DNA of 64,000 nt from Callorhinchus milii (taxonomy: Eukaryota), in contig NW_024704753.1 of assembly GCF_018977255.1 (NCBI RefSeq), forward strand, positions 16,802,001 through 16,866,000. Reading direction: 5' to 3'. Positions 1-64,000 of this stretch are shown one piece after another. The position numbers and the translations under genes were made by a program. How positions within the stretch are numbered: the first letter of the stretch is position 1; each line of letters begins with the position of its first letter. The notes beneath the pieces are model-generated. The model made no database searches, was not told where the DNA came from, and saw only the letters and a list, made by a program, of their open reading frames with translations.

Positions 1-3000
1 TCTCAAAGCGATTCACGGGATTTACCGTAAATACTGTGTGTTTTGCAGATAAATATTGCGCTGCTCGACACAACTCCTTAATTGCAAAAGACGCCCAAGG
101 CCCCAAAAGGTGACATGATCGTTGCAGGACTTTTATTGAGTAATCTCCTTTAGGGTAACGTACAACACAACGCAAAATTTCATTTGCGCGTTGGGAGGAC
201 GTCCCAAGGCTCTGCACGATGGCGGACCTGGAGCCTGAGAACTTTGCCCCAGATAATCTTGATGTTGAGAATGTCGCTTAGCGCTGTGCGGCCGAGCCGG
301 GAACTTCTGCTTTTATCGCCAGGTCGCGAAGGGAAGCGGCAGTCAAATCGGTACTTAAAGGATCCCGAGAAATCACGCTGACCAGAGCATTTTTTTTTTA
401 AACCGCTTGAAAGGAAGTGATTTTAAATGATGCTCGAGGAACATATCAGCGCTTTGTATTGATTGAATATCTTACGTCTAGAAAAAAATGCGTGTGCGAG
501 AAGTGTTACTTTATGTTGCGGTGCCTCGGGCATATATGAATTCATTCCCTCCCCTTCGCACCACCCTCCCACCCTCCCACCCCCCCCCCCCCCTGCCGCC
601 CCTCCCCAGCTCGTCTCTCCTCTCCCGAAGGCGCTAACTCTTGTTGGGCTGCATTTTCATAGCTGCTCAAAGTGCCCCTTCTTCATGCGTGAACCCCGAA
701 AAGGAATGTCAGGGGAGTATTCAACCAGAGGAGGGCAAAGGTGACAGCCTTACTGTGTCCTCACCTGTGGTCCACACTTAATCACTGAGAGGTGTCTACC
801 CACGAAGCATCTATTTCTTCTTCAACCGGTTGCGTATATAATTGCTGCCCAGATCCCGGGATAGATTGGCTATCCCGTGTCGGAGTAATTTCTTACCCAC
901 AGGGCCGGAGACCCGTGACCTACCTCCCAACAAGAGAAGTAATAATAATACTAAGCCTGGCATTTGGTACGGCGCCTTATCACGTCTTCGAGTCGCTCTT
1001 ACGCACCCAGACCCGCACTCAGAGATACGCAATGTGCTGTCGTTGCAAATCAAATTTATGTTGTCAATCCCAAAACTCGCAGCGTGACAGTGTGGTGCTT
1101 CATTCTCCACTTCTCCTTTGCCAGGCAGAGTGGCTCTGCGGTATTCTATTTCACCGGCTAAGGCGTCAAAAGTAGGTCATGTTTTAAAATGAATGCGTGT
1201 CTTGCTACCATGTGTTACTGGGCAGGTCTGCAACTGGCGAGCAAAGTCTGCAGCCGACGAACAAAGTTACAGTGAGCTCCACGCCAGGGTCTGGCGTTCG
1301 ATCCATCCTCATTGTGACGAAAAACTGAGAAGTAATTGCCTGTGTTTGCAACGCAAAATTTATAGGTCGTTCAACCTGCAGCTGCTCTCGGTTCAGTGAT
1401 TGAGATTAGTATCTCTTTTATGCTTTAACTTCAGTGAAGTACTGCCATTGCAGCAATCCTAAGTAGAAGCTACGTCGGCTGGAGTGCGCTTCCGCAAGCT
1501 CTCCGGATCCCTCTCACCGAACTGAGTGCTGCTCTGTGCCAATACCGAGATCCATCTTAATTACAAGGCAACTTGCTTGACCGTTAAAGATTAATAATTC
1601 ATTCGAACGGATTCTGCCGACCTACTTTCCATTTTTAAACCACCGAAAAGCAGTGAACTTTGCTGCTCTCCACCACTGTGCGCACAGCTCCGATTTTTGA
1701 AGCAGCTTTGGCTCATGGTAATTAATCAAAACGCCTCTCGTTGTGTTCGAGATTCAGCACATCACATAAAGGACGCTTTTCATCAGCCTGACCGAGAAAG
1801 GAATAGAACCACCTGTGTATCCCTCCCGAGGAAAGGCACATATAGAGAAATTGTTTGCTCAAGCTTAATATAATAATGATAACCCTCGCACTTAATGTAG
1901 CGCCTTATCGCGTCTGCGAGACATCTCAAAGGGCTTCACAGAATATACTGTAAGGTGAATTGATTGTATGTTTTGCAGGCGACACGCGGTAGCCAAGTGC
2001 GCGCAGGCGTGTCCCACAAACAGCGGCGGATTGAGTCTCCAAATTGTCACTTAAAAAAAAAGAGAAGTTTGAAGCGACCTGCCAATCAAATAGCAATCGG
2101 GTTCCTCCTTACCGTTAGGTAAACGGGGGCTTGTGGAGTGAGGAAACTTGCCCAACGTTTCGCCCTGCCCCGGGGGAATATATGAGTGGACCACACAATT
2201 TATGATACAAAGATGTCGGCTCAGTTGAGGAGCTGTGCTCTGGTACTTTCAAGTGCTCTGGGACATTACCCTGCGTGAGAGGCGGCTCGGTATAAATGCA
2301 GGTCGATGTTATTGTTGTTGCAAAACCACTCACTCTGCTGGTTGGGGCTTTCTCCCACAAGGTTGAAGACACGTTTATACCTTCTTGATTCCTTGATAAA
2401 TCCGACAGACTGCCTTGGATTACTGCAGACTCACAAAGCCAGACACGTCCTTTCAACCACTGAGGCCATCGCAATCAAGCCCGAACCTGCCCTTACTATG
2501 AAGGCACATTTTCCAGCAGTGATCAATGGATAGTGAGGAGGTGTGTGAGCCACTGGTTGATTCTATACTACCTAATTGACATTTAGGCTAATAGTTTGCA
2601 CGAAACTATTAGCCTAACTGAGATCAACTAACGCCACGCCACACAGAATCTAGTAACTTCTGCGCGGCTCAATTTTACTCCAGGCAGCACAGTCACTAAC
2701 TTGCTGCCCCCCCCCCCCCCCCCCCCCCACACACACACAGGCGTTAATGCTTTACACAGATATTTTAAACAGTGAGTGCGGTGTAGTAACCTGAAAGCGT
2801 TTCCAAGTTGCATTAGCATTGAAACGTTGCAGTGGGGTGGCAGTCAGTAACACAGGGTGTTTCAGAGAGCCTGTCACCTCGGCTGTGCAGATAACTCACT
2901 TGGACTCCCTCGGTGTGCGGAGCTGAAAGTGGGACACGTACAGGTCTCCTTGAAACACCAAAACAGAATTCTGCCCGCAACGGGTTTGCGAGTGACATTG

Positions 3001-3648
3001 GCGAAGAAAGTAGTGACGCGCTTGAAAGAAATTGACAACAAACTTTGCAAATTAGACACAGCTGTTGACAGTAAGCGGAGTCGGGGTTAAAACTCGGGAA
3101 TCACGATCAGGTTACGGCTAATCACGTTACAAGAACTATGAAAAGTACGTCGGTTTACTCATTCAATGTAAATAGTTTTTTTTTCCCTATGTGCTCTTGT
3201 GGACATAATGAATCATTTAGGGCGCGCCTCTCGTTCTATCGAGCAGCTTTGAACTCTACACGTTGGAACCAGTTTATCGGGTTGTGCAAACTCCACAATT
3301 TCTCCCACCCCAAGTCTTCTGCTGAAGCCTTCCCTTCCCTCCAGCTTCAGATTTAGTTGATTCTTTCGGCTGTTTTTTTAAAATAAATAGACCGGCACAT
3401 ACCTCTGCTCACACCCACCACTCGTTCCTGGTTCTGTTAGTTGAGAATGTGTACTGAAGACCAATTGCACAGGAGATGATAAACCTCCACAGGGGATCCT
3501 GGTTAAAGCAAAACAATTAGTAGGAAGACACGTGAGCTGTATTGCCATGAATGACTGACGCATTGCAATTACCGCCAAGAATAACGATATTGTTGACCAT
3601 TCAAGGTCCATAGTGTAAAGTAGGTGAGTAACAGATTATCTCTCCAGT

Positions 3649-3955
3649 TATAATAATAATAATAATAATCCTTGCACTTGATATAGCGCTTTTCACGTCG
3701 GGAGGACGTCCCAAAGCGCTTCACAGAACACACTGTAAAGTGAATTGACTGTATATTTGTGGGCGAACGCGGCAGCCAATTGCGCACAGCAATGTCCCAC
3801 AAACAGTCGTGGATTGAAAATGACCAATTTATTATTGTTGTTGGTTTTGGAGGGATTATTATTAGGCTCTGTGTGGAGTAAGGAAACTTGCCCGAGGTTT
3901 CGCCCTCTGCCTGGAATTGAACTCAGGTCTCTCGCTCGCAAAGCGAGTGCTCTAA
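3649..3955 (-). mobile_element. tRNA-derived Deu-domain SINE (near full length)
   Basis: Reverse complement of head (TTAGAGCACTCGC...GAGTTCAATTCC), core GCTGTGCGCAATTGGCTGCCGCGTT, L2-like 3' end and (TAT)n tail; nearly identical to 28011-28341. Confidence 0.9.
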
Positions 3956-6900
3956 TTAGTTCTGCAAAATGACCATTTTTTTCTTGCCTTGGCGACAAAA
4001 TCGTTGCCCCCCCCCCCCCCCCCCCCAGCTCCCTGGCGCCTCCCGGTCAGCTCTGTGAAGCATTTGAGAGGTCCTCCTGACATGAAAGTAAACGTAAAAT
4101 TGTTGTTGTTGTTGTTGTGTCGGCAAACATTATTGAGCAGGTTGGAAATATTGTTGCTGTTCTTGTTTCCCCACCCCCCCCACCTCCTTCAATATTCTCC
4201 CCTCCTCTCCTTCTCCTGAAGCAATTGATTCAACACGTTGCATTTGACGAGCAAGTCTGATCCTGTCCTCATCTATAAAACCGCACTATCCAACAGGAAT
4301 CGCGTGTGGGTGATCCAAAACGGGAACCCAGCCTGATTTTTCCACCGAGGTTTGTTGCCGAGGCAAGAATAAAAAATACGGCCGTTTTGTAGAATTGGAG
4401 AAATAACCTGCGACTAAGTTTCTTTATGCTGCGAACCTCTAATTGTCGAGAACAGTGTTATTCTTGGCGGTATTTGCAGTACGTCTGCCATTCATGGCAA
4501 TGTCCCAGTGACTCTCAGGTTTATTGTAGCGCCGCCGCCTGGATCAAGATCAGCTAATGTCCTACAAATGGCCATGAAACGCGTGGCCAATTTTACCTTG
4601 GAGATGGTTGGCCAGGACACCAGGAGAAAACTCCCTGCTCTTTTCGAATAGCGGGCAGGGGATCTCTCACGGCTGCTTGAACAGGCAATACAGGACTTCT
4701 GTTTGAGATCTGATCCAAAGGATGGCACCTCCAAACAGTGTCTCGCCTCCAAAATAGACAGTCAATTCACATCACGGTATCTCTGTGAAGCGCTTCGAGA
4801 CATCTCGAAGACACGATAGATAAGCCGATGTGTCAAATGCAAGGATAATTATTATCGCTATCCCAGCGCTGTTCGGCAGTGCGGTGGAGTGTTAGCCAAG
4901 ACTGCGAGTTCAAAACCTCAATGTGAGATTCAACCCACAAGCTTCTGACTCAGAGGCTAAGGAGCTACTCAACTGAGCCAGGCCGAAGGGGCTTAGTTTC
5001 AAACCGTGCAGCTGATCGAACGATTATTGATAGAGCTCCGAGCATTGCTCTATTGGCTGCCGCGTTCGCCCACAAATTTACAGTCAATTCACTTTACAGT
5101 GTGTTCTGTGAAGCGCTTTGGGACGTCCTTCCGACGTGAAAAGCGCTATATCAAATGCAAGGATTATTATTATTATTATTATTATGCAATGACCACCCCC
5201 CCAACTGCGCCCCCCCCCCCCCCCATAGATCAGGTTGTGGATCAATGTGAAGGGAGTGAGCTGAGTAGGTCGAAGGTCCTATCAACCTCTTCCCCTGCTG
5301 CTACCTAGTCTTTTTTAGAAGAAGTGTGTTTTTCACATAGTACTGGCTCGGCGGAAGTATCACAGGAACTGCCCTGACACTCAGCAGTTCGAATAAAACC
5401 ATTTCAGCGCAGCGGGCGCATCTGCCGGAGTGGGAGTGACCTGGACCGGTTCTCTGCGACCGAACCTCTTGAGCAGCTGAGAGTGTGCGGAGGAGATCGA
5501 GATCGCAGTGAGCTGCCCGGCGGGAGGGCTCTCGAGTTGGCTGGTGTTTCGACAGCCCATGCTGTGCAACATCTGTTTCCTGTGCTGGGAACCTACAGCC
5601 ACTACAGCAGAATCCGGGTTGTCAGATGCGCACGCACCACCAGACACACACACGCACACGCACACGCACACACACAGACACACACACAAAAGACCTTCAG
5701 CTTGGATTGGCAGCTGTATCTTTTTGAGATGACTTTTTTTTTTAGCCCGAAGTAAAAGATGACCTGGATTCTTTCACAATACCCCGCCACACATGTTTCA
5801 GAATCCCCCCCATTTGCTCTTGATGTTAATTGCTTGAAAACCGAGGCATGTTGACAAAGAGTAACAGCGTTATAACCTTTCCTCACCGCCCGCCCCCCCC
5901 CTCCCCACCCACATCCCCAGTCCCTGCTCAAGTCAGTGCGGCACATGGGCTAGAAGTAGTGGCTGATGACCTTCTCCAAATTGCAAGTTAATATATCAAC
6001 GGATCACCTTCAGATTGTTGTCCTTACCTGCCGCGGCCAAGTTCAGCACGGAAAGGGGAGAGGAGGTTTGGGATGGAATGGCCACACAAAATCAGGAGGA
6101 GGCTATTTCTTACTGCATTGCCATTAAGTCTGTGATAACTCATGCATGTGGTGTGTGTGTGGGGTGGGGGAGAGAGGGGGTGTGGAGCGTTAAGAGAGGA
6201 AGGATGAAGTTTGCAGTGTTGTTGGCGGAACGTTTAAGCGATAGAAGCAAAACGCAAACACTGAAAGGCACAGAGGCTTAAAGCAGCAAAACAGCAATCA
6301 TGAATGAGTGGTTCAAGACTGACCCTTTATCTGATCTGAACTGCTAACCCCCTCCCCCACCCCACACCCCCCCACCCCGCACCCCCCCACCCCACACACA
6401 CACATTTGTCACTTTCACCGTCGAGTTCTGATCCTTCGGTCACGCCACAAATCGCCAAACTTCTTTATTTTTCAAATTTTGACTGGACTTTCGGCAGGTC
6501 CTGTGTGCTTTTTCTTTAATGTCAAGCGTTCAGCATTCAGTTTTTCTCATCGGTGAATATTCCGCGAATCTTCCGTCGCAGAACTTACCGTGACGTTATG
6601 CGGGGTGGTGGGGGGGGGGGGGGTGGGGGGGTGAAATCACTGCCGCAGCGGCTGGCTCCCGTTTCCTAGCCGCTTGTGGACAGAGCACAGAGAGCCTGCG
6701 AATATTGCGCAGCTACGTCAAAAATGATTAATCATTCTTGCATTCGATATGGCGCCTTATCACATCGTTGAGACGTCTCCCAAGTGCTTCACGCATTACA
6801 ATGTAAAGCGGAGCGACAGCCCATTTTGTGGGCAAAAGGCAGCAGCCAGGGCACTGGGAGAGTGAGAGAGAGTGAGAGAGAGAGAGTGAGAGAGAAAGAG

Positions 6901-7666
6901 AGAAAAACTCCTTTCTCGTTTTCTCCCACAAACAAGTGCAAAACCGACGGGGCCTTTCACGTCGGGAACGTGTCCCTAAAGTGCTTCGCAGGATTCACTG
7001 TGAAGTGCGGTGCCGCTGTGTTCAAGTCGTTTTGGTCTTAAAATTTAAGAGGCTGCAGAATCGTGGAAAATTCTTAAAACTCTCTGGGTTTGGAAGCTGG
7101 TTCTTCTGAAGAACGCTGGCGAACCGGCAATCCAAATTACGGCCGGATTGAAGAATTTCCACAACTCTGCACATTCCTGCATCTCAAGTTTGAAATGGAC
7201 TCGCAGGTTAAGACGAGGTGAAAATTTCAGGCCTCAAAGTCTTGACGGATAATAAATTACTGTCTCTAGTCAGGATTTTTGTGTGTAACACGCTTGAAGG
7301 CTGAACGTAGCCCTGGGATGATATGATTGCCCCGCATTGACCTATTCCTGCGCTCCAGTCCTTCCAACCTCCATCACATCACGGTCTCCCCAAGTTCACG
7401 TATCCGGGTTCATTGATCTGAGCTTAAAGATGTTTTCTTTGAGCGCACGAATGGAAACTGGGGTTTCGGTTGTTTGAGGCACTCCCGAGCTCAGTGATGT
7501 ACTTGTCTCAGGCATCTGAAATATGGAGAAAAAAATCTCACTCCGAAACAGTGACTAGTGTATAATGCGATTGGCTTACAATAGCTGCATTTATTCGCGT
7601 TAAACCAGATTAACTGGAGATGGAAGTATCGCTATGTTTGCCTTCTTTGTTCAAAAGCAGTCGATA

Positions 7667-8031
7667 GTGGAGTCCTGTAGCTCAGTGGTTATAGAGCGCT
7701 CACCTCGCAGGCGAGAGGACCTGGGTTCGATGGGCAGGGTGAAACGTTGGGCAAGTTTCCTTACTCTACACACCTAGCAGCAAGTGGGAACCCGTATTTT
7801 TAGTCGAGTGGCAGATTGCTTTTCCGGGCGGTAATAATTCCTTCCCCCCAAAAATCCCCAAAATAATAATAATTTGGTTACCCAACCCGCGACTGTTTGT
7901 GGGACGCTGCCCTGTCCTATTTGGCTGCCGCGGTTTGCTCACAAAGTACACAGTCGACTCACTTTACAGTGTATTCTGTGAAGTGCTTTGAGACGTCTCA
8001 AAGACGTCGTAAGGCGCTTTATCAAATGCAA
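7667..8031 (+). mobile_element. tRNA-derived Deu-domain SINE (full length)
   Basis: A box TAGCTCAGTGG, B box GGTTCGAT, shared body and 3' end AAGGCGCTTTATCAAATGCAA. Confidence 0.9.
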
Positions 8032-10254
8032 ATGCAGATTAGTAAGAACTTACATATCCTGCCTACGATTCTCACTGTGTCTGAGCTCCAGCTACCCTGC
8101 AGGTTATTTTTATAAAACAAAACTACAATAATTTGCAGCTTTAATGGAGTAATTATAAAGCAATAAAACTTTCTTGGTTGGTTTTATGGGTGTAACTATG
8201 CCAGGGTTGGCAGATCCTTTCCCAGGGGAGAGTATGAAGCCCGTCCTTGACAGTTCCTGCTGCTGAGCTCCATGATCCCTCTGAGATGCGGTAGCTCTCG
8301 GCTGCCTTAGGCACACAGTGAGACAAGAACTATTAATACCTGCTGCCTTCACCAGTCAAACAAATATTCCACCTTGCTAGTAAGTACAGTACTGTAACAC
8401 AGTGAGCTATTTCAGCACCGTGGCCATAGCAATATCCACTTAAATAGCATCTTTTATAATAAATAATAAATAATAATAAACCTTGCACTTAGTACAGTGC
8501 CTTTCATGTCAGGAACGTGTCCCAAAGTGCTTCAAAGTATTTGTGCACAATTGCGGCATCCAATTTGCGCGCAGCGATGTCCCACAAACAGCCATGAAGG
8601 GAATGACCAATTTTATTTGGGGCGATTGTTAGCCAGGACACCGGGAGAAACCTGAGCAGGCAGTCGTTAAATTTATTTACCTGTGACTGGACGAGGAAAG
8701 GAAATATCTTATCAGGATTTCCATTCCTGTTTCCAATTGAGTGGCCTACTCCAGCCATTATATGTTTGGTGTGCGTGGTGAGTTAGGTGCAATTCGCTTC
8801 ATAATTGAATACTTTGCTGAGACAGGCTCACTGCTGCCATTTACAAATGAAGAGGTAACATGTGGGTGAGGTGTCCAGGGTCATGAGGCAATGCCTTCAG
8901 GAGTGAAGAGCAAAGCCAGGAAAATGGGAAAACAAATCAGTTTATTGTCGGGTTACTTTTCTGAGAAAGTAATGGTGAATTAATACCAGTGAGGAGTTCT
9001 GCAGTATACACTGGTACCTTTATGTATTCCAGTTTAGGATGATGTGTGAAGCATTAGGTTCTGATTTAGTTTCCAGATTATTAATGACCTCTGAAATGTT
9101 CACAAACTGCTCGCTGGCTTAATGGACCTCATGTAATGAAGCCGTTCGATACACACAAGCCCTGGCTTAAGAGAACAGATCAATTAACATTCAAGACTGA
9201 GAGGTACCTCGCTAATAGCTAGCTCATTCTTGCTGTTCTAAGAGTGCTAAGTGGCCGATAATATACAGGAGCCATTGGGACTGAATCTTAATCAAATAAA
9301 ATGAGCCGCAAATGTAATAGCAGCTGCTGTGATGTACTTCTCGCTGGCGGATGTGGGTGCTCGGGACTCTGGCAATGGTTGAGACTTGAAGAGCAAGAGC
9401 GGAGAGCTTCCAGTCAGTTAGTGATAATAATCCTTAATTGTAATTCTTGCATTTGATGTAGCATCCTTATTACATCATCAAAACGTCTCAGAGTGCTTCT
9501 CACATGTCCTCCCGATGCGAAAGGCGCTATACAAATGTAATTTTGTTGTTGTTGTTGTTGTTGATGTTACTGTGATAGAAGCTTTTATCATCCGGGACTG
9601 TGACATTTTGCTGCGAGCAAGTGAAGGAACGGTCGAACGCCAGGAATGACCAAACACGACACAACCCACGCTGCCAGGCAAAACCATGACAAACCAGCAT
9701 GTCTGCCTGTCCTCAGGTGGATGCGTAAAGACCCACGACATTATTCAAAAACGACCAGTTTCTTCTGGTGCCCTAGCCAACGATCGTCCAAATTAATTGG
9801 CCGTTTCAACCCTTTGGCCGTGAGTGGGACGTTGCTGCGGGTACGTAGGCCGTCAGGTTTGAAATACGCACAAGTCACTAGACTTGACGATTCTTACTGC
9901 ACCGCCCTCCGAGACCTTTTGTGGTCTTAAGACGCGATATAAAAAAAAATGTTTGTCAGCCGGGTGTTAGCTGCTCATGGTAAACCATCACCATGCATAA
10001 GAGCATCCAAGCCAAGCTACTGTGCACTGAAATCTCTATTTTTATCAAATGGAATTGCCTATTTTCCCCTCCACACCACCACCTCTGGAGCGATGCACTC
10101 TGCTCGCCCAATCCCACAAAGTTTAGGTGCAGATTAGCAAGAGACGAGGTTTGAGGGACCCCCAGAGTGAGTGCCAGGATACTCCTGGAGTTAAATCAAT
10201 TAATACACTGACTGGTAAACTTTTAGCTAGGACCACCCATACGTTAAAGAGCTA

Positions 10255-10545
10255 ATGCAAAGCACTTGTATAGCGCCCTCCACTTCTCTCAGAGCACTTA
10301 ACGGTGGCAGAGGAGAGAAGGAGGGGAGGGGGGGGGGGGGGGCAAGGCAGAGGCATTGAGGGAGAGTGTTCCAGAGTTTCGAGGCGTAGGGCTGAAAGCA
10401 CAGACCTCCGATGGTGGGGGTGGAGGGTGCGAGGGACGAGCAGGAAGCCGAGCAGGAGGCGCTGGGGAGTGAGGAGGTCGGAGAGGTAGGGAGGTGGCCA
10501 GGGAGTGGATGGATTTGGACACGAGAGTGAGGATCTTGAAGTCCC
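10255..10545 (-). mobile_element. L2 LINE 3' fragment
   Basis: Reverse-strand similarity to 27080-27480; translated pieces PYLSDLL and PTIGG..KLWNTLP. Confidence 0.8.
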
Positions 10546-13500
10546 TGTCTGAGCTGTGGGTGTTTTTCTACAAACAATCATCCTGGATCATAGAAACCTC
10601 AATGAACGTGCCTTTGAGTACCGCCTGATCAAGCACAGCATTGCTGATCTCTGTGACAGCAGATACACTATACAACCGAACATACGACAACCACAACTCA
10701 ATGCACCTTAAACAACAACACCAACAATTTGCATTTGTATACCACCTCACGCGAGGTAGCGTCCCAGAGCGCTTGAGGGCCAAAGAAACGGTTCATTTAA
10801 TGGGAGTCTTTTGCGAGGTATTAAATTGTTCGCAGTGCGCGCAAACCAGTGCTAAAGGGGACACTTTTGACCACTAAACCGTCTCCTGCCGGTTTCTCTT
10901 CTGAAAGCTGTGCTGCCTTGCCCTATATAGCAGGCAGGGTTGAGTGACAGGAGCTCTCAGGCGAATTACTGCCTGGTTCTTGCTGAGGATTTGAGTTCTT
11001 TGACCCTCTTTGTCAGTGTCACCGAATCTAAAATCATCCAAAGCAACAATTCCGGAGAAAAGTCCCATCGCTCCCAGCAGGTCGAGTCTCAGTGAAGATT
11101 AAACTACACGCCCAAACTATTTTTATTTTTTACCGATGCGTATACATGCTAATTACAGCCCCGAATCTTTCTGGCGTAGACATGATAGATTGTGTAAGCA
11201 CTGTCGAAAGGAAGGCACTTTGATTAATGGCGCCTTGTGACATCGAAAATAGTTACTTCCAGTTTTTTTTTCTGCTCAGACTCTCTCTACCTAGGTCACG
11301 ACAAACTTGAGCGCACAGAAGGCCTAGATAACTGAAAGGGGAACAGCCATCTCCGGCAGAGGCTGACCTTGAGGGAGTGCTCTCTCTCTCTTGCTTCCTG
11401 CGGGGAGCACAGAGCTGCAGTATCGCTCGTGTGGCGTTGAAATGACTTTGGGAAACAATTCTATCAGGTTGGTCGTTCTCCGGGCTCACTTAGCCTCACC
11501 AGATTTGCCTCGTGGTTAGGATTACGCCGCACTCGCCCGGCAGACACGCGGTCAATTCACGGTATATTCTGTGAAGCGCTTTGAAACGTCTCGAAGACGT
11601 ACTAAGGCGCCGTATTAAATGCAAGGATTATTATCACTACTCTCCAGGTATTTTTTTAATTGTGAATTTTTTACTCACCTGTGCACATAGGTGGTGTGTG
11701 TGTGCGTGTGTGTGTATGTATGGTACGTTTATCAGTGTTCACTCAGCTTTTTAAACCTCGGGAAAAGTTTGGTGTACAGTTACTCTGAAGCAACGATGTG
11801 CCTGAACCACTTTCAGAAGAACACACAATTTTTTTTAGTGGTAACTACCAATTGGTTACTTCCGCTTCTCATCAATGCCTTTGGGTCAGAGGTTGTAGGT
11901 TCAAATGTGGACTAGTTATTACTCCACTTCAAGTCCTGGGGTATTGATAGATTCTTTGAGGTACAATCTTTCTGTTCTGTGATCATTAAAGCGTTCACCT
12001 ACCAATACACTATGCCTACATTTAACAGCAATTAACTCTTTTCAACTTGGATGTAAGGGGGAAGGGGGGCATGTTTTTTTGACTCGGGGGTAAACCAATA
12101 AGGGTTAGATACATAAAAAAATCTCCCTCTATTCCATGAAGCACTCCCAGGTCAGGTATTGGGTGTTGTTAAATGTAGAGTATATCTCCCCCTTCAAAAT
12201 CCCATGAAAAATTCTCAGATGAGGGTCAGCTAATGTTGCATCCAGGATAAAGCTCCCTCTGCAAATGGTCCACCAATGTGTTTTTATCCCCAAAAGTACA
12301 AGTGCACCTCCGGGAAAACATGGTTTTGAAAGCGGTGGAGAATTTTGCCATATGGGAGGTTTGTGTCAGGCGGAATAATATTATCGTAAGCAATGAAAGT
12401 AACTACAGATTGGAACACAAGGACCAGTCATATAGAAATCAGACCAAGAGGCACGTACAGTGTTGTACTACACTGAGCACGTGGCAACTCCGGATAGTGC
12501 AGCTCAGTTGGACGCCTTTGAACTCTTGGGGTCAGACTCCGCCACTGTCAAGCGCTCCTGGAAGCTACCCCGGGTGAAGTGCGCTGTGCATACGTAAGTT
12601 GTTGTTGTTGTTGGTGGTGGTCCCCAAGTCTTGGTGCTTGCCAACCTGTGTGGCTAATGCTTTCTGGGAGCAAATCCACACCCCCCCATTCCAGATGAGA
12701 AATTTCTACGCACAGATGGCGTGCCTACACACGTTAATAATAATAAAAAATAATAATCCTTGCATTTGACACAGCGCTTTTCACGTCTTCTAGACGTCTC
12801 AAAGCGCTTCACAGAATGGACTGTAAAGTGAATTGACCGTACACTGTTGAACTTGTGGTTCCACGTGTGTACGTATGCCATCCATGCATAGGTTTGCAGA
12901 GATGGCAATACGAACCGGTTTGGTTAGTCTTAAGCACGGTGATGGGTTCCCGAATGTGTCACCATTCTGCCTGACCCAAAAAGGTAGAGTGCTTCTCATT
13001 CCATTGAGCTGCAGATCCTGTTAATACATCACTAAGTTATACATCAGCAAGTCATTTGCCATTTATTTCACTCAAGACTTCAGAAATGTGCGCTCTCCTT
13101 GTATAATCTTTATTCATGCTCCTATTTGCAGGTCCTTGCAGCTCAAAAAAAACCTCTTTACTCTGCATTTATCTTGCTCTGCAGCTCATATTTCAGATAG
13201 TTTTAACCAGTATTGCAATCGCTGTATCTGGTAGTGTTATCCATATTGCAGTCTCTACCAGACAGTGTTTCCTCACTGTTTGAATCAGGGAATGTTTATC
13301 CAGCTGAGACAATTTGACCGGGAAATCTATCCTGGTTTGCACGTTTTAAATGTGCATTCTTCTACAAAATACACAGTCACTACGGTTTAAGTTGTATTCT
13401 GCAAAGCATTTTGAGATGTTTTCCTAACGTGAAAGGAGTTATATCAAACGCAAGGATTATTATTATTCATTTATTATTTATGCCTTTCGGCGGTGGTGAG

Positions 13501-15784
13501 CAAATGTATGCACTGCTTCCAAGCAAGTGATAGCATTGCCCTCTATTGGCCAGATACACATGTATCACTTCAATAATAATAATCATAATAATAATCCTTG
13601 CATTTGATATAGCGCCTGATCACGTCGTCGAGACGTCTCAACGAGCTTCATAGGATATACTGTAAAGCGGATCGACTGCGTATTTTGTGGGAGAGACCGG
13701 TGGCAGCCAGTTTTATTTGGGAGATTGTCAACCGGGGCACGAGGAGAAGCTCCCTCCTCTTTTCGAATGGTGCCACGGGAATCTCTAACATCCATCCGCC
13801 GGACGGGACTTCGGTTTAATATCTCATCGAAAGGAAGGCACCGCCGTCAATGCAAAGCCCCCTCCCCACAGCACTGCATCGTATAATGATATTATATTGC
13901 TTCCCGACAGCCGCGCGGGTTTGGCCATTGCTGAACTGTGTGAACCCACGAACCTTCTGACGCACGAGGCTGGAGTGCTAACTCGGCGCCCGGCTGACGC
14001 CCGACACAATTCTGTGTAAAACGACTCGCAAAGTACCCCAGGACAGGCAACGGTGAGGCCGTCCGTCTTACCTGTGAACGAAGATACGGTGCCGTGAGCT
14101 GATGACGGCAAGCGTAGAAACACTCTATGTTTGTGAATGATTCGGTTTGTCTTTGTGTCTGCCTCTGCCGTTCCGTTCCAAGTGACTCAAACCCGCGTGG
14201 AGGGCTCCATTTAAGTGCAAGTTGTTGTGGTGGATCCTCATTTCCTGTCTACAGTTGCAGATCTTTTGTGCTTTACAATCGCTGTAAAGCAAGAGATGGG
14301 TCTACTTGCCGAGCAGGAACCAGGATCCTTCCTTTTTTTTTTACACACAACACAGATTTAAATGTATTGTTGCTGCCGGGTAAGCGTGCCCACCCTCGAG
14401 CGTTGGGCTGGGAGCATCCCAGACAGAAATGTTTCATAAAACTCGAGATGGAAAACCCATTCAGTCCTGGAGTTTTACCCAATTGCAGTCCCTCAATAAC
14501 TTCTCGCACTTTTAGCCATTATTGCAGGGGTATCGAGCGTCGGCTTCATCTTCCGTGAGATGGAAAGGGAAGTTTGTTGATATATTTCACCTGTTGCCTC
14601 AGTTTCCGACTCATTCAGAGTGGTATCCCTTACATATTCCTTATACCCTTTGGGTCACCTGCCATCTTGCTGCCTTTTTGTCTCAATGGTAGGGTTAGTC
14701 CTCCGACATTGAAATCTACAAGCAGTTCACCTGCTTTATCTCTGCTCTCACAGAATCTTGTTTTTGACTGTACCATTTTTAGTTCCCTTCTACTGTGCTT
14801 TAGTGGGCACTGTGCACTGGTAGACTGAAATCATTCACGTGTGCGTTCATTCTCCATCACTCTCTTCTCCAGATCACATTGTGCGATTGAAGCTTTCAGC
14901 ATCTTTGGGTTTGGCTGTAAGATGATTATGTGACTTTGGGCATTGCTCATGATAAGCCTCGAAGTTATCAGCCCCATCTCTCAGGCCTCAAGTGATAAAG
15001 GAAATGGCTCAGGTGCTTCTCGCTTCCAGAAATTGCATTCCACAGTACTAAAAACATAGGCCACCACCTTATAAAAATATGTGGTCCCAACCTCTGTACC
15101 TTGGGCAAAGGAAATTCCAAGAGATCTGGTTACCCTTCCTGTCAATGTGTGAGCCCTGTTGAATGGCAACTGTCCAACATCATGTATGTTTCGCACCTTC
15201 AGATCTAAATCTTTTCGCCCACAAATATAGTCAATTCACTTCACAGTATATTCTGTGAAGCGCTTTGAAGCGTCCAGAAGACGTGAAAAATGACGCGACA
15301 TCAAATGCAAGGATTATTATTATTATTATTATTAAATCACCTACCGACCGGTAAGGCGTCAGGCAAGAAGTTTCCTCCTACACATACTGATGTCTATGTT
15401 CGGAACTTCTCATTTCATAAAACAATAATCAGATTTCCAAACTTATTAACTAAAATAATTTGTTTTGCAATTTACACTGGTATAAATCTTTCAGGCTGAA
15501 TTTTTATTTGAAAGAAATGTGTACAGGACAAGTGAAAAGTATAATGTAGTTGCAAATACCAATTTACATTTTGAACAACTAAAATACAAGTCATTTAACC
15601 TATTGTTTTCAGCTCAGTTAAATACTGCAATACTCTCAATCTATTACAACACATCTGTAAACATTTCTTGTATTATAGTTTGACTTTCATGCACAGGAGT
15701 TCTCCTTCAATGAATTTCATTAAAAATAAGTTGCCATTTTCACAAATAGTTTTATTAATTATAATTTTGCCAAGACTTGGGACA

Positions 15785-16665
15785 AATCCCAGAGGCAGTA
15801 GGTTTATGGAAAAAGTCATCCTCAAAATACAAGATGGTCAATAGAACCTTTTGAGGAAACGCTTTGAAGGCTGCAGGCCAAAATTCCAGAGGAGGAGGAG
15901 TTATGGAAAAAAAATGCCTCCAGTCTCGGGAAGATCGCCAAAAGTAACATTTGAGGAAATGTTTTGCAGGCTGCACGGCAGAATTTCAGGAGGAGGAGAT
16001 ATGGAAAAAATTATCTTTAAGCTCCAATATTGCCAAAAGAAATGCTATATTATGGAAGAATTGCTTTCCAGGATAGCATTCCAGAGGAGGAGGAGTTATG
16101 GAATAAAAAATCTTCAGTCTTTTTGGAGAAAATGTTTTTTCTAGTATAATTTCTCGTAGGGGATATTGAAAAAGTTGTCTTCAAGCTCGATTGCCAATGA
16201 TTTACTACATTTGGAAGAAATAAATTCCAGAGGAGGAGGCGTTATGGAAAAAAGGATCCTCAAAGTCTGAGAAAGATTGTTAGATCTCTTTGTAGAAATG
16301 TTATACAGAATGCAAAAAAAATGCATTTGTGTTTTTTGGAGGAATTGCTTCCTACTATAATTTCCAGAGGAGGAGGAAATATGGAAAAAATCATCTTCTA
16401 GTCTCTCAGACTCGGAAAAAACTCCTCTGTTGGAGGAAGAAGATTGCCAGCTAGAATTCCGGAGGAGGAGGTTATGGAAAAGTGATCTTCAAGTCTGACT
16501 GTTAGAATAAAATGGTATCTAAACAGAAATACTTTCCAGGATGCAGGTCACAGTTCTCGAGGAGATTATTTTTATTTCTGCAAGCTTACACAGGAAAGTG
16601 GTATTTAATTTTTTGAAGCAAATTCCTCCACAAGTGTTGAATTACAGAGGAGCAGATTCTAAAAA
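15785..16665. repeat. Degenerate tandem array (spacing about 95-145 bp) with core TTCCA-GAGGAGGAGGAGTTA-TGGAA
   Basis: Clear cores at 15787, 15884, 15984, 16079, 16225, 16362, 16457; degenerate ones near 16150, 16553, 16641. Cores are followed by an A-run and ATC(T/C)TC and mostly preceded by a TG(G)A(A/G)GAA-like motif. Confidence 0.9.
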
Positions 16666-16956
16666 AACAGAGCAAGAATCTGGGATCCTTAAACAATGTT
16701 TTAACAGTGGTCTTGTTTTGTTCAACACAAATTTACAACTCTCATGGCTCAGTAGAAGCGTGATTTTGATTGGGGAAAAATGAATGTCTCTTCACAATAT
16801 TTTCAAGATGGCTACGATGGTCCACAAGTACCATCAGAAAAAAATCCCCACCAGGAAAAGTACAGGTTTGTGAGCATTACAATACGGCATCCCACTCCGC
16901 CACCCTCACACCCCCCCCCCCCACACACACACACAAAATACCACATTTAATCAGTT

Positions 16957-18510
16957 TTATGCATTTTGTAGGTTACTCTTAGGTCGAAGTGTGGAATCTG
17001 CTTCATCTAGTAAACCGAGATAATTTTCCAGCAATGGGGGATCCAGTCTTATTGAGGTGGACCTGTAAATTAAATAGATCATTAGACATGACTACAATAC
17101 TTAACATCTCGTAAACCGTTTATCGTTTCATCTTTATATCAGTTAATCTGAAACGATGCTAAATTACACTTTGTCCAGATTCAGTATTTCATAAGATTCT
17201 GCGCATTTCTACTTTCCATGTTTGACACATGATCCCAGCAATACAATATAATCTGGGTTCCTGGGCAGGAGTTTGCGGTTGATTCCGAACTCTTCAGTGG
17301 TGCGTTAGCTGGTAGAGAGCGATAAGAATAATAATCCTTGCATTTGACATCGCGTTTTTCACGTCTTCTCGACGTCTCAAAGTGCTTCACAGAATAGACT
17401 GTAAAGTGAGTATGTTTGTGGGTGAAATGCGGCAGCCGATTGCGCACAGCAGCGTCCCCACAAACCGCCGTGGGTCGAAGTGGCCAATCTATTATTTTTT
17501 TTTGAGGGATTATTATCGGCGACGAGGAGACCATCCGAGCCCAGGAACTATGCGTTCCAAGTTTTTCCACGAATCAAGCAATCACCGAGAGCCATCCTTT
17601 CAGACCCCAAATTTCAGTTAAGTCACACCAAGGCTCCAAGACTTCAATATTAACCGATTAACTCTCCCGTCGACTCTGGTAACCGTTAGCCCAGCCGTGC
17701 GCAACTGCCTGCCGCGCGTCGCCCACCAAGTACGGTCCAATCCGCTCGGCAATGTATCCTGGGAGGCGCTTTGAGGCGCCTCGAAGGCGCGATGAGACGC
17801 TATGGTCAAACGCGGGGATTATTATTATCATTATTAATATTGTTATTCTTTGTGAAGCACTCCGTGAGACAATCAGGCGCCACAAACCCACCAGCTTCGG
17901 TGTCGGCCGGGCCGGGCCGTCGTTTCCGAGCGGGAACCGGTCCAGGGCGTCCGTCCGTCCGTCGAGGCACGCGCTGGAAGTCAAAAGACGGATGGCTTAA
18001 CGACCGACCATTTTACCCTCTCCCCCCACCCCACCCTTACCCCACCCACACGCCCCGGTTCACCGCACCCGAGCGAGTATCCCCCGTGAAGCGCTTCGGG
18101 GCTTCTCGAAGACGTGATAAGGATTATTGTTATTTAAACACCATTCGAGCCTCGTTACAAACCCAATGCGCCATCTCTTTCATAACTTTACCTCATGGAT
18201 GGATGGACGTCTAAGAGAACTCACTGCAGGGAGGTTAGTGAAAACCAAGTCACCCCCCCCACCCCCCACGCAGCCGCGGCCCCTTCGAACAGCCGTTGCT
18301 CCTCTCGCTCGCGCTCAGAAAACCGTTGAAACCGTTGAGCGCCTCAGACCGGGACCACGTGGGGCCGTCCGAGCGCGCGAGCTCCGTTTTCAAATCCCAA
18401 CGCTTCTTTTCGGTTCGGCTTTCGCACGCGCGCACGTGTGTGTGTGCGCGCGCTCAAGCCTCACCTTACCTCTCCGTCGTCCTGAAGCGATAATTGGTTA
18501 TGAACGCCAT
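16957..18510 (-). other. Candidate small-ORF gene or lncRNA divergent from NICN1 (14-48 aa depending on acceptor)
   Basis: TATA box, then a single strong-Kozak ATG (acgATGG, 18510), donor GAG|GTAAGG at 18470, acceptor ctaat...tttacag| at 17062. Gives MAFITNYRFRTTERSTSIRLDPPLLENYLGLLDEADSTLRPKSNLQNA*. No homolog recognised. Confidence 0.45.
17327..17520 (-). mobile_element. 5'-truncated copy of the same SINE
   Basis: AATAATCCTTGCATTTGA...CTCAAAGTGCTTCACAG...GGCAGCCGATTGCGCACAGC. Confidence 0.85.
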
Positions 18511-18840
18511 CGTATTATTATCGGGACGTGACTGCAGCGCTGAGCTTCGCGTTACCGCCACACGCGTGGCCGCGCCTCTCCAGCCTTTCCCTCCAGGACC
18601 ACGCCAGCTGAAGCACGTGACGGCGGCTCTCGCTGCCTTTTATAGCCGGCTCCGAGCACGTGACACCGCCGAGCCGGTGACGCCACCGCGCGCGGCGGCG
18701 CACTCGCGCACGGGCGCACCCTGGCCTCCACGCGCCGCTCCGGACGCGTGACGCGTCGCGTGACGCGTGACGCGACGCGTCGCCATGGCCGCCCCCCCCC
18801 CCCTCGCGCGCTCTTCCCTTTCAAACCGACACTGATCTTC
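17680..18840. promoter_or_regulatory. CpG island / bidirectional promoter (NICN1 on +, unidentified transcript on -)
   Basis: Dense CpG; minus-strand TATAAAAG at 18644-18637; GTCACGTG E-boxes (CACGTG at 18614-19 and 18657-62); tandem GTGACGCG motifs 18742-18783; outward-facing splice donors at 18470 (-) and 18904 (+). Confidence 0.75.
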
Positions 18841-19489
18841 AAGTCGCTCTAAACCGAAGAAACCGTTAATTTTAAAATTCAGAACATTAAAATTCCACCT
18901 TAAGGTACATATATTTATCTCTATATACCCACATTACATATTACATATCATCTCCATATCTATTTATGTATTCTATATCTATATCGACATTTTGATATAT
19001 TGTATATTATCCATTTATATCTGTGATATATTATATTATTATATATTGGTTCTATATATATATATATATATATATATATTAACTGTGAGGGGCTTTGCTG
19101 GTTTAGATACCGCTTGGATTCTCTGCCTCTGGTTACCTGGCAGTGGGGGGGGGTAGGAATCCGGTTGTTAGTCGGTTGGCGGATCGCTTTCCAGAGGGTA
19201 ATAATCCCTCCCAAAAAAATATAATAATAATAATAATAATAATGACGATAATGGTAATTCGCGCGCTCCACAACACAAGCGTTCGCGGGTCGCCGAGGGG
19301 CGCGCCACCGGCCGCCGCCCTTCGCCCGCGCAAAAAAAATTACGCGGTCGATTCGCTTTGCGGTGTGTATTCTGCGAAGTCCGATGGCGATTATTAGTGG
19401 GTGATGGTTCTTGCATTTGCGGCAGCGCCTTTATCGTGTCTCAACGCGCCTCACGGAATGTGCTGTCGTACTTCGTTGTCATATATAAT

Positions 19490-19707
19490 AATAGTCCCTC
19501 CAAAAACCCCAAACAGTAATAAATCGGTCATTTTCAATCCACGGCTGTTTGCGGGACGTCGCTGTGCGCAATCGGCCGCCGCGTTCGCCCACAAATATAC
19601 AGTCAATTCACTTTACAGTGTGTTCTGTGAAGCGCTTTGGGACGTCCTCCCGACGTGAAAAGCGCTGTATCAAATGCAAGGATTATTATTATTATTATTA
19701 TTATTAC
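19490..19707 (+). mobile_element. 5'-truncated copy of the same SINE
   Basis: Core plus (TAT)n tail, upstream of the first NICN1 coding exon; a further body fragment at about 19135-19245. Confidence 0.85.
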
Positions 19708-19823
19708 TTCGCAGAGTGCAGTTCAGTTGAATGACGATATGATTGGGATTACAAATCGCATTTTTTCCCCTTTGGCTATGAGGTTTGATCTAATATTACT
19801 CTCTTCTTTACTGCAGAGGTATA

Positions 19824-22800
19824 ATGACAGAAGATAGCGTCGCTTGTGTGATTAAAACACCAGTCCCGCTCCAAATTGGGGATATAAAATCCAACTCCGG
19901 GAAGCCTGGTGTTTTTGCAATTGATATCTCTTTTCCACGTGAAAGGGGAATTAATGTAAGTAATATATTGTTTAGCCTCTTACAGTGGGACTGTTGTGGA
20001 TTTATATCAGCAGATTAGGCTTTAAATCAGAGTACTATATCTAAGGACAATTTGGATTTTTAGAAAATAGATTCTCTTTGCTGTTTGCTCCGATTTCTAC
20101 TGCTGTTGGAACCGATGGCCTTTGATTTCCCACAGTATAAATCAGGCATTTCTTTCAATAACATATTGAAATATAATCAATGTATACCGCCACTGAGTGG
20201 GCAGTGGGCCTTTATTTGTAACCCGATACATCAGTGTAAAGAAGAGCCAAGTATATGGCTTCTCCTTTCCAAGAGAGAGACAGAAAGTGATTCACCCAGT
20301 TTCTCGCAAAGTTACTAGTTTTGAAGTATACATCACTTGTAACAGATCATTTGTGTGTGGAGATCTAACTGAGGTTCAATAAACTACAAGGAATTTAGAA
20401 CCAAACACTTGATTTGTTTTCCACCAGGCGTACTGCTCCCAAGACCCCTTTTCTCACTTCTCCTTTTACACCTATTTGATGGCTAAGTAATAATGAAGCA
20501 ATTTCACACAAATCGAGACAAGATTTTAATCTGCTATAGTAGGACATTTTTGATCATCTCAATTTATTTTACTATTCAAAAATATCAGTGTTCAATTTTT
20601 TAAAATTGTTTTTCTAATATTGTGTAGCTCTAGTTCTGCCTTTCCATTATATGCTCATTGATGCTCTTAATCCTGATTTTCAATCACTCTTCACTAACAG
20701 CTTCGGGCCATCACGTTTAAGAATTACTACACTGCTTTCTTAACTATACGTATTCACCGACCTGTTCTCTCAGAGTCTGACAAAAAAACGGCAAAATGGA
20801 ATACCTGTACAAGGAATTTACCTCTGATGCCCAATCCCCATGCTGAGAAGGGATCTCAGGACTACTTTTCTGTTCATAAACATCAGGTCAGGCTTCATTC
20901 CAAGAATATGTGTATCAATGATGAATATCCTATGTCTGAAAAGGCTGGATAAACTGAATCTTTTTTCTTTGGAGCTCACATGGTTCAAAGGGGATATGAT
21001 AGCATATAAGATGATGGAAGATTTAAATAAGATGAACAGGGAAAGATTATTTGCAGTGGACAGGAGGTCTAGACCTAGAGGACAGAGTTTTAAAATCATA
21101 ACTGGGATCTCCAGAACAAAGATTAAGAGGAATTTTTTCAAACAGAGAGTGGTTGGAGTGTGGCATTCTCTGCCTCAGTCTGTTGTTGACTGTGTGTACA
21201 TTCTGCTGCAACCGTGTGTACATTCAAAAAAAGGATGGACATATGGTTGAGGGAGAATAAAGTTGAGGGATATGGGGAAAAGGGTGGAATATGGAACTAG
21301 ATAAGCCGAATGGTCTGTTTGGGGGCTATGGATCTCCAAGTGCTTAATATTGAGGAGGTCTGACTAACTCTGAAGTATTGTATACAATGCAGCATATTAG
21401 CATGCTTTACTATAAACACAACTTTTCTTATAATGTGTTTGCACTGTAATCCCTATTCACTGTGCAATGGCTTGTACAGAATGGTGTGAGTGGTTCAGAT
21501 GCTGCTAGGCACTGCCATCACAAAACCTAAACTAGGTGAGAAGAGTTTACTGTTTCAGCAATGGAACTCGTGGTATTTTGAAGGCTCTTGTGACTGACAT
21601 AAAATTAAATTGCCTGACGGATTAAATTGATCATTATCTACAGATGCTGTGCGAACCAAATGGGGTGACAGCAATGCGCCTGATTCTTCGACAACCATCT
21701 CCAGTTTGGCTAAGTTTTTCAGTAGAAGACATCAAACTATATGAATGTGACCAGGATGTAAGTACAGTTGAACCCCCTTATAAAATATTTCATTAAAACA
21801 GCTGTTATTTTACAACATAATTGACTTTTACTCACCCAGAAAATTCTGCTCCATGGGAATTTCACCAGCGCAAGACAAAATAGCTGACTTCCGGATCACC
21901 AGGTCATGCTGGTGTGACTTGAAACCGCAGGATTAGCAGTGGCTTGTTGACCGACGTTGAATTTTTGGCTTCCCACATCCGGCCAAAAGTTTCTTCTTTC
22001 GGCATGCATGATGCATGCAGAACACTGACTGAAGATCACACTCCATAAAAGCACTTGTTGGGATGTTATAGGCCCCAAAACAACAACAAATTACATTTGT
22101 ATAACACCTTTCACGTTGGGAGGACGTCCCAACCATGTTATAACAAGGCTCCACTGTTTTTAAAACTACCCATTTAAACAGCAGTGGTGTGGACCTGCCA
22201 GTACTGAATCACTTGCGCTATCTTACTTTATATCTCAGGGACTGGATTTTGACATGTCAGCATAACATTAGTTGCAAAGGTGTCACTATTTTCAATTTCT
22301 TGCAGGTCAAAGCAGAGGGATCTATTTTATTGGTGATGTCAGCCTCCAGTTATTTCTAACATTTTTTTTCCCACTCAACCAATTTATGTTCAACCATTTG
22401 TTTTATAGAATCTACAGAGAGGAAATGGATCATGGCTGTCCCATCTTACTCCACTGGAGAGACCTTTGAACTTAAATGTTGTGAGTTTGACTTCACTGAG
22501 TTTCACAGCTGACTGTTGTATTTCTGCACCTAGGGAATTTTTTCTTTGGTGATTTTTATTCGGCTTTTTTTTAAACAATTTTTGTGCTAGGACGGATAAT
22601 TAGATACTCATGGGCAGGTTTTATGCTGTTTGAGAAGCAGCAGCTGGAATAAATCGAAGACTGGGCAGGGCAGGAATTACCTGCAACCGCATCATTGAGG
22701 ATACATTATGGATTATGGTGCACGAGTGCTTTTCAAATTCAGTAATGTTTTTTATTGTAATGTGGCATATTGCATGACAGTGCTAACATACAGAGGTATT

Positions 22801-24323
22801 AACTATTGATGAAGAACCACAGCAACTTTTGGCAGTATAGGGAGAAGTCGTGAGCTGAGAAAGATCAGCAGAAAATTCCAGAAGGCAAACGTAGCCTGGA
22901 CCTCAATTGTTTGTTTTTCAAAACTTTCATTAATTTACTTTGCATTCATGCACAAGGCTTTAACCCAAACTTATACCAAATCTGGGAAGGCGACCTTTGC
23001 TTTGTGTTATCTATAAACCTACAAAGATATGATATAATTTAGTTTGCTTGCTTTTCATTTCAGACAAAGCAATAAAAATTTCCAAAGACTAACTTTGTGA
23101 TCAATAAGTAATTTATCATAATGAGTGTGCCATGGTGTGTTTCTGTTCTTCGTGCCTAACTGTGTGCTATTCCTATGTGTATATTTCCTTCAAAAAAATT
23201 TTTTTTAAAAATGATAATTTTGTCACTCAATCCACGACTGTTTGTGAGACACTGCTGTGCGCAATTGGCTGCCACGTTTCACCCACAAAATAATCACTTT
23301 ACAGTGTATTCTATCAAGCGCTTTGAAATGTCTCAAATATGTGATAAGGCGCTATATCAAATGCAAGGATTATTTTTATTATTTTCACTAGACTTAACTT
23401 GTGGTCACTTATCTGAGTGAGACACCGGGAATCTGTTCCTTACATTAAGGAGCAGCTATAGATCCAGCCCTAGACAAGGTCCATTTCTTGGTCTCTGATA
23501 CTGAAAATTAAGCTTACTGATTCACTATTAAGTATACTTGTTTTAGTAACAGTGTGATATTTTTTGCCCCACTCTGGACATTTTCTGTTTTCAGTGCTTT
23601 GAATACCTCATCCCACAAACAAAAAAAACAGCCTAATACTTGGGAGTATTCGATAGAAGATAGCTTACAAGATGCTGGGAAGTAAACTAATGGCAGGTGT
23701 TTTCTTGAACTAACTGTAAATCTCCTTTAACAGGGCCTCCCCGATCCTGAGGCTGTGGCTTCCAGTGTACAACACATGTGGCTGTTAACTGAAATGGTTC
23801 GAAACACTCCGACTTGCACCCGTGTTGGACGTTTTGATGTGAGTATTGTTCTCCAGCAGTGGTAGGTACAAAAAAAAATCAAAATCAATGTATAAAGAAA
23901 CTGAAGGTAAAACAAACCGGAACACTGCTCATCAAAGTGCAAAGTTTTTTCGAATAATTGAAGACTTAGTCTCGGCAGTGGTAAACCTTTTAAAAATATT
24001 CCAGTAGTGGAAGTCTGAACGGTTTGCCACCCTCCCTTCTCCAGGCCACTCCTCCAATGATTGTTATTTCAATACCCCCGAAAAATCCTGATACTCAACC
24101 CCGGCTTAATTTGTCACCACCACTTAAGTCATCATGCTGGTAATATCCTGGCGGTATTTAATTACGTATGCCTAACTTGCCACTCCTGATAACTCATCAC
24201 TAAGCCACTTTCCCTTGGAGTGACGAGTTATCAGGAGTTTACTGTAATTGCCTGATATACATTCATTTGCCCTACCTACAGGTGGATGGTTCCTATGATA
24301 TCAACTTGCTGTCCTACACCTGA
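19824..24323 (+). CDS. NICN1: Nicolin-1 (tubulin polyglutamylase complex subunit), 6 coding exons, 216 aa
   Basis: Exons 19824-19955, 20701-20886, 21644-21757, 22409-22480, 23734-23838, 24282-24323; all GT-AG, phase 0, 651 nt. Motifs match recalled human NICN1: [85 protein letters not shown]. The first coding exon has an acceptor ending 19816, so a 5' UTR exon lies upstream (candidate donor AAG|GTACAT at 18904/5). AATAAA at 24609-24614. Lies upstream of AMT as in human. Confidence 0.95.
20930..21325 (+). mobile_element. CR1-clade LINE 3' fragment in a NICN1 intron
   Basis: [18 protein letters not shown]...RG...[16 protein letters not shown]; ends GCCGAATGGTCTG. Confidence 0.88.
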
Positions 24324-24809
24324 CTGCTCCATCCTACAATACAATTTCTTCTGGGAAGGTCTGAATTCAAAGTATCTTATGTGTGAGTGTACATGCTCCT
24401 CCAGGTTTGTGTGACTCGATGTCCTTAACAAAGCTTGAAGTGTCACAGGACCCTTTTTGCTATTTGCCAGACCGCTGCTTGTTATCCGCATATTAAGTTA
24501 TTAAATCTGATAAACTGTTGATTTACCATGCGTCAATCAGATAATTTAAATGCACTGATATATGCCTAACTCCTGTATGTTTTGGTAAAGGTGGGGTCTT
24601 AGAGCTGAAATAAAGCTTCCACTTTTGGTTTATCTGTATAATTCATTACATTACATCAGAAAGAATTAAACTTTACTCCTGCCATCTTAATAATTACAAC
24701 AGTCTTTTACAATCCAAGAAACCTGAAGCACTTACCATCTTGATAGATGATGTTGTGTTGTTCTTAGTTGCTTCTCCAAATTAAGATCACAAGTTTTCTC
24801 AGATTTGAG

Positions 24810-25104
24810 ATGGCATGCCATTGGAGTCCTCGGAGGATAAAGCACTCACTTTCCAAGCGAGACACCTGGGTTCACTTCCAGGCAGGGCGAAACCTTGGGC
24901 AAGTTTCCTTACTTCACACGCCTAATAATAATCCCTCCAAAAAACAAAACAATAATAAATTGGTCATTTTCAATCCACAACTGTTTTTGGGACTCTGCTG
25001 TGTGCAATTGGCTGCCCCGTTTCGCCCACAAATATACGGTCAATTCACTTTACAGTATATTCTGTAAGGCTATTACCGTAAATGCGAGGATTATTATTAT
25101 TATT
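24810..25104 (+). mobile_element. SINE copy with internal deletion
   Basis: TGGAGTCC head, GGGCAAGTTTCCTTACT body, core and tail. Confidence 0.8.
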
Positions 25105-26099
25105 AATGACCGTCAAGTCATTACATATCCTGCATGGCTGTTGAGTTTAGACAAGATCTTCAGAGGCAGAACAATAGCATTTCACTTCACAAAGGTTGTC
25201 TAGCAGAAGGAGAATAATACAACTATGGCAACTATCCCTACAACACACTCACAATTGTACATCAGTACCTCAGACTCACAATCCATCAGCACAAGTATGG
25301 GATATGTAATACCTACCACACTATGCAAAGTTTTCGAAAAGTTCCAGTCTCATGATCTGCTGTCAGAAGAATCATTGCTACTCCTTACCTTGTAAATTCT
25401 GTGCCAGTATGGAATGGAAGTACTGAATATGCTCTGTTGCTGCTCAGTTGTATCTTTTTAACAATTTCATAAACACATGTATTGCATTTGCTTCACTGTG
25501 CTATCATATTATCAGTCAAAAAACATTTTTCTCCTCTCATCTTGGAGTTTGACCAGAAATCGACTTCCGACAATATAATAACCTATTTGTTCTGATTTGA
25601 GATCAGAATAGGAACCATAAACTTATCAACACTAGAAGGAAGCAGGCCATTAGCCCATTGTGTCTCTGCCAATTCTTTGAAAGTCTATTCAGACCCAATG
25701 ACCAGTCTTTTCCCCATATTCCTTAGATATCAATCATTTTCCTTCTTGAAAGTTAGCATGGATCCTCCCTTGACTACTGCTCTTCACAGGTAGTACTGCT
25801 TCCACATACTAACCATCTGTGTAAATATATCCTAACCTCCCCTATTTACTGACTAATACCATAAAGCATCATTATATATCCATTACGGGCATTAATAGGG
25901 CATTTGCGACACATACTCGCTATTTATGTAAGCAGGAATTCTCAATTATGAAGTAGATAAAATGTAAGCACTATATATTGGATGGAAATCTGCACTGTAG
26001 TACAAATTGAAGATCTTGTGTTTTAGATTAGTCCTTGTGCAGCTCTACATTACTCAATATCTTAATATTGATTTGAACAATTTCAGACCATAACAGCTG

Positions 26100-26432
26100 A
26101 CCTCCCTCTCCTCCTCCCCCTCTTCTGTGACCATTACCACATCATCTGGGTCCCAGACCTTAGTCTCTGGTCTGCCTATTTTGTTGCAATTTCGCCCCCC
26201 CCCCGTTTGGCATTATTAACACCTCTTTAACCCATCATCCCATCCTCTACCCCATTTTATCCATTGTCTACCTTGCCTTGCCTCCTCCCTCTCTCTTTGA
26301 GCCCTTAAAAGCCTCTCCCTCTCAACACGCCCCAGTTCTGACGAAGGGTCATGGACCCGAAACATTGACTCACTTCTTTCCCCATAGATGCTGCCTGACC
26401 TGCTGTGTTCCCAGCGACTTCTGTTTTTGCTC
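26100..26432 (+). mobile_element. Penelope-like element terminal fragment with hammerhead-ribozyme motif
   Basis: Pyrimidine-rich stretch, then CTGACGAAGGGTCATGGACCCGAAAC and GATGCTGCCTGACCTGCTG, as I recall for chondrichthyan Penelope-like termini. Confidence 0.65.
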
Positions 26433-26809
26433 TACATTACTGTTGATCAAAGCAAATTGCCAACCTGATTTAATTTTAGAAGCTTTAGTGAATGACAAAA
26501 GGAGCATTGTCTTCAATGACGTATTGCTTGAATTTGATGCTTCGTTATATAATTGTGATTTGCACAGCACAAGGCAAGCTATTAAGCGGTCCACAAAGTG
26601 GGGTGGGGTGTCTGGCACATGCAGAAACCCAACACGATGCTCGAGTCCAAACCATACTGCAGAGGGTTCCACATAAGTATAGTTTTGTCGGTCTGGTGTG
26701 GGATGTGCATTCTTTCAAAGATTGTAGGCACAGGTTGGCAAGAACCAAGATATGGGGACCCCAGTACATTGGCTACCACTGGAGTTTTTAACTCGTGAAC
26801 GTAGCAAGC

Positions 26810-27502
26810 TTTCCACTGGCACCGCCTTCCATCACCTCCGGAATGTCGCCAGACTACGGCACTATCTCACCCCTCACGCGGCTGAAACTCTGGTCCACGC
26901 CTTTATCACCTCAAGGCTGGACTATGGGAACTCTCTCCTCGTCGGCCTTCCCGGCCCTCCCTCCACACTGCAGGTCATTCAGAACTCTGCAGCTCGTGTA
27001 CTGTCCCGCACCAGACACCGCGACCACATCACTCCCACCCTCGCTCGCCTCCACTGGCTCCCCATCCCCCAGAGGATCGAATTCAAGATCCTCATCCTCA
27101 CCTACAAGGCCATTCACGGCCTCGCTCCCTCCTACCTCTCCGACCTACTATCCCCCTACCTACCCGCCCGTACCCTCCGTTCTTCTGGCTCCGGTCTGCT
27201 CCACATCCCCCGCCCCAACCGCCCTACCATCGGTGGCCTTCAGCCCCGAGGCTCTGGAACTCTATCCCCCAGTGCCTTCGCCGCCTCCTCCCTTTCCTCC
27301 TTCAAGGCCGGTCTCAAGACCTTTCTCTTTGACCGAGCCTTCAGCTCCCCTCTCGACTCTCTACCCCCTCCTCGCTCCCTCCCTTCCCTCCCCTCACCCT
27401 GACCATTTGCTCGGGTCCCGACCCAACTGTACAGCGCCTTGGGACGTCCTCCCGACGTGAAAGGCGCTCTATAAATGGAATCTTGTTGTTGTTGTTGTTG
27501 TT
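26810..27502 (+). mobile_element. L2-clade LINE 3' fragment (ORF2 C-terminus plus tail)
   Basis: AFHHLRNVARLRHYLT..AETLVHAFITSRLDYGNSLL.GLP..LQVIQNSAARV..HITPTL..LHWLPI.QRI.FKI; 3' end AAAGGCGCTCTATAAATG plus (TTG)n. Confidence 0.93.
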
Positions 27503-28010
27503 GCTTGTTCAGCTAGAATCAAAGCCTATTAGGACTTCCATTTGCAGGGTTGATGATCAGATAGGACACAGTACTGATTGAGTTCCAAAGTTCATGGCTT
27601 GAGCATGTAGAACCGAATTAGCTGACTCCGCAGAGATAGCCTAACGCTGGGGCAATATCACACGCACCATCTGTTTTACTGGGTTCAGAGGATTGGCAGC
27701 CTGCAGCAGCGTGCCCCAAAGATCAACAGTAATCATTAATAATGATAATAATCCTTGCATTTAATGTAGCGCTTTGTCACATTGTCGAGACGCCCAGCGC
27801 CTTGGGCCGCCCTCCCACCGCGAAAGGCGCCCCCTACGAACGCGGTTTTTTTTCTTGTCGTCTCGAAAGCGCTTCACGGGAAGCGAGTTGACTGTATTTT
27901 GTGGGCGAAATACGAAAATATAAAAGTCAACAGAAGGGGTTAAATGGCAGAGGTCCCCAGTGCCAAATTTGCACAAGTCCTGAAGATGAAGAGGAAAGTA
28001 GCTGAGTATT

Positions 28011-28341
28011 GTGGAGTCCTGTAGCTCAGGGGTTAGAGCACTCGCTTTGTAAGCGAGAGACCTGAGTTCAATTCCAGGCAGAGGGCGAAACCTTGGGCAA
28101 GTTTCCTTACTCCACACAGAGCCTAATAATAATCCTCCAAAACCAAAAACAATAATAAATTGGTCATTTTCAATCTACGACTGTTTGTGGGACAGTGCTG
28201 TGCGCAATTGGCTGCCGCGTTCGCCCACAAATATACAGTCAATTCACTTTACAGTGTGTTCTGTGAAGCGCTTCGGGACGTCCTCCTGACATGAAAAGCG
28301 CTATATCAAATGCGAGGATTATTATTATTATTATTATTATT
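28011..28341 (+). mobile_element. tRNA-derived Deu-domain SINE (full length) just upstream of the AMT promoter
   Basis: GTGGAGTCCTGTAGCTCAGGGGTTAGAGC...GAGTTCAATTCC...core...(ATT)n. Confidence 0.92.
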
Positions 28342-28425
28342 ACACTCCCTCTGGTGTGTGCACTCAGCCCCAAGGAGAGCCCCTCTGGCGATCAGCTGCT
28401 CGCCCCTCCCTCCTGCCAGCGGGAA

Positions 28426-28540
28426 GCACTGCACCCTGGGAGTTGCGGTTCGCGCTCGCCGCCCCGCACCGCCCAGGCCTACAGCTCCCAGAATGCCCTG
28501 CGCGCCCCCCCGAGTGACTGCGCATGCTCGGAAAGTGGCT
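28426..28540 (+). promoter_or_regulatory. AMT promoter: two opposed ZNF143/Staf-like sites and an NRF1-like site
   Basis: CTACAGCTCCCAGAATGCCCTGCG (28479-28502) resembles ACTACAnnTCCCAnnATGC; reverse-strand ACCGCAACTCCCAGGGTGC near 28431-28449; TGCGCATGCTC near 28519; CpG-rich, 100-200 bp before the ATG. Confidence 0.65.
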
Positions 28541-28629
28541 GCTGCTGCTGCTGGAGGCAGAAGGGAGAGCAGACACACAGCTGTCAGTCAGGCAGTCAGA
28601 GAGGGAGAGGGAGGGAGAGGGGGTGCATC

Positions 28630-31600
28630 ATGCTGAGGGTCGGTGTGGGGCTCAGGCTGGGGCTCCGGTCGGGGGCCGGAGTCCGTCCTCAGGCAAGATT
28701 CAGCCACGGCGGATCGGTGAGTGACCGTGTCCCCGGGGGGGGAGGGGGGGGGGGGGAGGTGTACCGTGACCGCACAGCCAAGGCATTGCTGTGGAGGGGA
28801 GGCGTTGGGTTGGGTTGGCGAGGGGTGGGTTGGGTTGGCGGGGGGTGGGTTGGGTTGGCGGGGGGGGTTGGGTTGGGTTGGCGGGGGGGGGGGTGGGGGT
28901 GGGTTGGGTTGGCGGGGTGGGGGTGGGTTGGGGTTGGGTTGGGTTGGCGGGGGGGGCGGGGTGTGTGTTGGGTTGGCGGTGGGGTGGGGTGGGTTGGGTT
29001 GGGTTGGCGGGGGACGGCGGGTGTGTGTTGGGTTGGCGGTGGGGTGGGTTGGGTTGGGTTGGCGGGGGTGGGTTGGGTTGGGTTGGTGGGGGGGTGGGTT
29101 GGGTTGGGTTGGCGAGGGGTGGGTTGGGGTGGGGTGGGTTGGGTTGGGTTGGCGGGGGACGGAGGGGGGTGTGTTGGGTTGGCGGTGGGGTGGGTTGGGT
29201 TGGGTTGGCGGGGGGTGGGTTGGGTTGGGTTGGCGAGGGGTGGGTTGGGGTGGGTTGGGTTGGGTTGGGTTGGCGGGGGGGACGGCGGGGGGTTGTGTTG
29301 GGTTGGCGGGGGTTGGGTTGGGTTGGCGGGGGGGACGGCGGGGGGTGTGTGTTGACACGGGCGCATTGGCAGCCCGTCACGACTGGACCATAATAAAAGG
29401 ACGCCGGCGATGCATTGGCGTCTTGTGCTACGACCGGAGACGTTGGCTGGAGACGTTGCACTAAAGCCCAAAAAATGAGAGTAATTGGGTCGCTCGATCC
29501 ACGGCGACGCTGCTGCGCGCAATTGGCTGCCGCTTTTCGCCCACAGAGTACACAGTCAATTCGCTTTGCAGTATATCCTGTGAAGCAGGTTGTGACGTCT
29601 TGAAGACGTGATAAAGCTCCATATCAGATGCAAGGATTATTATCATCATCATCATCATCATCAGACAGGCTCTTCGCAAACCAGCAGGAGGAATTGGCAG
29701 CCTGGGGGGGATTATTAGATTAGATTGGGTGGTGGGGGGGGGGGTAGAGGGATTATCAAACCATCCCTCTGAAGTATGAAGATCCTCATCTTGCTTGTAT
29801 CTGTCGGGCTACCGGTGCTGCAGCATTTTGGGTTGATTGACGATGAAAAAATAATTGAGTTGCAGACTTTTCGCAGTTAGGTGGCTACGTCCGCTCTCCC
29901 CTTTGTTTAACTACTGTGCACAGGACCGGCAGGAGTCTTACAGTTCTGAAGCGGCTTCTATACGGTACAGAGGTCGCTCTTTTTTTTTGGTTTGGTTTAA
30001 ATTACACTTGTTACCCCTTTCTCGCAGCATCCTATGTCAGGTTGTTAACCTTTTTTTTTGTACATTCTTGTTTTTGTGTTCTTGTTGGCAATCCTGTACA
30101 TTATAACGTTTCAGACTTTTGTTTTAAAAATGAACTTTAAATTCAAGGTCGCAGTATGTTGAACTCTGGAGTAACTTTGCAACTGTAATATTTTCAGTTG
30201 ATTTCTAATCTGCTTGATCTACTTGATTTATGGTGCCTGAGCTACATGATTACATTACTGCAGTCACTAAAAGGTATAGGTTGGCTATGCAATGCAAAAT
30301 CTGTCAGATGTTTTAAGATGGTGCGAATGTGTTCGGCAGTGATATCCATTTCTGTTTTTTGGTTCAGGAATCTCTCAGGAAGACCCCTCTCTATGACTTC
30401 CATCGGAGCCAGGAGGCTCGGATGGTAGATTTTGCAGGATGGAGTATGCCGGTTCAGTATAAAGACAGTCACATTGCTTCACACTTACACACAAGGGAGC
30501 ACTGTTCACTGTTTGATGTGTCTCACATGTTGCAGGTAAGGCCACAACTTAATACAGACTGACTGATAAACTTGGCCCTTACCCTGGAATCCATACATTT
30601 TACCTCCATTTCCTTACTGCCGACTCTCTATCTGTTCAGTTAGAGGTATTTTTTGGGAGGTGTAGTTTTATGTGGCCCCTTGACACTTTCACCAGTGTAA
30701 TATTTAGGTATTTGTTTTTAAAAAAAACATGCTAACACCTACACTTGTTTTAAGTTCCTCTTGAACTTACCTTGACAGTGCTGATTCTATATATGCCCTG
30801 TCGTGTATTTTTAAAACATATACGTAAGCTCATTCAGATCTGTATTTCAGTCTAAGGTGGTGGGGAAAGACCGAGTGAAGTTCATGGAGAGTTTGATCGT
30901 TGGGGACATTGCTGAGCTCAAAGAGAATCAAGTGAGTAAAGTCTTCTATAAGAGGTGCATTCTTCCTATTCTGACCGTCTACTCTTCGTGTTAATGATGG
31001 TGCTCTTCAAGCCGATTAAAACAAATCTTTATTTATCAATTTAAATTCTGGTAGGTTTTGCTATAAAGTACAAATACTGCGCTTTTTAAAATTTAACTTC
31101 AAGCTTTTTTAATCAAGGCCTGTAGTCAGCAAACGATGGCATTCAAAAAGAGTCGATGAGACGAATCAAGAAACAATAGTTAGGTGATTTTAAAGGCTTG
31201 TAGATTGTAGGAAGAGGGCGAGACTGAGTGAAGTGAGGTGTTCCAGTCTTGTGGTCCTGGGAAAAAATGAGTTAGCTGAAGTTAGCAATCAGTTTTGATT
31301 TTAAGTTAGCGATGATGAATGAGGGATAAAATCTATGTTAAATTATTGTCACATAGTGGGGACGTTGTGTGGTTAAATACGGCACTATTTTCCATAGAAT
31401 ATTTATGCCTCTCTGCTTTTCATGACCTCACCAGTCATCCTTTGGCCAGCGATTGGGGGATGTTGGATGCATCTAGCTATTCTGTGTAGAATATCTTCTC
31501 TTACTGGTTTGCAAATAAGGGTCAGTGAATTATGTATTCTCTTGTGACTCTTTGCTTGCTTTGTTTCAGGGCATGCTGTCCCTCCTTACGAATGAGAAGG

Positions 31601-34600
31601 GAGGTGTCATTGATGATCTAATAGTGAGCCAGACATCAGATGGGTATCTGTTTGTTGTGTCGAACGCTGGCTGTGCTGACAAAGATTCTGCCCACATGAA
31701 GGTCTGTTGATAAAGTCTTGAGGGTAAAGCTCAAGGACTGTAGAAACAAAGGTGTTTCTCTTTCTTACACTAATGTAATTGAGATGGGGGGTGAGAGGCA
31801 GTTATTATATTGTCAAGTATTATAAAATTGCTGATATTTTTCATAGAAACGCCTCTTCCAGCTCATGATCAGGGACTTATTGAGCTTTATCAGTTCATTC
31901 CTGGGTCTTGTGTGAGATTTGTAGCTTTATTTCCACCAACTGCTACCTCGGCTGAGATAGTCACACTCACAGCACAGTCTGGGATATGAAGGTGCATGTT
32001 TCTCATCTATGTAGCTCAGTACTCACCAAGGACACAGATATTCTTGGAACTAAGAACCAATTGGAGGCCGGTGGGTAGGCATTGGATCTGTTCCCAGGGA
32101 GTTGCAAATGCTTCTGCTGATATTTATCTTCTACCCAGTGGAGCACATTAGTGGCCCAGATCCAATAAAGAGCCAGCTCCAACAAGGCTCTACGTACTGT
32201 TTGCTGGCACAGAAACCTGCACACACTGTTCTAACATCGCATTACTGTTATCAGTGACTGAATTTTCTGTTTTGTAGCGTAAACTTGCAGAGTTTAAAGC
32301 TGCTGGATACGATGCTGACTTGGAATTTTTGGAAAGAGGATTGATTGCGGTGCAAGGTAACTTACTATATATCCTGTGCGCAATCGGCTGCCGCGTTTCG
32401 CCCACAAAATATAGAGAAGCGCTTTGAGACGTCTCGAAGACGTAATTAGGTGCTATATCAAATGCAAGGATTAGTATTATTTTTAGCCTGCAACTCTCAT
32501 GTCCATGTTCAACATAACTGTTATACTCGTGCTGTTCGCTATATAGAATTATGAATGGCGATGAATGCTCAGTTGTAGGAATTATTTGTTCCTCCAGCTA
32601 AGTGTCTGCACATACACAGCTATCAGTGGAACCAAATCCCTTCTGATCGAGATACTAGTGCGAAGAGCAAGAAAGTCTCTGCATTTTCTCTCTGTGGAAG
32701 TTAAGCTACTTTAGTTCCACACCCATTCAAGTGGCCACCTGAAATAGTTGACCTATTGTAACAAGTGGCCCGAGCATTTGATCAGTTCTCTGCTGTGTCC
32801 TTGGAGACGATGTTTGTTCTGTGCACTGGCAATCCTTATTTTTGTTCCTAACGTAATTTTCCTATCTGTGCTTCAGGGCCATCAACTGCGCGGGTTTTGC
32901 AGGAGGGCATGAGCGACGACCTCAGCAAGCTGACGTTCATGTCGAACGCGGTGATGACTGTGTTTGGGGTTCCGGGCTGCAGAGTCAGTCGCTGCGGATA
33001 CACTGGAGAGGACGGGGTTGAGGTAGCTATTTCTTGCTAACAGTGTACTGGAGCTCTTTTAGTAATTAATTGAGTGGGCAGGGTTATGCGGCGCAATGGT
33101 GTGCATTTACACGGTGCCCTACACACGGAGCGCTTAAAAGATAACACGGAAGAATAGCAATTGGAAGCGTGAAAGCGCCAGGCATTGGAATTAAAATATC
33201 TGGCGAGATGGAATAAACTGGCGTAACAGCCTCGATGGGCTGAATGTCTCAGTAATAGCATTCCACGTATAAGCTGTGTCTGAGAGGGATGCCCTACCTA
33301 TTCCTAATCTTATGCCCTGTTACTCAGTGAGATGTCGTTACTCAGTGAGACTCTTATTTGCACCTTACTGGAATTTGGGAACTGTGTTTGTAACACTCTT
33401 CCCCAGGCACTTATATTCTGGAGTTTAACTGAAATGGATTGCTTGAATTTTTGTGCAATTTAGGAATGTGAGCATAGGGAAAAGGTATTACCTAGTTTAT
33501 GAAGGGATCAAGCCCTAGAGGGATGTGAAAAAATTGAGTGATAGAGGAATACAGAGGGATTTGCTGCTGATTAATAATAAAGTAATAATAATAAACCTTG
33601 CATTTGATACAGCGCCTTATCACGTCTTTGAGACGTCTCAAAGCGCTTCACAGAATATACTATAAAGTGAATTGACTATATTTTGTGGGCAAAATTAAAC
33701 CGTAAAAACTTACCTCGATTTGTGATACAAAGAAGTTCGGTAAGGATTTGAAGTGTAAGGATTTGATTGAGAGATTGGTGAGACATTCTCCCGACTCTAT
33801 ACCTCAGTGTTAATTATTCTTGTTGTTTTAGATTTCTGTTCCAATTCAACGCACTGTTGAGCTGGTGGAGTCTTTGTTGAAGCACAGTGAGGTCAAACTC
33901 GCGGGCCTTGGATCCAGGGACAGCCTACGCCTCGAGGCCGGACTCTGTCTCTATGGAAATGACATTGATGAGACCACCACTCCAGTGGAAGCAACCCTGA
34001 TGTGGACCATAGGTAGTCAATGGATTTCTTTCTCAATGTCTCCTTATTCTAGTCTAGTTTTTATTTCTCCTATGTTCTCCAGGCAACATGGGGTGCTCTC
34101 CGTTACTGAGACATTACTGTCATTTCTGCCCGTGTTGAATTCTGAATGGACTGAACCTGCTTTGTTTCTTCCTGTTCGTCCATAGGGAAACGTCGGCGTG
34201 TGGCCGGGGATTTTCCCGGAGCTTCGGTCATTCTCGGGCAGATCAAAGAGAAAACGAAGAGAAAGCGAGTGGGTCTGACCTCGACAGGCCCTCCCGTCAG
34301 GCAGCACACCCCGATCCTAAATGCAGACGGAAAAAAAATCGGTGAGTTAAGCTGGAATGGGAGATTGAGATTGCGAGGTACACAAACCTTTTCATTTCAG
34401 TCAGTTGTGTCTCTCACGAGCACACCTCATCGTGCTCTAGGTAGGAGAACTCGGCAGATGTTCCGTTTGCTGTTTTTTGTGTAATCTGTCCTTCGGGGAA
34501 AGGGGAAAGAAACTCCTCTGATCAGTTAACTCAGCATAGACTAGAGTCCTAGTCTTTCCTAGTTTCAGTTTAGCCACGGGCAGAATGGCTTTAGCGTTAC

Positions 34601-35059
34601 TGTTCTGAAGCAGAATTGGAGATGGATACGAGCTGCATAGAGCTCTAAAGTGATCTCCTTTCACCGCCCTCCAACCACAACACTGCTCAGTGAGCGCAGT
34701 GTACTCAAGCGCTCCGGGACCCTTGTAAATGCCAAGTGGGTTCCCAGCTTCTTATTCTGTTGCTAGCTCCATCAGCCACCATGGCTGTAACTTGTATTCC
34801 AGATATCAATAAGAAAACAAACCACCTGAGGAGGTTAGTTTCTGTTCTTCTAACCCCGTTTCACATTATTTGACCCGCAGGAGAAGTGACCAGTGGCTGC
34901 CCATCACCCTGCCTGAAAATGAACATAGCCATGGGCTACGTGGAGTCACAGTACAGCAAGGCAGGCACACCCTTAAAGGTGGAAGTTAGGAAAAAGATTG
35001 TGGATGCTGTTGTCAGCAAGATGCCTTTTGTGCCGACCAAATACTATATTGTCAAGTGA
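28630..35059 (+). CDS. AMT: Aminomethyltransferase, mitochondrial (glycine cleavage system T protein), 9 exons, 402 aa
   Basis: Exons 28630-28716, 30368-30535, 30851-30931, 31570-31701, 32278-32356, 32877-33022, 33832-34012, 34186-34341, 34881-35059; GT-AG, phase-consistent, 1209 nt. Arg-rich, acid-free N-terminal transit peptide; motifs [77 protein letters not shown]. Confidence 0.98.
28800..29353 (+). repeat. G-rich (GGGTT/GGGTTGGC)n repeat in AMT intron 1
   Basis: About 550 bp of GGGTT-based units; the source of the spurious Gly/Trp and Pro/Thr ORFs. Confidence 0.95.
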
Positions 35060-36599
35060 TCTTTGCCCCTTTTCGAGCGGAGAAAGAAAGGAGTAGAAAT
35101 CTAATGCCTTGAACAAGAGATCTGATGAATTTCAGACTTTACCACAATTGCGCTCATATTAATTCGCGTTATTTGGGTATCATTTGGTTGAGACTTGAAT
35201 AGTGTTTGGGTGTTGGTTCACAGAGGTGATTTTGTGAACCGATGTATAATGTTTTATATCGAGAAACTGCAAAATACCTGTTGATTGTAACATTGGTATC
35301 CAGAACACTGAGCAGTTTCAGCAATGACTTTTGGACATTTGAACAACAGATTGACTTTGTAGCTCAGCACTGTATTCGGCTAGTTTTTTAACCATCTCAC
35401 ACTGTTGGGACATCTGTCCACAATTAGTCAACTAACACCCCTTAGGTGTCTTTCAATTTTGTACATAAATAATTTGTAGGTCACTGGAGTTTATATTGTA
35501 AAATAGAATTATTGAAATGTACAAACTAATCAACTTGCAAATAACTCATTTTAAATTTAGATGTAATTTTGTACATGTGTTTTCCTGATGTGATGATCAA
35601 ATATTACTGCATTTCATTATATTTAAAAAAAAGTATCCTCAATGGTGACAGTGATGTAATTGCTCATTCACCTCTTTGAGCCATGATTTACTCTATGGAA
35701 CGATTGGTGAGGGAGTCTGGTCACAGATAGTGTTTGTAGTACTAACCACAGTTTTTCTGGATGATCATGAACACTGGGATAATAATAATAATCCTTGCAT
35801 TTGATACAGCGTCTTATCACGCCTTTGAGATGTCTCAAAGCGCTTCACAGAATAAACTAAAGTGAATTGACTGTATTTTGTGGGCGATAGGCGATATCAG
35901 TGGCCTGAGACTGGTCAGAATTTCACACAAGATCAGTTTCTCAGGGGAAATTGGGAATAGCTTTCAACATGGGCACTTTTAGGATTGTTAAATTTGTTTC
36001 ACACTATTTTATTGTGCAAATCAATGTTCGGAGGTCGTGCCATCGGGTTTCACAGTGCCAGTCAGGAAAGCAGACACTGCTGCATACAAGAAGTTCGAAA
36101 CCTCTCAGGATCGTTGATTGAAAGCCTACTTTCTACACATTCAGTCTGCTCCTCGCAAGTACTCTGATGAATCACTGGAAATTTTGCAAAATCTTAAACT
36201 TCAGTATTTGCCTTCGTTCTTTTTTTTTTACATTCCGGAGACTTCGACGCTTGATTATAAAGACGTTTTCTATGTGTGCGTTTGTACGAGGGGAGGGCGG
36301 TGGCGGTGGCGGTGGCGGCGTGGGGTGGGGGGTGGGGGGGAGTTGTAATCATGAGAGATTGTACTGAAATTATTCGATTAAAAAAAAAAATCGACGCTTT
36401 TGTCTCCACGCCTGTGTGCATTTATTTATTTGCCTCGCAATTTGCTTGTCGCCTGATTATTATTATTATTGTTAATGATAACAATAATAATTTGGTCACT
36501 CAGCTGCTTATTATTTCATTCACTGTTCACTGAAGGACATGGGGTGGGTGGGTGGGGGGGGGGGAGGAGGGGACACGTGTTGGGGGTGGGTGGGTGGGG

Positions 36600-36744
36600 T
36601 CAGAGGTCAGTGCGGGGCGGACCTCTCGCCCCGCACAAGCATGGCGGCCGCGCGCGGCGCATGCGCACCCGGCGGCCGCGCGCGGCGCATGCTGGGAGGT
36701 GCGGCCTGGTCGGGGCGAGCGGCCATGGAGACCAGAGCGAGAGG
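36600..36744 (+). promoter_or_regulatory. BAP1 CpG-island promoter / 5' UTR with NRF1 site in a 22-bp direct repeat
   Basis: GGCGGCCGCGCGCGGCGCATGC at 36643-36664 and 36671-36692; GCGCATGCGC at 36657-66; GC box GGGGCGG near 36614. Confidence 0.65.
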
Positions 36745-48225
<11,481 letters not shown>

Positions 48226-49508
48226 TATTAAAGACTGACTGCACATTAGCACGGACGTCATGCTTGAGCACCCAAGCATTCTCTGCGAGTGTCTGACAAC
48301 AGCTCTTGGTCCTGAGACCATTTGCTTCAGGCTGTCTGTCCCCGGCAGAGGACAGATAATTACACTAATGTTGGATCTGGCTTGGAAAAGAAAACTGAGG
48401 ATGGGAGCGGTAGAATGTCAGTGAGTCAAGGCTAGTGGTGTCAAGGAGACTGTTTTCTAAACGTGGACCACAACAAAATAGCACAAAGCTGACCACCCCC
48501 CCCACCCCAATCTTCTTATTGCCCTTACCAACAGAAGCATGACAAACTACACTGGGAGGTATAGCCTTGATCTGGCTTCTATTGTGTACGCAGACTGAAT
48601 GAACTGCTTTTATTCCATCTGATCCACCCACCCAACCCAACCCCTGGGTGAGCAGTATCCCTCGTCATTTCATTTTGGGGGGTGGGGGAACACTTATTTT
48701 GTGGACAGGGAAAGGACAACTGTTCTGCTGTTACAACCCTGACACTGACTGATTGGATTGAGGGCTCAGAAGGGAGTTGGTTGCTTGAAGTTGGCTGCGA
48801 CACATGTAGAAGAACACCGAGGGTTTGGATACTCGCTTGGGGTATCTTTGTTTGGAGGTTTCTTGTTTGAATTTTGAATTAATTGCCAATTTAAATTAAA
48901 GAGCACTTTTTAAAACGGCTGCATTGAGCAATAAATTGAAACAAACCTGAAATGAAAGGTACAGGGTCTTGAGCTTTTCTGCTGCAATATTGGGTAATAT
49001 GACTGACTGCCCGGATCAGCATTAGGTCATAGAGGTTACATATCTGTGCTGTTAGCTCAGTGCAAAAGTACAATGTATTTTGGGGTGAACTGGAAAGGTA
49101 TTCCACCTCAGGTAACCCAGACACATGGCTTGCAGTCAGGTGTGTAGCAATCCAAGACAGTGTTAGTGATTGTCAGGCTTGTTTGGCTCATCAATGAGAC
49201 CTAAACCCAAGAGAGAGGGCAGTACTGGCTAGTTAGAATAACTTATACTATATAACATCTTGTGGCATTTTGCCACTCTCCACTTTATCTTTTAACGCAT
49301 CACCTCTGTTATATTATAAGTAAGACTATTAAAGGAAGCTGAAGTCTCTATTCACCTTTGAACCTTAATTAAGATGAATCCACAAAATATTGTCTGGAAA
49401 GCTATGCCAAAATAAACCCAGAATCCAAAATGTTACGTTTTGGAAACGACGGAGATATTTCAGCAGCATTCAGAGGATGATGTTTTTCTCGTCTGCTGCT
49501 GTTGGAAC

Positions 49509-51079
49509 TCATTCCTTGAAAGTCTCTTTCTTTCTTGCTATTGGACCTGTGTGAATGAAATTTAATACATTTAAATAATTAAAAGAACTGGTTTCAATTT
49601 CAGAGGAAGCCAAAGTGCAACCCTTGCTCTCTCTCGTTTTAAATATAAACCCAGAGAATTGATCCCAGTTTCAGTCACTTTTTAATGAAGTCTTGCCCAT
49701 TATGGTGCATTTCTTGAGCACCAACCTCAGGAAGGTCCCACGTCTCCATTGGGTCACAGTTATGGGATGAGAGCACGGTGGCCGTACCGTCAGCCACCAT
49801 GCCCCGAAAACCCCCTCAATCCCTCCGCCTTGCCCCTTCCCACTTTCAAATCCCGCCTAAAGACCTTTTTTTTTTGATGGTGCTTACGGTCACCTCCCCT
49901 CTTCCCCCTGGCTCGAGGTCACACTCCGCCACCGTCGAGCACTCCAGGACTCTACCCCGCATGAAGGTACTCTCCATTGGTCACTCATTAATGGTATGAG
50001 AGTTTATACTTTCCATTGATCCCAGTGAGGGGATGAGTGTTTGTGCTCTCTATTGACCTCGGGTCTTTTATTGTGAACTTGGAATATGAATATCAGCATC
50101 AATGCTCTGCCCGACATTGACAAAGACCAGGGATTAATCCATGAATCTTTATGAAATGTGGAGTTTGATCATACCTCATATCTTATGCGCTGAGCCGCCA
50201 TAAGATATGAAGTATATCAAACAGACTGGTATTGTTTGCAGAACTACTTTAAAATTATCATTACTTACAAAAGTTGCAAACAGGTATGTCAATCCAGTAT
50301 TTCAAGCCTTCCGCGCTGTTTTCGTGGAATTGATTTGCATACTGAGGAAGCAGTTGAGGTTCCACCGCCGATTTACCGCTCGGATAAGCCTCTAAATTTG
50401 AAAGGAAGAAAGGTTCAGTTGGTTCTCAAAAAAATATGTAAAAATTAAATTTTGTTTAAAAAAAAAACTTGCTTCATCACGGTAAGTAAGATTGAGCATT
50501 TAAGCGTCTGTAATTAAGACTAACCTGGCTTCAACTGCACGTATTCGTTCTTAAGGTAACCAGCAATCTTCGACATTGGGACAACATGCAGACAGCCATC
50601 GTAATTGAAACGGGAGCGTGACTCTTTGTAAACGGGCGGAGATCCTAAAAATTGGTCGCAAACAACAAAGGTGTGAGGTACAAAGATCCCGGGGGAGAAT
50701 TCTTGTTTTCAAATTGTTTTGAAATGCTCCTTTGATCTGGAATGGGAAGTATAAATCACTCGGGTTAGTATGAACTCTGAACAGGGGCAACCCTGTTGGA
50801 ACACCACTCTGGTTGAGTTCAAATTCACTTAGAGCTTAGAGCCATTAAAAGAGACAACATAAAGATGTTGGTCTGGGTAGGAGTGGAACCAGGAAAATGT
50901 GAAGCCAAAGGGGTGGATCAGAGGAGGATTGAATGTTCGACAGTGTCAAATGTAGCAGACGTGTCCAGGTGGACTGTTAATGAATATTACATATTTTAAT
51001 GATTTACACATTAAAAGAAACAGCATAGTTTCAGAACAGTGCACTTACCTTCAACCCCCATGATACTTAATGTAGGTGT
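49509..51079 (-). other. Candidate spliced small gene converging on the BAP1 3' end (57 aa)
   Basis: Exons 51079-51049, 50391-50269 and 49546 onward, with consensus acceptors and GTAAGT donors; in-frame ORF from atcATGG (51061) to TGA (49509). No homolog recognised. Confidence 0.4.
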
Positions 51080-51496
51080 CTGCAATAAAGCGAAAATGTT
51101 TAATCATAATCTGAATTTAACTGTTGCTTTACCATTGTATCATAGATTTATTCACTCTTAATTAAATCAACCGGTTGTTAGTCGATGGGAATCAAACCCA
51201 GGTCCTCTCGCTTGTGAGGGGAGTGCTCTAACCACTGAGCTACAGGACTCGAAAGTGCTATACCTGGTACTTCAGTTTGACCCAATGATCATGTAGCATA
51301 TGAGGATAAATGGCTGGATCGTTTCTGTCCCAGATGCTGAAGCTGGATAAACGAACAAAGATATGATCTATTATAATAAGGATAATTGATGAGTTTGAGG
51401 TGGTAAGTACTTGGGGAACGAAAATCACCTACCAGGTACGTTTTTCAACCTTCCGGCGTCTCGACATCCTGCCTTCAGTTAGTAGTATGCAAATAT

Positions 51497-51615
51497 GTTA
51501 GTGCTGGGAGAGTGATATGTGGAGTTAGTGCCCGGAGAGTGATATGTGGAGTTAGTGCTGGGAGAGTGATATGTGGAGTTAGTGCTGGGAGAGTGATATG
51601 TGGAGTTAGTGCTGG
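51497..51615 (+). repeat. 27-bp tandem repeat, about 4.4 copies
   Basis: Unit GTTAGTGCTGGGAGAGTGATATGTGGA. Confidence 0.92.
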
Positions 51616-53389
51616 ATGATTGACATCCTATCAGTTATGGATGAGAGATATGTTGAGTTGCGAGCAAGAGCAAGCAACCCATAGTGACCCAACAAGTCCA
51701 TGGTGACAGGGTAGTGACAAGTGGGCATTGGCAGGGACAACCATAGGTGCTGCCCTCTGCCCAATTCCTACATAACCCTGATAATTCAGCAGCCCTCTTT
51801 TTCCTAGATGCCCAATACAGCATTGACAGAGAAAGTTTCTTAAATAAACAAAGCATTTCTTCCTCTTGAAAGCAGAGGCCTCTTGCGATAGTTCTATAGG
51901 TGAGACCTTCCCTCTTGTCCATTCTGTGAACTAAGGTAGTGAATGTTGGCTCCTGGTTAAACCTAATCCACGCACTCAGCCGCTACGCCCCAAAACTCTG
52001 GAATACTCTCCTTTGATCCCTCCTCTTTTTCCAAGTCCCACCTGAAAACCTTCCTTTTCAACCATGCTTACTGTTACCTCCCCCCAGCTCCGCCACTGTT
52101 AAGTGCTCTGAGACACTACCCTGTGAGTGCGAGTTGCTGTCGATACAGTCCTAGTGGAATCATTGGATAAAAAGAAGCTCTTAGCCCAACACCCTGATTC
52201 CCATTGTATTGGCTGATCAGGACTCCCTCCATCTGTGAGGCTCGTGATAACATTTATCTAGCAAGCTATGGTTGTGAACCATTGGCACCGATTACGTGAC
52301 ACAACCCTGCTCTTTATAGCCAGAATTTCTGTAGCAAAGAAATGTCTCGTATTCTTTAATATGACAGCAGTATAACTAAACCTAATTTCTTCACAAAAAC
52401 TTAACAAATCCTTGCATAATTAGATGAGTTTAATTAGAGTATTAATAATACATACGGAATATATACAATGGAATATGTATAAACATGTGGTTGGTTGATT
52501 TATTTATATTAAAAAAAAAGTATAAGTCTCTGCTGCTCAACACTGACCACAGTGGTTCAGAGACGCTGTCCTACATAAAGGACGCTATGGAAATATAAGT
52601 CATTATTGATGATCCGATATGACCCGGACACTAGAACATGCCTTTAAATTCTAACTACTGTATAAGATAGCTTGTCAAACGAAATGTACAGCCAATCAAT
52701 TCAACTTGAATTTCTAAAGTCTGTGAAAGCATATGTTGCTGCCTGTGTAGTGCGTAAGGCTCCACATCCCTTTTAGGCTGAGTGCAAGCAAAATGAATAT
52801 GATTATGTTTTAAGTTGACAATGTTTTTCTCTCCACGCTGCTATTAACATCATCAAACTGGTCCTTTAGTAAGACTCCAAAAACTGCTCCTTTGGTACAG
52901 GAGTGAAGAGCAGACACCTGGCTCATTTTTCTCCTCCTACTCCCACAGCATAGACTAATTATCAATGACTAATTCTACACAGACCAAGGATCAAATCTAC
53001 AACCTTCTTGTCTATGTGGCTCAATTGTATTGGTCCATTTGACCCCTGAGCTACGAAATATAAGTATTTTGAACCCATCAATTTAGACGAAAGGAAAAGC
53101 AAATTCTGTTAACATCTTAGTCCAAGAAGAAGTCAAAATCTACACCAAAATAAAAAATTCCAACAAATTTTGTTTTTTTAAAAAAAAAATTAGGGAAACC
53201 CTCAATTGGACAAAGTTCAGTTTGCCCCTCTTGTAAAAAAAAAAGTTTCCTTTTCCTGGACAATGTCAATGGGCAAATCACAATCTGATGGTGGGTGGAG
53301 TGTGTTCCAATAAGACACTCATAACTTGGCTCGGTGCAATAAGTCATGGCTTTGGGAAAAAACAGTTCAAGTTCTCATTCATCCAATAC

Positions 53390-55429
53390 TTAGTTAACTT
53401 CTAAATTCTCCGAGTTTTCAGACAGCTGTTGTAGTTGCCTGAGGTCTTTCTGGATGTTTGGCCCATCTTCCAGATCTTCGTACAGTGACCTAACAATCTC
53501 CAGCTTTCTGTAATCCTCGCGCTTCACAAGACTCCGCACCACTTGTAGGCATCTCTCCTTTAGTGTATAAACTAAGAAAAAAGCACAAGCCTGTCTGAAC
53601 GTCATTGGACAAAAAAAGGATTGAAGTGTTTATACATCATTAACGTCCATCTGATAACATCTCATCAACAAAGCAGCGTTTCTTAACCCCCCCAATCATC
53701 ACTCATCAATGTACACTGGGTTCAAAGTCCTAATGTGGGTGGCGCTTGAACCCACAACCTTCATATTCCAAGGTGAATGTTACCTGGTTCACCAGGCTGA
53801 TAACCAAGCAATATATCTGAGGAGAGGTTGGAGAAGTTGAGACTTTCCATTGGAGCAGAGACGATTGAGGGTGTGATATGTTACAGGTGTTTAAGATAAT
53901 AAAGGCTTTAAAATAATTTAAATGGTGGAAAACCTCTTTCTGCACAGTAGGGGAATTGAAGACAAAAGGATATGAATTCAAACTCGTAGCTTGGGGGGGT
54001 AAAGGAATAGTTTTGAAGAACTCCCAGAGAATTAGAAAAGTACAAGGAAGGTTATTAGAGGGTAAAAAACAGGGAATTGGGATGGATAGCAAACACCAAC
54101 AATATGGCCACTGGCATCTTGCTGTATTGCACATTTCTATGGTTTTACGGAAATGATTGCCGTGAAATGGCTTCCTGATCCTCTGTAACTCGGGAGGACT
54201 ACTGTAACAATACCACAACACCTCTGCAGGTAATTTATAGTGGGGCAGGTTCAACACAGAACATGTTTGAATCATTAAAAGGTACCAAAGCTCCTATGCG
54301 TGCGCAACAGGTGTCACGAGGCACTGACACCCCTGACGTGAAAGGGGCCATACAGATGTAATCTTGTTGTTGTTGTTGTTGACACCCACACAGATCTTAA
54401 GTAGCATCAAACACAAGTCTGCCCATTGACGTGTGGCAGTGTTTTACCTGGAATAGTGATGTTGACCATTATGTAGCTCGGCACCCCGTTTTCATCCACT
54501 TGCCCGGGAGGCGACATAAAGATCTCCTGCCCGTTTCCAAGCAGTCGATCTTCGTGGACTGCGTCTCGGAAGATCCACGGATGGCCTGGAAGGGGAAAGC
54601 GAGCAAGAGGCCCTTTTGAGCGTTATCCAGCTTCCCCCCACCCCACCCCACCCCCCCAAAAAAATCAAACCCCGGGGACTGTGCCCTCCGGAATCTCCGG
54701 TCCGTTCCAGAACAACTCCGGCCCCTGTTCTCTCCCCCCCCCACCCCCCGCGTGCGGCCAGTCCATCATTTCCCCGCCCTCGCTTGACCCGCAGTAATAT
54801 TTCTCCCGAGGCCTCCTGAGGGACTTGTCCCATCCCATCATCGTCATCATCATCAATAATAATAATAATAACCAATTCACGCGCGACGGTGTATCCCGCG
54901 AAGCGCTGTGAGGCGTCTCGGAAGATGCGATTATTATTATTATTATTACTATTATTACTGAGGAAGGTTTTCAGCCACTTGGGCCCTCTGCTCTGTCCTC
55001 CCCTCCAACACCCCCCCAAAAAAAAACTTGTTGTTGTTGTGGTTGTCGTGTGAGGGAAGCACCACTTTCCCTGGAACCCTCTGGTCTATCAGCTGTTGTT
55101 GTTCTCCCCCTTTTGGGGTAAAGGGGCAGAGAAAGGGGGGGGGGGAGGGAAAGGGGGGGGAAGGGAGAGGGGGGGGGGAAGGGAGGGGGGGAGGGGGGGG
55201 ACTAACTGAGAGCGCGGCCCCTGAACCCACCCATGAAGGTGTTCATCCTGCGGCCTGTGCGGGCCACCATGTCGGGGTAAGGCACCGGGTCGCCGCTGTA
55301 GTTGATCCAGATGGGGCTGACGGACCGCCGGCTCCGGTTGCAGAAGATGAGGAAGGACCGCTGGGGGTTGCCGACCGAGCGCAGCCGAGGCTGGAGCCGG
55401 GCCTCGGCCTCCATCACATTCTCCGGCAT
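53390..55429 (-). CDS. VHL: von Hippel-Lindau tumour suppressor (short pVHL19-like form), 3 exons, 172 aa
   Basis: Exons 55429-55231, 54585-54448, 53571-53390; GT-AG, phase-1 junctions as in human, 519 nt. Motifs [55 protein letters not shown] (BC box), [13 protein letters not shown]. Minus-strand AATAAA at 52499-52504. Confidence 0.96.
53815..54140 (+). mobile_element. Degenerate CR1 LINE 3' fragment in VHL intron 2 (antisense to VHL)
   Basis: GAGGAGAGGTTGGAGAAGTTGAGACTTTCCATTGGAGCAGAGACGATTGAGGG..GATATG, typical of the CR1 ORF2 end. Confidence 0.7.
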
Positions 55430-55439
55430 AGCGCGGGCG

Positions 55440-55760
55440 GCGGGTAAACAACTGGGCCTCAGGCCCCGCCCACAACTGGGCCTCAGGCCCCGCCCCCTCG
55501 GGCCGTTCCCCACAATTCAAACCCGAAGCCGTTGCTTTCACGCGCAGGACGACCCCGCGCGAAACCCCGCCCAATCGCCCGCCCCGACGTCACGCGCAGG
55601 CCGCCCGCGCCCCCGCCCCCCCCCCTCGTTCTCCTCTCCCATTGGTTAGTTACCATCACCCCGCCCCAGGCTTCAGAAATGATTGGCTCTCTCGCCTGGC
55701 AATCAGACGAGGAAAACCCGCCCCCCCCCCAACCCCCCCCGCCCCGCCCACCAAAACCGT
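55440..55760 (-). promoter_or_regulatory. VHL CpG-island promoter (CCAAT boxes, GC boxes, 24-bp tandem duplication)
   Basis: CCAAT/ATTGG at about 55571, 55641, 55682; several CCCGCCC; GACGTCA near 55587; ACAACTGGGCCTCAGGCCCCGCCC twice at 55448-55495. Confidence 0.6.
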
Positions 55761-55970
55761 CGTCGCTTCACGCACGCGCGGGGGACGACGACGACGACCA
55801 CCACCGCCGCCACCGCCAATATGTTGTATAATCATAATATGTTATGCTGCAGTGCGTTATTATAATTATTATTATTATTACAAATGTCATTTTGTTCTCG
55901 TCTTTGCGGTCGCGGTCGTTCCACCTCGAACCCCTCACCCGTTCCCAATTGAACCTCCTTACCTCGAACG

Positions 55971-56405
55971 CCCCCCCCCCCCCCCCACTCCCCTTCCCCC
56001 CACTCCCCTCCCCCCCCCCTCCCCCCCACTCCCCTCCCCCCCACTCCCCTCCCCCCCCACTCCCCTCCCCCCCCACTCCCCTCCCCCCACTCCCCTCCCC
56101 CCCCACTCCCCTCCCCCCCACTCCCTCCCCCCACTCCCTCCCCCCACTCCCCTCCCCCCACTCCCCTCCCCCCCACTCCCTCCCCCCACTCCCCTCCCCC
56201 ACTCCCCTCCCCCCCACTCCCTCCCCCCCACTCCCCTCCCCCCACTCCCCTCCCCCACCCACTCCCCTCCCCCCACTCCTCTCCCCCCACCCCCCCTCCC
56301 CCCTCCCCCCCCCACTCCCCTCCCCCCCACTCCCCTCCCCCCCCCACTCCCCTCCCCCCCCCCCACTCCCCTCCCCCCCACTCCCCCCCACTCCCCTCCC
56401 CTCCC
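55971..56405 (+). repeat. C-rich (CCCCCCACTCCCCT)n repeat upstream of VHL
   Basis: About 430 bp; the source of the spurious poly-Pro and poly-Gly ORFs. Confidence 0.95.
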
Positions 56406-58044
56406 GCGGCAACCGTTCCACCGACAGCCTCGAAGCGAAACGGACACCGGTCTTTTGACGCGGAGGGATCGAAACGAAGGCGGGAGCGGCCGGGAACGCC
56501 GCGGACCCCCCCGGAACGTCGACTCGCTGCCCTTTCCCCGCGGAGACAACCCGCCCGAGCGTTCCCGTTCCCGTTCCCGGCGGCTTCTGCTCCTGTCTCG
56601 GGGGTGGGAGCGGTGTGGGGGTAGGGGGGGAAACGCCATTCCCCCCTCTGTACAAACCACGCCATGGGATTGCTAACGGATCGAGGACACCACCAACCCC
56701 GAGCCAGGGAGACACAAATTGTCCCAAAACACCTGAAAAGTACCCGGTTTTAGTTATTTTTTGGGTGGGGGGTGGTGGGGGTTGTGGTGGGGGGGGTAAC
56801 CGATTAATTAATTTCGCAGTACATCAATAATATCTGAATCTGAATGATCGGTTAATAAGATATGGACAACACCGTAATTATTTGGTGTGACGTGGCTTTG
56901 CTCGTTTGCTCACCATCGGAGGGAGTACCGACATCAGTCCTTGTGGAGAATGGGAAGGAAGTGAGTGAGGAAGAACTTGCAGTTTAAAAGGGCCCTTATC
57001 GCACCGAACCATTGCACAGTCCTTCGCGCCGACCGCTGTCACGCGTAATTGCCCTTTTTTTTGGGTTGGGAAATGCAGCTGACATTTTGCCCACATCAAG
57101 GTCCCACAACCAGCCTCGTGGTGGAATGATCAACAGCGGTGGACTAGAAATGTCATCGAGGGTTCAGTCAAGGCTGGATTGGGGAGATGCAGGAAGGAGA
57201 GATAGTCTGGAGAAATTGCGTAGAACATTTTCTGATAACTGGATTGAGGGAACTCTATGAACGAGCAGATAAGATACAATCAATCTCTGAATCAAGGGCG
57301 TTTGTTCTATTCTTCATACTTTCCTGTAACAAGCTTCAAAAGAGCCTCAGACTTTCTACTACATATAGTGGGTGTCCACTGGTGGGCAGAGGCTCTGTGG
57401 TCCAACAACAATGAGCATTTTTTTTTTACCCTTATGGAGTCATTAACGTCATCAGATCCTGCACTTTAGAGCTCAAAGAAGATAAACGTAACCTCTGTTG
57501 ATTGCTGATGGACAATGTGTGTACGGTTTGGAAGATTGTGTGTAAAATTCCAGAGCGTTAAAACTCCCCTTCCTGCGATTGAGCGGTGGGTTGTTTACCT
57601 GCTTGTTTCTACCTTAATTATTAACGATGTGAGATCTCGCTTTGCAGACCTGTTTTCAGCATTCGAATCCTGACGTCGCTTCCATTCTTCTCAGAATCGG
57701 TTTAGAGGGCGATCGTTTTAGAAGAACATTAAATCACTGCACCACAGCTCACGTCTCAAATGGCAGTGAGTAAGGCTCTCCCTTTGTTATCAAATCTTGC
57801 TGTGTCTCATACCGAACTGGCACGAACCCCAGCACATACACAAGCTTTGAACAGAAAAGCGAGAGGAGCGAGTTGCACAATTCACCTGTTAAATTAGGTT
57901 CTCTCGCCTGTCGCTGGGCTTCTTAAGCACGACACAGATTTCAGAAATACTCCTTGGGGACAGCCCCGGAGAGCGTCACTTGCAATCAATTGCGCCGTAC
58001 GTGGGATTCAAACATAATACACACTTACTTGATTTTTTTTTAAG

Positions 58045-58232
58045 GTAGCCCGACTCGGTTGGTAGCACTCTTGCCTCTGATCCAGAAGGTTGCGGGTTCA
58101 AGCCTCACGTCGGGACATTTTAAATCAGAGTCCAGGCTGACACCCATCACAGTGCTGGGGGTCATGCTGCATTGTTGAAGGTGCCGCCCTTTGAGTGAAA
58201 CGTTAAACCGATAACCCTTCTACCTGTTCAGG
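58045..58232 (+). mobile_element. Older SacSINE1/AmnSINE-like SINE fragment
   Basis: GGTAGCACTCTTGCCTCTGA..AGAAGGTTGCGGGTTCAAG...GGTGCCGCC..TGAAACGTTAAACCGA; related reverse fragments near 4560-4760, 13700-13880, 46020-46290. Confidence 0.7.
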
Positions 58233-58442
58233 TATTTTTTTTAATTACTTTTTTTAATTCATTTAATTTTTGGGGGGTCAGCCGGGTGCCAAAAGATGAA
58301 AGGAAGAAGGAGGCAAGAACTCACAATGCTGAAACGCCACAAAGTACTTCACAGGTAATCTCTTTTGTTGCGTAGTGACTGTAAGCAAACACGGCAGCGC
58401 TTTTATGCCCAGCAAGGTCCCAAGAACATCCATGAGATGAAT

Positions 58443-58660
58443 AATTAATAATAATAATAATCCTTGAATTCGATATAGCATCTGATCACATCTTCTATAC
58501 GTCTCAAAACACTTCACACAATATACCGTAAATTGAATTAACTGTATATTTTGGGCGAAACGCGGCAGCCAACTGCACACAGCAGCGTCCCCACAAACAG
58601 TCGTGGATTGAGTGACCAAATTATTATTGTTATTATTTTGAAGGAATTATTACCGCTGGA
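58443..58660 (-). mobile_element. 5'-truncated SINE copy
   Basis: Tail, core and GGAATTATTACC body segment. Confidence 0.85.
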
Positions 58661-60817
58661 AACGCATGCTTACATTTCAATCTTTTTCCACCCTATAAAC
58701 ATTAGTTTCCTGATTTACAATTGCCCTGCACTGAATGGTCCTGTGCCTGAGAAGGTGAATGTCAGCCAGGGCTTTAGCTCCTAAATCCATTGATCTCGTC
58801 CTGAAGTGTGCGTGGAACTGTGAGTGTTTGCCAAGCACAGGATCGGTCCTTAGGTGTGATTCCTTCCATGGTTAAAATTGATTGTCAGCATTTACTGCCA
58901 AAGCTCGCAAATTAATAACCACTTGGGAAAGCGCCCAGAGAGCAGCTGTCACTCCTAAAACTGTGTCACCAGCGAGAATCCCTGCCTTCAGAGGAGATGG
59001 AGAAAATAGTCGATGAAATAATAGTAAATATCTCCAGAGCGCCTTCTGAACACAAGAGTAAAGGCAGTATATGTAAAGGCAGTATATATTTATTAAAGGC
59101 TACTTGTGTGTGGGGAGTGTGGCGTGCTGAATATATTTTTATTCTCAATGCCTCGTGTTTGAATAATATATTCAGGCCTGGGAACTGGCACCAATATCTA
59201 TCAGCATTCATCTTCAGAACTGAATGAGCGCCCTGCATTATGTATAATTTAAGGAATTGTTTTGCTGAATTAAGGTTTTGCCCTTGCAGTTCGCATGCCC
59301 TGACATCTTTGAGAGTTTGCTGTCGGAAATAGATGTGAATTAGGAGCAGGGTTGCTGTGATAGAGGTCAGTGGTGTGGGCGCGTGACGCAACTGATAACT
59401 ATATGTGTTCTTGTCAACCGTAACGTGACCAAAAACCTGCAACCTGATGTTTCAGTGGAAGCAAAATATCCCTCCATCCCCTCAGCCTCTCTGGCCCCAG
59501 CCTTTGGAACCCCATCCTACAGTCCCTTTGCCTCGCCCTCTCCCTTGCCTCCTTCAAGGCATGCCTTCGGCCACCATCTTACCCCTACCCTGCCTGCCCT
59601 CCACCCCACCTGAGCCCAACCACCGCTCGGGTCCAAATCCCTGACTGTCCAGCGCCTTGGGACGTTCTCCTGACATGGAAGACGCTACACAAACTTTATG
59701 CGTTGTTGATGATGGCACTGTCCTCCAGGGTCAGTTCTTGTGCATTATTTCACCGTACTGTTTCTAATTCATTAATTAATGCTTGCCTTAAAGGGCATTG
59801 CTGTAAGATATCTGAGGCAGCGTCATGAGAATCAACTCGAGAGGTGGTACTTCTGGAGACTGCATTAAAGGCCCCTTCTATTCGTCCTACTAATAGGTTC
59901 TTAGGGAAATCTACGTACTTAATTCGGAGTCCAATGTCTCCTTCAAATGAATCAATATACAGAGCATTTATAAAGAGCCTTGCCCTTTCCCTTAATTGCT
60001 TGGAAACCTATTTAAGTTAAGGGCAAATATTTGGTTTGTATTGAGAGATGCGATCTTTGGCCGTGCACTCATATTTTGCTTAAAAATAATGATAAGCCGA
60101 ACTCTTATTGTTTCTTTCCTGCAGGCATTTTAGATAGCAAATAAAAACCTCTAAGAACTGAGTGTGCTGAACTGTGTTGAAATTAATGGTGATTTTAACG
60201 TGACAGTCTGAAAACTTCTAATCAGGGAGGACAAGTTCATACATTTGGCATCGCTGGGGTTGAAGTGGGGGGGAGGACACACACAGTTTCTGTTGCTGTG
60301 TCAATGTATTTGTGCGCCTCAACATCCTAAATGAATGGTCGCACACAGATGGGACACACGTTGTGTTTACCTCATATTTTGAGTTTTGGTCGATCTTTAA
60401 GAATTTCTTTAGACTGCCGTTTGTGCGGTTATCACACAAGACATCAGAAAGACGATGAAAAGCCTCTGTGGTGTAGAGAAATACCTCGGAAACAAGCTCC
60501 CATTGTAAGAGGTTTTTGCTGTAGATTCTTTAATACATGTAACGCATTCAGGAAGGATATCAGTTAAACGGGGTTGGGGTGTGGGGGGAGAGAACATGCT
60601 GAGGCTTTGTTCAAACTCCCAACTTCCATCAGTAGGCATTTGGAAGATCTTTTTAAAACATTTTGAGAAACACATCTGCACAACTCCTTCCAGAAACTAC
60701 CAGAGTGAATGCTCTCTGCACCTTTACATCATTTACATGTTACTTTTAATTAGCCATCAATACATTCCTTAACTATTCAGCGCTCTGGGATGTCTTCCTG
60801 ACATGAAAGGCGCTATA

Positions 60818-61021
60818 CAAATGTAAACAGTGAAAAAGTATCCGGAGAATTATTAGCCGATGGAATTTGCGTGCACAAATAAAGTATTTGTGTAATTTGT
60901 TGTTGCAACAATATTTCATGTTTTATGCCCTTTGTTATCAGGAGGAGATAAATACTTCATTTGTGTGCGCAAATTCTATCGGCTAATAATTCTCCGGATA
61001 CTTTTTCACTGTTTACATTTG
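60818..61021. mobile_element. MITE-like palindrome with 72-bp inverted arms
   Basis: Arms 60818-60889 and 60950-61021 are reverse complements with about 4 mismatches. Confidence 0.8.
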
Positions 61022-62424
61022 CCAGAACTGCGCTTTTAAAAATCATTATTGCGGTCGGAAGGTTAAGAAGGATAAATTAACCCCTCGAGCTGTGCGTAAG
61101 GTTCACGAATCACCGTGGACAGCGCAGGGTTAATGCGTGGCGGGGAGGGGGGGAGTGACAAATCCGATGTAGGAACAGGAGTAGGTCATTCAGCCCCTCG
61201 AGCCTGTTCCGCCATCCTGTCTGGACCGTGGCTGATTTCTATCTCAAGTGACCAGAGTACCATCAGTGCTGACACTGGCAGTTTCTCTATCATTCTGGTC
61301 CATGATCAGACAGCAGGCTGGCAATCCCCAGAGTGGAATGAACAACACTAATAATACCGTCGCGCCGGGCACAAATGTCACTGAAGCACAATGAGCCTCA
61401 AAGGGTAATTTACCGGACTCATAAATTATATTTATATATCCTCGTTAATGAATTGCCCTTCACAATGGAATCCCGGCTCACCTGCAAATCATGGCAGGCA
61501 ATGTTCTTATCAGGAGTTCAATTCGCTCCATGATACAAAAGCCTTTCGAACGCACCGTGCTATTAATTGGAGACACGTCCATTGCAAGATTCGATTGCCT
61601 TCTAAAATACGAACCTGACGGGTGCGGCTATTTTCAGAAATACCGCGGCTGCAATTTCAAAGGCATTTCTTCATCCGTTTGCAGATTTTCATGTGTTCGG
61701 GGGGGACATGCATTTTGTAGGGATTTATCCGAAGCTGGACTAACATCTACTTAATAAACTGCTTGTAATTATACTCACAATCTTTTCCTACCCCCAGTTT
61801 TCAAGCTGCACGTTTTAATTCTCCTTCGCTAAATAACGCTTATTCTGCAACCCTTCAATTCGCTTTACAGTACATTCTGTGAAGCACCTCGAGACGTCTC
61901 GAAGACGTGATAAGAGGCTATATCAAACGCAAGGATTATTATTATTTTCCTGCCGGTGGCAGGATTATCCCCCTCGGAGGAGATATTATCTCACTTCAAA
62001 TCAGGGCTTGAACCCATATTCTTGCCACTAGATTGCACTGCATTTAGATAAACCTGGGCTTTGTTCTGCCCCTTCTGTTACACTGCACACCAGCGGGTTC
62101 CCCTCCAAACCATAGGCTTCCAGCGTTCAAACAAGAGGAAGATCTCTGGAACTTGGCGGCAAGAGAACGTATGAGTAATGCCAATAAGAATGTTCCCGTG
62201 AGAAACTGCTTTAATAAACTAGAGCTGCGCGTTTGTGGGGAAAAAAATGAACCAGAGTTCTTCCAGCTGTTTAGCTCTGATCTGCTGGTACCAGGGTGGC
62301 TTTGTGCTTCCTGCCAGAAGAGTGCGCCAATACATCAGATACTAAGATGGAAATGCTCTGGGCAACAGCAGATTAAAAGGGAATGTAAGGGTGCAGTTAG
62401 TGTTGTCTCCTAAGAAACAGCAAG

Positions 62425-62695
62425 TAATAATAATAATAATAATCCTTGCATTTGATATAGCCCCGTATCATGTCTTCGAGACGTCTCAAAGCGCTTCACA
62501 GAATACTCCGCAAAGTGAATTGACCGTATATTTTGTGGGCGAAACGCAGCAGCCAATTAATTGCGCACAGCAGTGTCCCCACAAGCAGTCGTGGATTGAG
62601 TGACCAATTTATTATTTTTCTTTGAAGGAAGTATTACCCCCCGAAAAGCGATACGCCAATCGACTAACAACCGGGTTCCTGCTTACCGTAAGTAA
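62425..62695 (-). mobile_element. 5'-truncated SINE copy
   Basis: Tail, core and AATCGACTAACAACC body segment. Many more short fragments occur, e.g. near 1-90, 940, 1870, 4780, 5050, 8465, 11540, 12740, 13575, 15215, 23220, 29490, 32375, 33580, 35780, 51175, 61850, 62900. Confidence 0.85.
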
Positions 62696-63635
62696 ATCGA
62701 AAGAAAGCTCTTTCAGCAAATGGTTTACAGCACGGTTGCTCAAAGACGAGTCTGAAGACTGGAACCGGTTTGTGATAACCCCATGGCCGGTCCATACCAG
62801 AGATCTCCTTAGATACAATCATCGGACAGACTCAACGACCACCACTTTTTAAGAAGATCTCAGGGACCGAGCCGCTCGCTCCCTGGTAACAAAAAGGGCT
62901 GATAATAATAATAATAATAATAATAATTGTTGCATTTGATACACCACCTTATGAGGTTGTTGAGACATCTCAAAGCATTTCACAGGCTATATTGTAAAGC
63001 GAATCTACTGTATATATTGTGGGTGAAACACGGCAGCCCAGCAGCGTCCCCCAGATGGTCATGATCTACAGGAAGCTTCCACAGGCAGCAGCACTTCCAG
63101 TGACTTTGAATGCTTTCTGCCTGGGCGTTGTTCCTTTATTGTTTCTCCACATCGCTGGGAAAGCACCAATGGTCAGGAGGTTAAAGTTAACACTCAACAG
63201 CACCTTAATGGGAACAGAGAGGTGGAAGTTTTGCCCTGTATCTAAGCGCTCTGGGACTCTACCCTGCGTAAGGGACGCTATATAAGTGCAAGTTGTACGT
63301 AACTCACGATGTTACCTGACGTCTAGTGTTCCCTGACCTAGAAGTGCTTGACCAGAGCAGAGGGAGTTTGATTTGATATCAACCTCTCCCTCTCCCAGCT
63401 ACACTCTTTTGGTTGAATAGGCTGCTGACACTCATTAAAGTGTCTTAACACACAAAGGACAGTTGGGTTAAATATCAGAGGGCGGCCACACATATGGAAC
63501 TATATAACAGAAATGAGTCAGTGCCTTCAGGAGGGGAATGAAGTAAATTGGAAGCGAGTGAAGGGAGGAGAGAGGCAACTAAATTAATGCAATGTACTCC
63601 TGATCAATGATTTAACCAGTTGCTACCACTTAAGT

Positions 63636-64000
63636 ACAACAACAACAACTTGCACTTAAAAAGCACCCTCGCCTCAGAGCGCTTGACAGTGGCGGAGCCT
63701 GACTCCGAGCCGGGGATGGGGGAGGTGGCCGTAAACACAGCAGAAGAGGAAAGTTTTCAGGCAGGACTTGAATAAGGGGGAGAGAGAGGGGCGCAAGGCG
63801 GAGGGATTGAGGGAGAGCGTTACAGAGTTTCGGGGCGTAGCGGCTGAAAGCCCGACCTCCGATGGTGGGGGCGGAGGGTGCGAGGGACGAGCAGGAGGCC
63901 GGTGCCAGTCGAGCGGAGGAGCCAACCGGGGGGTGGATTGGGTAGTGAGGAGGTCGGAGAGGGTTGGAAGGTGCCAGGGAGTGAAGCGTGAGGATCTTGA
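63636..64000 (-). mobile_element. L2 LINE 3' fragment (runs off the window)
   Basis: (CAA)n tail, FKSCLKTFLF translation, similarity to 26810-27502. Smaller relics near 42340, 49790, 51975, 59480. Confidence 0.82.

Follow-up and report, generated by a model that had tools for sequence, protein, structure and literature searches.

In Xist repeat A, some eight conserved cores, each ~25 nt long and spaced by U-rich sequence, lie at the 5′ position of a long noncoding RNA (lncRNA). NORAD is a transcript of ancient tandem units that have diverged except for short motifs in a fixed order, a U-rich stretch among them (10.1101/033423). The ALOX15 DICE (hnRNP K/PCBP1) lies in the 3′ UTR of an enzyme mRNA, where a CU-rich sequence of 19 nt is repeated tenfold (PMC9701828). 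At the DNA level, EWS-WT1 binds TCC repeats, which also match the ZNF263 motif (PMC11358472).

Here, we describe an array of repeated units in the genome of Callorhinchus milii, analyzed within a window of 64,000 nt (G000:C12:16802001-16866000; positions below are those of the window unless a locus is named). The array is a genuine repeat of a constrained motif, carried by a spliced transcript and apparently not described before. It resembles Xist repeat A in the number and length of its cores and in its U-rich spacers, whereas the core sequence is different, the position is 3′ rather than 5′, and no fold is supported. The original prediction had drawn analogies to NORAD and DICE, neither of which extends to membership. 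Like NORAD, the array is made of long-established, transcribed tandem units whose conserved motifs follow a set order; however, NORAD units are ~300 nt long, against 67 to 137 nt here, and NORAD stems carry supporting substitutions, of which the array stems have none (10.1101/033423). The array has no supported stem, and no Pumilio element was found on either strand of 15740-16700 (consensus from 10.1101/033423). Like DICE, it is CU-rich, multicopy and located towards the 3′ end of its transcript, but its cores are 25 to 30 nt with long spacers (spacing 67 to 137 nt) and mostly CC doublets, in a transcript without a constrained ORF (PMC9701828). A DICE word has no match in the array region. 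Runs of (TCC)n, three to four triplets long, resemble TCC-repeat sites (PMC11358472); however, the runs in the array are fixed between T-tract/CCATA and GGAATT-like blocks within one exon. Neither the U12 branch-site word nor that of the METTL16 nonamer had a match in the array region, and one IRE-like word (16435) lies outside the cores. Rfam covariance models returned no match at E values up to 1 over 15345-18900, in agreement with the predicted lack of a recognized family. No description of the transcript or motif was found in the literature searched, with most subscription papers outside the search, and both the motif words and NICN1 were absent from the supplement of the elephant shark genome paper.

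Transcript structure and genomic context

The stretch was contained in 14 runs from four studies, none recorded as RNA, and contigs from X1, X2, X4 and X11 were examined; such contigs give neither RNA ends nor levels. X2 and X4 contigs (two studies) carry joints 17060/17890 and 17973/18470, whose CT..AC ends are those of GT-AG introns on the minus strand. The transcribed strand is therefore minus, a point that the original prediction had left unsettled. One 1475-letter X2 contig runs from 18582 through both joints to 15784 and covers the array, placing it in the last exon of a three-exon transcript; X4 covers the array as well, to 15635, but in separate contigs. Neither joint is present in X11 or X1 contigs, and X1 was not counted as evidence of transcription because it lacks a joint and covers flanking DNA. 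The predicted minus-strand transcription from a TATA promoter is thus borne out by spliced contigs, with the TATA box as the putative promoter (Table 1). The box is flanked by CACGTG at 18614-18619 and 18657-18662 and lies within a CpG island common to NICN1 (CpG observed/expected 1.39); the spliced contigs start at 18582 and 18607. Tandem TGACGCG-type repeats occur at 18743-18783 in the promoter common to NICN1 and the minus-strand transcript, and X2/X4 contigs ending at 18792-18803 probably mark the NICN1 5′ end.

As predicted, the array is flanked by minus-strand poly(A) signals (AATAAA at 16576, 15756 and 15508). The X2 contig reads across the first of these, and the inclusion or exclusion of the array by alternative polyadenylation, as put forward in the original prediction, is hypothetical on the evidence of these contigs. 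The signal directly after unit 7 is likely the proximal poly(A) signal, for which the end of the X2 contig at 15784 is a weak hint; an X4 contig continues past it, to 15635. Further minus-strand ATTAAA words lie at 16951 and 16609.

The array transcript lies head-to-head with NICN1. To its right are an aminomethyltransferase and a ubiquitin hydrolase domain and, to its left (among 60 frames scanned), a minus-strand kinase with a C1 domain and a 6-phosphofructo-2-kinase, which we take to be AMT, BAP1, PRKCD and PFKFB4, respectively. Frame 55089-55589 (-) presumably resembles VHL; Pfam gave no match for it. Outside 15345-18900, Rfam gave tRNA-like matches only, which are weak (31 to 40 bits; 28019-28081, 37731-37802, 41296-41365 and 51179-51249) and probably heads of an abundant SINE. 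Ordinary-looking tandem arrays occupy 28804-29333 (~5 bp), 36890-37718 (8/16), 51497-51659 (27) and 55971-56405 (14/15).

Repeat units and RNA folding

The array is present where it was predicted, with seven good units, one decayed and one doubtful unit under a sequence-only profile (Table 1). This profile was trained on the seven good units, which score 44 to 66 bits with it; the decayed unit was outside that set. Seven to ten units had been proposed: seven stand, an eighth is decayed, the ninth is doubtful (E = 0.11), and the profile found no tenth, leaving a count of eight, perhaps nine. A 15-mer with ≤3 mismatches matched 15 times in the window against 2.6 expected, and 7 of these 15 matches fall inside the array. 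On the RNA strand, a unit comprises a GAAGAU-like block, U5-9, CCAUA, two to three bases and (NCC)3-4, followed by a GGAAUU-like block, a variable spacer and a UUYCYCC-like block. The lengths of the U-tract and spacers are free to vary among units, and the predicted loop is 13 or 15 nt. Core-to-core spacings (93, 137, 79, 67, 97, 98 and 97 nt; one of seven divisible by 3) keep no reading frame, as had been claimed. A variant at 15788 (unit 7) in X2 and X11 contigs agrees with the other units.

Table 1. Features of the array transcript, its neighborhood and the second locus
Feature	Coordinates	Strand	Evidence and remarks
NICN1, first coding stretch	19824..19955	+	100% identical to Callorhinchus milii nicolin-1; head-to-head with array transcript
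TATA box of minus-strand transcript	18638..18644	-	Sequence; putative promoter
Exon 1	18470..18607	-	Joint 17973/18470 in X2 and X4, not X11; donor GTAAGG
Exon 2 (82 nt)	17892..17973	-	Spliced contigs
Exon 3, terminal, containing the whole array	15635..17062	-	Joint 17060/17890; spliced X2 contig to 15784, separate X4 contig to 15635; 3′ limit given is that of contig coverage
Spliced 60-codon first ORF, exons 1-3	17003..18510	-	Stops ~500 nt before array
Doubtful remnant unit	16633..16666	-	8.6 bits, E = 0.11; upstream of AATAAA at 16576
Upstream candidate poly(A) signal AATAAA	16571..16576	-	Sequence
Unit 1	16430..16495	-	13-nt loop; mismatch at inner stem pair
Unit 2	16335..16403	-	Profile match
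Unit 3	16210..16265	-	Profile match
Decayed unit 3b	16122..16187	-	23.7 bits; not used in training
Unit 4	16051..16118	-	Core 25/25 identical to unit 6; flanks 28/67
Unit 5	15949..16023	-	13-nt loop; mismatch at middle stem pair
Unit 6	15849..15925	-	Profile match
Unit 7	15761..15827	-	Most diverged among good units
AATAAA directly after unit 7	15751..15756	-	Sequence
Distal AATAAA	15503..15508	-	Sequence
Second locus, two motif copies	G000:C12:18872658-18874560 (L048:4658-6560)	+	Profile; 2 Mb from array

Each unit had been proposed to form a hairpin, and this was not supported. On the transcribed strand, the stem has five Watson-Crick pairs in four of seven units, a G-U pair in one and a mismatch in two, and no unit is altered on both sides, so that compensatory change is absent. 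With 100-nt flanks, the probability of the middle stem pair is 0.00 to 0.07 in all seven units; it reaches 0.90 to 0.95 in two of them only with 10-nt flanks. RNAalifold on ten units gave -0.48 kcal/mol, with compensatory change in none of three pairs, and local folding of the whole exon produced helices that differ from unit to unit. The outer stem suggested for the flanking motifs fared no better, pairing no more than permuted partners did (P = 0.88), and both proposals were rejected. Covariation between the downstream block and the upstream block of the next unit was visible by eye only (P = 0.12 for the RNA strand and 0.20 for its complement) and was also set aside. Folding of the array as a whole gave z = -2.0 on the RNA strand against -4.6 on the opposite strand (20 shuffles each), and two of eight local windows on the RNA strand fell below -2. 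On these folding models, the feature that has been kept is sequence, with no demonstrated structure. Within unit 2, a 5-bp hairpin with a GCAA loop is predicted at 16340-16353 (-) with probability 0.95; a variant at 16347 in X1 and X11 changes the loop to GGAA, which is still of GNRA type.

Second locus and wider searches

A DNA search of the 992-Mb genome and tight patterns (pattern counts being lower bounds) found the array locus alone. A looser pattern gave two off-array matches, within the four found by a reversed control; the case for the first, at C12:18872878, therefore rests on its flanks and on a second copy. In this match the unit continues into both flanks, for a score of 31.1 bits under the window-only model, and the second copy, which was not selected by a pattern, lies 1.65 kb further on the same strand and scores 23.3 bits. 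Scaled to the genome by arithmetic from rough model E values, E is about 1e-4 and 0.04, respectively. Both copies keep the U-tract, CCAUA and CC-triplet blocks; their stem has three pairs or, in a register shifted by one base, four including one G-U. The TATA box nearest to the array and the one nearest to the second-locus copies both have the pyrimidine-rich strand as their sense strand, an agreement with a chance of 1 in 2. The second locus lies between a kringle-and-trypsin gene, presumably MST1, and a class 3 semaphorin.

Patterns designed after the second-locus copies had been seen revealed no third locus, and off-array singles (L036, L052-L056, L059 and L068; ≤13.2 bits) were dropped as chance matches. 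The claim that the array is not a dispersed repeat holds: no dispersed family emerged from the genome DNA search and patterns, and two loci plus chance-level singles do not match a satellite or transposable element. A metagenome scan with the full core found nothing, and looser scans yielded single matches, 57 in metagenomes and 84 in viruses. The 57 metagenome loci, picked by pattern, served as a control: their highest score was 22.8 bits, and no second match was listed for any of them.

Several further features were seen at the second locus. AATAAA occurs ~50 nt after copy 1 (L048:4973), there is a possible splice donor at the 5′ edge of that copy, and an 8-bp-type minisatellite lies between the two copies. 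An exon-like stretch with a clear acceptor and donor lies ~4.4 kb beyond the second copy, in the downstream direction (L049:964-1100, +), and is perhaps part of a putative second-locus transcript.

Alternative explanations

The leading alternative, a serious one although we consider it less likely than not, is that the units are composite DNA sites that the RNA merely crosses. Each would combine an NFAT-type TGGAAAA with GNG triplets for a zinc finger of EGR/WT1/ZNF263 type, forming a homotypic enhancer of NICN1, the neighboring kinase gene or the transcript itself. The original prediction had offered a cluster of NFAT and ETS sites. TTTTCCA, which we take to be an NFAT-type site, is found in six of seven good units, but GAGGAA is not preserved from unit to unit, which leaves the ETS half weak. 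This explanation needs no RNA structure, and none was found; copy 1 at the second locus lies in a CpG island, ~200 bp past a TATA box. That the motif also reads as good DNA sites, and that folding is stronger on the opposite strand than on the transcribed strand, both count against a reading as RNA. Triplet variants are mostly GAG to GCG or GTG; WT1 ZF2 binds GAG slightly better than GCG (PMC5934627), and such variation suits WT1/EGR-type fingers (PMC5934627, PMC11358472). Against DNA sites, block spacings differ by non-helical amounts, and unit 4 breaks GGAAA while its core is still perfect. Moreover, every unit lies within one exon and AATAAA directly follows the last of them, which favors an element read as RNA.

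A neutral, decaying minisatellite whose cores were homogenized by gene conversion around the (GGA)n tract is improbable. The window is rich in simple repeats, and units 5 and 6 have 63% of their flanks in common, so duplication or conversion did take place. However, in the seven good units (gaps counted as mismatches, decayed unit left out) identity reaches 82% over the best 25 alignment columns against 40% over the remainder, and none of 360 simulations of uniform-rate decay matched this difference (largest simulated gap 0.30 against 0.43 observed). The simulations started from one unit and followed a star phylogeny under three settings, with overall identity of 0.53 to 0.58 against 0.51 observed. 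The kept blocks also reach beyond the simple repeat, and the same blocks are kept 2 Mb away where nothing else is alignable, blastn between the loci showing only the motif, interspersed repeats and simple repeats in common. The claim that the core has been kept while the spacers diverged is therefore sustained for these paralogous copies within one genome.

Slightly more improbable still is an mRNA for a 60-residue peptide, in which the array would act in cis from the 3′ UTR as a control element, much as the ALOX15 DICE does. The first ATG, at 18510, is in a strong context and opens 60 codons that end in the last exon. The first ORFs after both TATA boxes (18470-18510, -; L048:4979-5010, +) start with MA and share YRFR in different codons, a likeness given little weight because the Tyr codon is polymorphic at the window locus. 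Conversely, the X2 contig has a 4-nt insertion and the X11 contig a 1-nt deletion in exon 2, and codon 7 (the Tyr of YRFR) is changed in X1 and X2. A protein search found no relatives of the three exon-3 reading frames (the spliced 60-codon ORF is in a different frame) and no homologue of the second-locus ORF, and Pfam gave sub-threshold matches only. The 60-codon ORF is probably not a constrained protein and, given the frameshifting indels, the codon-7 change and the lack of relatives for the exon-3 frames, the minus-strand RNA is probably noncoding. Nor do the spacings or homology searches point to a frameshifted protein-coding exon; the core-versus-rest difference in identity agrees with the prediction that a motif, and not a protein, is constrained.

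MicroRNA decoy or decay-trigger sites (for miR-202-3p, let-7 or another small RNA) are very improbable: miR-202-3p pairs with both conserved core ends (mean -18.7 kcal/mol over nine units, equalled by 5 of 500 shuffled microRNAs), and unit 7 (15787-15815, -) pairs with it at -25.0 kcal/mol through a 6-mer seed and with let-7 at about -23 to -24 kcal/mol with one G-U in the seed, but that 6-mer seed occurs in one of nine units only, let-7 finds a better site in another part of the window, miR-7 places one of nine units within the top 5% of background, none of the three has a seed match in most units, and the GGAAUU and downstream blocks are left unexplained. The let-7, miR-7 and miR-202 sequences were taken from this genome and chosen after the fact; at least 12 let-7 hairpins were found, three of which (L017, L026 and L027) carry A where the mature strand usually begins with U.

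Proposed mechanism and significance

Our preferred but tentative reading, to which we give a little less than even credence, is that the array is a multivalent single-stranded sequence element in a likely lncRNA. Each copy would likely be a docking site for one sequence-specific RNA-binding factor, the copies having presumably arisen by tandem duplication, after which selection would have kept the blocks and the spacers would have drifted. With many copies, one RNA could bind several molecules of the factor, and might then either buffer it from other sites, for which the second-locus copies are candidates, or control its own fate. Our guess at the partner is a pyrimidine-reading KH or RRM protein. 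A PCBP-type binder fits poorly because KH1 of PCBP1 prefers C-tetrads over C-triplets (PMC3367169), and the core is made up mostly of CC doublets.

A more specific proposal, which we regard as distinctly unlikely at present, is that the lncRNA from the promoter shared with NICN1 titrates a factor that reads the same element at the second transcription unit, in an arrangement possibly ancient among jawed vertebrates. If true, a decoy and its natural target would have been found side by side, in a system akin to NORAD but directed at another protein. Short motifs in lncRNAs can be retained between shark and mammals (PMC7798263).

A readable functional unit is rare among lncRNAs; here, a core of 25 to 30 nt occurs eightfold in one exon and is echoed elsewhere. 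Since the core is constrained, repeated and echoed at a second locus, a single pull-down with bait and mutant could name the partner. Should the reading as DNA sites hold, the array would be a tidy and more ordinary composite enhancer. If instead the decoy reading holds, NORAD would gain a counterpart that has a new binder and occurs in a slowly evolving vertebrate genome, and the motif could then be used to look for related elements in other vertebrates.
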